Assembly: GCA_964482335.1 (NCBI GenBank)
Contig: CAYZXA010000001.1
Span: 24,983 to 88,982, forward strand
Origin: an uncultured Candidatus Saccharibacteria bacterium
GTDB taxonomy: Bacteria; Patescibacteriota; Minisyncoccia; Minisyncoccales; MHMH01
Length of the DNA: 64,000 nt
Direction of reading: 5' to 3'
In this document: positions 1-64,000 of the stretch, in pieces
Layout of the letters: every line of letters begins with the position of its first letter
How positions within the stretch are numbered: position 1 is the first letter of the stretch
The notes under the pieces: generated by a model
The model's input: only the letters and a program-made list of their open reading frames with translations
What the model was told of the DNA's origin: nothing
Databases searched by the model: none
Made by a program: the position numbers and the translations under genes

Positions 1-227
1 CCGATATTTTATCTAATGCCGGGGGCGTAATTGCTTCCTATTTTGAATGGTTACAGTCAAAAGAAAAAAAACGATGGCAGAAAAAAGAAGTACTAGATAA
101 ATTATCTAAAATTTTAGAGAAAGCTTTCGACGAAGTTTGGAATTTATCTAAAAAAGAAAACATAAATTTAAGGAAGGCAGCCCATCTTTTGGCTGTAGAT
201 AGGGTGATCAAGGCAATGACAAAATAA
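1..227 (+). CDS. Glu/Leu/Phe/Val-type amino-acid dehydrogenase, C-terminal fragment (5' end outside window)
   Basis: Frame 3 reads DILSNAGGVIASYFEWLQSKEKK...LRKAAHLLAVDRVIKAMTK*, which resembles the conserved C-terminal tail of GDH-family enzymes. Stop TAA at 225-227. Confidence 0.6.
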   Translation, partial: DILSNAGGVIASYFEWLQSKEKKRWQKKEVLDKLSKILEKAFDEVWNLSKKENINLRKAAHLLAVDRVIKAMTK

Positions 228-228
228 T

Positions 229-549
229 ATGTCAGAATTAACTTTAACTGATCAAAATTTTGAAACTGAGGTTATAAAAAGCAATCAGCTGGTTTTGGTT
301 GATTTTTGGAGTCCAACTTGCCCTCCTTGTTTAATCTTGGGACCAATTATTGAAGAGATTGCCAAGGACTTTGAAGGTAGAGTAAAAGTTGGGAAATTAA
401 ATGTTTTTGAGAGTCAAGAAACTGCCAGAAATTACCAAATTATGAGCGTGCCAACTCTGATTATTTTTAAAGATGGAAAACCAATAGAAAGAGCAACTGG
501 ATTGCGACCTAAGCAAGTTTTAGTTGACAAGCTTAACTCTTTGCTTTAA
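229..549 (+). CDS. trxA: thioredoxin (atypical CPPC active site)
   Basis: 106 aa thioredoxin fold: VLVDFWSPTCPPC...MSVPTLIIFKDGK. Typical length and cis-Pro motif. Confidence 0.85.
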   Translation: MSELTLTDQNFETEVIKSNQLVLVDFWSPTCPPCLILGPIIEEIAKDFEGRVKVGKLNVFESQETARNYQIMSVPTLIIFKDGKPIERATGLRPKQVLVDKLNSLL

Positions 550-554
550 TTTTC

Positions 555-1193
555 ATGAAAATTACTATTGTTTATGACAATACTGTTTTCAAAGAAGGCC
601 TGAAGGCCGATTGGGGCTTTGCTGCGTTGGTTGAACAGAAAGATACTCCTAAGATTTTATTTGATACTGGGGCTAATGGAGGAATTTTGCTTGGCAATAT
701 GGAAAAACTGGGAGTTAAGCCCATATCAATTGATGAAGTTTTTATTTCCCATCCTCATTTTGATCATACTGGAGGACTTTCTGAATTTTTGAAGGTAAAT
801 AAGAAAGCTAAAATTTACGTTCCATCCTCTCTTCATGGAATAAAAGATAGAGAAGTTGTTGTGGTAGAAAAAGCTACCAAAATTCATGAAAATGTATTTT
901 CTACTGGAGAGCTGGAAGGAATAGAACAAAGTATGGGGGTCGAAACCGAAAAAGGTATTGTTTTAATTGTTGGTTGCTCTCATCCGTATATGGGTCATAT
1001 TTTGGATGCAATTAAACAGTTCGGTAAGCTCTACGCAATTATCGGTGGAATGCACGGTTTCAGTGAATTTGAATTATTTCGAGATTTAGAATTAATTTGT
1101 CCTACTCACTGTACCCAGCATAAAGCAGAGCTTAAAAAACTCTATCCTCAAAAATACATTGAAGGAGGAGCAGGAAAGATAATTGAGATATAA
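555..1193 (+). CDS. MBL-fold metallo-hydrolase
   Basis: HPHFDHTGG metal-binding motif (HxHxDH) and a COG1237-like N-terminus, MKITIVYDN...WGFA. Confidence 0.7.
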   Translation: MKITIVYDNTVFKEGLKADWGFAALVEQKDTPKILFDTGANGGILLGNMEKLGVKPISIDEVFISHPHFDHTGGLSEFLKVNKKAKIYVPSSLHGIKDREVVVVEKATKIHENVFSTGELEGIEQSMGVETEKGIVLIVGCSHPYMGHILDAIKQFGKLYAIIGGMHGFSEFELFRDLELICPTHCTQHKAELKKLYPQKYIEGGAGKIIEI

Positions 1194-1199
1194 TTAAAA

Positions 1200-1739
1200 A
1201 TGGAAAACAATATAGAAAATTGCATAGGGGGGGTTTTAAAAAGAATTGGTATTAAGAAAGACCAGGTTGTTTTAGATTTTGGATGTGGAGAAGGGGACTA
1301 TACTATTCCTGTTGCAAAGATAATCGGAAATAAAGGAAAAGTGTATGCTGTAGATAAAGATGAACATAAATTAAAACAGTTAATAGAGAGAGCTAAATCA
1401 GTTGGTCTTCAGAACATAAAGTCAAGAAAGACCTCTGGGGAATTAAAGTTTGGATTTGAAGGTGACAGTTTTGATGTGGTTTTGCTCTATGATATTTTTT
1501 GGTATTTTTCATTGCAAACTTCCGAGTTATCGAAACTATTGAAAGAGGTTTATAGAATTTCAAAACCAGGGGCTTTAATTTCGGTTTTTCCTGAACATGT
1601 TGATATAGAAAGACTCAAACAAGAAATAGAGAGATTTGGTTTTCGTCTCGAAAACAGATTTCGAGGAGAAGTTGTCCATGAAAATAAATTAGTAAAGGGT
1701 CAAATATTAAATTTTAGAAAAAAGGAAAATGAGAGCTGA
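1200..1739 (+). CDS. class I SAM-dependent methyltransferase
   Basis: SAM-binding motif I VLDFGCGEGDY, followed by the acidic loop VYAVDKD. Confidence 0.7.
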   Translation: MENNIENCIGGVLKRIGIKKDQVVLDFGCGEGDYTIPVAKIIGNKGKVYAVDKDEHKLKQLIERAKSVGLQNIKSRKTSGELKFGFEGDSFDVVLLYDIFWYFSLQTSELSKLLKEVYRISKPGALISVFPEHVDIERLKQEIERFGFRLENRFRGEVVHENKLVKGQILNFRKKENES

Positions 1740-1811
1740 AAGTTTGAATCAACCGAGTTCTTTATTTGTAGGTTTGGCTTGGAGAATAATTTCTAATTTT
1801 AGTTTAAAAAT

Positions 1812-2405
1812 ATGGAAGATTTAGAAAAAATAGAAAAAGAGCTTGAAAAAATCAAAGAGGAGGTTATAAATTGTAAGAAGTGTTCGTTATATAAAGAAAG
1901 GCATTTGCCGGTTATCGGAGAGGGGAGCCACCAGGCAAAAATAATGTTTGTTGGGGAAGCACCGGGACTCAACGAAGCTCAGACTGGACGACCCTTCTGT
2001 GGGGCGGCCGGTAAAATTTTAGATGAGTTATTAGATTCTATAAAAATCAAAAGAGAAGAGATTTATATCACCAATATTTTAAAAGATAGACCGTCTGGAA
2101 ATCGTAACCCAAAGAAAGAAGAAATAGAGGCCTGCACTCCTTATTTAGAAAGACAAATTGAAATCATTAAACCCGAAGTAATTTGTACCCTAGGAAATTA
2201 TTCAACTGCTTTTATTATGGAAAAACACGGATTAAAAAATCAAATCCAGGGTATTAGCAAAATCCACGGGAAAGTTTTTGAAGTAAAAAATCTTTTTCAA
2301 AAAATGAAAATTATTCCTTTATATCATCCGGCCGTAGCCACTTACAATATAAATATGAAAGAAATTCTTAAAAAAGATTTTAAGATTTTAGAGAAATTTA
2401 AATGA
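1812..2405 (+). CDS. uracil-DNA glycosylase, family 4
   Basis: CxxC near the N-terminus, the GEAPG motif and the late HPA motif (LYHPAVATYN) typical of family 4 UDG. Confidence 0.8.
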   Translation: MEDLEKIEKELEKIKEEVINCKKCSLYKERHLPVIGEGSHQAKIMFVGEAPGLNEAQTGRPFCGAAGKILDELLDSIKIKREEIYITNILKDRPSGNRNPKKEEIEACTPYLERQIEIIKPEVICTLGNYSTAFIMEKHGLKNQIQGISKIHGKVFEVKNLFQKMKIIPLYHPAVATYNINMKEILKKDFKILEKFK

Positions 2406-2845
2406 ACTCTTTAGAGAAATATTGGGGAAAAAGGAAATTTAAGAAAACTTCTGAGCCAAAGGGAAAAGTTTTGAAAACTGAAAAGCAAAGATTTGTAGTC
2501 CAGGAACACTGGGCAAGCCATCATCATTTTGATTTCAGATTAGAAATGGAAGAAGTTTTAAAATCTTCGGCAGTGCCAAAGGGAGTACCAAAGAAAACAG
2601 GAATGAGAAGATTGGCAATGCAAACCGAAGACCATCCCATAGATTATATTAATTTTGAAGGAAAGATTCCCGAAGGTCTATATGGCGCAGGGAAGGTTAA
2701 AATTTTTGATAAAGGAAAATATGAGTTAATTGAAAATAATAAAAATAGAATTATTTTTAAGCTAAAAGGAAAAAAACTAAAAGGAATTTATAATTTAATA
2801 AAATTTAAAAAACCTAATCAATGGTTATTATTTAAAACTAAATAA
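2402..2845 (+). CDS. stand-alone LigD-type 3'-phosphoesterase domain protein
   Basis: RFVVQEHWASHHHFDFRLE signature of the DNA ligase D phosphoesterase domain. ATGA overlap with the UDG gene. Confidence 0.65.
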   Translation: MNSLEKYWGKRKFKKTSEPKGKVLKTEKQRFVVQEHWASHHHFDFRLEMEEVLKSSAVPKGVPKKTGMRRLAMQTEDHPIDYINFEGKIPEGLYGAGKVKIFDKGKYELIENNKNRIIFKLKGKKLKGIYNLIKFKKPNQWLLFKTK

Positions 2846-2859
2846 AATTCACCCTGTGT

Positions 2860-3549
2860 ATGGAAAATATAATTTTAAAAGTAAGAAATTTAAATGTTGA
2901 ATTGGCTGGAGAAAAGATCATTGAGAATTTAAACTTCGAAGTTAAGAAAAAGGAAACTTTAGTCATTTTAGGCCCAAACGGAGCGGGCAAGACTGTTTTA
3001 TTTAGGACTTTATTAGGCTTTCTGCCTTTTAAAGGAGAAATCCAATGGCAGCCAGAATTAAAAATTAGCTATGTTCCCACCGGACTTGCTTCGACCAAAG
3101 AGATTCCATTAACTATAAAAGAGTTTTTTGATTTAAAAGAAGTTACTCAAAAAGAAGCTATTAAAGTTTTAGAGACAGTTGGAATGACAAGTTCTAATAT
3201 TTTAGAAAAAAGAGTGGCTTTTCTTTCCTCAGGTCAATTTCAGCGACTTTTGGTGGCTTGGGGTCTGACCGGTAATCCTCAGGTTTTACTTTTTGATGAA
3301 CCCACGGCTGGAATTGATATTAAGGGTCAAGAATCTATTTATTTACTTTTAAATAAACTAAGAGATAAAAGAAAACTCACCATTTTATTAATTACACACG
3401 ATTTAAGTATTGTTTATAAACTTGCCGATTATGTTATTTGTTTAAATAAAAAGGCTTTATGTCAAGGTCCCGTCTTAGAAGTTTTAACTCCTCAACACCT
3501 GTCTCAACTTTATGGAGGGGAAATAAAGTTTTATCAACATAAACATTAA
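2860..3549 (+). CDS. metal (Zn/Mn-type) ABC transporter ATP-binding protein
   Basis: Walker A GPNGAGKT, signature LSSGQFQR and Walker B LLLFDEP. ZnuC-like size. Confidence 0.85.
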   Translation: MENIILKVRNLNVELAGEKIIENLNFEVKKKETLVILGPNGAGKTVLFRTLLGFLPFKGEIQWQPELKISYVPTGLASTKEIPLTIKEFFDLKEVTQKEAIKVLETVGMTSSNILEKRVAFLSSGQFQRLLVAWGLTGNPQVLLFDEPTAGIDIKGQESIYLLLNKLRDKRKLTILLITHDLSIVYKLADYVICLNKKALCQGPVLEVLTPQHLSQLYGGEIKFYQHKH

Positions 3550-3552
3550 TTA

Positions 3553-4320
3553 ATGGAAACTCAATTTATACTTAGTTTATTGGTGGGAATTTTTATTGGA
3601 GGGGCGGCGGGATATTTAGGATCCTTGATGGTTTCTAAGAGAATGGCTTTGGTGGGGGGAGCTTTGGGGCATTTAACCTTACCAGGAATTGCTTTGGCTC
3701 TCATTTATGGTTTTGATGTTTCTTTAGGAGCTTTACCTTTAGTAGTTTTGGGAATAATTTTGATATGGTTATTTGAAATTAGAACTAAATTACCAATGGA
3801 GGCCTTAACTGCCGTGGTTTTTGCTTTGGGAGTGGCCGTTGCCTTTTTGATTTTACCTTCAGAGAAAACTGTTACTGCTTTAATTGGTGATATTTCTCAA
3901 GTAGAGCTTTATGGGGCTATAATTTCTATAATTTTAGCTATAACTGTTTTTTTTGTAATTCGCAGAATTTTTTCAAAAATGGTTCTTTCCGGTATTTCTG
4001 AAGATTTAGCCAGAGTCCAGGGGGTAAATGTAAAAAAATATAATTTTATTTTTTTGATTTCAATTGCTGTCTTAGTTGCTTTAGGAGTGAAAATAGTTGG
4101 TGGTCTTTTAACTGCAGCACTCATCGCTATTCCCGCTTGTGCTGCTAGAAATGTTAGTCGAAATTTATTTCAATATTCCTACGGAGCATTGATTATTGGG
4201 GCAGTGAGCTGTATCTTTGGAATTTTACTTTCTAGATTGACTGGATTTTCAGTTGGTCCTTTGATTATTTTAACTGCTACTTTCTTTTTCTTAATCTCTT
4301 TAATATGGCAAAAAAAATAG
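3553..4320 (+). CDS. metal ABC transporter permease (ZnuB/ABC-3 family)
   Basis: Polytopic membrane protein directly after the ATPase, with ABC-3-like length and hydrophobic pattern. Confidence 0.8.
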   Translation: METQFILSLLVGIFIGGAAGYLGSLMVSKRMALVGGALGHLTLPGIALALIYGFDVSLGALPLVVLGIILIWLFEIRTKLPMEALTAVVFALGVAVAFLILPSEKTVTALIGDISQVELYGAIISIILAITVFFVIRRIFSKMVLSGISEDLARVQGVNVKKYNFIFLISIAVLVALGVKIVGGLLTAALIAIPACAARNVSRNLFQYSYGALIIGAVSCIFGILLSRLTGFSVGPLIILTATFFFLISLIWQKK

Positions 4321-5159
4321 TAATTGCATCGGGAAAGGGCGGAGTAGGGAAGTCAATGTTGACTTCGGCTTTGGCAATGCTTTTTACCAAAACCAAAAAG
4401 ATAGTGGCGGTGGATTGTGATGCTGACGCTCCGAACTTGGCAATTTGGCTAGGCGGAGTTAAAAAGTGGGATAAAATTTTACCAGTTTCTACTTTAGCTA
4501 AACCAGAAATTGATTATAAAAAATGTAATAGCTGTGGTTTATGTGTTAAGAATTGTCGTTTTGATGCTTTAAAAATGGTAAATGGCAAACCAAAGCTGAA
4601 CCCATTTTTATGTGAAGGTTGTGGAGCTTGTGAAGCAATTTGTCCTCAAAAAGCAATAAAATTAAAGCCAGTTCAGAATGGTGAGATCAAAGTTAAAAAA
4701 ACCAAATATGGTTTTCCTTTAGTCTCCGGAAACCTTCATCCAGGAGAAACAGGCTCTGGCAAGGTAGTCAGCGAAATTAAAAGAGAAGCAGAGAAATTCA
4801 AACATAATCTGATGATCATTGATTCAGCGCCAGGTACTGGTTGTCCAGTAATTGCCTCTTTGCAGGGAGCTGATTTTGCTATTTTAATTACTGAGCCTAC
4901 TCCCTCGGGATTTTCTGACTTAAAAAGAGTTTTAAAAGTAGTCAATCATTTTAATATTCCCTGGGGTCTAGTAATAAATAAATGGGATATTAATTCTCAA
5001 TTAAGCGGTAAAATGAAGAGATGGACCAAAAAGAAATTTTTGGGTAAAATATCTTATGATAAAGAAATATTTAAAGCTATCTCTAATTTAACTCCAATAA
5101 TAGAAACTGACTTAAAAGTTAAAGACGAGATTGAAAAGATTTTTAAAAAATTATGGTAA
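4305..5159 (+). CDS. MinD/ParA-family P-loop ATPase with inserted 2x[4Fe-4S] ferredoxin domain
   Basis: Deviant Walker A SGKGGVGKS plus CNSCGLCVKNC and CEGCGACEAICP cluster motifs (COG1149-like). Confidence 0.75.
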   Translation: MAKKIVIASGKGGVGKSMLTSALAMLFTKTKKIVAVDCDADAPNLAIWLGGVKKWDKILPVSTLAKPEIDYKKCNSCGLCVKNCRFDALKMVNGKPKLNPFLCEGCGACEAICPQKAIKLKPVQNGEIKVKKTKYGFPLVSGNLHPGETGSGKVVSEIKREAEKFKHNLMIIDSAPGTGCPVIASLQGADFAILITEPTPSGFSDLKRVLKVVNHFNIPWGLVINKWDINSQLSGKMKRWTKKKFLGKISYDKEIFKAISNLTPIIETDLKVKDEIEKIFKKLW

Positions 5160-5440
5160 GACCAGTTAAACAAAGACGAGTTCAATTTGACCCGAGCATT
5201 ATTTATTTTAAGCCCAGGGCAGTACCCCTTTCCAAATTAAAAGAGGTGGCTTTAGCAGCAGATGAATTAGAAGCTGTTAGGCTTTGTGACTTAAAAGATT
5301 TAAATCAGATGGAGGCTGCTAAAAAAATGAATATTTCTCAAAGCACTTTTCAAAGAACTCTCGCCTCAGCTCATAAAAAAATAGCTCAAGCTTTAATAGA
5401 AGGTAAAGCAATAAAAATAAGAAAAATAAGTAAATTATGA
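5153..5440 (+). CDS. DUF134 (UPF0251) putative DNA-binding protein
   Basis: MVRPVKQRRV...FKP start and a C-terminal HTH (MEAAKKMNISQSTFQRTL) typical of DUF134. Overlaps both neighbouring genes. Confidence 0.7.
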   Translation: MVRPVKQRRVQFDPSIIYFKPRAVPLSKLKEVALAADELEAVRLCDLKDLNQMEAAKKMNISQSTFQRTLASAHKKIAQALIEGKAIKIRKISKL

Positions 5441-6828
5441 AAAAGTGGATTCTTAGCATTTTTGTTTTAGGTTTGTTATTTTTTTCTTTTCAGAATGTTT
5501 TGGCTCAAGACAACTATTTTTGTGCGGCTTATTTTACTAAAATAGGCTGTCCGGTGTGTGCTGAGGCTGATCCTATTGTTTTAAGTCAGTTAACTGAGGA
5601 AAATCCAAATCTTATTATTATTGAATATGAATTTGTCTATCAGCCAGAGAATGTTCCAGTTATGACTGAATATTATTTAACTTATAACCTTCCTGGTTGG
5701 GTTCCTTTAATTCTTTTTGAAAATAAATATTCAGTTGGCATGTCAATTCCGGATGCCATAAGAGAAAAAATTGAAAAATCTGAATTCAATAAATGTTCTT
5801 TATCCGATGGCTCTGCCGTCAGTTTTAAAGATCTTAATTTTAATGAATTGCCAGGAAGTCCAAAAATTTGGGCCAATGGCAGAGTGCTCATAAAAACGAG
5901 CAAAGGAGCAGTAGCAAGTGAATTACTTAAAAAATCATTATTTAATGAAGATTTAAATAAAGTATTTGAAGGAATAGAGTTCAAAAAAATAGAACCAATC
6001 AGGGTTGCTATCTCCGAGGATTATATTGAGTTTGACAATGCCATTTCAATTGGGAATTGGATTTTTCAATGGAACGGACCTGAATTAGAAATTTTACCTT
6101 CAGAAGAAGGAACAACCACCACCACAGAAGAAACATCCTTAGTTGAACCCGAGCTAAAGCTTACTTTGGCTAAAATTTTATCTCTGGCCGCTGTAGATGC
6201 TATTAACCCCTGCGCCTTGGCTGTTTTAAGTTTGATGCTTATCGCCATCCTAACTTATAATCCTACCAAAAGAAGAAATGTTTTATTAGCTGGCCTAGCT
6301 TTTGTCTTCGCAGTTTTTCTACTTTATTTGATTTATGGATTAGTGATTATAAAATCATTTCAGCTTATCCAAGCCTTAACTTTTATTAGATTATGGCTTT
6401 ACAAAATTTTAGGAATTGGAGCTATTATTTTAGGATTTTTTAAACTAAAAGATTTTTTCTGGCACAAAGCTGTCTGCACAATTTCTCCAAGGGTTGATAA
6501 AATTATTGCTAAGGTAACTAGTTCTAAAGGAGCTTTTTTAGCAGGAGCTTTTGTAACCATATTTTTGCTTCCTTGCACAGTCGGGCCCTATATTATCTGT
6601 GGTGGAATCCTTTGTCCTTTGGGAATATTGAAATCCCTTCCTTGGCTGTTGCTTTACAATTTAATATTTATCTTGCCAATGCTGGCCGTTGTTTTGATAA
6701 TTTATTTAGGATTAGGAAAAATTGAAGATATTTCAAGTTGGCAGGCAAGGAATATAAAGTATTTACATTTAATTACCGGATTAACTGTGTTGGGATTAGG
6801 AATAGCCATGATTTTGGAATTAGTCTAA
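5437..6828 (+). CDS. fusion of an exported thioredoxin-like domain (CPVC) and a CcdA/DsbD-type thiol:disulfide transmembrane domain
   Basis: Signal peptide, CPVC motif, Thr-rich linker (TTTTEETS), then a polytopic domain with NPC and LPC cysteines as in CcdA/DsbD. Confidence 0.65.
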   Translation: MKKWILSIFVLGLLFFSFQNVLAQDNYFCAAYFTKIGCPVCAEADPIVLSQLTEENPNLIIIEYEFVYQPENVPVMTEYYLTYNLPGWVPLILFENKYSVGMSIPDAIREKIEKSEFNKCSLSDGSAVSFKDLNFNELPGSPKIWANGRVLIKTSKGAVASELLKKSLFNEDLNKVFEGIEFKKIEPIRVAISEDYIEFDNAISIGNWIFQWNGPELEILPSEEGTTTTTEETSLVEPELKLTLAKILSLAAVDAINPCALAVLSLMLIAILTYNPTKRRNVLLAGLAFVFAVFLLYLIYGLVIIKSFQLIQALTFIRLWLYKILGIGAIILGFFKLKDFFWHKAVCTISPRVDKIIAKVTSSKGAFLAGAFVTIFLLPCTVGPYIICGGILCPLGILKSLPWLLLYNLIFILPMLAVVLIIYLGLGKIEDISSWQARNIKYLHLITGLTVLGLGIAMILELV

Positions 6829-6850
6829 AAATTTAAATTGGTAAATTAAT

Positions 6851-7126
6851 ATGGTTAAATTTTTAGGTATTTTAGATATATTGGCAGCTGGCCTTTTGGT
6901 TGGTGCAGCTTATAATCTGGCTATTCCAACTGGTTTAGTTATTGGTTTTGCAGTTTATCTTTTTCTGAAGGCTTTGCTGTTCTTGCTTGATATCGGCAGC
7001 TTTTTTGATGTTGTCGCTGGTATTTTGCTTATCTTAAGCTTGTCTCTGGCTTTGCCTCAGATATTGCTGTTTGTCTTTGCTGCTTTGGTTGGCTTCAAGG
7101 GTATTTTAAGCTTGTTTGCCTCTTGA
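6851..7126 (+). CDS. small hydrophobic membrane protein, unknown function
   Basis: 91 aa with about three predicted TM helices and no recognisable motif. Confidence 0.4.
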   Translation: MVKFLGILDILAAGLLVGAAYNLAIPTGLVIGFAVYLFLKALLFLLDIGSFFDVVAGILLILSLSLALPQILLFVFAALVGFKGILSLFAS

Positions 7127-7218
7127 CTGGCCCTTATGCTTAAATTAAGGTAAAATAAGGGTGTGGAAAACTAAATTAAAGGTCGATTCTGAAAATTTGT
7201 AAATAAAATATTTTTACT

Positions 7219-7374
7219 ATGGAAGGTTATTGTGTTAAATGTAAAGCCAAAAGAGAAATACAAAACGCCAAAGAAGTAGCCATGAAGGGAAAGGGCGGAG
7301 TGAAAAGAAGGGCTATGACCGGCACCTGCCCAAAATGCGGCACCAAGATGTTCCGAATACTGGGCAAAGCCTAA
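7219..7374 (+). CDS. 51-aa zinc-ribbon protein (DUF5679-like), absent from the ORF track
   Basis: My translation: MEGYCVKCKAKREIQNAKEVAMKGKGGVKRRAMTGTCPKCGTKMFRILGKA*. Two CxxC pairs, followed by a perfect terminator. Confidence 0.5.
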   Translation: MEGYCVKCKAKREIQNAKEVAMKGKGGVKRRAMTGTCPKCGTKMFRILGKA

Positions 7375-7398
7375 TTCGAAGATTTCCGGAACTCTTTG

Positions 7399-7440
7399 AA
7401 ACTAAAATGAGTAAGGCTAGACCTTACTCATTTTAGTTTT
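7399..7440 (+). terminator. intrinsic terminator
   Basis: Perfect 18-bp inverted repeat, AAACTAAAATGAGTAAGG / CCTTACTCATTTTAGTTT, with a 5-nt loop and a T-rich tail. Confidence 0.7.
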
Positions 7441-7471
7441 AGGTTTAGCTTAATTTGGGTATAATAGTTTA

Positions 7472-8326
7472 ATGAAGAAAGCTTTTGTTGTTTTAGTAAT
7501 TTTGTTTGGTTTGAATATTTTAGCTTGGGTAGCAGTTTATGACTTAAGTCAATCTCAGTTGTTGGAGGTTGTTTTTTTTGATGTGGGGCAAGGGGACAGC
7601 ATTTTTATTGCAACTCCTCAAGGACACCAAATTCTAATTGATGGGGGACCAGATGAAACGGTTTTAGAAAATTTGGGCAAAGAGATGCCGTTCTGGGACA
7701 GAACCATTGATCTGATTATTCTTAGTCATCCCGAGCACGATCATATAAGTGGTTTGATCGAGGTGTTAAAGAGATATAAGGTAGAGAATATCTTATGGAC
7801 TGGAGTTTTAAGAGATACTTCTGAATACAGGCAATGGCAGGAATTAATAAAAGAAGAAAGAGCTCGAATAACAATAGCTCGAGCCGGCCAGCAGATTCAA
7901 GGCTCGGGGTCAAATCTTAAGCGCTGGGCTATAGAGGTTTTATTTCCTTTTGAAAGTCTTGAAGGCAAGGAAGTTAAAAATACCAACAATACTTCTGTTG
8001 TTGTTCGTTTGGTCTACGGCGACAACTCCTTTTTATTTACCGGCGATGCTTATAAATCAATAGAAAGACAGCTTTTGGAAACAGCGATTGATGCTGATGT
8101 CCTAAAGGTCGGGCATCATGGCAGTAAGACTTCAAGTGCTCAAGAATTCATTGAGAAAGTTTCTCCAGACATTGCTGTTATTCAATGTGGCAAAGATAAT
8201 CATTATGGGCATCCTTCTCAGGAAACTTTGGAGATTTTAGAAAAATATGGTATAAATATCTTTAGAACCGACTTAGATGGTGATATTAAAATATTATGCA
8301 ATTCCCAGTCTTTAATACTAAAGTAA
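7472..8326 (+). CDS. ComEC/Rec2-related MBL-fold domain protein (membrane anchored, lacks the competence channel domain)
   Basis: N-terminal TM helix, FFDVGQGDS, SHPEHDHISG and LKVGHHGSKTSS motifs of the ComEC C-terminal beta-lactamase-like domain. Confidence 0.7.
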   Translation: MKKAFVVLVILFGLNILAWVAVYDLSQSQLLEVVFFDVGQGDSIFIATPQGHQILIDGGPDETVLENLGKEMPFWDRTIDLIILSHPEHDHISGLIEVLKRYKVENILWTGVLRDTSEYRQWQELIKEERARITIARAGQQIQGSGSNLKRWAIEVLFPFESLEGKEVKNTNNTSVVVRLVYGDNSFLFTGDAYKSIERQLLETAIDADVLKVGHHGSKTSSAQEFIEKVSPDIAVIQCGKDNHYGHPSQETLEILEKYGINIFRTDLDGDIKILCNSQSLILK

Positions 8327-9360
8327 AAGGATTAAAAAAAACCTTTAACTTAAATAATCCCAGAGAAAGAAAGGAGTATTTTGAATTGAAGGCTGGCCAA
8401 GAAATCAAGAAATTAAGAAACTACTTTAAAAGAGGCAATACTTTTATTGCCTATCTCGTGGGTAAGAAGAATTCTGGCAAAGGGACTTATGCTAAGATGT
8501 TTGCTGAAATTGTTGGTCCTCAATACATAGAGCATTTTTCCATTGGCGATATGATCAGGAGGGTTGATGAAGAATTAAAGGATAAAAAGAAGAAGAAAGA
8601 GCTGTTTGTCTTTTTGGAGAAGAACTACCGAGGCAAGTTTTCAATTAAAGAAATACTTTCTCTTCTAGCGAAAAGAAACACTTCAGCTCCTCTATTGCCA
8701 ACTGAATTGATTTTAACTTTAATTGAAAGAGAAATTGCCGAAAAGAAAAAGAAAACTCTCTTTATTGACGGTTTTCCTCGAGACCTAGACCAGATGAATT
8801 TTACCTTGTTTTTCCGTAACTTAATTGGCTACCGGGAAGATGATGATATTTTCATTCTTTTTAATGTTCCAGAGAAAGTTATTGACGAGAGAATGAAATA
8901 TCGCAGAGTTTGTCCTCGCTGCCATACTTCAAGGAATTTGAAATTACTACCAACTTCTAAATTAGGCTACGATCAAAAGAAAAAGGAATTTTACTTACTC
9001 TGCGATAATCCCAACTGCCAAGAAGTAAAAATGCTTCCTAAAGAAGGAGATGAAAAGGGGATTAAATCAATTAGGGCAAGGTTAATGAAAGCTGATCAAT
9101 TAATAAATCAGGCAGCCTCTCTCTACGGCATCCCCAAGGTTTATTTAAAAAATTCAGTCCCTAAAAGTTTAGCTTCCAAATTAGTTGATAACTACGAGCT
9201 TACTCCAGAATATAGTTATAAATGGAATGGCAAAGAAGTAAAGATTATAGAGAAACCTTGGGTATTTCCAGACGATGAAGGTAAACCTTCCTACAGTTTA
9301 CTTGCTGCAGCAGTTGTTCTTTCTTTGATCAAACAAACAACTAAGGTATTGAACCTATAA
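8296..9360 (+). CDS. divergent, extended adenylate-kinase-like NMP kinase paralog
   Basis: P-loop GKKNSGKGTYAKMF, FIDGFPRDLDQ and a Cys4 LID (CPRC...CDNPNC), plus a C-terminal extension of about 100 aa. The start is uncertain. Confidence 0.55.
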   Translation: MQFPVFNTKVKGLKKTFNLNNPRERKEYFELKAGQEIKKLRNYFKRGNTFIAYLVGKKNSGKGTYAKMFAEIVGPQYIEHFSIGDMIRRVDEELKDKKKKKELFVFLEKNYRGKFSIKEILSLLAKRNTSAPLLPTELILTLIEREIAEKKKKTLFIDGFPRDLDQMNFTLFFRNLIGYREDDDIFILFNVPEKVIDERMKYRRVCPRCHTSRNLKLLPTSKLGYDQKKKEFYLLCDNPNCQEVKMLPKEGDEKGIKSIRARLMKADQLINQAASLYGIPKVYLKNSVPKSLASKLVDNYELTPEYSYKWNGKEVKIIEKPWVFPDDEGKPSYSLLAAAVVLSLIKQTTKVLNL

Positions 9361-9365
9361 TTTCC

Positions 9366-9390
9366 TTGACAGTGATTTTTGTGATATAAT
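9366..9390 (+). promoter_or_regulatory. putative promoter with extended -10
   Basis: TTGACA (9366-9371) and TGATATAAT (9382-9390). The spacer is only 13 nt, so the extended -10 probably dominates. Confidence 0.4.
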
Positions 9391-9392
9391 AA

Positions 9393-9566
9393 GAGTAGCC
9401 CCGCTCATTTCTAGCAGATTCTGGGACAAACGTTCTTTTCGGGAGTCCTATATCTTGTAGTGCTTTCCATAGTGACTACATTGCGGACACCCACTTAAAT
9501 CATTTTCCAGAAGAATTCTCTAGAAAAGGCAGGGCTCAAAAAATCCGGCAAGCGCCGGACTTTTTG
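9393..9566 (+). ncRNA. ssrS: candidate 6S-like structured RNA
   Basis: Rod-like fold. Helices: 9397-9404/9529-9536, 9408-9414/9520-9526, 9419-9424/9507-9512. Central bubble 9425-9440 versus 9493-9506. Upper stem 9441-9448/9485-9492 and apical hairpin 9456-9461/9475-9480. It has its own promoter and terminator. Confidence 0.4.
9544..9566. terminator. bidirectional intrinsic terminator
   Basis: TCCGGC-AAGC-GCCGGA hairpin flanked by an A-run upstream and a T-run downstream. It can serve both the plus-strand RNA and the minus-strand rpmB-tRNA-Pro unit. Confidence 0.6.
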
Positions 9567-9573
9567 AATACTT

Positions 9574-9644
9574 TCGGGCTGCTGGGAATTGAACCCAGTT
9601 CGCAGAGCCCCCAGCTCTGCATAATACCAATATACCACAGCCCG
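9574..9644 (-). tRNA. tRNA-Pro (anticodon GGG), no encoded CCA
   Basis: The reverse complement folds as CGGGCTG/CAGCCCG acceptor, anticodon stem CAGAG/CTCTG, loop CTGGGGG and T-arm TGGG-TTCAATT-CCCA. Confidence 0.85.
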
Positions 9645-9645
9645 T

Positions 9646-9834
9646 TTATTTCTTTTTTGTTATTGTTTTGATGCATCTGGCACAGGCTTTGACTCTTTTA
9701 CCAGAAGCTAAAGTTACCCATTGGAGATTTGGGTATTTTCTTTTTTTAATGGTTGGATTGTACTTTCCCCTGAGTTTCTTTAATTTCCAAACCATCTTGC
9801 CTGTTTTTCCGCAGATAGCGCATTGTTTAGCCAT
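9646..9834 (-). CDS. rpmB: 50S ribosomal protein L28 (Zn-binding form)
   Basis: MAKQCAICGKTGKMV...KACARCIK matches L28. Confidence 0.9.
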   Translation of the reverse strand: MAKQCAICGKTGKMVWKLKKLRGKYNPTIKKRKYPNLQWVTLASGKRVKACARCIKTITKKK

Positions 9835-9891
9835 GTATCAACATTCTATCAGAGTTTTTTATTTTTTTCAAGTTATGATAGCATTAGGATA

Positions 9892-10509
9892 ATGGAAGTT
9901 TTATTTTTAATTGTTATTTTAATTTTTTCCATTGTTATTCATGAAGTCTCTCATGGGGCAATGGCAAATCATTTAGGTGATCCGACAGCTAAATATGCCG
10001 GCCGGCTTACCTTGAATCCACTCAAACATTTAGATCCAATTGGTTCTGTTATTGTGCCGGTTTTTTTAATTCTTACGACGGGTACAGGCATTGGTTGGGC
10101 AAAGCCAGTACCAATTAATCCCTCAAATTTTCGAGACCAAAAATACGGTTCTTTAAAGGTAGCTATTGCTGGTCCTGGGGCAAATTTAGTTGTAGCCTTG
10201 ATTTTCGGATTAGTTATTCGTTTCGGCTTTACTTTTTTGCCCGGTAGCTTAATTTCTATTTTCTCTTCAATTGTCTTCCTTAATATACTTTTAGCTGTGT
10301 TCAATTTAATACCTATTCCTCCTTTAGATGGTTCACATGTTCTTTTTACTTTTTTACCTTATTCAATGCAAAACATAAAAATATTTCTAAGCCAATTTGG
10401 TTTTTTCATTTTAATTTTTCTTATTTTCTTTTTTCCGTGGTTTCGTAGTCTTTTGTTTTATATTGTTAATTTCATTTTTTCTTTCATTGTTGGCGCACCA
10501 CTATATTAA
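9892..10509 (+). CDS. M50-family site-2 protease-like membrane metalloprotease
   Basis: HEVSHG zinc motif in TM1, a later NLIPIPPLDG motif, and the start MEVLFLIV preceded by AGGAT. Confidence 0.7.
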   Translation: MEVLFLIVILIFSIVIHEVSHGAMANHLGDPTAKYAGRLTLNPLKHLDPIGSVIVPVFLILTTGTGIGWAKPVPINPSNFRDQKYGSLKVAIAGPGANLVVALIFGLVIRFGFTFLPGSLISIFSSIVFLNILLAVFNLIPIPPLDGSHVLFTFLPYSMQNIKIFLSQFGFFILIFLIFFFPWFRSLLFYIVNFIFSFIVGAPLY

Positions 10510-10552
10510 CTGACATTTTATTGGTCGAGGATTAGCTTCGATCACTTTTATA

Positions 10553-10581
10553 TTGACGAAAGCTCTTATTTCTGTTAAATT
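10553..10581 (+). promoter_or_regulatory. putative str-operon promoter
   Basis: TTGACG, 17 nt, TAAATT, just upstream of rpsL. Confidence 0.4.
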
Positions 10582-10588
10582 ATAAAAT

Positions 10589-10999
10589 ATGCCAACAATT
10601 CATCAACTGATTAAAAAGGGTAGGAAAAAAACAAAAAGGCGAACACAGGCGCCTGCTTTAGAATTTGGTTTTAATATTTTAAGAAATAGGCCAAAGACCT
10701 ATGCATCTCCTTTTAAGAGAGGGGTTTGTTTAAAAGTCTTTACAGCTACTCCCAAAAAGCCAAACTCTGCCTTGAGAAAAGTAGCCAGAGTTCGTTTGAC
10801 CAACGGCATGGAAGTAACCGCCTATATTCCTGGCGAAGGTCATAATCTACAAGAGCACTCAGTTGTTTTAATTCGAGGGGGCAGGGTTAAGGATTTGCCT
10901 GGCGTTAGATATCATGTTATCAGAGGTGTTTTAGATAGTGGCGGAGTAGAAGGTCGTAAAAGAGAAAGAAGTAAATACGGTACTAAAAAGACAGAATAA
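10589..10999 (+). CDS. rpsL: 30S ribosomal protein S12
   Basis: [12 protein letters not shown]...[10 protein letters not shown] is universal S12 sequence. Confidence 0.97.
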
Positions 11000-11001
11000 T
11001 T

Positions 11002-11469
11002 ATGGCCAGAGGTAAGACAATAAAAAGAGAAATAGCGCCCGATCCTGTTTACAGCAATGTAATAGTCAGCAAGTTCATCAATCAGATTATGAGAAAAGGT
11101 AAAAAAACCATTGCTCGTAAGATTGTTTACCGAGCTTTTGATATTATTAAAGAAAAGACCAAAAAAGATCCTTTGGAGGTTTTTGAAAAAGCCTTGCAAA
11201 ATGCTTCTCCTTTGCTGGAAGTTAAGTCAAAAAGAGTTGGTGGGGCTACCTACCAGGTACCAAGAGAGGTTAGAGGTGACAGAAGAATGACCCTAGCTAT
11301 GAGATGGATTATTACTGCTGCCCGTTCTAAAAAAGGCAGGCCAATGAGAGAGAAATTGGCAGAAGAATTAATTTTAGCTTCTAATAATGAAGGAACAGCT
11401 ATTAAAAAGAAGGAAGATACCCACCGCATGGCTGAAGCTAACCGTGCTTTTGCTCATTTTGCCTGGTAA
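11002..11469 (+). CDS. rpsG: 30S ribosomal protein S7
   Basis: S7 sequence (DPVY...GGATYQVP...ANRAFAHF) in str-operon order. Confidence 0.97.
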
Positions 11470-11474
11470 TTACT

Positions 11475-13565
11475 ATGCCAAGAAAATATCCAATTGAAAA
11501 AATTAGAGATATTGGCATTATTGCCCACATTGACGCCGGTAAAACTACTATGACCGAGCGAGTTTTATTTTACACCGGTATCTCTCATAAGATTGGTGAG
11601 GTTCACGAAGGAAAAGCCATTATGGACTGGATGGCTCAAGAAAGAGAAAGGGGTATTACCATAACTTCAGCTGCTACCACTTGTTTTTGGAAAACAGGAA
11701 AAGGAGACGAACATAGTATCAATATTATTGATACACCCGGCCACATTGATTTTACAGCTGAAGTGCAAAGGTCTTTAAGAGTTTTAGACGGGGCTGTTGT
11801 TGTTTTTGACGGAGTGGCTGGCGTTGAGCCCCAGTCAGAAACTGTCTGGCGTCAGGCAGACAAATTTAAAGTTCCTCGCATCTGCTTCATTAACAAATTA
11901 GATAGAGTTGGCGCTTCTTTTGAGAAAAGCTTGGGTTCAATCTGGGAGAAATTAACTCCTAATGCTGTAGCCATGCAGATTCCCATTGGGGTCGAAGAGA
12001 AGCTCGAAGGAGTTATTGACCTTTTAACCATGAAAGCTTTGAGATTTGAAGGAGATTTTGGTCAGAATCTCAAAGAAGAAGAGATCCCTAAAGATTTGGC
12101 AGAAGAAGCCAAGAAGTGGCAAGAGAAATTGATTGAAAAGATTGCTGCTGAAGACGAAAAGTTGCTTGAAAACTATTTGGCTGGTAAAGAACTTTCAGTT
12201 GATGAGTTGAGAAAAGTTTTAAGGAAGGCGGTTTTAGAATATAAGTTAGTACCGGTCTTTTGCGGTTCTGCTTTAAAAAATAAAGGAATACAGGCAGTGC
12301 TTGATGCGGTCATCTATTATCTGCCTTCACCAAATGATTTACCGCCAGTCAAAGGCACTGATCCCAAAACAGGCAAAGAGGTTGAAAGAAAACCAGAGGA
12401 CAAAGAGGCTTTCTCTGCTTTAGCTTTCAAAGTAGCCACTGATCCTTATGTTGGTGCTCTGACTTATTTTAGGGTTTATTCCGGCACTTTAAAAAAAGGC
12501 TCCTATATTTTAAATACAAGCACTTCAGAGAAAGAAAGGATTGGCCGTATTTTAAGAATGCATGCTGCAGAGAGAGAAGAGGTGTCCGAACTCTTTACTG
12601 GTGATATTGCTGCCACCATTGGCTTAAAAAACACTTCAACCGGCCATACTTTGTGCGATGAATCGCATCCCATAGTTTTGGAGAAAATTGTCTTTCCTGA
12701 ACCGGTTATTTCTATTCGTATTGAGCCAAAGACAAAAGCTGACCAGGAGAAAATGGGTCTGGCCTTGAAAAGACTTTCTGAAGAGGATCCAACTTTTCGG
12801 GTCAAGGGAGACATTGAGACTGGTGAAACAATTATTTCTGGCATGGGCGAGCTGCACTTGGAAATTATTGCTGATAGAATGAAAAGAGAATTCAAGGTAG
12901 AAGCTTCTGTCGGCAGGCCCCAAGTAGCTTACAAAGAAACAATTAAAAATGAGGCAGAAGCTGAAGGAAAATATATTCGTCAGTCTGGCGGCCGGGGTCA
13001 ATATGGTCATGTTTGGCTGAAAGTTGAACCTAAAGATAGGGGACAGGGTTTTGAATTTATCAATGAGATAAAAGGAGGCATCATCCCTCAAGAATTCATT
13101 CCAGCTGTCGGAAAAGGAGTCAAAGAAGCTATGGACAAGGGAGTGGTCGCTGGCTACCCCATGGTTGATATACAAGTTACTTTATATGATGGTTCTTATC
13201 ATGAGGTTGATTCTTCTGAGGTGGCTTTTAAAATAGCTGGTTCCCAGGCCTTGCAGTCAGCTTGTAAAAAAGCTAAAGCTGTGCTTCTAGAACCTGTTAT
13301 GAAACTGGAGGTAGTCGTGCCCTCTGGCTTCTTAGGAGATGCTATTGGTGATTTATCAGCTCGTCGGGGAAAAATACAAGAAACCAAAGATAGGCTCAAC
13401 ACGAAAATTGTTGATGCTAAAGTGCCTTTGTCTGAGATGTTCGGTTATGCTACATCCTTGAGGTCATTGACTGAAGGCAGGGGAACCTTTACTATGGAGT
13501 TTGACAAGTATGAGGAAGTGCCTCAGAACATAGCTCAAGAAATAGTTGAAGGTAAACGCAAATAA
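11475..13565 (+). CDS. fusA: elongation factor G
   Basis: [10 protein letters not shown]1 motif, DTPGH, and full EF-G domain order. Confidence 0.97.
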
Positions 13566-13566
13566 C

Positions 13567-13767
13567 ATGGATTTAAATGAAATTAGACAATTTATTGAAG
13601 AAGAGGGAGGGAAATTTATCATTGTTGAAAACGGCAAGCCAGTCATGGTTATTACTTCTTTTGAAGATTATAAAAAAAAGAAGTTAAGTCCGGAGAAAAA
13701 AGCGAAGAAGCTAGTTTCAGCTGAATCAGAAGAAGAGGACTTGAAGATCGAAGATTTGCCATTTTAG
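13567..13767 (+). CDS. Phd/YefM-antitoxin-like small protein with an acidic tail, inserted between fusA and tuf
   Basis: MDLNEIRQFIEEEGGKFIIVENGKPVMVITSFEDYKK resembles the Phd/YefM N-terminal fold. The ATG lies 1 nt after the fusA stop. Confidence 0.45.
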   Translation: MDLNEIRQFIEEEGGKFIIVENGKPVMVITSFEDYKKKKLSPEKKAKKLVSAESEEEDLKIEDLPF

Positions 13768-13769
13768 TA

Positions 13770-13798
13770 TTGACATTTCCTTTTTAGTTTATTAAGAT
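13770..13798 (+). promoter_or_regulatory. putative tuf promoter
   Basis: TTGACA, 17 nt, TAAGAT. Confidence 0.5.
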
Positions 13799-13840
13799 AA
13801 TAATTAGTAATAATAATTAATCATTAATCAAATAAAAATT

Positions 13841-15040
13841 ATGGCAGAGAAAGAAAAATTTGTTAGAGGAAAACCCCACGTTAATATTGGGACTATTGGT
13901 CATGTTGACCATGGCAAAACTACACTAACAGCGGCCATCCTTCACGTGCTTAAACTAAAGGGTTTCCATGTGTCGGAGAAAAGCGTGGATCAAATTGATT
14001 CCGCTCCAGAAGAGAAAGCTCGTGGTTTGACCATTGCAGTTTCTCACTTAGAGTACGAAACCGAAAAAAGGCATTATGCCCATATTGACTGCCCAGGTCA
14101 TGCTGACTACATTAAAAACATGATTACTGGTGCTGCTCAGATGGATGGTGCTATTTTGGTCGTTTCTGCTCCTGATGGACCTATGCCTCAGACCAGAGAG
14201 CACATTCTTTTAGCTCGTCAGGTTGGTTTGCCTTCAATCGTTGTTTTTTTAAACAAGTGCGATGCGGTTGATGACCCAGAAATCATTGATTTAGTTGAAT
14301 CAGAGGTCAGAGAACTTTTAAAGAAATATAAGTACCCGGGAGATGAAATTCCAATTATCCGTGGTTCAGCTCTTAAGGCCTTAGAGGCTAAATCAGCTGA
14401 CGATGAGGCAGCCAAGCCAATCTTAGATTTAGTTAAGGCTTTGGATGAATCTATTCCTGAGCCGGTTCGTGAAATTAACAAGCCCTTCTTGATGGCAGTG
14501 GAGGATGTTTTCTCTATTGCTGGTAGAGGTACTGTGGCTACGGGCCGAATTGAAAGAGGTATTGTCAAATCTAATGAAGAAATAGAATTAATTGGCATCC
14601 GACCAACTGCTAAAACTACTGCTGTCAGTGTTGAGATGTTTAACAAGATATTGGACGAAGGAAGAGCTGGTGACAACGTTGGTGTTCTCTTGAGAGGGCT
14701 TAAGAAAGAAGACGTAGAAAGAGGGCAAGTTTTAGCCAAGCCCAGTTCCATTACCCCTCATACCGAATTTGAAGGTGAGATTTATATTTTGACTAAAGAA
14801 GAAGGAGGTCGTCACACTCCTTTCTTCCCTGGCTACAAGCCACAGTTTTACATTAGAACGACTGATGTGACAGGTGATGTTACTTTACCAGAAGGCACAG
14901 AAATGGTTATGCCTGGAGATACGGTTAACTTAAAGATTAAGTTAATTGCTCCAGTGGCTTTGGAGGAACAGCAAAGATTTGCTATTCGTGAAGGTGGTAA
15001 AACAGTTGGCGCAGGCGTTGTTACAAAAATAATTAAATAA
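13841..15040 (+). CDS. tuf: elongation factor Tu
   Basis: [18 protein letters not shown] motifs over the full length. Confidence 0.98.
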
Positions 15041-15381
15041 TGCCTAAAAAAAAGAAAGAAGCTACCGAGGTAGAGGTTCGCCCCAAGCTGCGTATTAAGC
15101 TTCGGGCTTATGATCATAAGGTCATTGATAAGAGTGCTCGCGAGATCTGTGAGACGGCTTTGCGTTACGGCTCTGAGATTTTAGGGCCGGTTCCTTTGCC
15201 AACAGAAATTCACAAGTATACGGTCAACCGGTCAAGTTTTGTGCACAAGGACGCAAGAGAGCAGTTTGAGATGAGAGTGCATAAAAGACTGATTGATATC
15301 TTAAATCCTTCCTCAAGAGTGATAGATGCTTTAACGAGCTTAACCTTGCCAGCCGGTGTTGATATTGAGATCAAAATGTAA
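15040..15381 (+). CDS. rpsJ: 30S ribosomal protein S10
   Basis: [14 protein letters not shown]...PLPT...VNRSSFVHK is S10. It carries a short basic N-terminal extension. Confidence 0.95.
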
Positions 15382-15449
15382 TATAATAAAAATGGCGGTG
15401 AATACCAAATCTTAAAATCTTAATTCATCTTAAATAGCCAGAGGAAATA

Positions 15450-15469
15450 CCGGGCTATGCCCGGTTTTC
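15450..15469 (+). terminator. terminator-like hairpin between rpsJ and rplC (possible attenuator)
   Basis: CCGGGC-TAT-GCCCGG followed by TTTTC, 12 nt before the rplC ATG. Confidence 0.4.
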
Positions 15470-15480
15470 TATTGAAAAGT

Positions 15481-16071
15481 ATGAAATTTATCCTTGGATT
15501 AAAATTAGAAATGTCTCAGGTATTTGACGAGAAAGGGAATATAGTTCCTGTAACTTTGATTGAAGCAGGGCCTTGTACCGTAACTCAGATTAAGACAAAA
15601 GACAAAGACGGCTATGATTCTTTGCAAATCGGTTTTAAAAAAATAGAGAAAAAAAACAAGATTAAAAAACCAATGAAGAAAAAGCCGTTTCGTTTTCTGC
15701 GGGAGTTCCAAGACGGTGAACATAAGATAGGGGCTGAAATTGATGTTTCTCTTTTCCAAGAAGGGGACATGGTTAAGGTTTCTGGAGTGTCAAAAGGAAA
15801 GGGTTTCCAGGGAGCCGTTAAAAGATGGGGGTTTTCTGGCAGAGATGCCACTCATGGCGTTAAGCACGAGCATCGTACCTTAGGTTCGGTTGGTACAACC
15901 GGTCCTCAAAGAGTCATTAAGGGAAAGAAGATGCCAGGCCGCATGGGTCAAGACCGAGTGACTGTTAAAAACTTAAAAATTGTCAGAATTGACAAAGAGA
16001 ACAATTTATTAGCAGTTAAGGGAGCTGTGCCTGGGAAAAGGGGCACACTTTTAGAAATTTATGAAGGTTAA
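15481..16071 (+). CDS. rplC: 50S ribosomal protein L3
   Basis: MKFILGLKLEMSQVFDEKGN...FQG is L3. The track ORF start at 15457 lies inside the hairpin. Confidence 0.95.
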   Translation: MKFILGLKLEMSQVFDEKGNIVPVTLIEAGPCTVTQIKTKDKDGYDSLQIGFKKIEKKNKIKKPMKKKPFRFLREFQDGEHKIGAEIDVSLFQEGDMVKVSGVSKGKGFQGAVKRWGFSGRDATHGVKHEHRTLGSVGTTGPQRVIKGKKMPGRMGQDRVTVKNLKIVRIDKENNLLAVKGAVPGKRGTLLEIYEG

Positions 16072-16690
16072 TTTCTATGATCAGCAGGGTAAACAAGCAG
16101 GTCAAACCTTACTACCAAAGGAGATTTTTGATGTGAAGTTTAACCCAGATTTAGTTCATCAGGTGGTTGTTTCTCAAATGGCCAATCGTCGCCAAGTTAT
16201 TGCTCATACTAAAGGCAAAGGAGAAGTGAGGGGTGGCGGCAGAAAACCTTGGCGGCAGAAAGGTACGGGCAGAGCCAGAGTAGGTTCAATTCGTTCGCCA
16301 ATTTGGCGAGGGGGCGGTATAACTTTCGGTCCAACCAAAAAAAGAGTATTTAAGAAAAAGATTAACAAAAAAATGAAGAGAAAAGCTCTTTTGATGGTTT
16401 TGTCAGCCAAAGCAAAGAATAACTCGCTCATTTTGATGGACGCTTTAAAGATTGAAAAACCCAAGACACAATTAATGGCTGAGATATTAAGGAAACTGCC
16501 GTGCAAAGAAAGAAGTTCTTTGATCGTTTTACCTGCTATAAATCAGAATATTATTAAAGCTACTAAGAACCTTTCTCAATCTGAAACAATCCAGGCAAAA
16601 GATTTAAATACTTTAGATTTACTTAATTTTAAATATTTAGTTATGCCAAAAGAGGCAATTAAAATAATAAAACAAACCTTTTTGAAATAA
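16061..16690 (+). CDS. rplD: 50S ribosomal protein L4
   Basis: GGGRKPWRQKGTGRAR motif. Confidence 0.95.
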   Translation: MKVNFYDQQGKQAGQTLLPKEIFDVKFNPDLVHQVVVSQMANRRQVIAHTKGKGEVRGGGRKPWRQKGTGRARVGSIRSPIWRGGGITFGPTKKRVFKKKINKKMKRKALLMVLSAKAKNNSLILMDALKIEKPKTQLMAEILRKLPCKERSSLIVLPAINQNIIKATKNLSQSETIQAKDLNTLDLLNFKYLVMPKEAIKIIKQTFLK

Positions 16691-16692
16691 TC

Positions 16693-17145
16693 ATGGCTTT
16701 ATTAGATATTTTTAGAAAAAAGAAGAAGGTGGAAGAGAAAAAGAAAGAAAAGAAAGTTAAGAAAATAGCAAAGAAGATTGTTGAGAAACCCAAAGTTAAG
16801 CCTGTCAAAAAAACCAAAGCTCCGGTTAAGGCCAAAATTCCTGTAAGGCCCAAGAAAATCTCTGAAGTAGCTCCTAGAGTTTTGGAAAAGCCTCATGTGA
16901 CAGAGAAAGCTACTGATTTAACCAAAAACAATCAATATGTTTTCAAAGTTTTTCCAAGAAGCAACAAGAAAGAGATAACCAAAGCGATTGAGGATCTTTA
17001 CGGAGTAGATGTGGTTTCAGTTAAGATTGTTAATATTCCTCGCAAAGCACGAAGGTTGGGCAGGGTTGAAGGCTGGAGAAAGGGATACAAGAAAGCCATT
17101 ATTAAGGTAAAAGAAGGCCAAAAGATAGAAGTTTTACCAAGGTAA
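16693..17145 (+). CDS. rplW: 50S ribosomal protein L23 with a lysine-rich N-terminal extension
   Basis: The C-terminal 90 aa are L23 (YVFKVFPRSNKKEITKAIEDLYGV). The first roughly 55 aa are K/E/P-rich. Confidence 0.9.
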   Translation: MALLDIFRKKKKVEEKKKEKKVKKIAKKIVEKPKVKPVKKTKAPVKAKIPVRPKKISEVAPRVLEKPHVTEKATDLTKNNQYVFKVFPRSNKKEITKAIEDLYGVDVVSVKIVNIPRKARRLGRVEGWRKGYKKAIIKVKEGQKIEVLPR

Positions 17146-17148
17146 AAT

Positions 17149-17949
17149 ATGTTGAAGAATCAATCGACAAAAGAAGACTTTAAAATGTTGACTAAGAAAA
17201 AGCCTGAAAAGAGGTTAGTTTTGAGATTGCAGCAAAAGGCTGGCAGAGCTACTTCTGGCAGGATAACAGTCAGGCACAAGGGCGGCGGAGCTAAAAAGCT
17301 TTACCGTATTATTGATTTCGGCCAAGAGAAACTCAATATAAAAGCAAAAGTTATCAGCTTAGAATACGATCCCTATCGTACCTCTTTCATTGCTCTCTTG
17401 GAATATGAAAATGGCGACAAGCGCTACCGTATAGCTCCCCAGCATTTAAAAGTTGGCGACGATGTTATTTGCCAAGAGAAAGCTGATTTAAAGCCTGGCA
17501 ACCGCATGAAATTAAAGAATATTCCTGTGGGTACCATAGTTTACAATATTGAGATTATTCCAGGTGGAGGCGGTAAACTAGCGAAAGGAGCAGGTACTGG
17601 GGCTGAAGTTTTGGCCCACGAAGGAAAATATGCTCATTTGGAAATGCCTTCTACCGAAGTCAGACAAATACTTCAGGAATGTTTTGCTTCGGTTGGCGCT
17701 GTCTCCAGGCCGGAAAAGCGTTACATGAAATTAGGCAAAGCAGGGAGGGCTCGCCATAGGGGTCGAAGGCCTTCTGTCAGAGGTACAGCTATGGTTCCTG
17801 CTGATCATCCGCATGGCGGAGGAGAAGGGAAAGCGCCAATTGGCTTAAAATACCCAAAGACTCCTTGGGGCAAGCCAGCGTTAGGAGTTAAAACAAGAAA
17901 GAGGAGATGGACAGATAAATATATTATTCAAAGAAGACGTAAGAAATAA
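17149..17949 (+). CDS. rplB: 50S ribosomal protein L2
   Basis: [13 protein letters not shown] and the HPHGGGEGK motif. The start could be 17185. Confidence 0.95.
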
Positions 17950-17950
17950 T

Positions 17951-18286
17951 ATGGCAAGAAGTCTTAAAAAGGGTCCGTATGTGGCCCAAAAACTATTAAA
18001 GAAGATTAAAGATTTAAAGCCTGGCACTAAAACCATTATTAAGACCTGGTGCAGGGCGTGCACCATTACTCCGGAGATGGTTGGCTTTACTTTTGGTGTA
18101 CATAATGGCAAAGAACATGTGCCAGTCTATATTTCAGAAGATATGGTCGGTCACAAATTAGGTGAGTTTGCTTCAACCACCAAATTCGGCAGGCACGGTG
18201 GCAGAATGCAGAGAGAAACGGAGGCAAAACAAACCGAGCAAGAAGCAGCCAAATTAGAAGAAGCAAAAGGAGAAAAATCAGAATAA
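17951..18286 (+). CDS. rpsS: 30S ribosomal protein S19 with a charged C-terminal extension
   Basis: [11 protein letters not shown]...[11 protein letters not shown]...GHKLGEF. Confidence 0.95.
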
Positions 18287-18290
18287 TTTT

Positions 18291-18704
18291 ATGCCTTTTC
18301 AAGCCACTTTACGATATTTAAGAATAGCTCCCAGGAAAGTCAGGTTGGTCGCTGACTTGATTCGCGGTAAGTCAGTTGAGCAGGCTCAGACTGTTTTGAA
18401 ATTCACTATTAAGGGAGCAGCTCTTCCTTTATTAAAGCTTTTAAACTCAGCTGCAGCTAATGCTAAGAGCAAAGAGTCCTCTGCCAGCAACCTTTACATA
18501 TCAAAGATTACTGTTGATGAAGGGCCAAAGTACAAAAGATGGATGCCTCGAGCTAGAGGCCAGGCCTATGAAATACAGAAGAGAACCTCTCACGTGACTA
18601 TAGTTTTATCAGAGATTAAGAAAAAGGTAGCCCAAAAACCCAAAAAGAAAAGCCGTAAGCTTTCCGTAGAAAAGGCTAAAAAAACTAAAAAACATGTCAC
18701 ATAA
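18291..18704 (+). CDS. rplV: 50S ribosomal protein L22 with a basic C-terminal tail
   Basis: LRIAPRKVRLVADLIRGK is L22. Confidence 0.95.
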   Translation: MPFQATLRYLRIAPRKVRLVADLIRGKSVEQAQTVLKFTIKGAALPLLKLLNSAAANAKSKESSASNLYISKITVDEGPKYKRWMPRARGQAYEIQKRTSHVTIVLSEIKKKVAQKPKKKSRKLSVEKAKKTKKHVT

Positions 18705-19335
18705 AGTTCACCCCAAAGCATTTCGCTTAAAGGATTCTCAGGATTGGGATTCCCGCTGGTTAAGCAAGAAAAAGCTTCCTCAGTATTTGGAAGAGGATTT
18801 TAGAATTAGAGAGTTTTTAGAAGAGAAGTTAAAAGATAGTGCTGTTGAGCGTATTGAAATTGAAAGATTTCCCGGCAAAGTTAATGTTATTATTAACAGC
18901 GGCCGACCTGGTTTAATTATTGGCCGGGGAGGCAAAGGAGCTGAGGAGTTAAAGAAAGAAATAGAAAGAATTCTGCCCTCAAAAGAAAAAAGAGAATTAA
19001 GAATCGAAATTAGAGAGATTAGAAATGTCTGGGCTTCAGCTTCTCTGGCTTCTCAATGGATCAGCCAGCAGTTAGAGAAACGAATGCCTCACCGCCGGGT
19101 TATAAGGCAGGCTATGGAAAAGATTATGGCCAGTAAAGAAGTCAAAGGAGCCAGGATTGAGATTTCCGGGAGATTAAGTGGTTCAGAGATTGCCAGAAGA
19201 GAATGGCTTAAAAAAGGTCGTTTGCCGCGTCAAACCTTGAGGTCAATTATTGATTACAAGCAAAGTGAAGCTTTTTGTACTTACGGTGTGATTGGCGTTA
19301 AGGTTTGGATTTACAAAGGAGAAAAGTTTGACTAA
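18694..19335 (+). CDS. rpsC: 30S ribosomal protein S3
   Basis: [10 protein letters not shown] and the KH-domain sequence GRGGKG. Confidence 0.95.
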
Positions 19336-19337
19336 AT

Positions 19338-19748
19338 ATGCTTTATCCTAAGAAAGTAAAACATCGAAAATGGCACAAGGGCCGACGTCGAGGCAAGGGC
19401 GTTGAAATTAGAGGTTCAGAACTCAGCTTCGGCAGTTTTGGCTTAAAGGCTTTGGAGGCAAAGTGGCTTACTACTCGTCAGCTTGAAGCTTCAAGAAGAG
19501 CCATTATCAGATATTTGAAAAAGGGCGGCAAGCTCTGGATCCGTATTTTTCCTGACAAGCCTGTTACCCGAAAAGGAACAGAAGTGCCCATGGGCGGTGG
19601 CAAAGGCGCAGTTGACCACTATGCTTTTTCTATTAAGCCCGGCAGAATACTTTTTGAGTTAGAAGGGATAAAAGAAGAGATGGCTAAAGAGGCTTTCTCA
19701 AGAGCTAGCGATAAATTGCCAATTAAGACTAAGTTTATTAAAAAATAA
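19338..19748 (+). CDS. rplP: 50S ribosomal protein L16
   Basis: [16 protein letters not shown]...MGGGKG. Confidence 0.96.
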
Positions 19749-19749
19749 C

Positions 19750-19932
19750 ATGAAGATTACTGAGCTGAGAACCAAAAATAAAAAAGAATTAACAAAAATG
19801 CTGATAGACAGCAAAGAGCGGTTGAGAACCTTAAAGTTTGACTTGGCTTCTGGTAAGGTTAAAAATGTCAGGGTAATCAGGGAATTAAAAAAAGATATTG
19901 CCCGCATTCTAACAATGTTAAAAGAAAAATAA
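19750..19932 (+). CDS. rpmC: 50S ribosomal protein L29
   Basis: 60 aa with an LRTKNKKEL...LKFDLASGK pattern; position in the S10 operon fits. Confidence 0.9.
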   Translation: MKITELRTKNKKELTKMLIDSKERLRTLKFDLASGKVKNVRVIRELKKDIARILTMLKEK

Positions 19933-19933
19933 T

Positions 19934-20167
19934 ATGCCAAAAAGACAATTACAAGGTATTATCACCTCAAACAAGATGGCAAACACCGTCGTAGTTAAGG
20001 TTGAGAGGGTTAAGGAACATCCTAAATACAAGAGAAGGTACAAAATTCATAAGAAATATAAAGCCCATTTTGATAAAGAGGAGTATACTCTTGGTGACAA
20101 GGTGATTATTGAAGAATGCCGGCCAGTTAGTAAAGATAAAAAATGGAAAGTGATTAAAAAAATATGA
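19934..20167 (+). CDS. rpsQ: 30S ribosomal protein S17
   Basis: GIITSNKMANTVVVKVER...HPKYKR. Confidence 0.93.
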   Translation: MPKRQLQGIITSNKMANTVVVKVERVKEHPKYKRRYKIHKKYKAHFDKEEYTLGDKVIIEECRPVSKDKKWKVIKKI

Positions 20168-20535
20168 TTCAACCCCAGACCATGTTAAAAGTTGCTGATA
20201 ACAGCGGAGCTAAAACACTCCAGTGTTTTCAGATTTTGGGCGGCACGCGTCACCGCTATGCTCAGCTCGGCGATGTTATCGTTGGCACAGTTAAGAAAGC
20301 TGAGCCGAGGAAGATTGTCAAAAAACATGAAGTAGTCAGAGCCGTTATTATCAGGCAAAAAAAAGCTTACAAAAGATCAACGGGAGTTTACGTTCGGTTT
20401 GACGATAATGCCTGCGTTATTTTAGACGCTAAAACAAAAGAGCCGAAAGGCGGCAGGATCTTTGGCCCCGTAGCTAAAGAATTAAAAGAAAAAGGTTTTG
20501 ACAAAATAGCCGGTTTAGCTCAAGAATTAATATGA
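20164..20535 (+). CDS. rplN: 50S ribosomal protein L14
   Basis: MIQPQTMLKVADNSGAK. Confidence 0.97.
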   Translation: MIQPQTMLKVADNSGAKTLQCFQILGGTRHRYAQLGDVIVGTVKKAEPRKIVKKHEVVRAVIIRQKKAYKRSTGVYVRFDDNACVILDAKTKEPKGGRIFGPVAKELKEKGFDKIAGLAQELI

Positions 20536-20837
20536 AGATTAAAAAGAACGACCAGGTATTAATAATTTCTGGCAAAGACCGTGGCAAACACGGCAAGGTT
20601 TTAGATGTTTTTCCTGGAAAGAGCAAGGTGGTAGTTGAAGGTGCTAATATTAGGAAAAAGCATGTTAAGCCGAAGAAATCAGGGGAAAAGGGCCAGATTG
20701 TTGAAATGCCAGCTAGTTTTAGTATTTCCAATGTTAAGTTGATTTGCTCCAAGTGCGGCAAGCCGACCAGAGTGGGGCATAAATTAATTGAAGGTAAAAA
20801 ATACCGTATTTGTAAGAAATGCGGCCAAGAAATATGA
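20532..20837 (+). CDS. rplX: 50S ribosomal protein L24 with a C-terminal zinc-ribbon
   Basis: KOW motif (KKNDQVLIISGKDRGKHGKV) plus CSKCG...CKKCG at the C-terminus. Confidence 0.93.
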   Translation: MKIKKNDQVLIISGKDRGKHGKVLDVFPGKSKVVVEGANIRKKHVKPKKSGEKGQIVEMPASFSISNVKLICSKCGKPTRVGHKLIEGKKYRICKKCGQEI

Positions 20838-21388
20838 TGCGCTTAAAAGATAAATATATAAAAGAAGTTGTGCCACAGATGATGGAGAAGTTCGGCTACA
20901 AAAATACCATGGCTGTGCCCAAGATTATTAAGGTTGTTTTAAATAATGGTTTTGGCTCGCACGTTATTGGCAAGACGGCAGTTGAACAGAAAAAGATTCA
21001 GGAAGCCATTGTTAATGATTTGTCTTTGATTGCCGGGCAGAGAGCTATTTTGACCAGGGCCAAGAAAGCCATTGCTTCCTTTAAAACAAGGAAAGGTATG
21101 CCTCTTGGTGCTTCCGTCACTTTAAGGGGCCAGAAGATGTATGATTTTTTAGAGAGACTTATTAATGTGGCTTTGCCTCGTTCTCGTGATTTCCGAGGCA
21201 TTGAGCAGAAGTCAGTTGACAAAAATGGTAATTTAACCTTAGCTATCAGAGAACACATTGCTTTTCCCGAAATTTCGCCAGAGAAGACGAAACAAATCTT
21301 TAGCTTTGAGATTTCTGTCGTAACAACAGCTAAAAATCATGAAAGGGCATTGGCCTTCCTGAAATTATTAGGTTTTCCTATTAAATAA
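20834..21388 (+). CDS. rplE: 50S ribosomal protein L5
   Basis: [28 protein letters not shown] overlap with rplX. Confidence 0.95.
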
Positions 21389-21389
21389 T

Positions 21390-21575
21390 ATGGCAACTAA
21401 AGCTCAAATTGCAAAATCAAAGAAAAAACCAAAGTTTTCGTCTCGAATTGTCAGGCGCTGTTTTCGTTGCGGCAGAAAAAGAGGCTATATGAGGAAGTTC
21501 GGACTTTGTCGCATTTGTTTCCGGGAAATGGCTAATAAAGGTTTAATACCAGGTGTTAAAAAATCAAGTTGGTAA
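21390..21575 (+). CDS. rpsN: 30S ribosomal protein S14 type Z (zinc form)
   Basis: 61 aa with [20 protein letters not shown]. Confidence 0.95.
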
Positions 21576-21579
21576 TTAT

Positions 21580-21966
21580 ATGGATCCCATAACTGACATG
21601 TTAAATAGAATAAGGAATGCTCAGGCTGTTTTGCATGCTCAAGTAGAGGTTCCTTTTTCCAATTTAAAGTTTGAGATTGCTAAGGTTTTAGAGAAAAAGG
21701 GTTTTATTGAAAAAGTTGTTAAATCTGGTAGAAAAGAAAAGAAGTCTCTTGAGATTACTTTGAAGTATGAAAACAAGGTGCCGGTCATCTCCGGGTTAAG
21801 AAGAGTTTCCAAGCAGGGTCAGAGAATCTATTTGTCAGCCAAGAAAGTTAGAAAAGTCAAAGGAGGTTATGGCATTGCCATAATTTCTACTTCTAAAGGG
21901 TTGATGACTGGCAAAGAAACTAGACGCCAAAAATTAGGAGGAGAAATCCTTTGTGAAGTTTGGTAA
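21580..21966 (+). CDS. rpsH: 30S ribosomal protein S8
   Basis: MDPITDMLNRIRNA. Confidence 0.95.
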   Translation: MDPITDMLNRIRNAQAVLHAQVEVPFSNLKFEIAKVLEKKGFIEKVVKSGRKEKKSLEITLKYENKVPVISGLRRVSKQGQRIYLSAKKVRKVKGGYGIAIISTSKGLMTGKETRRQKLGGEILCEVW

Positions 21967-21971
21967 ATACT

Positions 21972-22514
21972 ATGTCTCGTATAGGTAGAAAACCAATTGA
22001 AATACCTCAGGGAGTGGAAGTAAAAATTGATGACAGGAAGGTTTTAATTAAAGGTCCAAAGGGCGAACTCTTTTTTGAAGTTAGGCCAGAAATTAAGGCT
22101 GAAGTAAAGGAAGGCAAGGTTTTGTTAACTCCCCAGATTGAAACCAAAAACACCAAAGCTTTTTGGGGATTAACTAGAGCTTTGCTGCAAAATATGGTCA
22201 AGGGAGTGACCGAAGGCTACGAAAAGAAGCTGGAGATGGAAGGTGTTGGCTACAAGGCTAATCTAGAAGGCCAGGATTTAGTTTTAAACATTGGCTTTTC
22301 TCATCCAGTTAAGATAAAAGCTTCTGAAGGCATTAAGTTTGCTGTTGAAAAGAATATGATTACTGTCTCTGGCATTGACAAAGGACTGGTTGGCCAAACA
22401 GCTGCTAAAATCAGAAAGGTCAGACCGCCCGAGCCTTACAAAGGAAAAGGCATTAGATACGTTGGTGAGCAAATTAGAAGAAAAGTCGGTAAAAGAGCAG
22501 TCACCACTACTTAA
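21972..22514 (+). CDS. rplF: 50S ribosomal protein L6
   Basis: [17 protein letters not shown]. Confidence 0.95.
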
Positions 22515-22515
22515 T

Positions 22516-22842
22516 ATGTTAAAGAAGCAAGAAAAGAGATTAAGACGTCATAAAAGAGTGAGAGCTAAAATAGCAGGTAGTGCTGAAGTGCCGCGACTTT
22601 GCGTTTTCAGATCCCATCAGTATATTTATGCTCAACTGATTGACGATGAAAAAGGAAAAACCCTTATTGCTGTTCAGGGAGAGGCAAATGTTGATAAGGC
22701 AAAAAAAGTGGGGAAACTCATCGCCAAAAAAGCATTAGAGAAAAAGATCGAGAAAGTTGTTTTTGACCGAGGCGGCTATAAATACCACGGCAAAGTAAAA
22801 GCTTTGGCCGAGGGCGCCAGAGAAGGCGGTTTAAAGTTTTAA
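22516..22842 (+). CDS. rplR: 50S ribosomal protein L18
   Basis: [10 protein letters not shown]...[19 protein letters not shown]. The track ORF start at 22375 lies inside rplF. Confidence 0.93.
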
Positions 22843-22875
22843 GAACCTCTCTTTCAGCGAGAATCTTGATTTTTT
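22840..22875 (+). repeat. post-stop-codon hairpin motif, copy A (TAAGAACCT...AGAATCTTGATTTTTT)
   Basis: Begins with the rplR stop codon and shares its framework with the copies at 43264 and 54993. Confidence 0.5.
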
Positions 22876-22888
22876 CAAAATTAAATTT

Positions 22889-23380
22889 ATGCAAAGAGAT
22901 AGATTTAGAAAATTTGGAAAGGATAAACCAAAGGATGAATTTGAATCCAAGCTTTTGGATTTAGCTCGCGTTTCTCATACCCGGGCTGGCGGCAGGAAGA
23001 TGAGATTTAGAGCAGTCATTGTCACCGGTGACAAGAAAGGTAAAGTAGGTTTGGGCATAGCTAAAGGCTCTGATGTCCGGTTAGCCATTGAAAAAGCAAC
23101 CCGCCTTTCTAAGAAATATTTAATAGAGGTGCCTATTGTTGAAGATAGTATTCCCCATGAGGTAGAAGCTAAAGTCGGGGCAGCTCGTGTTCTATTAAGG
23201 CCTCAGAGGAAAGGCAGGGGATTGGTGGCTGGAGGCACTGTCAGAGTAGTTTGTAATTTAGCTGGTATTAAAAATATTTCTTCTAAGATATTGGGTAGGA
23301 CCGGCAATAAGATTGGTAATGCCAGAGCAACTATGGAAGCATTAAAAAAATTAAAAGCTCATGCAACTCCACGAACTTAA
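22889..23380 (+). CDS. rpsE: 30S ribosomal protein S5
   Basis: VSHTRAGGRKMRFRAVIVTGD...GIAKG. Confidence 0.95.
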   Translation: MQRDRFRKFGKDKPKDEFESKLLDLARVSHTRAGGRKMRFRAVIVTGDKKGKVGLGIAKGSDVRLAIEKATRLSKKYLIEVPIVEDSIPHEVEAKVGAARVLLRPQRKGRGLVAGGTVRVVCNLAGIKNISSKILGRTGNKIGNARATMEALKKLKAHATPRT

Positions 23381-23789
23381 ACCAACTCATAAGAAAAAAA
23401 CAAGAAAAAGAGTAGGCAGAGGCGGCAAAAGAGGTACTTATTCTGGCAAAGGAATGAAGGGCCAGAAATCAAGGGCTGGCAAAAGGATGAAGCCGGTGAT
23501 TCGCAGTTTGATTAAAAGGTATCCTAAGTTGAGAGGCTACAAGTTTAATCCTCAAACAACAAAACCTGTTGTTATTAATTTTGAGGTGCTTGAAAAGAAA
23601 TTCAAGTCAGGCGACAAGGTAAGCCCTAAAATCTTGTTAGAAAAGGGATTAATTCGTAAAATAAAAGGGAGGATGCCTCTTGTTAAGATTTTAGGCAAGG
23701 GAAAGATTGCCAAAGCTCTAACCATTGAGGGATGTTCAGTTTCTAAATCAGTTAAAGAGAAACTTAAAACTAATGCAGTGGCTAAATAA
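23361..23789 (+). CDS. rplO: 50S ribosomal protein L15
   Basis: MQLHELKPTHKKKTRKRVGRGG. Overlaps rpsE, so there is no room for L30. Confidence 0.93.
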   Translation: MQLHELKPTHKKKTRKRVGRGGKRGTYSGKGMKGQKSRAGKRMKPVIRSLIKRYPKLRGYKFNPQTTKPVVINFEVLEKKFKSGDKVSPKILLEKGLIRKIKGRMPLVKILGKGKIAKALTIEGCSVSKSVKEKLKTNAVAK

Positions 23790-25053
23790 AGTCATCCAAG
23801 TATTTAAGATTCGCGATCTTCGCAAAAAGATTCTTTTTGTTTTGGCTGTTTTTGTTGTTTTTAGGCTGATGGCCAATATTCCTATGCCCGGCATTGATAT
23901 TGAAAACCTCAAATCTTTCTTTGAGCAGTTTCAAATCTTTGGGCTTTTGAACCTCTTTACCGGTGGTACTTTGTCTAATCTATCAATTATTATGCTAGGT
24001 TTAGGTCCTTATATCACGGCCACCATTATTATGCAGTTATTGACCATGATTTTTCCTCCTTTGGAGCGCATGTATAAAGAAGAAGGCGAGGCTGGCCGTC
24101 AGAAGTTTAATCAGTACGGCAGACTTTTAACCGTGCCCTTAGCCATGATGCAGGGCTATGCTATGCTGACTTTGCTGCAAAAACAAGGAGCTATTGGCGC
24201 CCTTACCCTAACCACTATTCTTACCTCAGTCGTGACCGTGGCAGCTGGCTGTTTATTTTTAATGTGGTTGGGAGAGCTGATTACTGAAAGAGGTATTGGC
24301 AATGGTGTCAGCTTGTTGATTTTTGCTGGAATTATTGCTAGGGTCCCTCAAAGTATCAGAGAAACCCTGGTTAAGTGGGAGCCTTCTCAACTACCAGCTT
24401 ATTTGCTCTTCCTCGGCATGGCTTTGTTAATTATTTCTGGAGTTGTTATGATAAACGAAGGAAGAAGGAACATACCTGTTTCTTATGCTAAAAGAGTCAG
24501 GGGTATGAGAATGTATGGGGGTGTCTCTACCTATTTGCCTTTGAACGTTAACCCAGCAGGCGTTATACCGATTATCTTTGCTTTATCAATCATGCTTTTT
24601 CCTGGTATGGTTGCTAACTTCCTGTCAGGTGCTCCTGGCATGGTTGGTTCTGTTGCTCAGTATGTTGGTGACCTTTTTGAAAATGCCTGGGTTTACGGCA
24701 TCTTATACTTTCTTTTGGTCTGCCTTTTTACTTACTTTTATACGGCTGTTACCTTTGACCCCAAATCAATTTCTTCTAATCTGCAGAAAATGGGTGGCTT
24801 TGTGCCAGGTATCAGGCCAGGCGAATCAACAGCCAACTTCCTTCACTATATTCTAAATAGGGTTCTGCTGATTGGAGCTTTGTTTTTAGGCACGATAGCT
24901 GTTCTGCCTTCAATTATTGGCGGTGCTACTGGCATTACTGTCTTTTCTTTCTTGATTGGTGGTACGGCTTTGCTTATTACTGTTTCAGTTGTCTTGGAGA
25001 CAATGCGCCAAATCAATGCTCAATTACAAATGAGAGAATATGAAACGTTCTAA
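23773..25053 (+). CDS. secY: preprotein translocase subunit SecY
   Basis: Ten-TM SecY pattern (LGLGPYITATIIMQLL, GNGVSLLIF). Start chosen at MQWLNKV. Confidence 0.95.
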   Translation: MQWLNKVIQVFKIRDLRKKILFVLAVFVVFRLMANIPMPGIDIENLKSFFEQFQIFGLLNLFTGGTLSNLSIIMLGLGPYITATIIMQLLTMIFPPLERMYKEEGEAGRQKFNQYGRLLTVPLAMMQGYAMLTLLQKQGAIGALTLTTILTSVVTVAAGCLFLMWLGELITERGIGNGVSLLIFAGIIARVPQSIRETLVKWEPSQLPAYLLFLGMALLIISGVVMINEGRRNIPVSYAKRVRGMRMYGGVSTYLPLNVNPAGVIPIIFALSIMLFPGMVANFLSGAPGMVGSVAQYVGDLFENAWVYGILYFLLVCLFTYFYTAVTFDPKSISSNLQKMGGFVPGIRPGESTANFLHYILNRVLLIGALFLGTIAVLPSIIGGATGITVFSFLIGGTALLITVSVVLETMRQINAQLQMREYETF

Positions 25054-25735
25054 GCTATTCATTATTGTTTTAGGACCACCAGGTTCTGGCAAAGGAACCC
25101 AGGCCGAGCTTTTGGCTGAGAAATTTGATTTCTACCACTTAGAAACAAGTGAAATTATTGAGAGAAATTTGGCCAATGCTAAAAAAGACGATTTTGTTCT
25201 GGTCAACAACAAGAAATATTTTTTATTAGACGAGAAAAAAATGAGGGAATCAGGCGAGTTAATGAGCCCTCCTTTGATTGCTTTTTGGGTTAAGGATAAA
25301 ATTAAGGAATTGGCTCAAGAAGGAAAAGGGATTACAACTTCCGGTTCTCCCAGGACGCTCTACGAAGGCAAAGAAGTAGTCCCTGTTTTAAAAAAATTAT
25401 ACGGCATAAAGAATATCAAAGTAATTTTACTTAATTTAAGTGCCAAAGAATCTATTTGGAGAAATTCTCACCGCAGAAGCTGTCGGTTAATGCGGCATCC
25501 TATTTTATACACTAAAGAAACTGCTAAACTGACTAAGTGTCCTATTGATGGTTCAGAATTAATCATCCGCAAGGATGACAATTCAGAGGTTATTAAGATC
25601 AGGTTAAAAGAATATAAAGAAAGAACATTTCCTTTGGTAAAATATTTTAAAGGGGAGGATTTGCAGGTTAAAAAAATAAATGGCAAGCAGTCAGTTGAAA
25701 AAGTATTTAAAGATATTTTAAAAGCTGTCAAATGA
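25040..25735 (+). CDS. adk: adenylate kinase
   Basis: GPPGSGKGTQAELLAEKF P-loop; spc-operon position. Confidence 0.9.
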   Translation: MKRSKLFIIVLGPPGSGKGTQAELLAEKFDFYHLETSEIIERNLANAKKDDFVLVNNKKYFLLDEKKMRESGELMSPPLIAFWVKDKIKELAQEGKGITTSGSPRTLYEGKEVVPVLKKLYGIKNIKVILLNLSAKESIWRNSHRRSCRLMRHPILYTKETAKLTKCPIDGSELIIRKDDNSEVIKIRLKEYKERTFPLVKYFKGEDLQVKKINGKQSVEKVFKDILKAVK

Positions 25736-26478
25736 TTACTATTAAAACTGCTCAAGAAATCAAGATAATGGCTGAAGGTGGCAAGATTCTGGCTCGTATC
25801 ATGAAAGAGCTGGAAAAGAAAGTTAAACCAGGAGTTAGTACCAAAGAATTAGACAGGGCTGCAGAAGCCCTGATTTTAGAATCTGGCAGCAAATGTTCTT
25901 TTAAAGGATATGAGGGTTATCCTGCTTGTTTGTGTGCTTCTATTAATCAAGAGATTGTTCACGCTATACCTTCTGATAGAATTTTAAAAGAAGGTGATAT
26001 TCTTTCACTTGATTTAGGTATTTTGTATAAAGGGTTCCATGCTGATATGGCCGTGACGTTGCCGGTTGGCAAAGTTCCTCCTGAAACCCAAAGGTTAATC
26101 AGAGTTACTAAAAAAGCCTTAAAAAGAGGTATTAAAAAGATTAAACCCGGCAATACTTTGGGTGATATTGGCAATACAATTCAAAGACATGTTGAATCCC
26201 AGGGGTTTAATGTAGTCAGAGAGCTTTGTGGCCATGGCATTGGCAGAAAACTTCATGAAGAACCCCAGATTTTAAATTATGGAAAAAGAAAAGCAGGTCT
26301 CGAGATAAAAGAAGGCATGACTTTATGCTTGGAGCCAATGGCTACAGCGGGGGATTACCATATTAGAGAATCAAAAGATGGCCATGGTTTTGAAACTGCT
26401 GATGGTTCTCTTTCAGCACACTTTGAACATATGATCATTGTTACTAAGAATGGAGCAAAGATTTTAACTGTGATATAA
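25732..26478 (+). CDS. map: type I methionine aminopeptidase
   Basis: Pita-bread fold motifs (DLGILYKGFHADMA, GHGIGRKLHEEP, EPM). Confidence 0.95.
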   Translation: MITIKTAQEIKIMAEGGKILARIMKELEKKVKPGVSTKELDRAAEALILESGSKCSFKGYEGYPACLCASINQEIVHAIPSDRILKEGDILSLDLGILYKGFHADMAVTLPVGKVPPETQRLIRVTKKALKRGIKKIKPGNTLGDIGNTIQRHVESQGFNVVRELCGHGIGRKLHEEPQILNYGKRKAGLEIKEGMTLCLEPMATAGDYHIRESKDGHGFETADGSLSAHFEHMIIVTKNGAKILTVI

Positions 26479-26492
26479 TATTTTAATATTAA

Positions 26493-26951
26493 ATGATTGC
26501 TGAGTTTAAAATTCTTTTGATAGCCATGTCGCCGATTTTGGAATTAAGGGGTTCTATTCCTATTGCTCTGGGTGTTTATCAAATGCCGTTTTGGTCTTCT
26601 TTTTTAATTTCAATCGTTGGTAACTTGATTCCTGTTCTTTTGCTTCTTTGGTTGCTGGAGGCTGTTTCTAAATATTTGAGTTCTCACTTTTACTTCTTTA
26701 ACCGTTTCTTTACTTGGTTGTTTGAAAGAGCAAGGAGAAAACATACAGATAAGTTTGAGCGCTGGAAAGAATATGCTTTGGTTGTTTTGGTAGCCATTCC
26801 TTTGCCTTTTACTGGTGCTTGGACAGGTTCTTTGTGTGCCTTTGTCTTTGGCATTCCTTTTAAAAAAGCTTTTCCTTTAATTAGTATTGGTGTAGTTATT
26901 GCTGCTGTTATAGTTACCTTAACTACTTTAAGTATTTTCATAGTTACATGA
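26493..26951 (+). CDS. small membrane protein, COG2426 / putative small multidrug-export family
   Basis: ILELRGSIPIALGVY motif and four TM segments. Confidence 0.55.
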   Translation: MIAEFKILLIAMSPILELRGSIPIALGVYQMPFWSSFLISIVGNLIPVLLLLWLLEAVSKYLSSHFYFFNRFFTWLFERARRKHTDKFERWKEYALVVLVAIPLPFTGAWTGSLCAFVFGIPFKKAFPLISIGVVIAAVIVTLTTLSIFIVT

Positions 26952-27568
26952 AGCCCTTAATCGTTGCCAATTGGAAAATGAATCCCTCAAGCTTAAAAGA
27001 AGCTAAACTTCTTTTTAATCGTGTGAAAAAAGCTGATGGAATAATTTGTCCACCGTTTGTTTATTTGTCCAGTCTGAAAGCTACTGGCGCTCAGGATGTT
27101 TTTTGGGAAAATAGAGGAGCTTTCACTGGTGAAGTTTCGGCTTTAATGTTGAAGAATTTAGGAGTGAAATACGTTATCGTCGGTCATTCGGAAAGAAGAA
27201 AGCATTTTAAAGAGACAGACGAGATGATTGCTAAAAAAATAAAGGCTGTTTTAAAAGTGAGTTTAAAGCCGATTTTATGCATTGATAAGCTTTCTCAAAT
27301 TCCCAAAAAGATTAAAGGAAAACTAATTGTAGCTTACGAGCCCCTCTTTGCTATTGGCACAGGAAAAGCTTGTAGTCCTTTGAGAGCAAAAAAGATGAGG
27401 CTCAGCATTAAAAAGATTGTTGGCGGCAAGGTGCCTATTTTATATGGCGGCAGTGTCAATTCCCAGAATGCCAAATCATACATTAAACAGGCTGGCTTTC
27501 AGGGCTTATTGGTTGGTGGAGCTTCTTTGAAACCTCAAGAATTCATTGACATTGTTAAAAATACTTGA
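26948..27568 (+). CDS. tpiA: triosephosphate isomerase (compact form)
   Basis: VANWKMN, VGHSERR, AYEPLFAIGTG and GGSV motifs. Confidence 0.85.
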   Translation: MKPLIVANWKMNPSSLKEAKLLFNRVKKADGIICPPFVYLSSLKATGAQDVFWENRGAFTGEVSALMLKNLGVKYVIVGHSERRKHFKETDEMIAKKIKAVLKVSLKPILCIDKLSQIPKKIKGKLIVAYEPLFAIGTGKACSPLRAKKMRLSIKKIVGGKVPILYGGSVNSQNAKSYIKQAGFQGLLVGGASLKPQEFIDIVKNT

Positions 27569-27607
27569 CTTATTTGCTTTTTTACAATAGAATATTAGGA
27601 GATAAAT

Positions 27608-28123
27608 ATGCAAGACATTCTTAATAACGGTCATTTTTATAATCCAACGCAGGGAAATTTGACATTCGACCAGATGGTTAAAGCATTGTTCCAATACATG
27701 GGAGAGAAGCCTGACAAGTCATACGAAATTATTGTTGGCTGCGATTCTTCTTCTGGAGAGGAGCCTAATTTCCCTTTGGCAGTTGTTGTTTTAAGAAAAG
27801 GCGAAGGAGGCAGGTTTTTTCTTAAGAGAATAAAATATCCTCCTGCTGAGAGAAAGTTTTTCAATTGGAAGTCAAGGATTTTGAATGAAGTTATGCTATC
27901 TTGTGAGCTTGCTTTATCCTTAAGGGAGAAAGTGGAAAAAAGAACCAAAAGAGCTGACTCCTTTGATTTCGAATTTCGTTACATCCATGCTGATGTTGGA
28001 GAAAACGGCCAGACAAAAGATATGATAAAAGAAGTGACTGGCCTTATTCGTGGTAATGGTTTTGAACCAAAGATTAAGCCAGAGTCATATGTTGCTTCAG
28101 TCGTCGCGGACCGCTACAGCTAA
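27608..28123 (+). CDS. YkuK/DUF458-like RNase H-fold protein
   Basis: YEIIVGCDSS...FPLAVVVLRKGEGGRFF resembles DUF458. Confidence 0.45.
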   Translation: MQDILNNGHFYNPTQGNLTFDQMVKALFQYMGEKPDKSYEIIVGCDSSSGEEPNFPLAVVVLRKGEGGRFFLKRIKYPPAERKFFNWKSRILNEVMLSCELALSLREKVEKRTKRADSFDFEFRYIHADVGENGQTKDMIKEVTGLIRGNGFEPKIKPESYVASVVADRYS

Positions 28124-28130
28124 AATAATT

Positions 28131-29087
28131 GTGGCTATGTCAGGCGGTGTTGATTCTTCTGTTGCTGCGGCCCTTTTGAAAAGGGCTGGTTTTAATGTGA
28201 GCGGAGTTTTTATAGAACTCTATGATTTGCCTTGCCTCAGAGAAGCAGAAAAAAGAGCAAAAAGAGTTGCTAAGGCTTTAAAAGTTCCCCTCCGAGTTTT
28301 AGACTTGAGGAAGGAATTTAAAAAGGAGGTTATTGATTATTTTCTAGCTGAATATCGGGCTGGCCGTACTCCTAATCCTTGCATAGTTTGTAATAAGAAA
28401 ATAAAGTTTAATTTTGGTGGATGGATGGCTACAGGTCATTATGTCAGAAGGGTTGGTTCTAAATTGCTGCAAGCCAGAGATAAAGAAAAAGATCAGTCAT
28501 ATTTTCTTTGGCAGCTTGCTCAGAAACAATTGAAGCATATTTTGTTTCCTAACGGACACTATACCAAGCCTGAGATAAGAAAATTAGCCAAGGAATTTAA
28601 GTTGCCAGTATTTGAAACTCCTGAATCTCAGGAAGTTTGCTTTGTCCAAAAAACCACAGAACAATTCTTATCTCGTTATATTAAAAGGAAGCCAGGTTAC
28701 ATAATTGATGTTAAAGGAAAAGTTTTAGGTCAGCACCAGGGTTTGCTTTTTTACACCATCGGACAGAGAAAGGGGATAGGATTGAGTGGCGGTCCTTTCT
28801 GGGTTTTGAAAAAAGATTTAAAGAAGAATCTTTTGATAGTGACTAAAAAAGAAAAAGATTTATTGAGGAAAGAATTAACTTTTAAAAATGTTAATTGGAT
28901 TTCTGGAAAAGCTCCAAAACTGCCTTTGAAAGTTAAGGCAAAAATTAGATACCGTTCAGCACTTAGCCCAGCCACTGTCTATAAAAACAAAGTTATCTTT
29001 AATCGACCCCAACGTGCTATAACCCCCGGCCAATCAGTGGTATTTTATAGAGGTGAAGAGCTTTTAGGTGGTGGGGTGATTAGATAA
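28131..29087 (+). CDS. mnmA: tRNA 2-thiouridine(34) synthase MnmA
   Basis: PP-loop AMSGGVDSS, TPNPCIVCN, ATGHY and DQSYFL. The start is GTG 28131 or ATG 28137. Confidence 0.88.
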   Translation: MAMSGGVDSSVAAALLKRAGFNVSGVFIELYDLPCLREAEKRAKRVAKALKVPLRVLDLRKEFKKEVIDYFLAEYRAGRTPNPCIVCNKKIKFNFGGWMATGHYVRRVGSKLLQARDKEKDQSYFLWQLAQKQLKHILFPNGHYTKPEIRKLAKEFKLPVFETPESQEVCFVQKTTEQFLSRYIKRKPGYIIDVKGKVLGQHQGLLFYTIGQRKGIGLSGGPFWVLKKDLKKNLLIVTKKEKDLLRKELTFKNVNWISGKAPKLPLKVKAKIRYRSALSPATVYKNKVIFNRPQRAITPGQSVVFYRGEELLGGGVIR

Positions 29088-29141
29088 TTATCTCTTAATA
29101 ACAAGACATGCTGAAAGAGGAGGCTTACCTAGTTTTCCACA

Positions 29142-29170
29142 TTGACAAGAGGTCGTGGTTTTCATAAGAT
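29142..29170 (+). promoter_or_regulatory. consensus-like promoter P1 in the mnmA-alaS spacer
   Basis: TTGACA, 17 nt, TAAGAT. Confidence 0.5.
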
Positions 29171-29177
29171 TGATTAA

Positions 29178-29286
29178 AGCACGTTTTTTATAGGAGATCT
29201 CCTTTCTTTGACTGGTCAGGAGATGTCCTACCAAGTTTAGGGGGTTCTGTGTTTTTAAACTACCTTTCAGAACCCCCTTTGTGTTT
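29178..29286 (+). ncRNA. candidate small RNA of about 105 nt
   Basis: Bounded by P1 and a GGGGGTTCTG/CAGAACCCCC hairpin plus T-rich tail. Contains AGGAGATCTCCT and AGGAGATGTCCT repeats. Confidence 0.3.
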
Positions 29287-29324
29287 AGTAGTTATCATTT
29301 TGTGACGAATTAAAGGATTAGGAC

Positions 29325-29353
29325 TTGACAAAGCTGAGAAGGCATGCTATAAT
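29325..29353 (+). promoter_or_regulatory. perfect consensus promoter P2
   Basis: TTGACA, 17 nt, TATAAT. Confidence 0.55.
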
Positions 29354-29459
29354 ACAGACGTAGAGAGGGTCAATAACTTTTCTATATTATAATTTCACAG
29401 ACGGCTCTCTCTTCGAGAGTCGTTTGTTAGTTTAAAAAAAATAATAAGGGGGTGCTGAG

Positions 29460-29549
29460 ATGGCATATACTGTCATAAGTGGAGTGTTCTTCCCGCTTCG
29501 AAATAGGGAAGACCTAGAAGAAGCTATCGCCTGCAAGAATGAAAAGTAG
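29460..29549 (+). CDS. 29-aa orphan small ORF
   Basis: MAYTVISGVFFPLRNREDLEEAIACKNEK*, preceded by AAGGGGGTG 7 nt upstream. No homology recognised. Confidence 0.3.
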   Translation: MAYTVISGVFFPLRNREDLEEAIACKNEK

Positions 29550-29710
29550 GCGAGAGCAAGGAGGATTTATTAAATATTATGTTAAATCCAATATAAATCC
29601 TCCGATCTCTCAAGTTCAAGATATCCATCGTGAATTTGAGAGTTGGGAAATGAACATTGAAAAATACGAATTTCGTGCCGCTCATATAAAATAGAAAGGA
29701 GGTAAGTCTA

Positions 29711-30064
29711 ATGAAAACTAGTAAGATTCTTGAAAGACTATTAGAAAGTGAACCTGGCGCTGTGGTAGTTGAGGAATGTTCCAAAAAGTTTATTCTATGG
29801 ACTCTTTCAAATTCTTTCCGGAAGGAGAGAATTCTTAAAGAGCTTAGGACAAACTTTCCTAGTTTAGAAAAACAGGATTTACTATTAAAACTAGGAACTT
29901 ATCCATTATTATCCACGGCTAATAAGTTTGTTGCAAATGCTAGATACAATTCTTCATCTTCTTCCATTCGGCAGCTTTTCTTGCTGCCCTTAGTGAAAAA
30001 GAAGATTCCTCGACCAAGACGTCTTCTAGTGCGGCAGTCAAAGAGGAGGGTGATTACAACGTAA
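29711..30064 (+). CDS. 117-aa orphan protein with a Ser-run and a very basic C-terminus
   Basis: Strong RBS AAAGGAGGT 7 nt upstream of the ATG, and a terminator follows. No recognisable family. Confidence 0.45.
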   Translation: MKTSKILERLLESEPGAVVVEECSKKFILWTLSNSFRKERILKELRTNFPSLEKQDLLLKLGTYPLLSTANKFVANARYNSSSSSIRQLFLLPLVKKKIPRPRRLLVRQSKRRVITT

Positions 30065-30098
30065 TCTCCCTCCTCCATTTTAAACAGATGAGGTTAGA

Positions 30099-30154
30099 GG
30101 TGCTTTCCGCTTTTCGAGGCTCTCTCGAAGCGGAGGGCACCTTTGGCCTTTTTT
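30099..30154 (+). terminator. intrinsic terminator
   Basis: Long imperfect hairpin, GGTGC..CCGCTTTTCGAG / CTCGAAGCGG..GCACC, then TTTGGCCTTTTTT. Confidence 0.6.
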
Positions 30155-30170
30155 GATTGTTTGAGATTTG

Positions 30171-30199
30171 TTGCTTAAAAGCTGTTAATTGGATATAAT
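30171..30199 (+). promoter_or_regulatory. putative alaS promoter
   Basis: TTGCTT, 17 nt, TATAAT. Confidence 0.5.
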
Positions 30200-30211
30200 A
30201 TAATAATTGAA

Positions 30212-31963
30212 ATGACTTCCAAGAAACTACGGCAAGAGTTTTTAAGTTTTTTTAAGAAAAAAGGACACAAAATTGTACCCTCATCTTCACTTTTGCCGAC
30301 TGATCCTTCTGTTTTATTTACTACTGCTGGCATGCAGCAGTTCAAGGAATATTTTTTAGGCAAGAAATCTCCTTATGGTAAAAAAACAGCCTCTTGCCAA
30401 AAATGTTTCCGTACTTCTGATATTGATATAGTTGGAGATATTTCCCATCTAACTTTCCTTGAAATGCTGGGAAACTTCAGTTTCGGCGGTTACTTTAAGA
30501 AAGAAGCAATGGCATTGGCTTTAGAACTTTTAACAAAACAATACAAAATTCCAATTGGAAAGCTATGGTTTACCTATTTTAAGGGAGATAAAGAAATGCC
30601 AGAAGATGAAGAATCAAAGAAAATCTGGCAGAGTTTAGGCGTTTCTTCAAACCAAATTTCTGGTTTTTCTAGAGAGGATAATTTCTGGGGGCCGACTGGC
30701 CAAGCTGGTCCTTGCGGGCCAACCACCGAGATTCATTATGAACTGACTTCTCAACCCTGTGAAAAAGGAAAGAAATGTCTGCCCAATTGTAGTTGCGGTC
30801 GCTTTCTTGAGATTTGGAACTTGGTTTTTAATGAATATCATCAGGATAAAAATGGAAGTTTAACTTTGTTGAAGCAAAAAGGAGTTGATACTGGCATGGG
30901 TTTGGAAAGATTGGCGGCGGTCTCGCAGGGTGTGCCTTCAGTTTTTGAAACAGATTTATTCAAACCACTTTTAAAAGAGATTGAGAAAATTTCTCCAGAA
31001 CCCTACAGTCAGAATCCCAAACCTTACCGCATTATTGTTGATCATATTAAAGGTGTTGTTTTTCTAGCTGCTGAAGGCATTTTTCCATCAAATGTTGAAC
31101 AAGGTTACATTTTAAGAAGGATTTTGAGGAGGATTATAAGACTTGGCAGATTACTCAATTTTCCCAGCAACTTTTTAATTCCTTTAGCTAAAAAAGTTAT
31201 TGAAATTTATCAAGACATTTATCCAGAATTGAAGAGGCAGGAGCCCGATATATTAACCGTTATCCAGAAAGAAGAAGAAAAGTTTTCTAAGACCTTAGCT
31301 AAAGGCCTGAGGCAGTTTGAAAAGATCGCCACCTTAGGAGATATTGATGGCCAGGATGCTTTTCATCTTTTCGATACTTATGGTTTTCCTTTAGAGGTGA
31401 CAGAAGAGTTAGCTAGAGAGAAAGGTTTAAAGATTGATAAAAGAGGGTTTGAGGAAGCTTTTGAAAAACATCGGGCTGTTTCCAGGGCAGGCCGAGAGAA
31501 GAAATTTGGTGGAGTGGGCAAGGAGGCCGGCTTTGAATCAGCTAAGCTTCATACGGCCACTCATTTGCTGCATGCGGCCTTAAGGAAAGTTTTAGGTTCT
31601 CATGTTAAGCAAATGGGTTCAGATATTACTCCAGCCAGGCTTCGTTTTGATTTTTCTCATCCTTGCAAAGTGACTGAAGCTGAAATCAGAAAAGTGGAAA
31701 AAATAGTAAATCAGAAGATCAAAGATGATTTACAGGTTGAAAAGATTGAAATGAAATATGAAGAAGCCTTGGAATTTGGTGCTTTAGCTTTTTTTAAAGA
31801 GAAATATCCTCTCAAAGTAACTGTCTATTCCATTAATGACTTTTCAAAAGAAATCTGCGCTGGTCCTCACGTTAAGAGAACTTCAGAGCTTGGCCACTTT
31901 AAAATTATTAAAGAAGAAAGCTCGGGAGCAGGTGTTAGAAGAATTAGAGCAATTTTAGAATAA
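30212..31963 (+). CDS. alaS: alanine--tRNA ligase, short form ending after the editing domain (no C-Ala domain)
   Basis: FTTAGMQQFK class II core, and HTATHLLHAAL and CAGPHV editing-domain motifs. 583 aa. Confidence 0.92.
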   Translation: MTSKKLRQEFLSFFKKKGHKIVPSSSLLPTDPSVLFTTAGMQQFKEYFLGKKSPYGKKTASCQKCFRTSDIDIVGDISHLTFLEMLGNFSFGGYFKKEAMALALELLTKQYKIPIGKLWFTYFKGDKEMPEDEESKKIWQSLGVSSNQISGFSREDNFWGPTGQAGPCGPTTEIHYELTSQPCEKGKKCLPNCSCGRFLEIWNLVFNEYHQDKNGSLTLLKQKGVDTGMGLERLAAVSQGVPSVFETDLFKPLLKEIEKISPEPYSQNPKPYRIIVDHIKGVVFLAAEGIFPSNVEQGYILRRILRRIIRLGRLLNFPSNFLIPLAKKVIEIYQDIYPELKRQEPDILTVIQKEEEKFSKTLAKGLRQFEKIATLGDIDGQDAFHLFDTYGFPLEVTEELAREKGLKIDKRGFEEAFEKHRAVSRAGREKKFGGVGKEAGFESAKLHTATHLLHAALRKVLGSHVKQMGSDITPARLRFDFSHPCKVTEAEIRKVEKIVNQKIKDDLQVEKIEMKYEEALEFGALAFFKEKYPLKVTVYSINDFSKEICAGPHVKRTSELGHFKIIKEESSGAGVRRIRAILE

Positions 31964-31970
31964 TAAATAT

Positions 31971-33203
31971 ATGGCAAATAAGAAAAAAGTTTTTGATGTT
32001 ATCCCGCCCAAAGAGGTAGAAATAGCTCCAGTCAAAAAACCAATCCGTCGGAGCAAGCCCCGACGCTTTGTCCCCAAAGCTCCGATTTTATCTATTGGTG
32101 CTCTCCTGCTCATAATTATTTTAAGCTATGTTTTTATTGAAGATAAAGCTACTTTAGAGATTTGGCCAGTTAAATCACAAGTACAGTTTGAAAAACAAGT
32201 AATGGTTGATATATCTCAAAATACAACGACTTCTATTCCTGGAGAAATAGTGACAAAAGAGCAATCTGCTTCTGCTAAGTTTCCCTCTACCGGCAGCAAG
32301 CTTAAAAGCGTTAAAGCTTCAGGCATAATCCGGATTTACAACGCTTACTCAACACTGTCTCAGATATTGATAGCAACAACTCGTTTTGTTTCCGATGACG
32401 GTAAGCTATTTCGTACGCCAAAAAGAGTGACTATTCCCGGAGGTCACTATGAAGGAGGCAGGTTAGTGCCTGGAGAAATTGATATTACGGTTGAAGCAGG
32501 GGAAGCGGGCGAGGAATACAATATTGGGCCTTCAACCTTTTCCATTCCTGGATTTGCCGGGACTCCAAGATACACTGCTTTTTATGCTAAGTCTTTTGAG
32601 CCGATGGTCGGTGGCATGAAGCAAGAGGTAGCCCAGGTAAGCCAGGAAGATTTGAATAAAGCTCAAGAAGCTTTAGAAGAAGAAGCTTTAACTAACTGCC
32701 AGACAGCTTTAGAAGAGTTCACGTCTTCCCAGAACTATATTCTTGTTGAAGAAGCTATAACTGGACAAATTACTCAAATTACCCCTCTAGCAGAAAAAGA
32801 TCAGGAAGTAGATAGTTTTGTCTTTCAGGTTAAAGCTCAAGTTAAAGCCTTGGTCTTTAAAAAACAGAATTTGGAAGATTTTGCCAAAAACTATATTCTT
32901 AGTCAGATTCCTCAAGAAAAAGAATTAGTTGCTGGAGCTTTGACTATTGGCTATTCGGTCAAAGATGTTGACTTAGAGGAAGGCAGAATGATTTTAGACA
33001 TTGAGATGACAAGTGAGATTTATTCAGCTATTGACGAGGTTTCCTTGAAAGAAGCAGTCAAAGATAAAAGACCAGATGAGATAAAGAGCGTTTTGGGAAG
33101 CTTCCCCGAGATTGATAAAGTTGGGGTAAGGCTCTGGCCGTTTTGGATAAACAAATCACCTGAAAATGCAGATAGAGTTAAGATTAGCTTAATCCTTGAC
33201 TAA
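31971..33203 (+). CDS. membrane-anchored extracytoplasmic protein, unknown function
   Basis: Basic N-terminus, one TM helix (ILSIGALLLIIILSYVFI), then a beta-rich domain of about 350 aa. Confidence 0.5.
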   Translation: MANKKKVFDVIPPKEVEIAPVKKPIRRSKPRRFVPKAPILSIGALLLIIILSYVFIEDKATLEIWPVKSQVQFEKQVMVDISQNTTTSIPGEIVTKEQSASAKFPSTGSKLKSVKASGIIRIYNAYSTLSQILIATTRFVSDDGKLFRTPKRVTIPGGHYEGGRLVPGEIDITVEAGEAGEEYNIGPSTFSIPGFAGTPRYTAFYAKSFEPMVGGMKQEVAQVSQEDLNKAQEALEEEALTNCQTALEEFTSSQNYILVEEAITGQITQITPLAEKDQEVDSFVFQVKAQVKALVFKKQNLEDFAKNYILSQIPQEKELVAGALTIGYSVKDVDLEEGRMILDIEMTSEIYSAIDEVSLKEAVKDKRPDEIKSVLGSFPEIDKVGVRLWPFWINKSPENADRVKISLILD

Positions 33204-33242
33204 ATTTAGCAGCCCTGGTATCATAAGTAATTGTTTAGAATA

Positions 33243-33467
33243 ATGAAGGCAAAAAAACAAAGTTTAAGCAAAAATGGAGTTGTTATTGAGGCTTTGCCCA
33301 GTACTCATTTTAAGGTTAGGTTGGATGATGGCAAGGAGATTATTGCCCATTTGGCTGGTAGATTACGTATGTTTCATATTAAGGTATTACCGGGCGACAA
33401 GGTGACGGTGGAGACAACTCCCTATGATGAAAGCAAGGGCAGAATAACATACAGGGGAAAACAATGA
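33243..33467 (+). CDS. infA: translation initiation factor IF-1
   Basis: [31 protein letters not shown] is the S1-like fold of IF-1. An alternative TTG start lies at 33231. Confidence 0.92.
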
Positions 33468-33577
33468 AAGTTAGACCATCGGTTAAAAAAATTTGTAAAC
33501 ACTGCAAAATAGTTCGTAGAAAAGGAAAAATCTACGTCATCTGCAAAAACCCAAAACATAAACAACGTCAGGGTTAA
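33464..33577 (+). CDS. rpmJ: 50S ribosomal protein L36 (not in the ORF track)
   Basis: My translation: [41 protein letters not shown] overlap with infA. Confidence 0.92.
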
Positions 33578-33586
33578 TTTTAATTT

Positions 33587-33976
33587 ATGCCAAGAATTGC
33601 TGGAGTTAACATTCCAGAAGAAAAGCAAATAGAAACTGCGCTGACCTATATCTACGGCATAGGTCGTTCTTTGAGTGGAAAAATCCTAGATCAAACCAAG
33701 ATAAATCCAGAGACCAAAGCTTCGAAGCTTTCAGCGGCCGAAGTTAACAAACTTAGAGAAATCATTGAGAAGGACTACAAAATTGAGGGAGAACTAAAAA
33801 GGGAAAGGATGATGGGTATTAAAAGGTTGAAAGACATTGGTTCTTGGCGAGGCCTGCGTCATATTAAAGGTCTGCCGGTTAGAGGTCAAAGGACTAAAAC
33901 AAACAGCAGAACAGTTAGGGGAAATGTTAGAAAAACAGTTGGTTCAGGTAGAAAGCCAGCTCCCGAACCGACTTAA
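33587..33976 (+). CDS. rpsM: 30S ribosomal protein S13
   Basis: [26 protein letters not shown]. Confidence 0.96.
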
Positions 33977-33982
33977 TAAACT

Positions 33983-34438
33983 ATGGGTAAAAAACGGATA
34001 ATTCAAAAAACTGAAAAGGAGCTGCTTGAAGAAAGAGAAAAGGTAGAAGCATCTGTCAAAAAAGAAGTTAAAACAGAGGTGCCTTCAATTAAGGTAAAAG
34101 AAGGCAGGGTTTACGTTGCTTCTTCTTACAACAACACCATTATTACCTTGACTGATTCAAGGGGTAATGTTTTAGCCTGGACAAGTGCTGGTGCTATTGG
34201 CTTCAGAGGAACAAAGAAAGCCACTCCTTTTGCTGCGTCCAAAGTAGCAGAGACCATTTCACAGACGATTAAGAAAATGGGCATTGAAAAGGTTGCTGTT
34301 TTTATTAAAGGCATTGGCTCGGGTAGAGAATCAGCTATTAGGTCTTTAGCTGCCAGAGGTTTAGAGATTACCTCTATTACTGACGTTACGCCAGTGCCCC
34401 ATAACGGTTGCCGACCTCCTAAAGTGCGTAGAGTATAA
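33983..34438 (+). CDS. rpsK: 30S ribosomal protein S11
   Basis: NNTIITLTD..GN...W.SAG..GF.G..K.TPFAA. Confidence 0.96.
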   Translation: MGKKRIIQKTEKELLEEREKVEASVKKEVKTEVPSIKVKEGRVYVASSYNNTIITLTDSRGNVLAWTSAGAIGFRGTKKATPFAASKVAETISQTIKKMGIEKVAVFIKGIGSGRESAIRSLAARGLEITSITDVTPVPHNGCRPPKVRRV

Positions 34439-34440
34439 TA

Positions 34441-35073
34441 ATGCAAAACAATAAATGTAAAATTTGTCGAAGACTTGGCGTTAAACTCTTTTTAAAAGGC
34501 GAGAGGTGTCTGTCGCCTAAATGTTCTTTGACTAGGAAACCTTATGCACCAGGCATGAAAAAGAGAACGAGAGGTCGTCGGGCCTTTTCCGAATATGCTA
34601 AAGAATTGAGAGAGAAACAAAAGCTTAAAAACTGGTACAATTTAAAAGAGAAGCAGTTTAGGAACTATGTCAAAGAAATTCTTAATAAAAGGAGTCACGT
34701 TGAAGACGCTTCCACTCTTTTAATTCAGAAGTTGGAGAGCCGTTTTGACAATGTTATTTTTCGTTTGGGTTTAAGCGGTTCCAGGCCCCATGCTCGCCAG
34801 ATGGTTTCTCACGGACACTTCTTGATTAATGGCAAGCCAGTTAATATTCCGGCCTATCAGCTAAAGAAAGGAGATAAAGTAAGCATAAACCTTGGTTCTC
34901 AGAAAAAGAAAGTTTTCAGTAATATAACTCCTTTGCTTAAAAAACATCAGACTCCTTCTTGGTTAAAAATTAGCCCTGAGAAATTAGAGGGAGAGGTGAT
35001 AGGCAAACCATCTTTGGAAGAATCCAGCCCTCCGGCTGAAATATCAACTATTTTCGAGTATTATTCAAGATAA
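34441..35073 (+). CDS. rpsD: 30S ribosomal protein S4 (zinc-ribbon form)
   Basis: CKICRRLGVKLFLKGERCLSPKC plus the S4 RNA-binding domain. Confidence 0.95.
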   Translation: MQNNKCKICRRLGVKLFLKGERCLSPKCSLTRKPYAPGMKKRTRGRRAFSEYAKELREKQKLKNWYNLKEKQFRNYVKEILNKRSHVEDASTLLIQKLESRFDNVIFRLGLSGSRPHARQMVSHGHFLINGKPVNIPAYQLKKGDKVSINLGSQKKKVFSNITPLLKKHQTPSWLKISPEKLEGEVIGKPSLEESSPPAEISTIFEYYSR

Positions 35074-35099
35074 AAATAATTATTAATTTTTAAATCATT

Positions 35100-35918
35100 A
35101 TGATTCCTTTACCTTCTCAACCTAAAATCATCGAAAAAAAAGGGAACCGAGCTCTTTTTGAAATTGAAAGCCTTTATCCAGGCTATGGTGTAACTGTTGG
35201 CAATACCCTGAGAAGAGTTTTACTTTCTTCTTTAGAGGGTAGTGCTGTTACTCAAGTTAAAATTAAAGGAGCACAGCACGAGTTTTCAACTATTCCCGGA
35301 GTTCTTGAAGATGTGGTTACTATTTTACTTAATATTAAGCAGTTGAGATTCAAGCTGCATACTGAAGAACCTCAAAAAGCAAAGCTCTCTATTAAAGGAG
35401 AGAAAATCGTTAAAGGTTCTGCTTTTGATTTGTCTCCTCAGGTAGAATTAATGAATAAAGATGCTCACGTGGCTACTTTGACTTCTAGAGGAGCTCATCT
35501 GGATATAGAAATTCTTATTGAGAAGGGGTTGGGCTATGAGCCGGTTGAGACAAGAAAAAAGGGAAAGCTGGAGATTGGCAGCATTGCCTTAGATGCTATC
35601 TTTACCCCAGTCAGAAAAGTCAGCTACCGGGTGGAGAGCATGCGGGTCGGGGAAAAAACTGATTTTGACAGGTTGTTTGTTGATTTGGAAACCGATGGCA
35701 CCTTGAGTCCGGAAGAGGCGGTGAGTCGGGCTTCTGACGTTCTGGTTCAACACTTTTCTTTATTGGGTGAAAGCTTGAAAAAGAAAGAAAAAACTTTACA
35801 TGAGAAAACTCTTGTTAAAAGAGTCAAAAAGGCAAAAAAGGCAAAGAAAGTTAAGAGAGCTGAAAAAAGTACTGCTAAAAAACATGCGAAAAAGAAAAAA
35901 AGGAAGAAAATTAAGTAG
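35100..35918 (+). CDS. rpoA: RNA polymerase alpha subunit: NTD only, with a lysine-rich tail replacing the CTD
   Basis: The NTD is clear (GYGVTVGNTLRRVLLSS, DAIFTPVRKVSY). After about residue 225 there are only K/A/E repeats up to the stop. Confidence 0.9.
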   Translation: MIPLPSQPKIIEKKGNRALFEIESLYPGYGVTVGNTLRRVLLSSLEGSAVTQVKIKGAQHEFSTIPGVLEDVVTILLNIKQLRFKLHTEEPQKAKLSIKGEKIVKGSAFDLSPQVELMNKDAHVATLTSRGAHLDIEILIEKGLGYEPVETRKKGKLEIGSIALDAIFTPVRKVSYRVESMRVGEKTDFDRLFVDLETDGTLSPEEAVSRASDVLVQHFSLLGESLKKKEKTLHEKTLVKRVKKAKKAKKVKRAEKSTAKKHAKKKKRKKIK

Positions 35919-36234
35919 GAAGAGAGATCAGCGCAGGGCACTATTGAAGGCATTGTCTAGTGCTCTTCTTTTGCGAGAAAAAATCAAGACAACAGAAGCT
36001 AAAGCTAAAGAAGCTTCTAGTTATACCGAGAAGTTCATTACTATTGCCAAGAAAGGCAATTTAGCTTCCAGGAGAAGACTTTCTTGTTTTTTCTCTCCCA
36101 AAATAGTTAAGAAGCTAATGGCTGAAATTGCTCCCAGATACAAGACAAGGAAGGGTGGTTATACTAGAGTTATTAAATTGGGTCCTCGAAGGTCAGACGG
36201 AGCAAGAATGGCTTTAATCGAGTTAGTAAAATGA
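35884..36234 (+). CDS. rplQ: 50S ribosomal protein L17
   Basis: MRKRKKGRKLSRKRDQRRALLKAL...GGYTRVIKLGPRRSDGA. Overlaps rpoA by 35 nt in another frame. Confidence 0.92.
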   Translation: MRKRKKGRKLSRKRDQRRALLKALSSALLLREKIKTTEAKAKEASSYTEKFITIAKKGNLASRRRLSCFFSPKIVKKLMAEIAPRYKTRKGGYTRVIKLGPRRSDGARMALIELVK

Positions 36235-36578
36235 AAAGACAAACTCACACCATCGATGCTCAAGACAGAGTGCTGGGCAGACTAGCTACAGAAATCGCTG
36301 TCTTATTACGAGGCAAGGGAAAACCTGATTTTCAGCCTAATCAGGATATGGGTGATTTTGTGGTTGTTAAAAATGTTGATAAGATTAAGGTTACTGGCAG
36401 AAAAATGGAGCAGAAGAAATATTACCGCCACACAGGCTACTTAGGAGGATTGAAAGAAACTCCGTTGAAGAAGGTTTTTGATAGTAGACCAGATGAGGTT
36501 TTAAAGAGAACTGTTTGGGGGATGCTGCCCAAGAATAAATTAAGGGCAGAACAGATTAAAAGGCTGAAGTGCCAATAA
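36231..36578 (+). CDS. rplM: 50S ribosomal protein L13 (short form)
   Basis: IDAQDRVLGRLATEIAVLLRGK...YYRHTGYLGG. Confidence 0.93.
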   Translation: MKRQTHTIDAQDRVLGRLATEIAVLLRGKGKPDFQPNQDMGDFVVVKNVDKIKVTGRKMEQKKYYRHTGYLGGLKETPLKKVFDSRPDEVLKRTVWGMLPKNKLRAEQIKRLKCQ

Positions 36579-36582
36579 ATAT

Positions 36583-37050
36583 ATGGCAGTTAAAAAAACT
36601 AAAAAGAAAACAAAACCTAAAGTAAAAGCTAAACCGAAAGCTAAACCGAAAGTTAAAGCTGAACGTTATATTGAAGCAGTTGGCAGGAGAAAAACAGCTG
36701 TGGCCCGAGTTAGGCTACAAGCTCAGGGCAAAAAAGAGTTTTTGGTCAATAACAAATCATTAGAAAGCTATTTTCCTATTTTAGAGTTGCAGCAGATTGC
36801 CAAAGAAGCTTTGGAGAAAACAAACTGCCTTGATAAGTTCAAGGTTTCAGCTAAAGTAAATGGAGGAGGTTTACATGCTCAAGCTCAAGCTTTGAGGCAC
36901 GGCATTGCCAGAGCCTTAGTAAAATTTAATTCTGAATTTCGCATGAGATTAAAAAAAACCGGTTTCTTAACACGCGATTCTCGCATGAGAGAACGTAAGA
37001 AGTTCGGTTTAAAGCGAGCTCGAAGAGCGCCTCAATGGAAAAAGAGATAA
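36583..37050 (+). CDS. rpsI: 30S ribosomal protein S9 with a KAKPK-repeat N-terminal extension
   Basis: GRRKTAVARV...GGGLHAQAQALRHGIARAL...RDSRMRERKKFG. Confidence 0.95.
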   Translation: MAVKKTKKKTKPKVKAKPKAKPKVKAERYIEAVGRRKTAVARVRLQAQGKKEFLVNNKSLESYFPILELQQIAKEALEKTNCLDKFKVSAKVNGGGLHAQAQALRHGIARALVKFNSEFRMRLKKTGFLTRDSRMRERKKFGLKRARRAPQWKKR

Positions 37051-37087
37051 TGATACTTAATAAATCTTTGATCTATCTTGACCTCCG

Positions 37088-37771
37088 ATGTTAAAAGAAC
37101 TTATAGACCAACTTTATCTGAACAGGCAAAGAGATAGAGAACAGCATCATTTTTATATTACTGATGCAGGCAAGTGTAACAGGGCTGTTTTTTTTAAGTT
37201 CAAAAATGTACCTAGAAAAAAAATGGATGCTAGGATTTTAAGATTGTTTGACCACGGCGACTACATACAGATGCAGATTTTGAATTCCTTGTTTAGTTTG
37301 GGGATTGTCAGGGCCTCTGAGATCCGTATACCTCCGCAGGAGCTTATTTCTGGCAGAGCAGATGCCATAGTTACCTTGAATAACGAGCTTTATGTGGTTG
37401 ATTTCAAAAGTATGAACAGCATGATTTTTAGGAAACTAGAAGAGCCAAAGGAAGAAAATGTCAACCAGATACAGCTCTATTTGCACTACTTTAAAATCCC
37501 AAAAGGCATACTGCTTTATATGAGCAAAGACACGTCGGAGTTAAAGGATTTTGTGATTCAGTACGATCCAAAGCTTGCGCAATCTCTTATAAAAGGGTTA
37601 GAGACTCTTGATAAAAAAATCAAAGCTAATATCATTCCTGAAAGGTTAACTAATTATCCGCAAAACTGGCAATGCCAGTACTGCCAGTTCAAAGATATTT
37701 GTTCGGCAGCTGGTAAAGGAGAAGTGAAATGGCAAGCGTTTAAAGACAAGATTGAAAAGCTAAGGAAGTAG
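37088..37771 (+). CDS. Cas4/RecB-like PD-(D/E)XK nuclease with a 4-Cys cluster, orphan
   Basis: N-terminal Cys (DAGKC), GRADAIV...VVDFKS...QIQLY nuclease motifs and a C-terminal CQYCQFKDIC. Confidence 0.6.
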   Translation: MLKELIDQLYLNRQRDREQHHFYITDAGKCNRAVFFKFKNVPRKKMDARILRLFDHGDYIQMQILNSLFSLGIVRASEIRIPPQELISGRADAIVTLNNELYVVDFKSMNSMIFRKLEEPKEENVNQIQLYLHYFKIPKGILLYMSKDTSELKDFVIQYDPKLAQSLIKGLETLDKKIKANIIPERLTNYPQNWQCQYCQFKDICSAAGKGEVKWQAFKDKIEKLRK

Positions 37772-38527
37772 GTTCTCTGAAAGGTAGAGGTTATTCTGGC
37801 TTAAAACATATAGTTTTTTTGTTTTTTCTGACCAGAATATTTTAGGACTTTCAAATTCTACCAGGTCAACAATATTGATTCTGTCGCGGTCGTCGATTTC
37901 GGCGACTTTTATTTTATTGCCAACATTGAATATCATGTAGTAATTATTCAGCCAGAAAACCTTGTCAATTTTTTCTGAGAAGCGGGTTATGAAGATTTTT
38001 TCTTCTTCTGTCTGAGACTGAACAGTCCGGCTTTCTATAAGTGAAATCCAGATTTCGTAGTCGTTAAATTCAATCAACTTATTTTTATCAGAAGAAGTAG
38101 CTACCATTTCTATTTCCGAGGTAATATCTAAAACTTCTTTTGTACTAGTGGCCAAGATAATAAAATTTGGATTTTTTGGAATAAGAAGAACATTTTTAGC
38201 TTCTGTCACTTGTCTTTCTTTGACCTCTAAGTTTTTCTGCCATGTATGGTAGCCCTGTTTTTTTATTTCAACTTCATAGGTTTTGGGCACTAGGTTTTCA
38301 ATTAGGGCAGAATTGGTAAAGATTGAAGTTTTAACTTTCGATTTGTTATTAAGCCAGACCTCGGCGTTTCTGGGCAATACCTTAAAATAGAACGCACCGG
38401 TTTGGACAATTTTCTTTGTTTCAAAATCAAAGCGGTAGCCCTGGGAATAAAAAACAACTACTGGCGCTGCCAGAGCGAATATTACTACGCAGATAATAAA
38501 CAAAACGGTCCTTGTTCTCTTTTCCAT
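37760..38527 (-). CDS. PEGA-domain membrane-anchored protein
   Basis: N-terminal TM helix, then a PEGA-like segment (NAEVWLNN...YEVEIKKQGYHTWQKNLEV). It is one of only three minus-strand genes in the window, alongside rpmB and tRNA-Pro. Confidence 0.6.
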   Translation of the reverse strand: MEKRTRTVLFIICVVIFALAAPVVVFYSQGYRFDFETKKIVQTGAFYFKVLPRNAEVWLNNKSKVKTSIFTNSALIENLVPKTYEVEIKKQGYHTWQKNLEVKERQVTEAKNVLLIPKNPNFIILATSTKEVLDITSEIEMVATSSDKNKLIEFNDYEIWISLIESRTVQSQTEEEKIFITRFSEKIDKVFWLNNYYMIFNVGNKIKVAEIDDRDRINIVDLVEFESPKIFWSEKTKKLYVLSQNNLYLSENLLP

Positions 38528-38547
38528 ATCGTTTCTATTTTAACTTA

Positions 38548-38576
38548 TTGACAAATTAAAATCAATTTGCTAAGAT
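38548..38576 (+). promoter_or_regulatory. consensus-like promoter
   Basis: TTGACA, 17 nt, TAAGAT. Confidence 0.5.
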
Positions 38577-38644
38577 AACCTAGACAAAAAATGTCTTTAG
38601 CCTGATTTAGTTAGTACATAAAAAACAAAAAAGGAGGCGTCAAA

Positions 38645-38872
38645 TTGGCAGAGGTTGAGTTAACAAAAGCAGCTGGAGAGCTCCCAAACGGCTTACTTGC
38701 TCCCTTTATGGAAGGATTGTTAAAAATAGGGCAGTATAATTTTGAACTTATTAAACATTATGCCAATTGCCTGGCAGATATCCTAGAGAGAGCAGGGGTG
38801 AGCGAAGAACAGATAAGCGCCATAGAAGAACAATATCGTAACGAGAAGAAAGAAAAACAAGCAAAAGATTAA
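38645..38872 (+). CDS. 75-aa helical protein, unknown function (TTG start)
   Basis: AAGGAGG lies 7 nt upstream of the TTG. Visibly more GC-rich than its flanks. Confidence 0.45.
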   Translation: MAEVELTKAAGELPNGLLAPFMEGLLKIGQYNFELIKHYANCLADILERAGVSEEQISAIEEQYRNEKKEKQAKD

Positions 38873-38885
38873 AGGAGGTGCCAAC

Positions 38886-39410
38886 ATGGCAACAGCTCAA
38901 CCAAAGATTGGTTTGTTTGCTGGAATATTTAACACAGAGGGGAAACTACTGATTAAAAGAAGGCCGAAAGGTATTTCTTTGGCTGGCGAATGGGATCTGC
39001 CCGGTGGTGCAGTTGAGGAAAAAAACAATCAGAATGCGCTTGATGAACGAATCGTTGGTCAAGAACTTGCCAGAGAAGTAAAAGAAGAAGTAGGACTTGC
39101 TATACCTGAATTTCTTCCGATGCCAGCTATGTATCCAACAGTGCTCAGAGGCGGTGGCGATTGGGCTTTTGCGATCCTTGTTGGGGTTGTTGAAGAAAGT
39201 CCGAGCAAAGGAGAAACGAGGTATATTTCTCCTCAAGAGCTTCAAGAACTGGCCGAAGGACCGGAAGGAAATAGGTTGGTTAGCGGTTGGGGAAAGCGCA
39301 TGTGTCGGCTTTGTCTTCGACTTTTTGCATCACGAGATGCTCCCAATCAGGATTACGCAAAACAGGCAGGAGAGATGCTTGCCAAGATTCAGTCGAGTTG
39401 GAGCAATTAG
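38886..39410 (+). CDS. NUDIX hydrolase (Nudix box with an insertion)
   Basis: GGAVEE...LAREVKEEVGL Nudix-box elements, with RBS AAAGGAGGTG. Confidence 0.7.
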   Translation: MATAQPKIGLFAGIFNTEGKLLIKRRPKGISLAGEWDLPGGAVEEKNNQNALDERIVGQELAREVKEEVGLAIPEFLPMPAMYPTVLRGGGDWAFAILVGVVEESPSKGETRYISPQELQELAEGPEGNRLVSGWGKRMCRLCLRLFASRDAPNQDYAKQAGEMLAKIQSSWSN

Positions 39411-39415
39411 TTTTT

Positions 39416-39458
39416 AAGGCGTTTCGTCAAGGCAATTTGACGAACGCCTTTTATATTT
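39416..39458 (+). terminator. intrinsic terminator
   Basis: AAGGCGTTTCGTCAA / TTGACGAACGCCTT stem, followed by TTATATTT. Confidence 0.65.
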
Positions 39459-39534
39459 CAAATGATGGAGGCCGGGCCTCGATCAGGTTGATATTTGCCA
39501 AATTAAGGGTTTTAAGATAGGATAAAAAGAGCAT

Positions 39535-40803
39535 ATGGCAGAGAAATTTATCATTAATGGCAGTCGGCCTCTTAAGGGTGAAATTGAAGTGAGAGGTGCT
39601 AAGAATGCTGCTTTTCCGATTTTAGCTGCTTCTCTTTTGACTAAAGACGAATGCTTTATTGAGAATCTTCCTTTGATAGAGGATCTCTTTCGCATGATTG
39701 AAATATTAAAAGGTATGGGCTCTAAGATTTCCTGGGTTGGCCAAAGGTCCCTGAAGATCAAAAATTCTCAGATTGACCCTTTAAAAGTCAGAGAGGATTT
39801 GGTTGGTCTTTTACGGGGTTCAGTGCTTTTTTTCGGACCTTTACTCGGCAGATTCGGTAAGGTAAAATTTCCTCAGCCTGGCGGCGATATTATTGGTGCT
39901 CGTCCCATTAATACTCACTTAGACGGTTTCTCGCAAATGGGAGTTAGCGTTACCAAAGATGGAGATAAATATTTATTGGAAGCTCCCAAAAAGAAAGAGA
40001 AAGAAGTTGTTTTAAATGAGTTTAGCGTGACAGCGACCGAGAACTTAATGCTTTTTGCTAGTTTAATTCCTGGCAAGACAGTTATTAAAACAGCTGACCA
40101 GGACTATCAGGTTATAGAGTTGGCTAAGTTTTTGAAGAAAATGGGAGTTAAGATTAAAGGGGCTGGTACTCATAAGATAACCATCGAAGGCTCTAAAAGA
40201 TTAAAGGGAGTTAAGCATCGACTGATTTATGACCCAATTGAAGCAGGTACTTTTATCTTGACAGCAGTAGCTACCAGAGGTAATGTTTTGGTGAAAAATG
40301 TAGAAATCTCCTTTTTAGAGCTTCCTTTAAAAAAACTTAAAGATTTCGGCGTACCTTATCAGATTGTTGGGAAAAAAGGCATTAGAGTTTTGCCTTGGAA
40401 GAGCCTGAAGATTGATAAAATTCAAAGTATGCCTTATCCTGGCATTCCTTCTGATTTACAGTCTGCTTTCGGAGTTTTAGCTACCCAGGCCCAAGGCTCT
40501 ACTTTAATTCATGACCCGCTTTACGAAGGCAGGTTGAAATATCTTGAGGAAATCAATAAAATGGGAGCAGAAATCTATTTTGCTGATCCTCATCGGGCAG
40601 TCATTAACGGTCCGACTCAGCTTTATGGCAGAGAACTTGGTTCTTTTGATTTGAGGGGCGGGGCATCTTTAATCATTGCTGGCTTGATTGCCAAAGGAAA
40701 AACAACTATTAATAATATATATCAGATAGATAGGGGATATGAGAAAATAGAAGAGAGGCTGCAGCAATTAGGAGCTGACATTAAAAGAGTAAAAAATTCT
40801 TAA
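39535..40803 (+). CDS. murA: UDP-N-acetylglucosamine 1-carboxyvinyltransferase
   Basis: Full-length EPSP-synthase-fold MurA (GAKNAA, RGSVLFFGPLLGR, PYPGIPSDLQ). Confidence 0.93.
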   Translation: MAEKFIINGSRPLKGEIEVRGAKNAAFPILAASLLTKDECFIENLPLIEDLFRMIEILKGMGSKISWVGQRSLKIKNSQIDPLKVREDLVGLLRGSVLFFGPLLGRFGKVKFPQPGGDIIGARPINTHLDGFSQMGVSVTKDGDKYLLEAPKKKEKEVVLNEFSVTATENLMLFASLIPGKTVIKTADQDYQVIELAKFLKKMGVKIKGAGTHKITIEGSKRLKGVKHRLIYDPIEAGTFILTAVATRGNVLVKNVEISFLELPLKKLKDFGVPYQIVGKKGIRVLPWKSLKIDKIQSMPYPGIPSDLQSAFGVLATQAQGSTLIHDPLYEGRLKYLEEINKMGAEIYFADPHRAVINGPTQLYGRELGSFDLRGGASLIIAGLIAKGKTTINNIYQIDRGYEKIEERLQQLGADIKRVKNS

Positions 40804-40845
40804 TTGCTTCGCAATTACAAGGAGTGAAGCAACTGGTTATAACCT

Positions 40846-41856
40846 ATGTTTGTTAGAAAAATTGGCATTGACTTGGGCACTTGCAATTCATTGGTCTTTG
40901 TGCCTAAAAAGGGTGTGGTTTTGCAAGAACCATCGGTCGTGGCTGTTTCTTTAGACGAGAATAGGATTTTAGCTGTGGGAGAAAAAGCCAAGGAAATGAC
41001 CGGCAGAACTCCTGATACCATTAGGATTTACCGGCCTTTGAAAGACGGTGTTATCGCTGATTTTCGGGTAACCCAGGCCATGTTAAGATATTTTATTAAT
41101 AAAAGCAGTGGCCATTTCCAGTTTTTAAAGCCAGAGCTAATGATTGCTGTGCCCGCTGGTATTACCTCAACCGAGAGAAGAGCTGTTATTGAGGCAGCGA
41201 TCAATGCTGGAGCCAAGGAGGCGTTTGTGGCCAAAGAACCGATTCTGGCAGCTATTGGCGCTTCTATTCCGATCAATGCTTGTTCTGGGCATTTGATTGT
41301 TGATATTGGCGGCGGTACAGCTGAGGTGGCAGTTATATCTTTAGGAGGCATTGTTACTTCAAGCTCAGTCAGAGTGGCTGGCGACAAGATGAATATAGCT
41401 ATTTCAGAACATATTAAGAAAAAACATAATTTAGCAGTTGGCGACCAGACAGCCGAAGATATTAAGATTAAAATTGGTACTGCTTTGCCAGAAAAGGAAG
41501 AGAAGATAATGGAAATCAGGGGCCGTGATTTGCTTTCGGGTTTGCCAAGAACCATTAAGATTTCTTCCAACGAGGTGGCTGAGGCTATTTCTGAGACCTT
41601 GGTTGAAATCATTCAGGTAATTAAACAGGTTTTAAGAGATACTCCACCCGAGTTGTCAGCTGATATCATGGATAAAGGCATGATTCTTTCTGGCGGCGGT
41701 GCTTTATTGCGCAACATGGATGAGTTAATAGCTCAATCAACTGGCGTACCCTGCTTTATAGCAGAAGATCCTTTGTTATGCGTGGCTAAGGGTACTGGGA
41801 TTGTTTTGGAGAACTTGAATATTTATAAGAAAAGCATTATGAGTAAGCGAAAATGA
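40846..41856 (+). CDS. mreB: rod-shape/actin-like protein MreB, paralog 1
   Basis: IGIDLGTCNSLV, DIGGGTAEVAVISLGG, LSGGGALL. Confidence 0.9.
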   Translation: MFVRKIGIDLGTCNSLVFVPKKGVVLQEPSVVAVSLDENRILAVGEKAKEMTGRTPDTIRIYRPLKDGVIADFRVTQAMLRYFINKSSGHFQFLKPELMIAVPAGITSTERRAVIEAAINAGAKEAFVAKEPILAAIGASIPINACSGHLIVDIGGGTAEVAVISLGGIVTSSSVRVAGDKMNIAISEHIKKKHNLAVGDQTAEDIKIKIGTALPEKEEKIMEIRGRDLLSGLPRTIKISSNEVAEAISETLVEIIQVIKQVLRDTPPELSADIMDKGMILSGGGALLRNMDELIAQSTGVPCFIAEDPLLCVAKGTGIVLENLNIYKKSIMSKRK

Positions 41857-42653
41857 TCAGTTATCAAAAACAATGGCAATATCTTAAAAAAACAGCTGAG
41901 CTGGGGAAAACACCCCATGCTCTGTTATTTTACGGCCAAGCTTCAATCGGCAAGAAAATTTTAGCTTTAGAGTTCATTAAGTTGCTCAATTGTCAGCAGG
42001 AGAATTTTATAGACCGGCCTTGCCAGAAATGCCGTTCTTGCTTGGACATTGGAAAGAATGTTCATCCTGATTTATTTGTGGTTGAACCCCAAGATAACAA
42101 AGAGATTAGGATCTCTCAGATTAGAGATTTACATACTCGTCTTTCTTTGCGTTCTTATTCTGCTCCCTTTAAGACAGTTATTATTGATCAGGCTCATTCT
42201 CTCAACCAGGAAGCGCAAAGCGCTTTTTTGAAGTTGTTGGAAGAGCCAAAAGGTAGAACGCTTTTCGTTTTAATAACTGAATACCCAGAAATGTTATTGC
42301 CGACTATTCTTTCCCGGGTTGAGCGTTTGAGGTTTTACAGTACTCTTAAGGCCGTTGATCCTCAAGAGAAAAGGATAAAAGAGATTTTACAAATAGGGCG
42401 TTCAGATTTGGCTGCGCGCTTTCAATATGCCAAAAAGCTATCTCAAGAACCTCAGGGCTTAAAAGAGATATTAGATCTTTGGTTGAGATATTTCAGAGAA
42501 GTATTGTTGTTAACAATTAATAATAAATCCAAAGACTATTCTATAGCTAAATTGCAAAGAATTCTCCACCTTATTCAGACTACCAGCTTTTTGATTTCAA
42601 CTACCAACATCAACTCCAGATTAGCTTTAGAGATGTTTATGCTGGAATTGTAG
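41853..42653 (+). CDS. holB: DNA polymerase III delta' subunit (short)
   Basis: HALLFYGQASIGK, a C-x-x-C zinc module (CQKCRSC) and TILSRV. Confidence 0.8.
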   Translation: MISYQKQWQYLKKTAELGKTPHALLFYGQASIGKKILALEFIKLLNCQQENFIDRPCQKCRSCLDIGKNVHPDLFVVEPQDNKEIRISQIRDLHTRLSLRSYSAPFKTVIIDQAHSLNQEAQSAFLKLLEEPKGRTLFVLITEYPEMLLPTILSRVERLRFYSTLKAVDPQEKRIKEILQIGRSDLAARFQYAKKLSQEPQGLKEILDLWLRYFREVLLLTINNKSKDYSIAKLQRILHLIQTTSFLISTTNINSRLALEMFMLEL

Positions 42654-42711
42654 AATTACTCTTATTTTTTCTCGACAAGCGGTGGAGATTTTGTTATTAT
42701 TTTAATTAGAT

Positions 42712-43266
42712 ATGCATAAAGAGATAATTGATAAAATTAAGCCAGAACTGGACAAGGTTATTCATTTTTTAGAAGGAGAATTGGCTAAAATTAGGACTTC
42801 AAGAGCATCTCCTTCTCTGGTCGAAGATGTGAAAGCTGATTGCTTTGGTCAGAAACTCCCCTTGAGGCAGTTGGCAGCCATTTCAACACCTGAAGCCAAA
42901 CAGATATTAATACAACCCTGGGACAAATCCTATATTAAAGGCATTGTTTCTGCTTTGGAAAAGGCTGGTATTGGTGCCAATCCCGTGGTTGATAAAGATG
43001 TTATTCGTATTCAACTACCTCCTTTGACAGAGGAATATCGTAAGAATCTTTTGCACTTGTTATCTGATAAGCAGGAAGAGGCTCGCAAGACCTTGAGGAG
43101 GTGGAGAGAGCAAGCATGGAAGGAGGTTCAGGATGGTTTTCAAGAAGGTAAGATTAGGGAAGATGATAAGTTCCGGGCCAAGGATGATTTGCAGGAATTA
43201 ATAGATGAATACAATAAGAAGATTGATAACCTGGGAGATAAGAAGAAACGAGAAATAACAAGGTAA
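42712..43266 (+). CDS. frr: ribosome recycling factor
   Basis: LAKIRTSRASPSLVEDV...IQLPPLTEEYRK. Confidence 0.95.
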   Translation: MHKEIIDKIKPELDKVIHFLEGELAKIRTSRASPSLVEDVKADCFGQKLPLRQLAAISTPEAKQILIQPWDKSYIKGIVSALEKAGIGANPVVDKDVIRIQLPPLTEEYRKNLLHLLSDKQEEARKTLRRWREQAWKEVQDGFQEGKIREDDKFRAKDDLQELIDEYNKKIDNLGDKKKREITR

Positions 43267-43295
43267 GAACCTTGCTTTTAGCAAGAACTTTGGAT
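43264..43295 (+). repeat. post-stop-codon hairpin motif, copy C
   Basis: TAAGAACCTTGCTTTTAGCAAGAACTTTGG, beginning with the frr stop codon. Confidence 0.5.
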
Positions 43296-43313
43296 ACTTA
43301 GTATTTAAAACAC

Positions 43314-44387
43314 ATGTTAATTATTACTATCTTAGTTGCTATTTTCAGTTTGATAGGATTAATCATTATCCATGAATTCGGTCACTTCGTTCTAGCTAAG
43401 AAGTTTGGCACCAAGGTTGAAGAGTTTGGTATTGGTTATCCGCCCAGGATTGTTGGCAAGAAAATCGGTGAGACAATTTATTCTTTGAATCTGCTACCTT
43501 TTGGTGCTTTTGTTAGGATTCACGGGGAGGAAGGCGGTGTAGAGAACTACCGCAGCTTTGTTGGCAAGCCTATATGGCAGAGGGTTTCAATTGTTCTGGG
43601 AGGCGTTGTTTCTTTTTGGATCATATCAATTGTTTTGTTAAGTATTGTGGCAGGAGTCTGGGGTTTGCCCGTAGCCGTTGAAGACGATGACAATCATAAT
43701 TTAATAGAGCCAAAGGTTCAGATTGCCTACATTATTCCTGGTTCGCCAGCAGCTAAAGCTGATTTAAGGGCCGGTGATGTTATTGTTGGCTTTGATAAAG
43801 TCAGAGATGTTCAAGAATTTGTTCAGGCCAATTTAGGTCAAGAAACTGACATGACTATTAAACGGGGGCAGGATTTGTTTAGCAAGCAGGTTATTCTCCG
43901 GACTTCTTTTCCGGAAGATGAAGGACCTTTGGGCGTTGGTTTAACCAGGACTGCTTTAAGACCTTATACCTGGTATCAGGCACCGGTCCAGGGAGTGATT
44001 ACTTGTGGTAAGCTCACTTATAATATTGTTGATGGCTGGGTCTTGGGAGTCAAAAACCTTTTGGGCATAGTTCAATTGCCCAAAGGTCTGAAAATGGAAA
44101 TGATGGGGCCAATCGGTATCCTTGATTTGCTGAGGCAATACTCTAAACTGGGTATTAATTACTTTTTATTTTTAATATCTTTAATTTCAATTGCTTTAGC
44201 TTTAGCTAATATTCTGCCCATTCCGGCTTTGGATGGAGGAAAACTTGTCTTTCTGGTCATTGAGAGCATTAAAGGTAAACCGATTAATTATAAACTGGAG
44301 CAAAAGATTACCGCTACTTTCTTCGTTCTATTAATTATCTTGATGATTTTCGTTACTATAAAATTTGATATCCCAAGAATATTTTAA
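43314..44387 (+). CDS. rseP: RseP/RIP site-2 metalloprotease with a PDZ domain
   Basis: HEFGHF zinc site, a PDZ segment (GSPAAKADLRAGDVIV) and NILPIPALDGG. Confidence 0.9.
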   Translation: MLIITILVAIFSLIGLIIIHEFGHFVLAKKFGTKVEEFGIGYPPRIVGKKIGETIYSLNLLPFGAFVRIHGEEGGVENYRSFVGKPIWQRVSIVLGGVVSFWIISIVLLSIVAGVWGLPVAVEDDDNHNLIEPKVQIAYIIPGSPAAKADLRAGDVIVGFDKVRDVQEFVQANLGQETDMTIKRGQDLFSKQVILRTSFPEDEGPLGVGLTRTALRPYTWYQAPVQGVITCGKLTYNIVDGWVLGVKNLLGIVQLPKGLKMEMMGPIGILDLLRQYSKLGINYFLFLISLISIALALANILPIPALDGGKLVFLVIESIKGKPINYKLEQKITATFFVLLIILMIFVTIKFDIPRIF

Positions 44388-44390
44388 TTC

Positions 44391-45509
44391 ATGCTTCAAT
44401 CACAACTATTTTATAAAACTAAGAAGGAAACGCCAAAAGAAGCTGTCGCAGTCTCTCATAAATTATTATTGAGAGGTGATTTCATTGAGCAGTCTTTTTC
44501 CGGTGTTTATAGGTTTTTGCCGCTGGGTGTGATGGTTTTGAGAAAGATAGAAAAGATTATCAGAAAGGAAATGTTTAGCCTGGGCGCCCAAGAAGTGATT
44601 TTACCTGCTTTGCAAAATAAATCCCTTTGGCTAAGAACCAAACGTTGGGACAAAATTGACCCACCGCTTTTTAAGTTTAAAGATAGGCACAAAAAAGAAA
44701 TTGCTTTAGGGCCTACTCATGAAGAGGAAATTACTGATAGTTTCAGCCGTCGCATTAAATTGCCCCTAGCCGTTTTTCAGATTCAAACTAAATTCAGAAA
44801 TGAGATGAGGTCGACAGGAGGATTATTGAGAACCAGGGAATTTTTAATGAAAGACTTGTATAGTTTTCATTCCAGCAAAAAAGACCTCGAAAATTTTTAC
44901 GAAAAAGTTAAAAAAGCCTATTTTAAGATATTTAAAAAATGCGGACTCCGAGCATTCTGCATTGAAGCAGATTCGGGCACAATCGGCGGTGACTTTTCCC
45001 ACGAGTTTATGGTTGTTTCTCCATCTGGAGAGGATAAAGTTAAAGGTAAAAACGCAATTGAAATAGGCCATATATTTAATCTAGGGACGAAATATAGTAA
45101 AGCCATGAATTTGCCAAAGCAAGTTATAATGGGATGCTATGGCATAGGTTTGTCGCGGTTAATGGCAACCATTGTTGAAGAGCATCATGACAAAAAAGGC
45201 ATTATCTGGCCAAGAGAAGTTTCTCCTTTTGATATTCATTTAATTCAGATTGAAAGTAGTCAGAGGGTAAAAAAAGCAGCTCAAAAGATCTATCAGGATT
45301 TACAAAAACAAGATTTTGAAGTATTATATGACGACAGAACTGATAAGACGCCGGGCGAAAAGTTTGCTGAAGCTGACCTGATTGGCATTCCTTTGCGTCT
45401 GGTGGTCAGCGAAAAAACCTTGAAAAAGAACTTGGTTGAGGTAAAAAAACGCCAGGAACAAAAAATAAAGTTAGTCAAACTTAGTCAGATTAAATCATAT
45501 GCTAAATAA
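44391..45509 (+). CDS. proS: proline--tRNA ligase, minimal bacterial-type lacking the INS editing domain
   Basis: Class II motif 2 (FRNEMRSTGGLLRTREFLMKD) and motif 3 (GCYGIGLSRL) lie close together, with the anticodon-binding domain at the C-terminus. 372 aa. Confidence 0.85.
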   Translation: MLQSQLFYKTKKETPKEAVAVSHKLLLRGDFIEQSFSGVYRFLPLGVMVLRKIEKIIRKEMFSLGAQEVILPALQNKSLWLRTKRWDKIDPPLFKFKDRHKKEIALGPTHEEEITDSFSRRIKLPLAVFQIQTKFRNEMRSTGGLLRTREFLMKDLYSFHSSKKDLENFYEKVKKAYFKIFKKCGLRAFCIEADSGTIGGDFSHEFMVVSPSGEDKVKGKNAIEIGHIFNLGTKYSKAMNLPKQVIMGCYGIGLSRLMATIVEEHHDKKGIIWPREVSPFDIHLIQIESSQRVKKAAQKIYQDLQKQDFEVLYDDRTDKTPGEKFAEADLIGIPLRLVVSEKTLKKNLVEVKKRQEQKIKLVKLSQIKSYAK

Positions 45510-46551
45510 ATTATTTTCACGTTTTTTCCAAGATATTGCCATTGATTTGGGGACAGCCAACTCTCTTGTTTATGTTCGTGGAAAAGGCATTGTTTTAACT
45601 GAGCCTTCAGTCGTGGCCGTTAATAAAAAGACCGGCCAGGTTTTGGCTATTGGCGAAGAAGCAAAAAAAATGGTTGGTAGAACTCCAGGTCATATTGTAG
45701 CTACGCGCCCCTTGGTCAAAGGAGTAATTTCTGATTTTGAAGTAACTGAGCAAATGCTTAAGTATTTTATTGAGAAAGTCTATCCGAGCAAATTTATTTT
45801 AACTCCCAAGCCTCGGGTAATTGTTGGTGTTCCTTGCGGAGTGACTGAAGTTGAGAAAAAAGCAGTTCAGGATGCAACTAAAAGTGCTGGGGCCAGAGAA
45901 GTCTATTTGATTGAAGAGCCGATGGCCGCAGCCATTGGTGCCCGTTTACAGGTTCAGGAAGCAGGCGGCAACTTTGTTGTTGATATTGGCGGTGGCACTT
46001 GCGAAGTGGCTGTCATTTCTCTTGGTGGCTTGGTTTTAGCTAAGAGCTTGAGAGTGGCTGGCGACAAACTCAGCGAAGACATTATTTATTTCGGTCAGGA
46101 AGAATATAAACTGCTGATTGGTGAAAGGACTGCCGAAGAGATTAAAATTGGCATTGGTTCTGCCTATCCTTTAAAGGAGAAAAAGGAAATGTCCATGCGG
46201 GGCAGGAATTTAGTCACTGGTTTGCCAGAAGAGATTATGGTCTCTGATAGTGATATCAGGAGGGCCATGGAAAAGTCAGTCAAGCAAATTGTTGACACTA
46301 TCAAAATTACGGTGGAAGAGACACCGCCCGAACTTTTAGCAGATATTATGTCAAACGGCATTTATTTGACTGGCGGGGGTGCCTTGCTTCGGGGTTTGGA
46401 TACTTTAATCACCAAAGAAACAAAAATACCTACTAAAGTCATAGATGATCCTTTGACAGCTGTGGTCAGGGGAGCAGGCATGGTTTTAGAAGATCTTGAT
46501 GAATTGAGGGAAGTTATTATTGAAACAGATTCTTTAGAACCGCCCAAGTAA
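45499..46551 (+). CDS. mreB: MreB, paralog 2
   Basis: IAIDLGTANSLV, DIGGGTCEVAVISLGG, LTGGGALL. Confidence 0.9.
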   Translation: MLNKLFSRFFQDIAIDLGTANSLVYVRGKGIVLTEPSVVAVNKKTGQVLAIGEEAKKMVGRTPGHIVATRPLVKGVISDFEVTEQMLKYFIEKVYPSKFILTPKPRVIVGVPCGVTEVEKKAVQDATKSAGAREVYLIEEPMAAAIGARLQVQEAGGNFVVDIGGGTCEVAVISLGGLVLAKSLRVAGDKLSEDIIYFGQEEYKLLIGERTAEEIKIGIGSAYPLKEKKEMSMRGRNLVTGLPEEIMVSDSDIRRAMEKSVKQIVDTIKITVEETPPELLADIMSNGIYLTGGGALLRGLDTLITKETKIPTKVIDDPLTAVVRGAGMVLEDLDELREVIIETDSLEPPK

Positions 46552-46552
46552 C

Positions 46553-46834
46553 ATGATTTCTAAAAAGGAGGTTCAACATATTGCCAAATTAGCTAGGCTT
46601 AGTTTAAAGCTATCCGAAGAGAAGAAGTTCCAGAAAGAACTTTCTTCGATTTTAGACTACATTGAGAAGCTAAAAAAGGTAAATATATCAAAAACAGAAC
46701 CGACTACCCATCCTTTGAAAATTGAGAATATCATGAGGCAGGATAAAGGACAAAAAAGAAAGAATAAAAAACTTTTAGATTTAGCACCAGAAACGCAAAA
46801 AGGGCATATAAAAGTAAAGTCAATTTTAAAATGA
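46553..46834 (+). CDS. gatC: Asp/Glu-tRNA amidotransferase subunit C
   Basis: VQHIAKLARLSL..EE...F...L..IL.YIE.L. Upstream of gatA. Confidence 0.88.
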   Translation: MISKKEVQHIAKLARLSLKLSEEKKFQKELSSILDYIEKLKKVNISKTEPTTHPLKIENIMRQDKGQKRKNKKLLDLAPETQKGHIKVKSILK

Positions 46835-48231
46835 ATTTAGAGGAGCTCACCATTACCAAGGCTCATCAAGGATTAAAGAAAAAACAATTCTCAGCTCTTG
46901 AACTTTGCAAAGCATATTTAGACAAGATCGAAGAGGGTAAGGAGGTCCATGCTTTTTTAACAGTGAACGAGAGCTTGGCCTTATCTCAAGCAAAAAAGAT
47001 AGATGATTTAATTGCTGTAGGCAGTGAAATGCCAGTTCTGGCTGGATTGCCTTGCGCTGTCAAAGACAATATTTTAGTTGAGAACGTGAGATGTACGGCT
47101 GGCTCCAAGATTTTAGGCAATTACATTGCTCCCTATAGTGCTACTGTCGTAGAAAAGCTCAAAAGCCAGGGAGCTGTTATTTTGGGCAAAACCAATATGG
47201 ATGAGTTTGCCATGGGTTCCTCGACCGAAAACTCAGGATTTGGAGCAACAAGGAATCCCCATGACTTAACAAGGGTGCCTGGTGGTTCATCGGGCGGGTC
47301 AGCGGCTGCTGTAGCTACTGGCGAGTGTTTATATGCTTTAGGCTCTGATACTGGTGGTTCTGTGCGTCAGCCTGCTTCTTTTTGCGGAGTAGTTGGTTTA
47401 AAGCCTACTTACGGAGCAGTTTCCCGCTATGGCTTGATTGCTTTTGCTTCTTCCTTGGACCAGATAGGGCCAATCACAAAAACAGTGGAAGATGCTAAAA
47501 TAGTATTTGAGGCTATCTCTGGGAAAGACGAGTTAGATAGTACTTCAGTCAGCCCAAAAATAGGGATCCAGAAGTTAAAGAATGTCAGGATTGGCGTGCC
47601 CAAGGAATACTTTGTTAAGGGCATGGATAAAGAGATTGAGAAGATGATCAGAGCTGCCATTAAAAAGTATACGGATAAAGGCGCAAAAGTAATTGAAGTT
47701 AGCTTGCCCCATACTGAATATGCTCTGCCTGCTTACTATATTATTAATCCCTCGGAAGCTTCAGCTAACTTGGCCAGATATGATGGCATAAAGTACGGTT
47801 TTTCTAAAAAAGAGAAATCATTGATAGATGTTTATTTGCAAAGCAGGGGACAGGGTTTTGGCGCAGAAGTTCGCCGCAGGATTATGCTGGGCACTTACGC
47901 TCTGTCATCGGGTTATTACGAAGCATATTATCTGAGGGCTCAGAAGGTTAGAACCAAAATTAAGGAAGATTTTGATAAAGCTTTTAGCAAGGTTGACGTG
48001 ATTGTTACTCCTACTTCGCCAACCACAGCTTTTAAGATAGGCGAGAAAACCAGCGATCCTTTAACTATGTATCTTTCTGATATTTATACTGTTTCTATTA
48101 ATTTAGCTGGTTTGCCTGCTATTTCTCTGCCTTGCGGCAGAATAGGCAAATTGCCAGTAGGCATGCAAATTATTGGCAAAGCTTTTCAGGAAAACATTAT
48201 TTTTAAAGTAGCTCAACTGTATGAAGATTGA
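46831..48231 (+). CDS. gatA: Asp/Glu-tRNA amidotransferase subunit A
   Basis: Amidase signature GGSSGGSAAAVA...GSDTGGSVRQPA. Confidence 0.95.
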   Translation: MNLEELTITKAHQGLKKKQFSALELCKAYLDKIEEGKEVHAFLTVNESLALSQAKKIDDLIAVGSEMPVLAGLPCAVKDNILVENVRCTAGSKILGNYIAPYSATVVEKLKSQGAVILGKTNMDEFAMGSSTENSGFGATRNPHDLTRVPGGSSGGSAAAVATGECLYALGSDTGGSVRQPASFCGVVGLKPTYGAVSRYGLIAFASSLDQIGPITKTVEDAKIVFEAISGKDELDSTSVSPKIGIQKLKNVRIGVPKEYFVKGMDKEIEKMIRAAIKKYTDKGAKVIEVSLPHTEYALPAYYIINPSEASANLARYDGIKYGFSKKEKSLIDVYLQSRGQGFGAEVRRRIMLGTYALSSGYYEAYYLRAQKVRTKIKEDFDKAFSKVDVIVTPTSPTTAFKIGEKTSDPLTMYLSDIYTVSINLAGLPAISLPCGRIGKLPVGMQIIGKAFQENIIFKVAQLYED

Positions 48232-48748
48232 TGTTGATACCATAATTTCATTTCTTACTTCCCAAGAAGTGCAGCAAGACTTATTCTGGGTTAAACTTGG
48301 TTTTTTGATTTTTTCCGGACTGTTAGTGCTTGGTATAATTATTTTAGCCCTCTTTAAAACTCATTATCTGCAATGGCGGTTTTTCCAGGACAGTTTTGAA
48401 TTTTTAACTTACCGCCAGTTTGGTGCCCGGAGAATGCAAGGAAAATGGAGAAAGATTTTGAAGCGCTTGGAAACCGGCCTTGAGTCAGAATACAAAATAG
48501 CCATTGTTGAAGCTGACAATATGTTGAACAATTCTTTGAACAGGATGGGCTATGTGGGAAAAACGCTTGGAGAAAGATTAGAGAAGCTGGCTTCGGCTAC
48601 CATACCCAATATCGACGAGGTTCACCAAGCTCATAAGCTTCGCAATTCTATTGTTCGCGATCCTGATTATCAATTGAGCTTGGAGGATGCTAAAAGAACT
48701 ATAGATATTTATGGAAAAGCCTTTACTAGTTTACAGATTTTAGCTTGA
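48221..48748 (+). CDS. membrane-anchored protein, unknown function
   Basis: One TM helix (LGFLIFSGLLVLGIIILALF) followed by a helical soluble domain. Confidence 0.45.
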   Translation: MKIDVDTIISFLTSQEVQQDLFWVKLGFLIFSGLLVLGIIILALFKTHYLQWRFFQDSFEFLTYRQFGARRMQGKWRKILKRLETGLESEYKIAIVEADNMLNNSLNRMGYVGKTLGERLEKLASATIPNIDEVHQAHKLRNSIVRDPDYQLSLEDAKRTIDIYGKAFTSLQILA

Positions 48749-48773
48749 TTTTTTCTTGAAATTAAAGTAGAAT
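48745..48773 (+). promoter_or_regulatory. putative promoter of the intron-containing tRNA
   Basis: TTGATT, 17 nt, TAGAAT. The -10 ends 7 nt before tRNA position 1. Confidence 0.45.
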
Positions 48774-48780
48774 ACTAGAC

Positions 48781-49053
48781 AGCGCCGTGGAGGAGTAGTA
48801 CCTCACCAGTCTCATAAATTTTTGTGACCTAAAATGGTAACATTTTATGGAAAAATTCCCGAAATTGCTGGGAACCCGTAAAAATATTTTATGGCAATCA
48901 GCAGCCAAGCTTCGACATTTTGTCGGAGAAGGTTCAGAGACTATAATGGGAACACCCTTTTATTTAAGGGAGATGGGATAGTCCGTTCCATTTGGAAACA
49001 AATGGCTAACACTAAAGAAGCTGGGGGCCCCCGTGCAATTCGGGGCGGCGCAA
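48781..49053 (+). tRNA. tRNA(CAU) gene interrupted by a group I intron (exons 48781-48815 and 49018-49053)
   Basis: The joined exons fold as a 71-nt cloverleaf. Acceptor AGCGCCG/CGGCGCA, D-arm GAGG-AGTAGTA-CCTC, anticodon arm CCAGT-CTCATAA-GCTGG, variable GGGC, T-arm CCCCG-TGCAATT-CGGGG. Confidence 0.75.
48816..49017 (+). mobile_element. group I intron, IC3-like (tRNA-type, Azoarcus/Anabaena-like core), 202 nt, no ORF
   Basis: Core strings TATGGCAA..GCAGCCAAGCTTCG and GAAGGTTCAGAGACTATAATGGG match remembered tRNA-intron cores. IGS TTGTGA (48822-48827) pairs with TCAT|AA. P2 has a GTAA loop. P7 is GACTAT/ATAGTC. P9 is CCATTTG-GAAA-CAAATGG. The terminal G is at 49017. Confidence 0.8.
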
Positions 49054-49066
49054 CAAAGATTCTATA

Positions 49067-49095
49067 TTGTCATATTTTTAGACCTACGGTATAAT
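49067..49095 (+). promoter_or_regulatory. putative promoter of the endonuclease-like ORF
   Basis: TTGTCA, 17 nt, TATAAT. The -10 sits in the loop of the GACCTAC/GTAGGTC hairpin (49081-49120) that abuts the ATG. Confidence 0.45.
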
Positions 49096-49121
49096 GAAAG
49101 AATACTTATAACTGTAGGTCC

Positions 49122-49832
49122 ATGGCTAGAATTATAGAAAAAAATAAAGCGCTAAGACTGCGCCAAAAAGGGAAAAGTATAAATGAAATTGCTAGAAGAT
49201 TAAAATTACCAAAAAGCACTGTTAGTGTTTGGTGTCGTGATATTAAACTTACTTCGGAACAGATCGGAAGATTAGCAAAAAGACAAAAATCTGGAAGTTA
49301 TAAAGGAAGAATGAAATTTTTAGAAAGAGTAAGAAAAAAAAGAATGGAAGAGATGATAAGATTGAGAAAGGAAGGAATTCAAGAGATTGGTAAGATAAAA
49401 AAAAGAGATTTATTTGTTGCTGGAATTGCAATGTATTGGAGCGAAGGAGTGACTTCTTCAAATAGCGATGAAGTAAGTTTTTCTAATTCAGACCCCAAAA
49501 TGCTTCTTTTGATGTTGAGATGGTTTAAAGAGATTTGTGGCGTATTAGATAACCAATTTGTTATTCAAATCAGAATCAATAAAATACATAAACAGAGAAT
49601 AAAAGAGATTGAAAATTATTGGTCTAATATAACAAAGATTTCATTAAGCCAATTTACTAAAACGATTTTAATAAAAAGTAAATTGAAGAAGATTTATCCT
49701 AAGACCGACGCTTATTACGGTACTCTAAGAATAAAAATTCGACGCGGTACTCAATTAAGAAGAAAGATTAATGGTTGGATTGAAGGATTGGCTAGGCGGG
49801 GTAGCTCAGTTGGTAGAGCAAAGGACTCATAA
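49122..49832 (+). CDS. free-standing HTH + LAGLIDADG-like homing endonuclease candidate
   Basis: N-terminal HTH (GKSINEIARRLKLPKSTVSVW). LFVAGIAMYWSEG helix followed by the EVSFSNSDPKMLLLMLRWFKEICGV beta-alpha pattern typical of single-motif LAGLIDADG enzymes. The last 38 nt are the 5' half of the next tRNA. Confidence 0.55.
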   Translation: MARIIEKNKALRLRQKGKSINEIARRLKLPKSTVSVWCRDIKLTSEQIGRLAKRQKSGSYKGRMKFLERVRKKRMEEMIRLRKEGIQEIGKIKKRDLFVAGIAMYWSEGVTSSNSDEVSFSNSDPKMLLLMLRWFKEICGVLDNQFVIQIRINKIHKQRIKEIENYWSNITKISLSQFTKTILIKSKLKKIYPKTDAYYGTLRIKIRRGTQLRRKINGWIEGLARRGSSVGRAKDS

Positions 49833-49867
49833 GCCTTAGGTCGTGGGTTCAAGTCCCACCCTCGCCA
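49795..49867 (+). tRNA. tRNA with anticodon CAT (elongator Met or lysidine-Ile2), canonical, no encoded CCA
   Basis: GGCGGGG-TA-GCTC-AGTTGGTA-GAGC-A-AAGGA-CTCATAA-GCCTT-AGGTC-GTGGG-TTCAAGT-CCCAC-CCTCGCC-A. Confidence 0.88.
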
Positions 49868-49892
49868 CATTAAAATTTTAATATTGAATTCT

Positions 49893-49969
49893 GGGGACGT
49901 AGCTCAATTGGTTAGAGCACATGCTTGTCGAGCATGGGGTTGCCGGTTCGAGTCCGGTCGTCCCCGCCA
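49893..49969 (+). tRNA. tRNA-Asp (GTC) with encoded CCA
   Basis: GGGGACG..CATGC-TTGTCGA-GCATG..GCCGG-TTCGAGT-CCGGT-CGTCCCC-G-CCA. Confidence 0.9.
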
Positions 49970-50010
49970 AACGATTATTGATAAACGATAGAAAATAAAG
50001 GAGGTGAAAA

Positions 50011-50268
50011 ATGAGCGAAGATAGTGTTCTTTCACTAGAAGAAGCAGAAGAAATATGGGAGAAGCATTTAAGCATCGGTGAAAAGAGTGAAATGTTTCAG
50101 GAACTATTAAAGAAAGGTAAAATTTCTTTTATAGATTATGGACTAGGTGTTAACCGTCATTTCGAAAGACTTAGACACTTAACAAAATCATCAATTGCTA
50201 AAAAAATAGAGGAAAACGAGCCGTTGTCAGTTGCTTTCGCCCATTCTAAAATAAGAGAAACCACCTGA
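50011..50268 (+). CDS. 85-aa acidic protein, unknown function
   Basis: RBS AAGGAGGTG 5 nt upstream, and a terminator overlaps the stop codon. Confidence 0.45.
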   Translation: MSEDSVLSLEEAEEIWEKHLSIGEKSEMFQELLKKGKISFIDYGLGVNRHFERLRHLTKSSIAKKIEENEPLSVAFAHSKIRETT

Positions 50269-50290
50269 GTATTGCAAGGGTGGTTTTTTA
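50258..50290 (+). terminator. intrinsic terminator
   Basis: AAACCACC / GGTGGTTT stem with a T-run. Confidence 0.6.
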
Positions 50291-50419
50291 TTGAAGATTG
50301 CCTTTTCTTTCGGAATATGGTAGATAAATCAGAGGAGGTGAATCAATATAGTTTTTTAACAAGAGAATAAACACTGTAACGCTCAACAAAATAAAAAAAG
50401 CCAAAAGAAGGAAAAGAAA

Positions 50420-51136
50420 ATGGAAAAACTGATTACTATACAGAAGAGTGTAATTCCTGCTTGTGATGTGGATACCTTGGGAAAATTGGGACAGGTAGCC
50501 GAGGCTACTTTTGGCCTATCAGGAATTGGTGCCTATAAAGTCGGATTAGAGCTTGCTCTTTCCTTCGGCTTAAAAGAGGTAGTTAAGATAATCAGGGAAC
50601 ATAGTAATTTCCCAGTTATCTATGACCACCAAAAAGCAGCTACTGACATTCCAGCCCTAGGAACAAAATTTGCTAAGGCAGTGAAAGGTGCCGGCGTAGA
50701 CGCTGTAATACTATTTCCCTTTGGAGGTGCTGCGACTGAGCGAGAGTGGATAAAAGTTTGTCGAGAAGAAGGTTTAGTGGTTTTAGTTGGCGGTCATATG
50801 ACCCAGCCGGAGTTTCTTGAGGCGGAAGGTGGCTTTATTGCTACTACAGGGCCAGAAAGAATGTATCAGATTGCTGCTGACAGTGGGGTGACCAATTTTG
50901 TTGTTCCGGGAAATAAGCCGGAATTTGTTCTAAAGTATCGTCAGCTACTAGAAAAAGAGTTGGGAGAGGACAAATTTACCCTCTATGCTCCTGGCTTCAT
51001 TACTCAGGGTGGTAGTATCTCGGAGGCCGGCCAGATGGCTGGAGACAATTGGCATGCAATTATCGGCAGTGCTATTTATAAAGCTGAGAATATGAGAAAA
51101 GCTGCTCAGCAGGTGACATTTCAGATTGTTAGCTAA
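50420..51136 (+). CDS. pyrF: orotidine-5'-phosphate decarboxylase family protein
   Basis: DHQKAATDIP matches the DxKxxDIP motif. TIM-barrel-like length, adjacent to pyrE. Confidence 0.65.
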   Translation: MEKLITIQKSVIPACDVDTLGKLGQVAEATFGLSGIGAYKVGLELALSFGLKEVVKIIREHSNFPVIYDHQKAATDIPALGTKFAKAVKGAGVDAVILFPFGGAATEREWIKVCREEGLVVLVGGHMTQPEFLEAEGGFIATTGPERMYQIAADSGVTNFVVPGNKPEFVLKYRQLLEKELGEDKFTLYAPGFITQGGSISEAGQMAGDNWHAIIGSAIYKAENMRKAAQQVTFQIVS

Positions 51137-51173
51137 TAGCCATGCCACCAAAAATCCAAGGAGGTAAAAAGAA

Positions 51174-51833
51174 ATGGTAACTAGAGAAGGACTAACCAAT
51201 TCGCAAAAACAGGTAGCTAACAGAATTTATGATCGGGAAGCAGTAAAGTTTGGAGCCTTCAAATTAAAACTTCATGAGAAGAATCCTGATGCCCCGCTTT
51301 CTCCCATCTATATTACTCTCCGGAAACCACCTGGCGGACCTTTGACCGATGTGGATGTTGAGATGATCGGGCAAGAACTTTACGCCCAGGTAAAAAAGCA
51401 AAAAGTCCTATTTGATGTAGTAGCTGGTATTCCTCGAGCTGGAGAACCATTTGCTGAAGTGGTCGCTCGATTGTCAAGAAGACCCACGCTCAAACTTAGC
51501 AAGAAGGAAGGAGGAGATAAACGAAAGATTGACTCAATTGTCAGTGGAGAATACCGACCTGGCCAGCTTGTCTTATTGGTTGATGATTTAATCACTCAGG
51601 CTGATACAAAGAAAGAGGCAATCGGGGTTTGTGAGAATGCCGAGTTAACAGTTGCCGGAGTAGTCGTCCTGGTAGATCGGGAACAAGGCGGATCAGAGGA
51701 CTTAGGGAATGCCGGTTACACCTTGCATACTGTTTTTCCTCTTTCAGCTCTTCTTGACTATTATGTTGAGGTTGGCAAGATTGATTCGGTAAAGTGTGAT
51801 GAGGTAATGGAATACATCACAGCTAACAGATAG
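51174..51833 (+). CDS. pyrE: orotate phosphoribosyltransferase (type I PRTase)
   Basis: PRPP-binding loop VLLVDDLITQADTK. Confidence 0.7.
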   Translation: MVTREGLTNSQKQVANRIYDREAVKFGAFKLKLHEKNPDAPLSPIYITLRKPPGGPLTDVDVEMIGQELYAQVKKQKVLFDVVAGIPRAGEPFAEVVARLSRRPTLKLSKKEGGDKRKIDSIVSGEYRPGQLVLLVDDLITQADTKKEAIGVCENAELTVAGVVVLVDREQGGSEDLGNAGYTLHTVFPLSALLDYYVEVGKIDSVKCDEVMEYITANR

Positions 51834-51863
51834 GTCAGTGCTTTAAAGAGTTTAATATTAAGG

Positions 51864-51896
51864 TCGCTGGGACCAGTGCGTTCCAGCGATTTTTCT
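51864..51896 (+). terminator. intrinsic terminator
   Basis: TCGCTGG / CCAGCGA stem followed by TTTTTC. Confidence 0.65.
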
Positions 51897-51961
51897 TGTG
51901 AAGTTATCCCCAGTTTTCAGCTTGATTTTAGGTTAATTTTAAGGTAAAATAAAGGAAGGAA

Positions 51962-52975
51962 ATGACTCTGAAAACCCTTAAAATTGAGGCTGAAAAAGCC
52001 ATTGAAAAAGCTCGAGATTTGAAGGTTTTGAACAATGCTTTTAAGAAATATCTGGGTAAAAAATCAGAACTTACCCGGATTTTGCGTTCTTTAGAAAAGC
52101 TACCTAAAGCCAAGCGAGTTAAAGTTGGTAAAGAAGCTAATACTTTGAAGAATTCTTTAAGGATTCAATTTGATAAAAAAGCCAGAGAACTTAAAGAGAA
52201 AGCCCAAAAAGAAACTGAAGAAAAAGAATGGATAGATGTGACCGTTCCTGGCAAAAGGCCTGTTTTAGGCCATTTACATCCTCTGACCTTGGTCAAAAGA
52301 AAAGCAGAAGAGATTTTCCAAGCCATGGGCTTTACAGTAATTCAAGGTCCAGAGATGGAGAATGAATGGTATAACTTTGATGCTTTAAACATTCCTAAAG
52401 ACCATCCAGCCAGAGATCTTTGGGATACTTTCTATTTGAAGAATGGTTTGCTTTTAAGAACTCATACCTCTCCTGTGCAGATTAGATTTATGGAAAAAAA
52501 CCAGCCGCCTTTAAGAATTATTGTGCCAGGAAGAATCTTTCGGCACGAGGCGACCGATGCTTCTCATGAGACTAACTTTTATCAGCTAGAAGGGTTAATG
52601 GTTTCAGAACAAGTTTCTGCTGCTAACTTTAAAGCCATTATCGAAGAATTCTTCCAGAGATTCTTTGAAAAACCAGTAAAAATTCGCTTGATACCCAGCT
52701 TTTTCCCGTTTGTGGAGCCTGGTTTTCAAGTTGATATGACCTGTTTAAATTGCGAAGGCAAGGGTTGTCCAGCTTGTTCTCGGACTGGTTGGCTAGAGAT
52801 GATGGGAGCTGGCATGGTTCATCCTAATGTTTTGAGAGCAGCCGGCTTAAATCCTAAAAACTGGCAGGGTTTTGCCTTTGGCATGGGAATAGATAGATTG
52901 GCTATGATGAAATATAAAATTAACGATATTAGATTATTTTATTCTGGAGACTTAAGGTTTCTCCAACAATTTTAA
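51962..52975 (+). CDS. pheS: phenylalanine--tRNA ligase alpha subunit
   Basis: HPARDLWDTFY, FRHEATDASHE and GFAFGMGIDRLAM. Confidence 0.96.
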   Translation: MTLKTLKIEAEKAIEKARDLKVLNNAFKKYLGKKSELTRILRSLEKLPKAKRVKVGKEANTLKNSLRIQFDKKARELKEKAQKETEEKEWIDVTVPGKRPVLGHLHPLTLVKRKAEEIFQAMGFTVIQGPEMENEWYNFDALNIPKDHPARDLWDTFYLKNGLLLRTHTSPVQIRFMEKNQPPLRIIVPGRIFRHEATDASHETNFYQLEGLMVSEQVSAANFKAIIEEFFQRFFEKPVKIRLIPSFFPFVEPGFQVDMTCLNCEGKGCPACSRTGWLEMMGAGMVHPNVLRAAGLNPKNWQGFAFGMGIDRLAMMKYKINDIRLFYSGDLRFLQQF

Positions 52976-52976
52976 A

Positions 52977-54995
52977 ATGAAATTCTCCTATAATTTTTTT
53001 AGAGATTACGTTTCAAGATTGCCAAAGCCAGAAAAATTGGCCGAGCTTTTAACACAGCACTCTTTTGAGGTAGAGGAAGTTAAAAAAACCGGAGGAGATT
53101 TTCTCCTAAGTATTGATATCCTGCCTAATCGAGCTCCTGATTGTTTCTCACATTTTGGTGTTGCCAGAGAAATAGCAGCTATTACCAAATCAACTTTAAA
53201 GCCCCTGCTTGTTCGAGGCTTGATCTCAAACAAACTGAAGACCAGGGATTATGTTTCAGTTGATATTAGGGATAAAAAAGCCTGTCCTCGCTATACAGCT
53301 AAAGTTCTAACTGACGTTAAAGTAGGATCTTCCCCTAAATGGTTGAAAGACAGGTTAAGGGTTTGCGGCTTGAATCCAATCAACAATATTGTTGATATTG
53401 CCAACTACGTTATGCTGGAAACCGGCCAGCCCTTGCATGCTTTTGACGGTCAGAAACTAGAAGGCAAAAAGATTATTGTCAGATTTGCCAAAAACAGAGA
53501 GAAGATAGTTACTTTAGATGAGCAAAAATTTGATTTGAATCCCGATGTTTTAGTCATTGCTGATATCAAAAAACCAATAGCCATTGCTGGCCTCAAGGGA
53601 GGCAAAATACCAGAAATAGATAAAAAGACAAAAATAGTTGTTTTGGAATCAGCCAATTTCAATCCGCGGGTCATTCGCAAGAGTTCCAGGAAATTAAATT
53701 TGAAAACTGACGCTTCTTTAAGATTTGAACATGGCATTGACTCTAACTTAACTGAATTGGCTATTTCGCGAGCTGCTTATTTAATCCAAAAAATTGCTGG
53801 TGGCAAAATAGCTCAAGGCTTGATTGATATCTATACTAAGAAATCTTATCCAAAGAGAATTAGGTTAGACTATGGGTACCTTATAAGGCTTTTAGGAATA
53901 AAAATAGAAAGGAAAGAAGTCAAAAGTATCTTAACTAAATTAGGATTTAAAATTATTAAAGAGAAATTTCCCAATTTGATCGTTGAGGTCCCAACCTGGA
54001 GATTGGATGTTTCAATTCCAGAAGATTTGATTGAAGAAATCGGCAGAATATATGATTATGAGAAAATTCCTGCTACTTTTCCCATAGCTGCCCTGATTCC
54101 AGCCAAAAGAAATTTAAACGCCTTTTGGGAAGATATGACAAAGAATATTTTGAAAGAAGCTGGTTTTACTGAAGTTTATAATTACTCCTTTATTTCTGAA
54201 GATGAGGTAAAGATATTTAACAATGAGAACCTGATTGAGTTGGAAAACCCGATGAGCAAAGAACAGAAGTATTTGCGGTCTAGTTTAATTCCAAATTTAT
54301 TAAAAAACGTTCAGAAGAACCAGAAAAGTTTTAATAAGATTAGGATTTTTGAACTAGGCAAGATTTTTGGTTTAAAGATTAAAGAAAAAAGACAGCTGGC
54401 CGGCTTGATTAGTGGTGATGATTTTTACCGACTCAAGGGGGTGATGGATTTGCTTTTGAACAAATTAGGCATTAGCAATATTTGGTATGATGAGCACCAG
54501 CCAACGCCTGGACAAAGCAAGAAAGCTCTATGGCATGCCAAGAAATGTGCTGAGATTAAGGTAGACAACAAAGAAATCGGCTTTTTAGGAGAGATTTCAC
54601 CAAGAATTCTGCAGTCTTTGAAGATTGCCAATAAGGTAGTTGTCTTTGATTTGGGTTTTGACAAGTTGCAGAAGCTTGCTTCAGAAGAGCATGAGTATAT
54701 GTCTCTTTCCAAGTTTCCTTCAGCTGTCAGAGATTTGGCTGTTTTGGTCCCCCGGGGCACTAAAGTAGTTCAGGTTTTAAATAAGATAAATGCGGCTGGC
54801 GGCAAATTAATCAGAGATATTGATTTATTTGATATTTACGAGGGAGAAGAGCTGCCTCAAGGCAAAAAGAATTTAGCTTTTCATATCATCTATCAGGCGA
54901 AAGATAGAACCCTTAAATCAAAAGAGGTAGATGAAATTCATCAAAAAATAATTAAAGCTTTAGAAAAAGATCCAACATGGCAAATAAGAAAGTAA
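52977..54995 (+). CDS. pheT: phenylalanine--tRNA ligase beta subunit (short, no N-terminal tRNA-binding domain)
   Basis: B3/4, B5 and FDX-ACB domain order. 672 aa. Confidence 0.92.
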   Translation: MKFSYNFFRDYVSRLPKPEKLAELLTQHSFEVEEVKKTGGDFLLSIDILPNRAPDCFSHFGVAREIAAITKSTLKPLLVRGLISNKLKTRDYVSVDIRDKKACPRYTAKVLTDVKVGSSPKWLKDRLRVCGLNPINNIVDIANYVMLETGQPLHAFDGQKLEGKKIIVRFAKNREKIVTLDEQKFDLNPDVLVIADIKKPIAIAGLKGGKIPEIDKKTKIVVLESANFNPRVIRKSSRKLNLKTDASLRFEHGIDSNLTELAISRAAYLIQKIAGGKIAQGLIDIYTKKSYPKRIRLDYGYLIRLLGIKIERKEVKSILTKLGFKIIKEKFPNLIVEVPTWRLDVSIPEDLIEEIGRIYDYEKIPATFPIAALIPAKRNLNAFWEDMTKNILKEAGFTEVYNYSFISEDEVKIFNNENLIELENPMSKEQKYLRSSLIPNLLKNVQKNQKSFNKIRIFELGKIFGLKIKEKRQLAGLISGDDFYRLKGVMDLLLNKLGISNIWYDEHQPTPGQSKKALWHAKKCAEIKVDNKEIGFLGEISPRILQSLKIANKVVVFDLGFDKLQKLASEEHEYMSLSKFPSAVRDLAVLVPRGTKVVQVLNKINAAGGKLIRDIDLFDIYEGEELPQGKKNLAFHIIYQAKDRTLKSKEVDEIHQKIIKALEKDPTWQIRK

Positions 54996-55025
54996 GAACC
55001 TCGCTTTGCGAGAACCTTGATTTTT
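54993..55025 (+). repeat. post-stop-codon hairpin motif, copy B
   Basis: TAAGAACCTCGCTTTGCGAGAACCTTGATTTTT, beginning with the pheT stop codon. Confidence 0.5.
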
Positions 55026-55037
55026 AATTAAAATAAT

Positions 55038-57032
55038 ATGCTTAAAAAATTAAAAAAAGCCAAAAAAGCAAAACCAAAGAAGAAGCCAAAGGAAATGATT
55101 AAACCAAGAAAGAAGGTTGCTAAAGACACTACTTACGAAGCTAAGGATATTTATGTTTTGCAAGGATTGGAGCCGGTAAGGCGAAGACCAGGCATGTACA
55201 TTGGTTCAACTGGGACAGAAGGTCTTCATCATTTAATCTATGAAACGACTGACAATTCCTTGGACGAGGCCATTGCTGGTTACTGTAAAAACATTGATGT
55301 TATTCTAATGAAAGATAACAAAGTGAAGGTGACTGATGATGGCAGAGGTATTCCAGTATCCAAACACCCCCAGACTAAGAAATCAGCCTTAGAGACAGTT
55401 ATGACTACTCTGCATGCTGGAGCAAAGTTTGGCGGTAAATCTTATCAGATTGCCGGAGGCTTGCACGGCGTTGGTGTTTCAGTAGTTTGTGCTTTGTCTC
55501 GTTGGATGAGGGCTGAAGTTTGTCGGGATGGTATTAGATACTTCCAAGAATATTCTCAAGGTAAAGCGAAAACAAAAGTGAAAAAGGCTGGAAAATGCAA
55601 GCAGACCGGCACCACTGTTTTGTTTGAGCCAGACCCAGAAATTTTCAAAGAAATAAAGTTTGATTTAAAGAAAATTTTAGAACACCTTCGCCAACAAGCT
55701 TATTTAACTTCTGGTGTTAGAATAACAGTTATTGACAATAGGACTGCTGTTTCCCAAAACTACAGTTTTTATTTTGAAGGCGGGCTGAAGTCCTACATTA
55801 AATACTTAGTCCAGGGCGTAGTGCCGGTGCAGCAGAGTATCTTTTATACCAGCGGAGAAAAGCAAGGGATCCTAGTTGAGGCAGCTTTTCAATATACGCA
55901 GGAGAGGGAAGCGTATGAGGAAAGCTTTGCCAATAATATTAATACTGGTGAAGGCGGTTCTCATTCGACTGGCTTCAGAACTGCTTTGACTCGTTCCTTG
56001 AACGACTATGCTCGGAAAAACAACTTCATTAAAAACACAGATGACAATTTTAGTGGTGAGGATGTCAGAGATGGTTTTTCCGGAGTGGTGGCTGTCAAGC
56101 TAAGAGAACCTCAGTTTGAAGGCCAAACCAAAGCTAAACTTGGCAACCCCGAAGCAAAGGCAGCAGTTGAGGCAGTCATTACCGATGGTTTAGCTGATTT
56201 CCTAGAGAGAAATCCTCAGGATGCCAGAGCCATTATTGAGAAGTGTCTTTTGACTGCCAAAGCCAGAAAAGCAGCCCGAGCCGCTCGTCAGACCGTTTTG
56301 AGAAAAGGAGCTTTAGAGGGTTTGGCGCTTCCTGGTAAACTGGCTGATTGTGCTTCCCGTAAGCCAGAAGAGTCAGAGCTTTTTATTGTTGAGGGACCTT
56401 CTGCTGGAGGCTCATGTAAGATGGGTAGAGATAGACGATTTCAGGCTGTTCTGCCTTTGCGGGGAAAGATTTTAAACGTTGAGAGAGCCGGGCTAGACAA
56501 AGTATTATCTTCCCAAGAGATTAAATCTTTAATTATTGCTTTAGGTACAGCAATTGCCGAGGATTTTAATATTGAGAAATTAAGGTATCAACGTGTTATT
56601 CTGACCTTAGATGCTGATGTTGATGGTTCACATATTAGAACCTTGCTCTTGACTCTTTTTTATCGCTATTTCCAGTCAATTATTGAAAAAGGCTTTCTAT
56701 ACATTGCTCAGCCTCCACTTTATAAAATACAGTCAGGCAAAAGAATGGAGTATGCTTATACCGAGCAAGACAGGGCAGAGATTTTAAGTTCAATGAAAAA
56801 GGAGAATAAAGGCACTCCTTCTGTCCAAAGATATAAAGGTTTGGGAGAGATGAATCCTTTAGAGCTGTGGACAACGACCATGGATCCACAAAACAGAATC
56901 TTATTGAAGGTGATGATTGAAAATGCCAGAGAAGCTGATCATATCTTTGATACTTTGATGGGAGATGAGGTTTTGCCCAGAAAGAAGTTTATTCAGGCTC
57001 ATGCTAAAAAAGTTAAAAACTTAGATATTTAA
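55038..57032 (+). CDS. gyrB: DNA gyrase subunit B with a lysine-rich N-terminal extension
   Basis: GLEPVRRRPGMYIGS, the GHKL ATPase fold, a Toprim domain (EGPSAGGS, PLRGKILNVE) and QRYKGLGEM. Confidence 0.95.
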   Translation: MLKKLKKAKKAKPKKKPKEMIKPRKKVAKDTTYEAKDIYVLQGLEPVRRRPGMYIGSTGTEGLHHLIYETTDNSLDEAIAGYCKNIDVILMKDNKVKVTDDGRGIPVSKHPQTKKSALETVMTTLHAGAKFGGKSYQIAGGLHGVGVSVVCALSRWMRAEVCRDGIRYFQEYSQGKAKTKVKKAGKCKQTGTTVLFEPDPEIFKEIKFDLKKILEHLRQQAYLTSGVRITVIDNRTAVSQNYSFYFEGGLKSYIKYLVQGVVPVQQSIFYTSGEKQGILVEAAFQYTQEREAYEESFANNINTGEGGSHSTGFRTALTRSLNDYARKNNFIKNTDDNFSGEDVRDGFSGVVAVKLREPQFEGQTKAKLGNPEAKAAVEAVITDGLADFLERNPQDARAIIEKCLLTAKARKAARAARQTVLRKGALEGLALPGKLADCASRKPEESELFIVEGPSAGGSCKMGRDRRFQAVLPLRGKILNVERAGLDKVLSSQEIKSLIIALGTAIAEDFNIEKLRYQRVILTLDADVDGSHIRTLLLTLFYRYFQSIIEKGFLYIAQPPLYKIQSGKRMEYAYTEQDRAEILSSMKKENKGTPSVQRYKGLGEMNPLELWTTTMDPQNRILLKVMIENAREADHIFDTLMGDEVLPRKKFIQAHAKKVKNLDI

Positions 57033-57034
57033 TT

Positions 57035-57475
57035 ATGAATGATTCTGTTGATAAAAAAGGAGTTTTGAAGGCAATGTTTCTGGCTATTTTAATTGCTTTT
57101 TTAGCCATTGGCATTTTAGCCTGGCAATACCAACGCATAGAGAAAGAGCGGTTGCCAGCACTTGAGGAGAAAATTGAGAAAAGATCAACTGAGGATGTTT
57201 TAGATAAGTTCATGCAAATGAGGATTGATAAAAATGAAAAAGGAGCCTTGCGCTATCTGACAGAGGGCGCTGTCCAGCAAAGGGATCAGGCAGAGTTTAG
57301 CTTGCTGGACAACTTTGAAAGCTATGAGATTTTACAAAGTGAGAAAGTGGATGAAGAGAAATACCGCTATGTAGTTAAAATATATGAAGAAGGAATGGGT
57401 GATTTTATTGAAGTAATTACCTTAATTAAAATCTTAGACAATTACTATATTGACTCAGTGCAAATCGCCGGCTAA
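57035..57475 (+). CDS. membrane-anchored protein, unknown function
   Basis: One TM helix (AMFLAILIAFLAIGILAW) followed by a soluble domain. Confidence 0.45.
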   Translation: MNDSVDKKGVLKAMFLAILIAFLAIGILAWQYQRIEKERLPALEEKIEKRSTEDVLDKFMQMRIDKNEKGALRYLTEGAVQQRDQAEFSLLDNFESYEILQSEKVDEEKYRYVVKIYEEGMGDFIEVITLIKILDNYYIDSVQIAG

Positions 57476-57483
57476 GTACGGGG

Positions 57484-57513
57484 TTGACAAACTATACCTT
57501 ATTTTATTAAGAT
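57484..57513 (+). promoter_or_regulatory. putative secE-nusG-rplK promoter
   Basis: TTGACA, 18 nt, TAAGAT. Confidence 0.45.
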
Positions 57514-57548
57514 AAAGATGAGGCCCCAAAGGGGCTTTTAAAAACCTT

Positions 57549-57734
57549 ATGATTGGTAAACTCATTACTTATTTAAAGGAAGTTAAATTAGAAATAAGAA
57601 AGGTCAACTGGCCAACGCGCCAGCAGACTATTAGATACACTTTAATTGTTTTAGGGATTTCAGCAGTTGTTGCCATATTCTTGGGTGGTCTAGATTTTCT
57701 TTTCACCTATTTATTAAATGCCTTTATACTTTAA
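57549..57734 (+). CDS. secE: preprotein translocase subunit SecE
   Basis: 61 aa: EVKLEIRKVNWPTRQQ followed by a single TM helix. Confidence 0.9.
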   Translation: MIGKLITYLKEVKLEIRKVNWPTRQQTIRYTLIVLGISAVVAIFLGGLDFLFTYLLNAFIL

Positions 57735-58279
57735 TGCCTAAGCAACAAATAGAACAACAAAAAAACTGGTATGTTATCCATACTTATTCTGGGTATGAGG
57801 ATGCTGTAGCTAAAAATCTCAAGCAAAGGATTGAGTCTTTAGGCATGGAAGACAAGATTTTCAATGTTATTGTGCCCAAAGAGAAAAAGATTAAGATCAA
57901 AGACAGTAAGAGAAAGGTGATTGAAGAGAAGATTTATCCAGGTTACGTTTTGGTTGAGATGATTGTTACAGATGATTCCTGGTATGTTGTCAGAAATACG
58001 CCTAATGTGACTGGCTTTGTCGGAGCAGGAACTACTCCTGTGCCGGTTTCTCTTCAAGAAATTGAAACCTTGAAGAAAAAGATGGGAGTTGAAACTCCTC
58101 AGTACAAGATAGACGTTAAGGCAGGCGATGCCGTAAAAATTATTGATGGTCCCTTTAAGGATTTTGACGGCAAGGTTTCAGAGATAGACGAAGAGAGAGG
58201 CAAGGTCAAAGTATTAGTTAATATGTTTGGCAGAGATACGCCAGTTGAACTTGATTCTCTGCAGATAAAAAAGATCTAA
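57734..58279 (+). CDS. nusG: transcription termination/antitermination factor NusG
   Basis: [15 protein letters not shown] domain and a C-terminal KOW ([18 protein letters not shown]). Confidence 0.95.
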
Positions 58280-58280
58280 C

Positions 58281-58703
58281 ATGGCAAAAAAAGTTAAAGC
58301 TATTATTAAATTACAGATTCAAGCTGGCGGGGCAACGCCTGCTCCTCCAGTGGGGCCGGCTTTGGCTCAGCACGGTTTGAATATTGGCGAGTTTTGTCAA
58401 AAGTTCAACGATGCCACTAAACAGAACCAGGGATTTAAGATTCCAGTTGAAATTACGGTGTATGAAGACAGAACATATAATTTTAGATTAAAGCAGCCCC
58501 CAGCCGCTGAGCTTTTGAAAAAAGCAGCTGGCATTGAGAAGGGCTCTGGAGAACCTAACAAGACCAAGGTTGCTAAGATTTCCCGAGCCCAATTACGCCA
58601 GATTGCTGAAAAGAAGATGGAAGACTTGAACGCTGAAGACATTGAAAGCGCTATGAGGATCATTGAGGGCACAGCCCGTAATATGGGGATTGAAGTGCAG
58701 TAG
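58281..58703 (+). CDS. rplK: 50S ribosomal protein L11
   Basis: [27 protein letters not shown]. Confidence 0.96.
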
Positions 58704-58725
58704 CCTTTTGTTGGGGAAATTATAT

Positions 58726-59076
58726 ATGCCAATAATAATTGTTAAAGATTCAATAAAGCGAGAAGAATTGAAACGTGTTGCCAAAAAGCAGTTCGGTGAC
58801 TTAGTAAAGGCAGTGGTAGACATAGAACAGGGGATTATGGCAGTTGGTGGAGAACTTCACTCTGATGAGGAGGTCTTTCTTATGGAGCAAGAAAACTCAA
58901 AGCGAGAGTATACCTGGGGCATTAGTCTTTATCCTGAGAAAACGGGTGATGACTGGATTGAGCTTGATTCTGTGATTAACCTAAAACCTTCTTTTGGTAA
59001 TCGCTCTCGAGATGTGGATAATCCCATAGTTCGAGAAAAAATTAGAAAAATTGTAGAAAAACTCGTATCAAGATGA
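58726..59076 (+). CDS. DUF5674-like protein
   Basis: FGDLVKAVVDIEQGIMAVGGELHSDEE...WGISLYPEK...INLKPSFGNRSR matches my memory of DUF5674. Confidence 0.5.
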   Translation: MPIIIVKDSIKREELKRVAKKQFGDLVKAVVDIEQGIMAVGGELHSDEEVFLMEQENSKREYTWGISLYPEKTGDDWIELDSVINLKPSFGNRSRDVDNPIVREKIRKIVEKLVSR

Positions 59077-59414
59077 ATAAACTTTATCACAAAGAATTGG
59101 CTGAAGGTAGATGGTTTCAGCTTTCTTTAGCAGAGCAATTGGCAAATATTGGTAGCGAGGTGAGTCGGGCACGCAAATGGCAGGGAAAAGACGAAAATAT
59201 TTTTTGGGGCGCAGTTGACAGAGCCCTTGAACTTTTTGATTTGACTCTTGCGGATCCTCGGTGGAGAAAGGGTCGTTTGCGGGAAATTGCAAGGGTACGA
59301 GAAATATTTTGCGATGCTCTTTTTGGAGGAAAGAATTATCAAAGTTCCCTTAAAGATCTTGAACGATATTTTCTGCTTTTTGCGTTTCTTGTTCGGCAAC
59401 GATTGCTAGTTTGA
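59073..59414 (+). CDS. 113-aa helical protein, unknown function
   Basis: ATGA-coupled to the previous gene. W/R-rich helices, no motif recognised. Confidence 0.45.
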   Translation: MNKLYHKELAEGRWFQLSLAEQLANIGSEVSRARKWQGKDENIFWGAVDRALELFDLTLADPRWRKGRLREIARVREIFCDALFGGKNYQSSLKDLERYFLLFAFLVRQRLLV

Positions 59415-59459
59415 AGTTTTGAAGGCGCTGCCAAAAATATTGGGATTGAAATTAAATAA
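59415..59459 (+). pseudogene. displaced duplicate of the rplK 3' end (last 13 L11 codons plus stop)
   Basis: Reads S-FEGAAKNIGIEIK*, compared with the [13 protein letters not shown] of the live rplK (58662-58703). It follows the cassette stop codon in the same frame. Confidence 0.65.
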
Positions 59460-59481
59460 ATTTTAAGATATTATTAATCAT

Positions 59482-60060
59482 ATGATTCTTTCTGATAAAG
59501 ACATTAAGAAACATATTGCTGAAGGCAAGATAAAGATTAATCCAGAACCGAATTTTGATGAACAGTTAGGTCCTTGCTCTTTAGATTTACACTTAGGCAA
59601 CATCTTTAAAGTTTTCAAACCTTCTCAATATCCTTATTTAGACTTAAAGAGGAACGTCCATTTTGAGGAATTGATGGAGGAGGTAAGAATAGAAGATGGT
59701 GCTCCATTTATTTTACAGCCCAAAGATTTTATTTTAGCTACGACCAAAGAAGAGTTTATTTTACCCGACAATATAATGGCCAGACTCGATGGCAGGTCTT
59801 CCTTAGGCAGATTAGGCATTGTTGTTCATTCAACCGCTGCCAGATTTGATCCAGGATGGCAGGGCAACGCAGTTATGGAACTTGGCAATTTAGGCATTAT
59901 GCCCGTTGTTTTGTATTCTGGCATGCGTATTTGCGCTTTAACCTTTGAAACGCTTTCTAGCCCCTGCGACATTACTTATTTAAAAAAGAAAGGTCAGAAA
60001 TATGGAAAACAGACATCTCCGCGAGCCAGTAAAATTACTGAAGAATTTAACAAGCAATAA
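59482..60060 (+). CDS. dcd: dCTP deaminase (possibly the bifunctional dCTP deaminase/dUTPase type)
   Basis: MILSDKDI, GPCSLDLHLG, RLDGRSSLGRLG and NAVMELGN motifs. Confidence 0.88.
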   Translation: MILSDKDIKKHIAEGKIKINPEPNFDEQLGPCSLDLHLGNIFKVFKPSQYPYLDLKRNVHFEELMEEVRIEDGAPFILQPKDFILATTKEEFILPDNIMARLDGRSSLGRLGIVVHSTAARFDPGWQGNAVMELGNLGIMPVVLYSGMRICALTFETLSSPCDITYLKKKGQKYGKQTSPRASKITEEFNKQ

Positions 60061-60062
60061 TT

Positions 60063-60917
60063 ATGGAGGATTTAAAGAGTTGGCCTTCGATTGAAGGAAG
60101 ATATAAAAAGGGAAATCCACAATCTCCGGTGGCTATTTGTACCAATGCCACGGTTGAAGGAATTGAACCTGATATGGAAAAAGTAGCTTTGATCGGCAAA
60201 TGTGTTACTGAAAATATTGGTATTGAGAAAATCATCCAGAACATTGTTGCTAATCCATACATCAGGTTTTTGATTTTTTGTGGCAAAGTCTCCAAGGGGC
60301 ATTTTGTCAGCCAAGCTTTCCTTTCTTTAAAAAAAAACGGTATAGATAAAGAGAAAAGAATTATTGGGGCTCGGGGGAACACCCCTTTTTTGAAAGGGAT
60401 TGATGAAGCATTAATAGAAAGGTTTCGTCAACAGGTTGAGATGGTTGATTTAATGCCAGAACAAGATAGGGAGAAAATAATGAAAAAAGTAGACGATTGC
60501 TTAAGGCGAAATCCCGGTCCTTTTTCTGGAGAACCTGTTAAGGTTCAGGAAGTTGAAACAATCCAGGCTAAGTCTTGTCCTGACTGGATTGCTGACCCCA
60601 AAGGATTTTTTGTTATTTCCATAGACCGTAACCTAAACAAGATAATCGTTGAGCATTTTCAGAATAATAAACTTACCAAAAAGATAATTGGTAATTCAGC
60701 TGAAGAAATTTCAAAAACTATCAGCTACCTTGATTTGATTGGCGATTTTGAACAGACAAAAGAACATACCATGTATTTAGCCAGAGAACTTCAAAAAGCA
60801 GAATTTGCCTTGAAAAATAATTTAGATTATGAGCAAGATAGTGAGTTACAAATAAAAAAGGTCAAACAAGAAGATAAACAAAAAAAATCAGCCAATGAAG
60901 ATGATTGGTTCGATTAA
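60063..60917 (+). CDS. MtrA-like (tetrahydromethanopterin S-methyltransferase subunit A family) N-domain fused to a DUF4346-like C-domain
   Basis: WP..[28 protein letters not shown]...GH and G..PFL......ERFR.Q all parallel archaeal MtrA, including the His that ligates the corrinoid in MtrA. Confidence 0.6.
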   Translation: [284 protein letters not shown]

Positions 60918-60923
60918 AAAACT

Positions 60924-61700
60924 ATGTACGAAACAAAAATCGTTGAAGCTAAAACTTTAGGGGAGGCATGGGAAAAATCCTGTATTTTAATGATGCAGGA
61001 AGGTCATACTCGTTATGTCCAAGCACCTGAATATCAGATAGAGACAAAGGACCTTCCCTTGTTGATTAAAGTCGCAGATCCTTTTTCTGAACCAAGATTG
61101 AGCGATAAAGTCAATACAACAAAAGGATTAGCGGATGAATACACTAAGAAATTCTTACATGGTTCGGGTAAAGAGAACGAGAACAGTTTTGATTATACCT
61201 ATTTTTCTCGTTTGCGCTGCTACCCTGATTGTAAGGTCAGGGCCTGGCTGCCAAGCGTTACTGAGACTGATGAAGAATTGGCCGAAGAAGTTAAAAAAAT
61301 CTCTCCTGACGGCAAATGCGTTGTTCAGCGCATCGACCAGGTGGAGAAAGCCATCAATATCCTTAAAAAGGATCCAACCCGCCGCACAGTGGTTATGCAT
61401 ACCTGGGTGCCCTTCCGAGACTTAATGAAATTCGGGCCAAAGAGAGGAGACACTTCTTCGCCTTGCGTGCTTTTATTTTATCCTCAGTTGGTTGATGAGA
61501 AGCTCCATATGTTTGTCGTTATGAAGACCAATGATTTGTACAACGCTTGGCCAGAAAACGCTTATGCTTTCAGTGCTTTGCAAAAATACATGGCAGATGA
61601 GCTGAGAGTGGGGACTGGTACCTATACTCATTTTTCTGTCAGTATGCATATTTACAAAGATATGTACAATGAGGTCAAGAAAAAGTTCAATTTGCAATAG
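60924..61700 (+). CDS. thyA: divergent (archaeal-type) thymidylate synthase ThyA homolog
   Basis: The catalytic Cys context SPCVLLFYPQ aligns with PPCHxxxQF. MKTNDLYNAWPENAYAFSAL aligns with QRSxDxxLGxPFNIASYALL. Confidence 0.65.
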   Translation: MYETKIVEAKTLGEAWEKSCILMMQEGHTRYVQAPEYQIETKDLPLLIKVADPFSEPRLSDKVNTTKGLADEYTKKFLHGSGKENENSFDYTYFSRLRCYPDCKVRAWLPSVTETDEELAEEVKKISPDGKCVVQRIDQVEKAINILKKDPTRRTVVMHTWVPFRDLMKFGPKRGDTSSPCVLLFYPQLVDEKLHMFVVMKTNDLYNAWPENAYAFSALQKYMADELRVGTGTYTHFSVSMHIYKDMYNEVKKKFNLQ

Positions 61701-61719
61701 AGAAGATTAGTTAGATGCT

Positions 61720-61751
61720 AGGCTTCTGAGAAGCGGAAGCCTTTTTCTTTT
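61720..61751 (+). terminator. intrinsic terminator
   Basis: AGGCTTC / GAAGCCT stem followed by TTTTTCTTTT. Confidence 0.65.
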
Positions 61752-61779
61752 GAGGTAAATTTGTTAAAATTAAGGAAGT

Positions 61780-62472
61780 ATGGAAATTGCTAAAGTTATT
61801 GACCAGACCTTTCTGAAAAAGGGAGCGGCGGATGAAAAGATAAAGGAACTTTGCCAAGAGACCAGAGAATACGGCTTTCGGGGTTTTTGCATTTTTCCAG
61901 AACATACGAAGTTGGCTAAAAAATGCCTTAAGGGCAGTGGCGTTAAAGTGACCACTTTGATAGATGAGCCAACTGGTCAGAGTTCTTCTAAAAAGAGAAT
62001 TAAGATGGTTAAGAAAGCTAAAAAAGCAGGGAGCGATGAAGTTGACGTAGTTATGAAGATAGATGATTTTAAAAACGGCAAATATGAAGAAGTTTTAAAG
62101 GATTTGAAAGCTATTTGTTCTATTCTGCCAACAAAAGTCATAATTGGCTCAGGATACTTGACTGACGAAGAGATTAAGAAGGCTTCTCAAATTGTTAAAA
62201 CTGCGGGCGCTATCTGTGTTAAAACAGCTACCATCAGTGATCCTTTGGACCATTCAGAGTTAGACGAGAAAGCAAAACATGTCAGGATTATGAAAGAATC
62301 TGCTCCTGGCTTGCTGGTTAAAGCGGCTGGCAATGTTAGGAAAATAGCTGATTTAAGAATAATGACGGAGGCTGGAGCTAATATCATTGGTACAAGTTCT
62401 GGCGTTGAAATTGTTAATGAAGCTCAAGGTATTCAAACCGAAACTAAAAAAGACGATAGAATAATTGAGTAA
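61780..62472 (+). CDS. deoC: deoxyribose-phosphate aldolase
   Basis: IDQTFLK, DEVDVVM and CVKTAT (Schiff-base Lys context) match the DeoC pattern. Confidence 0.8.
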   Translation: MEIAKVIDQTFLKKGAADEKIKELCQETREYGFRGFCIFPEHTKLAKKCLKGSGVKVTTLIDEPTGQSSSKKRIKMVKKAKKAGSDEVDVVMKIDDFKNGKYEEVLKDLKAICSILPTKVIIGSGYLTDEEIKKASQIVKTAGAICVKTATISDPLDHSELDEKAKHVRIMKESAPGLLVKAAGNVRKIADLRIMTEAGANIIGTSSGVEIVNEAQGIQTETKKDDRIIE

Positions 62473-62490
62473 AGCCGGATCTTACTCAAT

Positions 62491-63927
62491 ATGATTATGG
62501 CGTATATACCAACAATTGGACTGGAGATACATGTTGAGTTGAAAACAAAGAGCAAAATGTTTTGTTCTTGTTTGAATGATGCAAATGAGTCACATCCTAA
62601 TGTTAATATTTGTCCTATTTGTATGGGACACCCGGGCACGCTGCCCGTTATTAATGAAGAAGCTTTAAGAAAAGTCATTAAAACTGGCTTGGCTTTGAAC
62701 AGTGATATTCCTGAACATTCCAAATTTGACAGGAAAAACTATTTTTATCCTGACCTGCCTAAGGGTTATCAAATATCTCAGTATGATATGCCTCTTTGTA
62801 AGGGGGGCTTTTTGAAGGTTAATGGCAAAAAGATAAAGATTACCAGGGTTCATTTGGAAGAAGACACGGGCAAGCTAATTCATCCCGAAGAGACTCAGTA
62901 TTCTTTGGTTGATTTTAATCGAGCTGGCATTCCTTTAATGGAGTTAGTAACAGAGCCCGACATCACTTCAGCCATAGAGGCTCGCAAATTTGCTGAAGAG
63001 TTTCAGCTAATTTTACGATATCTCGGTGTGTCTGAAGCCAATATGGAAAAAGGGCAAATGAGGGTTGAAGCAAATATTTCTTTGAAGAAAGGTTCTAAAT
63101 TAGGAACTAAGGTAGAGATTAAGAACTTAAATTCATTTAGGTCGGTTGAGAGGGGGATTGATTATGAGATTGAGCGGCAGGCAAAGCTTTTAAAAGTAGG
63201 CAAGAAGGTTATACAGGAAACCCGGGGTTGGCACGATTTCAAAGAAATAACTTTTAGCCAAAGGGCAAAAGAAGAATCTCATGATTATCGATATTTCCCT
63301 GAGCCAGACTTACCACCTCTTCATTTTGGCTTGAAAACCATTCGAGAGATTAAAGGTGAAATTCCTGAACTGCCTTTTGGTAGGAGAGAGAGATTTAAAA
63401 AGGAATATGGTATTTTAGACAAAGAAATTGAGGTACTTGTTCAAAATAAAGACTTGGGTGAATATTTTGAAAAGGCAATGTCAGAAATAGGGGATAGAAA
63501 GCTTGTTAAACTTTGTACAAACTACATGTTGACTGATTTGCAGGGTTTATTAAAAAGAGCTTCAGTTGTTGGAGAAGACTTCAGGATTACCCCGGAAGAT
63601 TTTGCTAAATTCATTATTTTAATTTCTCAAGGCAAAATCTCAAGCAAAATAGCCAAACAAGTTTTAGCAGAGATGTTCTCTACTGGTGCTGATCCCTCTC
63701 AGATAATTAAAAAGAAAGGGTTGGTGCAGATTACTAACGAAAGGGAAATTGAGATGGCTGTTAAAGAAGTAATTTCTAAGAATCCCAAGGCAATCAAAGA
63801 TTACAAAAAAGGAAAAGAAAACGCTTTTCAATTTTTAATAGGGCAGGTGATGGCTCAAACTCGTGGCAAAGCTAGTCCAGCACTAGTTAATAAAATATTA
63901 AAAGTACTCTTGACAAAAATAAAATAG
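62491..63927 (+). CDS. gatB: Asp/Glu-tRNA amidotransferase subunit B
   Basis: IGLEIHVEL, CPICMGHPGTLP, DRKNYFYPDLPKGYQISQ and RVHLEEDTGK. Confidence 0.96.
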   Translation: MIMAYIPTIGLEIHVELKTKSKMFCSCLNDANESHPNVNICPICMGHPGTLPVINEEALRKVIKTGLALNSDIPEHSKFDRKNYFYPDLPKGYQISQYDMPLCKGGFLKVNGKKIKITRVHLEEDTGKLIHPEETQYSLVDFNRAGIPLMELVTEPDITSAIEARKFAEEFQLILRYLGVSEANMEKGQMRVEANISLKKGSKLGTKVEIKNLNSFRSVERGIDYEIERQAKLLKVGKKVIQETRGWHDFKEITFSQRAKEESHDYRYFPEPDLPPLHFGLKTIREIKGEIPELPFGRRERFKKEYGILDKEIEVLVQNKDLGEYFEKAMSEIGDRKLVKLCTNYMLTDLQGLLKRASVVGEDFRITPEDFAKFIILISQGKISSKIAKQVLAEMFSTGADPSQIIKKKGLVQITNEREIEMAVKEVISKNPKAIKDYKKGKENAFQFLIGQVMAQTRGKASPALVNKILKVLLTKIK

Positions 63928-63974
63928 GAGTTATAATAAAAACAATCTCATTTAAGTTAAAAGGAGGTAAACTT

Positions 63975-64000
63975 ATGAGTAACAAGGGTAATAGTTTCTC
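63975..64000 (+). CDS. start of an unidentified CDS (truncated by the window end)
   Basis: AAAGGAGGT RBS 6 nt upstream of ATG; reads MSNKGNSF. Confidence 0.3.

Follow-up and report, generated by a model that had tools for sequence, protein, structure and literature searches.

In a Patescibacteria genome, a gene for a DNA-binding, LAGLIDADG-like nuclease, probably a selfish insert, separates two tRNA genes. The open reading frame (ORF) is rather likely to be a free-standing homing endonuclease gene of a divergent, previously unannotated family, whose members combine an N-terminal helix-turn-helix (HTH) with one LAGLIDADG-like domain. It adjoins a tRNA gene that carries a small, putatively self-splicing group I intron. 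The features of the locus are given in Table 1 as positions in the window (the whole 64,000-nucleotide stretch of DNA that was analysed).

Table 1. Features of the tRNA operon and its insert (positions in the window)
Feature	Position	Strand	Basis
5' exon of initiator-type tRNA(CAU), nt 1-36, anticodon CAU at its end	48781..48815	+	sequence; joined-exon fold
Group I intron, 202 nt, ORF-less, between tRNA positions 36 and 37	48816..49017	+	Rfam RF00028, 91.8 bits
tRNA-fMet 3' exon, A37 to A73, unusual T-loop UGCAAUU	49018..49053	+	sequence; joined-exon fold
Cassette promoter TTGTCA-17-TATAAT	49067..49095	+	11/12 consensus positions
Hairpin, arms 49081-49089 / 49112-49120, -10 box in loop	49081..49120	+	MFE; covariation
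HTH + LAGLIDADG-like ORF, 236 aa, ATG start	49122..49832	+	ORF call, homologues, dN/dS
N-terminal HTH, aa 2-37; then long helix, aa 58-89	49125..49232	+	
Single LAGLIDADG-like domain, aa 94-224	49401..49793	+	
Motif helix DLFVAGIAMYWSEG, E108 and G109 conserved	49407-49448	+	
Elongator-type tRNA-Met(CAU), right-hand border of the insert	49795..49868	+	ARAGORN, Rfam
tRNA-Asp(GUC), third tRNA of the operon	49893..49969	+	ARAGORN, Rfam

Organization of the locus

As noted in a preliminary description of this DNA, the 236-aa ORF has its ATG 69 nt past the last base of the interrupted tRNA, ends within the next tRNA and is free-standing; a location inside the intron is ruled out because the entire 3' exon precedes the ORF. 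The conserved part of the protein comprises aa 1-224 (49122-49793), and the last 12 codons are read-through into tRNA-Met, with which the ORF overlaps by 38 nt. The stop codon TAA (49830-49832) corresponds to T36-A37-A38 of the tRNA-Met anticodon loop. The preliminary description had pointed out that this is the position at which the intron sits in the upstream tRNA, but the agreement is a coincidence: in a 95%-identical relative the junction is 5 nt longer and the ORF stops at the TAG formed by U8-A9-G10 of tRNA-Met, and many relatives likewise end on this TAG.

The window intron (Rfam RF00028 match at 48803-49005; E-value: 1e-23) has a 3'-terminal G. When the exons are joined, they form a 72-nt cloverleaf tRNA(CAU) with an A1xA72 mismatch (aragorn), compared to C1xA72 in most orthologues (CGCGGGG...CCCCGCAA), and A11:U24 is present. 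The anticodon stem of most orthologues contains both G30-C40 and G31-C39, whereas that of the window has only G30-C40, plus U31.G39. At this position, L266 carries a tRNA-fMet of the classical kind. The interrupted tRNA shares the 1x72 mismatch, A11:U24 and anticodon-stem G-C pairs of bacterial initiator tRNAs, and the intron appears to lie in an initiator tRNA. P1 can be read as a pairing of UCAU/AA (slash at the splice site) with UUGUGA that places U.G at this site; every intron-bearing locus has an intron with a final G and a 3' exon beginning with AA.

Protein family and domains

The ORF is a real gene under purifying selection, with a dN/dS of 0.20 between it and its 95%-identical relative. 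Homologues of 60-95% identity number 447, and a profile search (E<=1e-3) recovers 3730 cluster representatives. Among these close homologues and the more than 2000 profile homologues, those with a named source are from Patescibacteria MAGs or are unassigned, except for one MAG labelled Ignavibacteria. In current annotation, family members go under "HTH domain protein" or "transcriptional regulator". One of the more distant members, L019, adjoins tRNA-Gln; other intron-bearing tRNAs include those with the Asn and Asp 35/36 introns. The longer N-termini of some homologues are gene-caller read-through into the tRNA/intron region and not real extensions.

The preliminary description proposed an HTH followed by a LAGLIDADG-like domain, and this combination is borne out by a Pfam match for the HTH and by profiles from distant family members, which match I-DmoI (E-values: 2.5e-4 and 3e-3) as the sole nuclease matches in PDB. 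LAGLIDADG_3 matches three of the 66 distant C-terminal domains (best E-value: 7e-4). With the window protein alone, only the first half of the proposal is recovered: searches against Pfam, NCBIfam and PHROGs match the HTH and give no Pfam LAGLIDADG match. Neither phmmer nor the close-family profile finds a nuclease in PDB, Foldseek gives nothing significant against PDB and BFVD, and no match was obtained in a tblastn search of phage genomes or in a database search with a 57-aa I-DmoI fragment that was aimed at building a LAGLIDADG profile.

The LAGLIDADG motif helix, with its acidic residue followed by Gly, is present as GIAMYWSEG. Its glycine spacing had been thought 2 residues too long, a concern that dissolves when G-I-A-M-Y-W-S-E-G is aligned with K-G-L-Y-V-A-E-G of I-DmoI: Ala103 stands where the canonical Gly would be and Glu108 aligns with the Glu of the second I-DmoI motif. 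No exception to E108 and G109 occurs among 121 close sequences or 66 C-terminal domains from the distant set; across all 131 sequences of the distant alignment, the two residues are conserved at 90% or more. In the family alignments, G101 and Y105 are invariant and N122 and D124 are near-invariant or invariant. The more than 2000 family members are probably site-specific nucleases. The protein presumably acts as a homodimer, a form that is established for LAGLIDADG enzymes.

Promoter and hairpin

The preliminary description gave the ORF its own promoter and a hairpin ending just ahead of the start codon; both elements were confirmed, both are conserved and the hairpin covaries. The promoter is the best site in the region, and its TATAAT is invariant in 20/20 aligned loci. 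The hairpin (core GACCTAC/GTAGGTC; MFE -14.9 kcal/mol) has a 3' arm that ends 1 nt before the ATG, with compensatory changes at 8/10 consensus pairs across the 20 loci. In geometry and covariation, this start-covering hairpin and a promoter whose predicted transcripts lack the 5' arm match the T4 I-TevI/segB type. The likeness of the 3' arm, CGTGGGTTC, to the tRNA-Met T-arm was judged to be coincidental because the hairpin arms covary freely.

Distribution and linkage to the intron

Empty sites have the order tRNA-fMet, 5-17 nt, tRNA-Met, tRNA-Asp; at filled sites, the cassette lies within that tRNA-fMet/tRNA-Met spacer. An unbiased metagenome sample was assembled from loci picked by the tRNA 5'-half pattern, as a pattern for the tRNA 3' exon, with 15 specified bases, lacked specificity in viral contigs. 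In this sample the cassette is present at some loci and absent from others, at one precise site flanked by conserved genes, and 13/83 loci (~16%) are filled. In being patchy and found at one precise intergenic site, the ORF distribution looks like that of a mobile endonuclease gene. In other genomes, the same spacer contains 84-aa GIY-YIG genes and a canonical LAGLIDADG_2 gene (E-value: 2e-27). The occurrence of unrelated nuclease genes here indicates that the spacer is a hotspot for nuclease-gene insertion.

Eight of the sampled loci have both intron and ORF, two the intron only, five the ORF only and 68 neither. The ORF is thus statistically linked to intron-bearing tRNA loci (odds ratio 54, Fisher p=1.3e-6, in a test that ignores phylogenetic non-independence). 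The relationship is asymmetric: the ORF is found in 8/10 intron-bearing loci, the intron in only 8/13 ORF-bearing loci.

The arrangement was previously likened to collaborative homing, in that an ORF-less intron lies beside a free-standing endonuclease gene. This much holds, whereas the further suggestion of an intermediate in the birth or decay of a mobile intron is speculative. In the strict form, the enzyme would cut intronless tRNA-fMet at the intron site, the intron would confer immunity and the two would be an obligate pair. The strength of the association is in keeping with such a pair, as is the subfamily to which the window belongs (ORF identity of 55% or more), in which the intron is present in 22/22 loci. 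The anticodon arm is also a natural 17-bp pseudo-palindrome centred beside 36/37, which would suit a homodimeric LAGLIDADG enzyme. There are precedents: the system of the endonuclease F-CphI involves a psbA intron, and another is found in T3/T7-like phage. Collaborative homing is known from these two phage systems, F-CphI being an endonuclease of cyanophage S-PM2 (PMC3984707). Its defining feature, a nuclease that targets the intron-insertion site, is nevertheless disfavoured here as a general rule by intact ORFs beside intronless tRNA-fMet (L201, L215, L266, L267 and L268). Because the anticodon stem-loop of L201 and L268 (GAGGCCCATAACCTC) is the commonest type at ORF-free sites, these hosts would cut themselves under the strict model. 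Introns also last without the ORF (L217 and L252) or with only a remnant of it (L020). Strict collaborative homing is therefore considered unlikely.

Inheritance and decay

ORF-bearing and ORF-free loci interleave by GatA similarity. The ORF disagrees with its host, as judged from pairwise identities and not from tree reconciliation: L005 and L146 have 74% identity in GatA and 43% in the ORF, L003 and L013 have 57% and 71%, and the correlation between ORF and GatA identity is ~0 after removal of two deep outliers. Degenerate copies are also found. Six ORFs are degraded, with 5' deletions in L020 and L254, a truncation in L161, TGA at W134 in L015, TAG at W37 in L160 and only a fragment in L211. 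Recoding of UGA or UAG as Trp in L015 and L160 was rejected because the remaining Trp positions of these ORFs and loci do read as Trp, TGA is used in one case and TAG in the other, and GatA is free of in-frame stops.

The ORF may instead have been present since ancient times and have undergone many losses and lineage sorting in place of transfer. Consistent with this, very high cassette identity between divergent hosts, which would prove recent transfer, is absent from all pairs of sampled loci, and mean identity is lower for the ORF (52%) than for GatA (59%). A crude comparison of pairwise identities gave no signal of intron and ORF co-phylogeny (rho 0.08), and long-term co-travel of the two is thus not supported.

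Alternative functions

The protein could be a non-catalytic DNA-binding regulator of the tRNA operon or of its own promoter, similar to WhiA and with no role in mobility. In WhiA, a conserved housekeeping regulator, the HTH is C-terminal and the two LAGLIDADG domains are not known to retain catalytic or motif acidic residues, whereas the window family has one domain, an N-terminal HTH, a conserved motif Glu and a patchy distribution. The small share of sampled loci that are filled and the six decayed copies fit poorly with a core regulator, the freely covarying hairpin arms point to a structure rather than a conserved operator sequence, and unrelated nuclease genes occupy the same site. This role is very improbable.

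Even less probable is a domesticated maturase, a folding or splicing cofactor of the tRNA-fMet group I intron that is kept beside its substrate. LAGLIDADG proteins are established as group I maturases (e.g. I-AniI and the bI3 maturase), the ORF is tightly linked to the intron and under purifying selection, and efficient splicing would matter for an apparent initiator tRNA. However, the ORF is intact in several genomes with intronless tRNA-fMet, and deletion or truncation of the ORF, or a nonsense codon in it, is not accompanied by loss of the intron (L020, L161, L015, L217 and L252). The N-terminal HTH is a DNA-binding module, and the motif Glu is conserved although RNA chaperoning is not known to require it. 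The least probable reading is that the C-terminal domain is an unrelated alpha/beta domain and the protein an HTH protein of another kind, such as the remnant of a transposase or recombinase accessory protein.

Comparison with known systems

Like T4 segB, the window ORF is a free-standing gene, here for a predicted nuclease, between two tRNA genes, with its own promoter and an RNA hairpin placed to hide the translation start on read-through transcripts (PMC2988022). SegB targets a tRNA intergenic region, and regulation by hairpins has been described for T4 I-TevI, I-TevII, I-TevIII and segB and for Aeh1 mobE (PMC2988022). SegB differs in being a phage GIY-YIG enzyme with no associated intron, whereas an HTH and a LAGLIDADG-like domain make up the predicted nuclease encoded here on a bacterial chromosome.

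The second parallel is T4 MobE and nrdB, where a free-standing endonuclease gene also adjoins an intron that is unable to move alone. In T4, this intron is moved in the course of gene conversion that MobE initiates next to it (PMC2790892), and trans-homing of this type is the favoured candidate mechanism for the window intron. MobE itself is an HNH nickase whose promoterless gene is located between phage protein-coding genes; at the window locus, it is co-occurrence that suggests co-conversion.

LAGLIDADG enzymes of CPR rRNA introns, such as I-ShaI, come from the same phylum and have a single LAGLIDADG domain. I-ShaI forms homodimers and cuts its own insertion site (PMC11270868). These enzymes are intron-encoded, match Pfam LAGLIDADG_1/2/3 and are about 180-210 aa in length, with no HTH mentioned (PMC11270868). 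The window family differs in being free-standing, in escaping Pfam, in its N-terminal HTH and long helix and in its location in a tRNA operon.

Patescibacteria tRNA introns surveyed by Nakagawa et al. (2026) are, like the window intron, small ORF-less group I introns in anticodon loops (PMC13011429). In that survey, endonuclease genes were sought only inside introns of >500 bp, mobility was concluded to be limited and Met(CAU) introns were listed at 33/34 only (PMC13011429). A tRNA-fMet intron at 36/37 was not reported there, nor was a free-standing nuclease gene beside an intron (PMC13011429).

Proposed model

The proposed model for the favoured homing endonuclease is as follows. A self-contained cassette of ~740 bp (promoter, hairpin and ORF) would have inserted in the very short spacer of a tRNA-fMet/tRNA-Met/tRNA-Asp operon. 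Expression of the ORF would be kept low: on read-through transcripts of the operon the hairpin would occlude the start region, and translation would be confined to transcripts started at the cassette promoter (-10 box in the hairpin loop), as these would not contain the 5' arm. The protein would cut cassette-free alleles at or near the tRNA-fMet/tRNA-Met junction, and repair from a cassette-bearing allele would copy the cassette in. The intron, which has no endonuclease gene and lies in the tRNA-fMet anticodon loop at a distance of only 36 bp, would be co-converted with the cassette (trans-homing, or hitch-hiking). Such co-conversion is proposed as the reason why the intron is rare without the ORF and the ORF frequent without the intron. 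It is suggested more tentatively that the Patescibacteria-restricted, Pfam-invisible family as a whole (thousands of 50%-identity clusters of bipartite HTH and single-LAGLIDADG-like proteins) might consist of free-standing selfish genes in tRNA-operon spacers that mobilise neighbouring nuclease-less tRNA group I introns in trans.

What is known of free-standing homing endonucleases, and of trans or collaborative intron homing, comes almost wholly from phages. Here a bacterial chromosome has the same components: a predicted nuclease gene placed in the spacer between tRNAs, a hairpin that would occlude the start and has a promoter within it, and an adjoining intron without a nuclease. This set recurs in many Patescibacteria lineages, where natural empty, filled and decayed alleles are available for comparison. 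The HTH-plus-LAGLIDADG architecture is unusual, and the predicted target in highly conserved tRNA genes is of possible interest to nuclease engineers. The conclusion that the tRNA introns of Patescibacteria, having no homing endonucleases, are largely immobile (PMC13011429) is qualified by this locus, as that survey looked only inside introns, and the locus may explain how "immobile" tRNA introns spread. On the more tentative reading of the family, the tRNA-fMet/tRNA-Met junction would serve several families as a homing hotspot, with the possibility that an intron and a nuclease gene fuse there into a mobile intron. Mobilisation in trans, if true, would extend trans or collaborative homing beyond phages to cells for the first time and would account for the commonness and persistence of "immobile" tRNA introns in these tiny genomes.

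The ORF and its product

The ORF begins 69 nt past the interrupted tRNA and shares 38 nt with tRNA-Met; the TAA stop is T36-A37-A38, as placed in the preliminary description. It is a real gene. Homologues that are 60-95% identical number 447 and are, with few exceptions, 226-229 aa long; dN/dS against a 95%-identical relative is 0.20 (13 synonymous and 11 non-synonymous differences). Profile searching recovers 2059 proteins at E-values of 1e-10 or below, and 3730 representatives of 50%-identity clusters match the family at 1e-3 or below. The named sources of the homologues are Patescibacteria MAGs or unassigned (exception: one MAG labelled Ignavibacteria), and databases label them 'hypothetical', 'HTH domain-containing' or 'XRE-family regulator'. 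The N-terminal extensions of some homologues are artefacts (read-through of the tRNA 3' exon or antisense intron).

Residues 2-37 form a resolvase/homeodomain-type HTH (Pfam HTH_7, E-value: 5.8e-6, above cut-off). In the AlphaFold2 model (pLDDT 87.6), a long helix (aa 58-89) precedes an alpha/beta domain (aa 94-228). The preliminary description had proposed an HTH and a LAGLIDADG-like motif; Pfam recovers the former, but the window protein alone matches no Pfam LAGLIDADG model and Foldseek returned no significant structural match. The LAGLIDADG assignment draws instead on distant members. A profile of 131 of these matches I-DmoI (E-value: 2.5e-4), the sole nuclease-like match in the PDB, aligning LYWaEG...fNSD...W with the second I-DmoI motif, GLYVAEGDK. 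A C-domain-only profile again retrieves I-DmoI from the PDB (E-value: 3e-3), and hhalign comparison of the family with I-DmoI gives P = 3.4e-5. The commonest Pfam family among distant C-domains is LAGLIDADG_3 (3 of 66, best E-value: 7e-4). Ala103 stands where the canonical motif has Gly, and Glu108 pairs in the alignment with the Glu of the second I-DmoI motif, the catalytic Glu117 of that enzyme; this removes the earlier concern that the motif is two residues too long. Neither Glu108 nor Gly109 varies in the close set or in the C-domain alignment, and across the full distant alignment both are conserved in at least 90%. The alpha/beta domain is very probably homologous to LAGLIDADG, and catalytic competence of the protein is plausible. 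Four family proteins (P0159, P0164, P0209 and P0218; 504-576 aa) each contain two tandem whole-protein matches. These may be fused pseudo-dimers; if so, they would follow a course like that taken by two-domain LAGLIDADG enzymes in their evolution.

Promoter and hairpin

The previously proposed promoter, TTGTCA-17-TATAAT, ranks first among the sites of the region (11 of 12 positions match). The hairpin likewise lies where it had been described, ending 1 nt before the ATG, and its pairs covary: it is found in 20 of 21 intact cassettes of comparable spacer length, with compensatory changes in 8 of the 10 consensus pairs (one column reads CG 7, UA 4, AU 4, UG 2, GU 1). TATAAT is invariant in the hairpin loop, immediately 3' of the 5' arm. 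Transcripts from the cassette promoter would be unable to include the 5' arm, while read-through transcripts of the tRNA operon could carry it. This layout is that of T4 I-TevI/II/III, segB and Aeh1 mobE, where a structure keeps host transcripts from being translated and translatable mRNA comes from an internal promoter (PMC2988022). For the ORF, hairpin-gated expression is predicted from this geometry.

The interrupted tRNA and its intron

The Rfam group I intron model matches 48803-49005 (91.8 bits, E-value: 1e-23); flank reading gives the tabulated boundaries, and the joined exons form a 72-nt cloverleaf (ARAGORN). P1 can be read as UCAU|AA pairing with UUGUGA, a U.G pair marking the splice site. 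In all intron-bearing relatives the intron ends in G and the 3' exon starts with AA, so the insertion point is 36/37. The 44-aa 'gene' that public gene calling puts inside the intron, in the window and in three related loci, is an annotation artefact.

Judged by sequence, the interrupted tRNA has initiator hallmarks: a 1x72 mismatch (AxA in the window, CxA in most orthologues) and A11:U24. Its counterpart at this position in locus L266 is a textbook tRNA-fMet. The initiator-type tRNA of the clade (window 49018-49053; L002-L016, L141-L260) has an unusual T-loop, U-G-C-A-A-U-U, with G at position 55, normally U/psi. U33 is normally invariant; many orthologues have C there (anticodon loop CCCAUAA; CUCAUAA in the window).

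Features of the window and of related loci (L-numbers)
Feature	Locus	Position	Remarks
tRNA(CAU) 5' exon	window	48781-48815	CAU at its end; flank reading
Group I intron	window	48816-49017	202 nt, last base G; flank reading
tRNA(CAU) 3' exon	window	49018-49053	flank reading
Promoter	window	49067-49095
Hairpin arms	window	49081-49089, 49112-49120
ORF	window	49122-49832
tRNA-Met(CAT)	window	49795-49868	ARAGORN, Rfam
tRNA-Asp	window	49893-49969	ARAGORN, Rfam
44-aa 'gene' (artefact)	window	48847-48981
44-aa 'gene' (artefact)	L261	881-1015
44-aa 'gene' (artefact)	L262	2726-2860
44-aa 'gene' (artefact)	L263	1660-1794
Degraded ORF	L020	1697-1909	5' deletion; aa 152/157-224 left in L020/L254
Degraded ORF	L254	873-1091	5' deletion
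Degraded ORF	L161	733-1150	truncated
Degraded ORF	L015	3001-3672	TGA at invariant W134 (codon 135)
Degraded ORF	L160	2787-3173	TAG at invariant W37 (codon 37)
Degraded ORF	L211	3299-3655 (-)	fragment
GIY-YIG gene	L215	9142-9393	PF01541
GIY-YIG gene	L008	3695-3946	PF01541
GIY-YIG gene	L217	2198-2428	PF01541
Family paralogues	L017	1720-2409 (-), 3001-3666 (+)
Family member	L019	3001-3669	33% identical
tRNA-Gln	L019	3682-3754

The insertion site

A metagenome scan keyed on the tRNA 5' half, blind to intron and ORF, yielded 120 loci. Most have an empty site: intronless tRNA-fMet, 5-17 nt, tRNA-Met and then tRNA-Asp. At filled sites a cassette of ~740 bp (promoter, hairpin and ORF) lies in exactly the tRNA-fMet/tRNA-Met spacer. 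The ORF stop in many relatives (L002, L007, L171, L263, L266, L267 and L268) is TAG from tRNA-Met U8-A9-G10, which shows that the cassette tightly abuts the tRNA. The window junction (49790-49832) is 5 nt shorter than in a 95% relative, so that TAG is out of frame and translation continues to the anticodon-loop TAA; the stop at the intron position, stressed previously, is a meaningless coincidence.

Stand-alone GIY-YIG genes of 84 aa (PF01541, E-values of 1e-18 to 1e-21) lie in or beside the same spacer in L215, L008, L217, L221, L242 and L246, and occur both with and without the ORF; tblastn matches fall in L221, L242 and L246 as well as in L209 and L244. In L149 this spacer, here 722 nt long and following an intronless tRNA-fMet (tRNA end at 161), is filled by a LAGLIDADG_2 gene of the canonical two-motif type (235 aa, PF03161, E-value: 2.2e-27). 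The site is therefore used by nuclease genes of at least three families.

In L009, L010, L013, L201, L267 and L268 the D-arm of the downstream tRNA-Met(CAU) is atypical (…GGGGAGTAGAATGGC.TCTAAGG…); those of L010, L013, L267 and L268, the four that were scored, reach only 34-60 bits in Rfam. Variation between lineages or a variant of the target site may account for this. L017 holds two family paralogues within a single rearranged tRNA cluster: one immediately precedes tRNA-Met, and the other is divergent from the intron-bearing tRNA-fMet. The L019 (Uhrbacteria) member immediately precedes tRNA-Gln, and its surroundings contain neither a tRNA-fMet nor an intron. Other tRNA loci may also be targets of the wider family.

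Distribution and proposed mobility

Among scanned loci with enough flanking sequence, 8 have both intron and ORF, 2 the intron only, 5 the ORF only and 68 neither (odds ratio 54, p = 1.3e-6, Fisher, phylogeny uncorrected). Of 20 GTDB species genomes reached by searching with the protein, 19 have an intron-bearing tRNA beside the ORF or its remnant (two of the 19 have this tRNA on the opposite strand); one genome has the tRNA-plus-ORF module in inverted orientation with respect to gatA. Several observations point to a selfish element, among them the other nuclease genes in the spacer. Loci with and without the ORF are interleaved by similarity of the host protein GatA, and ORF identity does not track host identity (GatA/ORF: L005/L146, 74%/43%; L003/L013, 57%/71%; L017/L018, 59%/40%), the correlation being about zero once two deep outliers are dropped. 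Six degraded ORFs adjoin intact tRNAs, with or without intron. Near-identical cassettes in divergent hosts, which would directly demonstrate recent transfer, were absent among the sampled pairs.

The best-supported reading makes the ORF a free-standing homing endonuclease gene (HEG) of LAGLIDADG type that resides in the tRNA-fMet/tRNA-Met spacer. The intron, HEG-less and 36 bp from the cassette, would be carried along by co-conversion, as resembles T4 mobE and the nrdB intron (PMC2790892). The asymmetry fits: the ORF often occurs without the intron, but few introns lack the ORF (in L252 the spacer is cleanly empty, in L217 it contains a GIY-YIG gene, and in L020 just a remnant of the ORF). Collaborative homing, whose arrangement the preliminary description saw resembled here, has in its strict form the intron-insertion site as target (PMC3984707). 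It is possible for the window's own subfamily, as the intron is present in all 22 loci whose ORF shares 55% identity or more with that of the window, but intact ORFs adjoining intronless tRNAs argue against it as a general rule: loci with ORFs of 40-52% identity divide into 7 with the intron and 6 without, the latter including intact ORFs in L201, L215, L266, L267 and L268. A maturase role is argued against by the uncoupling of ORF and intron in both directions and by decayed ORFs next to intact introns, and a WhiA-like regulator by the patchy distribution and invariant Glu.

CPR rRNA introns encode single-domain LAGLIDADG enzymes, with activity shown for one, I-ShaI (PMC11270868). A 2026 survey of Patescibacteria tRNA introns sought endonuclease genes only inside introns, inferred limited mobility, and lists neither the 36/37 tRNA-fMet intron nor a flanking nuclease gene (PMC13011429). 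No description of the HTH-LAGLIDADG family or of this intron/nuclease arrangement was found in the searchable literature. We classify the locus, with its putative HEG and neighbouring intron, as showing in a cellular genome the architecture of trans or collaborative-type homing, and its protein as representing a new HTH-LAGLIDADG subfamily.

Follow-up and report, generated by a model that had tools for sequence, protein, structure and literature searches.

The stretch of DNA analysed here (64,000 nt from an uncultured Candidatus Saccharibacteria bacterium; 'the window' in what follows) contains the gene for ribosomal protein L11, rplK, followed on the same strand by a two-gene cassette, a second L11 C-terminal coding segment and the dCTP deaminase gene dcd (Table 1). 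The live rplK ends ATT GAG GGC ACA GCC CGT AAT ATG GGG ATT GAA GTG CAG TAG. The second segment, which we call the relic tail, encodes FEGAAKNIGIEIK and a stop codon; it begins 3 nt past the end of the cassette and finishes 22 nt ahead of dcd. On re-checking, the coordinates and sequences that the first-pass annotation gave for the two tails match exactly. Non-coding DNA at the cassette ends amounts to 22 nt on the left and 3 nt on the right. We assign the left-hand 22 nt to the imported unit because the motif GGGAAATTATAT, followed by ATG, is kept 3' of rplK in two lineages with the same cassette (L013 and L094) and is absent at empty sites. A promoter-like match, TTGAAA-17-TATTAT, spans the relic and the spacer behind it (59446-59474); such matches are not above chance in the region.

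Table 1. Features of the rplK-dcd region (positions in the window).
Feature	Position	Strand	Basis or remark
rplK (ribosomal protein L11), live gene	58281..58703	+	Pfam Ribosomal_L11_N and Ribosomal_L11
Live L11 tail	58662..58703	+	Four-genome comparison; nt 1-15 read as native, foreign from nt 16 (CGT ... GTG CAG TAG)
22-nt spacer, rplK stop codon to geneA	58704..58725	+	Assigned to the imported unit
geneA, DUF5674 protein, 116 aa, alpha/beta fold	58726..59076	+	Pfam DUF5674, E=1.3e-31
geneB, four-helix-bundle protein, 113 aa	59073..59414	+	Overlaps geneA by ATGA; Pfam family: none
Relic L11 tail, left 24 nt (TTT GAA GGC GCT GCC AAA AAT ATT)	59418..59441	+	Divergent from L181/L182
Relic L11 tail, right 18 nt (GGG ATT GAA ATT AAA TAA)	59442..59459	+	Read as resident rplK end
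Native rplK-dcd spacer	59460..59481	+	19/22 identical to L181/L182 spacer; 22/22 to L090
dcd (dCTP deaminase)	59482..60060	+	Pfam DCD; directly 3' of rplK in empty-site genomes

The live and relic tails are identical at 29 of 42 nt, including 14 of the 15 nt of a conserved core (AATATNGGGATTGAA), and an independent repeat search returns the same pair as a 32-nt direct repeat with 78% identity. Aligned without gaps to the live tail, the 13-residue relic peptide has a BLOSUM62 score of 43, which makes it the top non-self match in the real 64-kb window. As a control, 300 Markov-1 shuffles of the window were scanned in six frames; the highest scores were 35 anywhere and 29 when a following stop codon was required, and 0/300 reached 43 either way. 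The suggestion of a second L11 C-terminus is thus significant against shuffled sequence. Extending the alignment in register upstream of 58662 and 59418 gives no further similarity, and no single-copy microhomology was found at the original junction of geneB and relic (TGAAGT joined to TTTGAAGG). The first-pass annotation also placed the relic in the same frame as the geneB stop codon. This is true in the window but coincidental, the relics of L094, L098 and L121 differing in frame. The idea that the stop and last codons of geneB are themselves built from the relic (TTGAAG resembling ATG AAG) was rejected, since geneB of L094 finishes in the same way (…CGATTGCTAACTTGAAGT) with no relic behind it.

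The two cassette genes belong to families of more than 2,500 homologues each. Among the best 120 of these, both proteins are 65-90% identical and occur in many genomic contexts, and the pair itself is kept in about 75 loci. The cassette is a very widespread, conserved gene pair, not the one-off cargo that it had been taken for. Its layout, two small co-directional genes sharing ATGA at 59073-59076, fits a toxin-antitoxin module; known toxin and antitoxin families gave no match to either protein. Searches for nuclease, recombinase and DNA-binding families and folds were negative for both, endonucleases (LAGLIDADG, GIY-YIG, HNH or other) included; a sequence search of the PDB gave no matches, and no fold match was obtained for either family. 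A relationship of geneB to a degenerate MazG was rejected (hhalign probability 0.3%). A natural nonsense allele of geneB exists. A single match among 2.9 million viral contigs gives no link to phages.

Relatives with an empty site can be compared directly with the window. L181 and L182 are sister lineages with about 94-96% nucleotide identity to it in nusG; their rplK ends IEGTAKNMGIEIK and a stop codon, the same 22-nt spacer follows, then dcd, and the cassette is absent. IEGTAKNMGIEIK is the relic sequence minus three substitutions. The gap between the rplK stop codon and dcd is 22 nt in these two and 0-11 nt in L003, L020, L019, L024, L055 and L071. The empty-site alleles in L181 and L182 support what had been proposed from the window by itself, namely that foreign DNA sits at the end of rplK, preceded by a replacement end and followed by the displaced original.

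The comparison divides each of the tails in two. In the live tail, the differences from L181/L182 that the window shares with L090, a related lineage with the same relic, are at tail positions 16, 17, 37, 39 and 42 only, and over nt 1-15 the live tail does not differ from the native one of the empty-site relatives. In the relic, 6/24 sites of the left part differ from that native tail, all common to the window and L090, as against 0/40 in the rest of the relic and the spacer (Fisher p=0.0018) and a background of 1.3% (binomial P=4e-7). The right 18 nt equal the live rplK end of L181/L182 save for one window-specific change, GGA to GGG. Since the live tail is native over nt 1-15 and foreign after, and the relic is foreign-like over nt 1-24 and native after, the comparison shows that both tails are chimeric and that the recombination junction lies inside the L11 tail; the switch falls in or beside the conserved core. 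The right 18 nt of the relic are the resident rplK end, still in place. The earlier equation of the displaced tail with the original gene end thus holds for these 18 nt, which are demonstrably resident, but not for the relic as a whole, which is itself chimeric.

The window and L090 are 4% diverged, with long terminal branches, and only 1/42 relic sites has changed between them; post-insertion decay is therefore an unlikely source of the six shared differences. The left 24 nt would already have been divergent when the junction formed, having either been brought in with the cassette or decayed heavily. The relic begins with the codon TTT at the same position in the window and L094, their left parts being otherwise identical at 16/24 sites (counted from the sequences), so shared inheritance of the left part or a preferred site is needed. 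Differences from L181/L182 that the window shares with L090 are not confined to the tail: there are 8/360 in rplK nt 1-360 and 7/63 in nt 361-423, compared with 1/546 in nusG (8/360 versus 1/546, p=0.003). This enrichment across rplK fits a long imported tract, not a point exchange, and by these markers the allele of the live gene is probably an import, at a minimum from gene nt 397 on.

The direction of the event could be reversed, with the cassette ancestral and L181 and L182 as products of its excision by recombination between the tail copies. Direct repeats around a cassette favour deletion, and the cassette also lies 3' of rplK in L013, L094 and L136. A neighbour-joining tree (gyrB C-terminus, secE, nusG and L11) is star-like, with support only for the window with L090 (100%) and for the addition of L005 (73%), and parsimony over four star-like lineages leaves the direction unfixed. 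However, excision would join the left of the live tail to the right of the relic, and the product is expected to have CGY (Arg) or AAA AAT ATT (Lys-Asn-Ile), whereas L181 and L182 keep the consensus intact at AAG AAT ATG. The direct order rplK-dcd is also found in many more distant relatives. We consider such a reversal very improbable. It would alter only the direction of the event, leaving the conclusion of a junction inside the tail unaffected.

The explanation towards which we lean, with modest confidence, is import of the cassette by homologous recombination anchored in conserved gene ends. In an ancestor of the lineage, dcd would have come straight after rplK, an order still seen in L181 and L182. 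This ancestor would have acquired DNA from another, related lineage of Patescibacteria whose rplK was already followed by the DUF5674/geneB cassette. One exchange, in or upstream of rplK on the left, would give the live gene the 3' end and stop codon of the donor. The other, on the right, would fall within the final 42 nt of rplK, either inside the conserved AAT ATG GGR ATT GAA or adjoining it; the resident gene end would then not be replaced but moved downstream, keeping its own spacer and dcd behind it. As for the left part of the relic, it would be an older displaced tail that most likely arrived together with the cassette. With a copy of a conserved gene end on either side, the cassette would bring homology arms of its own and could be passed to any genome with that gene. 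We infer RecA-type recombination of taken-up DNA, assuming DNA uptake and recombination in these organisms, and the geometry would be a linear double exchange, not single-exchange integration of a circle. The first relic at each site probably came from an illegitimate or microhomology join, as at one rpsI locus described below (L121).

Several features of the locus accord with import by homologous recombination: conserved rplK lies beside the cargo, with the putative imported tract within it, and the right 18 nt of the relic, the spacer and dcd match L181/L182. Of the three alternatives that the first-pass annotation put forward, movement of the cassette by homologous recombination between lineages is favoured on account of the shared differences across rplK and of purifying selection in the other tail pairs, described below. 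Against it, the right-hand homology of about 15-40 nt is a poor RecA substrate, and the tail mosaic fits a single site-specific or Campbell-type exchange at tail nt 13-15 equally well. In a mosaic test of rplK against the other carriers at this site (L094, L013 and L136), moreover, all are about 71-75% identical in nucleotides, too distant for a donor-specific match.

Site-specific integration would make of the insert a small non-autonomous element or a remnant, with an att core in the L11 tail and a tyrosine or serine recombinase encoded elsewhere. The live tail would be attL (native left, element right) and the relic attR (element left, native right). The 42-nt tails do form attL/attR-like direct repeats built from the 3' end of the target gene, and their mosaic is near-reciprocal, the exchange possibly falling at tail nt 13-15; with the live tail foreign from nt 16 and the relic foreign-like to nt 24, it is fully reciprocal only if relic positions 18 and 24 mutated later. 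Relic starts are also reused across lineages, TTT GAR GGC at rplK (window and L094), and the form GATTTGAAAAA is reused at seven rpmG loci with differing cassettes to the left. Foreign markers, however, lie to the left of the putative core (rplK nt 372 and 381, and eight further upstream), and the short non-coding ends leave no space for arm-type sites. Pfam searches of the cassette and its flanks (±5 to 10 kb at the rplK and rpmG sites) reveal no integrase, transposase or nuclease, and no tyrosine or serine recombinase in the cassette or within 5-10 kb; the earlier statement that there is no integrase, transposase or tRNA holds at the locus. Relic length varies from site to site, the target sequences are unrelated, and in one locus (L133) the head of a gene is duplicated instead of its tail. 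Taken together, we regard site-specific integration as unlikely. For the decayed integrative element suggested at first, likewise, no integrase lies within 5-10 kb and there is little non-coding DNA, yet the near-reciprocal mosaic resembles an attL/attR pair.

Known elements of this kind in streptococci (ICEs, IMEs and decayed derivatives) use tyrosine integrases to enter the 3' ends of rpsI, rpmG, rplL, lysS and guaA (Ambroset et al. 2016, PMC4701971). The tail-bracketed cassettes resemble them in targeting the 3' ends of conserved genes, rpmG and rpsI among them, in bringing a replacement gene end, and in having direct repeats of the tail on either side of the insert. Unlike these elements, the insert here is about 0.7 kb with almost no non-coding DNA, and integrase, excisionase, relaxase and conjugation genes were not found in it; the duplicated lengths vary, one case involves a gene head, and putative imported markers are spread along rplK.

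The same footprint occurs at other genes and in other lineages. Duplicated tails of rpmG (L33) enclose geneA-geneB in L098, L099, L100, L102, L103 and L109, and a duplicated tail of rpsI (S9) does so in L121; there geneB and the relic form one reading frame, joined at an Ala-Arg-Arg that they share. Copies of the cassette beside other duplicated gene ends, a search that the first-pass annotation had proposed, are thus found at rpmG and rpsI. A second rplK lineage, L094, has both cassette and relic, the latter 5 nt before a dCMP deaminase gene as in the empty-type layout of L005. The L33 relics adjoin tRNA-Trp. Relics comprise about 8 codons at rpsI, 13 at rplK, 14 or 20 at rpmG and 30-31 at gyrB, and the duplications span 24-93 nt across sites. 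A common TTGA/TTTGA insertion motif at the relic starts, considered for rplK and rpmG, fails at rpsI (L121) and in the second-class L33 relics. Rfam searches of ten loci, and of the L020 insert at a permissive threshold, returned only tRNAs.

In eight well-preserved pairs of live and relic tails, the differences are nearly all synonymous (pooled pN/pS=0.05), with synonymous sites near saturation. Because the differences are almost only synonymous, the two copies in each pair come from different lineages, and the substitution pattern shows one of them to be foreign. For these pairs, in-situ duplication with neutral evolution of one copy ever since is rejected (P=3e-21). In the window, the assignment of the copies to different lineages comes from the segments that are foreign relative to the empty-site relatives; its own tail pair has pN/pS 0.54, a value that by itself does not discriminate between the models. 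Nearest-neighbour analysis of the L33 and gyrB tails named no donors, the sequences being too short and saturated.

In-situ duplication, whether as the target-site duplication of a transposase or by replication slippage, with the downstream copy then decaying neutrally, predicts a pN/pS value like that of the window pair, but is at odds with the other eight. At the locus, moreover, the relic differences are all in the left 24 nt and common to two lineages 4% diverged, with one later change. There is no transposase, no terminal inverted repeat was found at the cassette ends, and the duplication length is not fixed, so a transposon or insertion sequence is not indicated either. In-situ duplication is scarcely credible as the origin of these tails.

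Mobility might also be encoded by the cassette itself. By analogy with free-standing homing endonuclease genes, geneA, geneB or both might form a new homing or insertion system that cuts or recombines the 3' ends of conserved (ribosomal) genes and spreads with a protective replacement gene end. Three ribosomal protein genes have this same pair behind them together with a duplicated tail, about one-fifth of distinct geneA-geneB loci with usable flanks have a gene-end duplication, and only four duplications without the cassette were found among rplK-anchored loci. Both proteins are unusually conserved across their contexts, and geneA has no solved structural relative, which leaves room for an undescribed activity. 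Most geneA-geneB loci, however, lack a duplication, and the same tail duplications surround inserts without the pair: MltG, DUF3830, HD-domain protein and MazG cassettes at rpmG, and other inserts at gyrB (100-135 nt), secA and gatB. The families and folds expected of such a system are missing from both proteins, and geneB has the nonsense allele mentioned above. We find cassette-encoded mobility decidedly improbable. It seems rather improbable that Patescibacteria harbour in the DUF5674/four-helix-bundle pair a selfish element, autonomous and integrase-free, that promotes its insertion at the 3' ends of rplK, rpmG and rpsI and brings a replacement gene end; if true, the pair would represent a new class of cassette that homes or directs recombination.

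An arrangement of this kind is said to have been described by Paquin, Laforest and Lang in 1994 for atp6 of Allomyces, where a homing endonuclease gene at the 3' end of a mitochondrial gene reportedly comes with a foreign C-terminal segment and a displaced original C-terminus. The order is the same here (gene, foreign C-terminus, ORFs, displaced native C-terminus), and the two C-termini would again stem from different lineages. Unlike the fungal genes, the cassette ORFs have no nuclease domain or fold and are not fused to the host gene.

The genomes of Patescibacteria are tiny and compact, with few recognisable mobile elements, and gene exchange among them is poorly understood. In the reading that we favour, import by homologous recombination, a cassette would have passed from one lineage to another with no landing site but the conserved end of a ribosomal protein gene, and the rplK locus provides a worked example with cassette-bearing and empty alleles both in hand. 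More modestly than a selfish element, such tail-bracketed cassettes could be a general, previously undescribed vehicle of gene flow between deeply diverged CPR lineages. A stranded gene tail (of rplK, rpmG, rpsI, gyrB, secA or gatB) may serve as a searchable marker of recent inter-lineage recombination. DUF5674 and its partner are the most frequent passenger and a concrete target for functional work.

[quoted passage not shown] 2017, PMC5361080; see also Jackson et al. 2009, as cited there for such displacement and orphan arrays). Unlike in those loci, the displaced piece here is the end of an essential housekeeping gene and its replacement has the same function, so that nothing is diversified; the cargo is an unrelated two-gene cassette instead of toxin/immunity modules, the hosts are Patescibacteria, and the displaced tail appears to act as a second homology arm. 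The likeness lies in the way in which incoming DNA would be anchored in the conserved upstream part of a gene, bringing a new 3' end and cargo, while the 3' end already present is shifted downstream, where it survives as a fragment. In both, repeated events lead to arrays; three L33 tails are present in each of L102 and L110.

The window derives from a Patescibacteria genome, with Nealsonbacteria MAGs as the closest public records. Its gene order is gyrB, a 146-aa ORF, secE, nusG, rplK, geneA, geneB, dcd, an MtrA-like/pterin-binding protein, a divergent thymidylate synthase, deoC and gatB; geneA (a DUF5674 protein) and geneB (a four-helix-bundle protein) form the cassette, or A-B pair. The first-pass annotation described this cassette as foreign DNA bracketed by a duplicated tail of rplK (L11), and the second, displaced tail (the relic) is genuine. 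It matches the end of live rplK at 29/42 nt, with a 14/15 core, and its peptide has a BLOSUM62 score of 43 against the live tail, whereas the top score in 300 shuffled windows is 35 at any place and 29 when a stop codon must follow. An independent repeat search of the window also returns the live-tail/relic pair. The relic is no chance match.

Features of the rplK region, as positions in the window
Feature	Position	Sequence or remark
146-aa ORF	57035-57475	between gyrB and secE
rplK	58281-58703	
geneA	58726-59076	
geneB	59073-59414	
geneB nonsense variant	59340	CAA to TAA, leaving 89 aa
Relic L11 tail	59418-59459	TTT GAA GGC GCT GCC AAA AAT ATT GGG ATT GAA ATT AAA TAA; begins 3 bases past the geneB stop codon
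Sigma-70-like element	59446-59474	TTGAAA-17-TATTAT; covers relic end and spacer before dcd
dcd	59482-60060	
MtrA-like protein with pterin-binding DUF4346 domain, and divergent thymidylate-synthase-like protein	60063-61700	3' of dcd

Placement of dcd 0-11 nt after rplK is common in Patescibacteria (L003, L020, L019, L024, L055, L071), and none of the 80 species-representative rplK loci surveyed has a second L11 tail. All 20 contigs encoding an L11 identical to that of the window, from several JGI and SRA samples, contain cassette and relic, as does a sister lineage (L090-L093, ~95% nucleotide identity) in which the relic differs by 1 base. The empty-site allele that the first-pass annotation proposed to look for in relatives does exist. 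A protein search returns two L11 sequences, 95% identical to that of the window, with the C-terminus IEGTAKNMGIEIK, which equals the relic sequence apart from three disabling changes in the latter (Ile to Phe, Thr to Ala, Met to Ile). Their source contigs, L181 and L182 (nusG 94-96% identical in nucleotides to that of the window), run from the rplK stop through attttaatatatcattaaccat to the dcd ATG without the cassette; this 22-nt spacer is identical to the L090 spacer behind the relic and matches the window spacer at 19/22 positions. All sequences compared are metagenome assemblies, and the cassette and relic structure is repeated across independent samples and assemblers. One population variant (L084 position 2755; JGI 3300028161 contig) has a nonsense codon in geneB and is otherwise identical over ~1 kb around save one silent change; it appears that geneB can be lost in natural populations.

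Both tails are mosaic. For a four-genome test, we counted sites at which the cassette-bearing W (window) and N (L090) agree with each other and differ from the empty E1 (L181) and E2 (L182), which also agree. Such sites number 1/546 in nusG, 8/360 in rplK nt 1-360, 7/63 in rplK nt 361-423, 0/22 in the spacer and 6/260 in dcd nt 1-260. When the relic is aligned to the native tail of E1/E2, six W=N sites fall at positions 1, 6, 10, 12, 18 and 24, none past nt 24, and its last 18 nt plus the spacer contain no W=N-specific site (clustering in the left 24 nt, Fisher p=0.0018; P=4e-7 against a 1.3% flanking background). Because only one relic site has changed since the W/N split, these six shared differences are very unlikely to be later decay; the DNA that gave rise to the junction already had them. 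The live tail equals the native tail exactly over nt 1-15 and differs from nt 16 on (CGY for AAG), with the last two codons and stop also changed (CAG TAG for AAA TAA). From these patterns, we place the recombination junction within the L11 tail: the live rplK end is foreign, and the right part of the relic, the spacer and dcd are resident. As for the relic's left part, it either arrived with the cassette or derives from an older displaced tail.

Each cassette gene belongs to a large family, with >2,600 homologues of geneB and >2,500 of geneA, typically at 65-90% identity. The two genes are almost always neighbours, in genomic surroundings that vary widely (80 metagenome loci found with geneB). 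At rplK, the A-B pair occurs without a relic in L136 and, with a tandem MazG gene, in L013. L094, L095, L097 and L172 have rplK, A, B, MazG and then a second L11 tail, FEGTIHNMRIEIE*, 5 nt upstream of a dCMP deaminase gene; since rplK directly precedes dCMP deaminase in L005 (19 nt), the L094 relic occupies the native-tail position. Searching for the cassette beside other duplicated gene ends, another idea of the first-pass annotation, was productive at rpmG (L33) and rpsI (S9). The rpmG layout is tRNA-Tyr, tRNA-Thr, rpmG, A, B, second L33 tail, tRNA-Trp (L098, L099, L100, L102, L103/L104, L109), and in L102 and in L110 the L33 tail is present three times, between different cassettes (DUF3830, MltG, MazG, A-B). 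In L121, the pair follows rpsI, and the S9 tail APQWQKR* is joined in frame to the geneB end at a common Ala-Arg-Arg. In L133, the duplicated piece is not a tail but a head, belonging to the gene downstream, and its copy is placed 5' of geneA.

Several details of these loci can be added. L102 has a second, diverged and partnerless DUF5674 gene (4336-4731; 53% identical, 131 aa) after geneB, just 5' of the third L33 tail. Two different genomes, L105 (3576-3650) and L110 (2790-2870), have a 30-60-nt hairpin-forming remnant with the end CGAAGGAC between two L33 tails, the second of which begins KWCRKH (14 codons) and represents a second class of L33 relic. In L133 (3590-3650 and 4340-4400), the opening 17 codons of the gene after geneB (MSNHIHEDKIKDLEIKA...) are repeated 5' of geneA as MSQYISEEKIQELEIKA.

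A scan of 5,586 ORF tails over all loci gathered gives 20 strong tail duplicates downstream, versus 5 in the upstream control. Those at gyrB (L020, L034), secA (L036) and gatB (L028) lack the A-B pair. An activity encoded by geneA or geneB could in principle drive insertion, given that geneA is without a known fold, but inserts without the pair bear the same footprint, and we regard this explanation as quite improbable. In L020 (4933-5125) and L034 (4702-4906), a structured insert of 100-135 nt stands between gyrB and a second copy of its last 30-31 codons, with 18-21 nt but only 1-3 residues different; at its left end, each insert has the opening 15-17 nt of the relic in inverted form, both inserts contain the motifs GAAACCGNNGGTGTCT and GAGCGAAGCGA, and neither matches Rfam. 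The secA tail (PCGSGKKYKKCHGK*) is repeated 560 nt downstream with a 199-aa ORF between (L036 88-1050), and the gatB tail 557 nt downstream with a small ORF between (L028 9960-10665; 45/48 nt identical).

In eight well-preserved live/relic pairs, the differences are nearly all synonymous (pooled pS ~0.8, pN 0.04, pN/pS 0.05); the gyrB pair in L020, for example, differs at 21/93 nt and at a single residue over 30 codons. In-situ duplication with one copy free of selection predicts pN/pS of ~0.5, and under that model the data have a binomial probability of 3e-21, which rules the model out for these eight pairs. In them, live and relic copies stem from different lineages. Older pairs (window, L094, L103) have pN/pS of 0.27-0.54, as expected of decaying relics.

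The best-supported account, and one that we hold to be somewhat probable, is import of the cassette by homologous recombination, with the direction, judged by sequence logic, apparently a gain in the window lineage, not a loss in L181/L182. Donor DNA from a lineage with the cassette already behind rplK would have paired with the recipient's rplK. The left-hand exchange would lie in or upstream of the gene, therefore giving foreign sites in common along it, and the right exchange inside the conserved L11 tail. If the donor had an old displaced tail behind its cassette, that tail would offer homology on the right side, and the resulting relic would be a hybrid, as seen. A tail-bracketed cassette would thereby carry its own homology arms for any genome possessing that gene. 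At every site, the initial relic would still have to arise by an illegitimate or microhomology join, and the in-frame fusion in L121 resembles such a join. In genomes whose spacers measure 0-22 nt, a redundant resident gene end would be nearly the sole harmless location for a join, and this would account for relics being visible in the first place.

Site-specific exchange, through a recombinase encoded at another location, is the chief competing explanation. Such an enzyme would fit the near-reciprocal mosaic of the two tails and the repeated use of relic start points, and streptococcal ICE integrases are known at rpsI, rpmG and rplL ends (PMC4701971). However, no recombinase was found, non-coding arms are absent, the duplicated lengths are unequal, L133 involves a gene head, and the imported sites are scattered along rplK; we consider this rival unlikely. 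The first-pass annotation's statement that integrase and transposase are lacking holds within 5-10 kb at the rplK site, and likewise at rpmG.

The rplK cassette resembles integrative elements in its replacement-end logic and, for want of the gene that defines the integrase-borne class, falls outside that class; nor is it a homing-endonuclease gene or a transposon. It has a functional likeness to C-terminal displacement at Rhs, CDI and T6SS loci, ascribed to homology-facilitated illegitimate recombination (PMC5361080). New here are the targets (essential housekeeping gene ends in Patescibacteria), the displaced tail apparently working as a homology arm, and the recurrent passenger, a highly conserved gene pair without assigned function. 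Neither protein has a match in NCBIfam, PADLOC, PHROGs or PDB sequences, the literature searched contains no mention of DUF5674, and among 2.9 million viral contigs just a single one encodes geneB. Comparison ruled out geneB as a MazG relative; the two are unrelated. Frequent neighbours of the pair are nucleotide house-cleaning and pyrimidine genes (MazG, HD/YfbR-like, NUDIX, dcd, dCMP deaminase), and a possible role is that of a putative addiction module.

The surrounding locus has further variable features. The 146-aa ORF, without a family match and found in just some of the relatives (L005, L012, L013, L090, L094), marks another variable slot of the otherwise conserved gyrB-secE-nusG-rplK block. 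The sigma-70-like element is of a kind matched here at chance level; were it functional, selection would have a reason to keep the right part of the relic intact. A gene for L1 (rplA) was not found next to rplK, nor by tblastn with E. coli L1 over the whole 64 kb; it is likewise absent beside rplK in roughly forty Patescibacteria loci (L001-L039 range) and adjoins rplK in L041, L042, L049, L050, L058, L062, L069 and all non-CPR loci. The dTMP-synthesis block 3' of rplK is highly variable within the clade: the MtrA-like/DUF4346 and thymidylate-synthase-like parts form a single fused 477-aa protein in L005 (7603-9036), and ThyX and thymidylate kinase take their place in relatives (L094).
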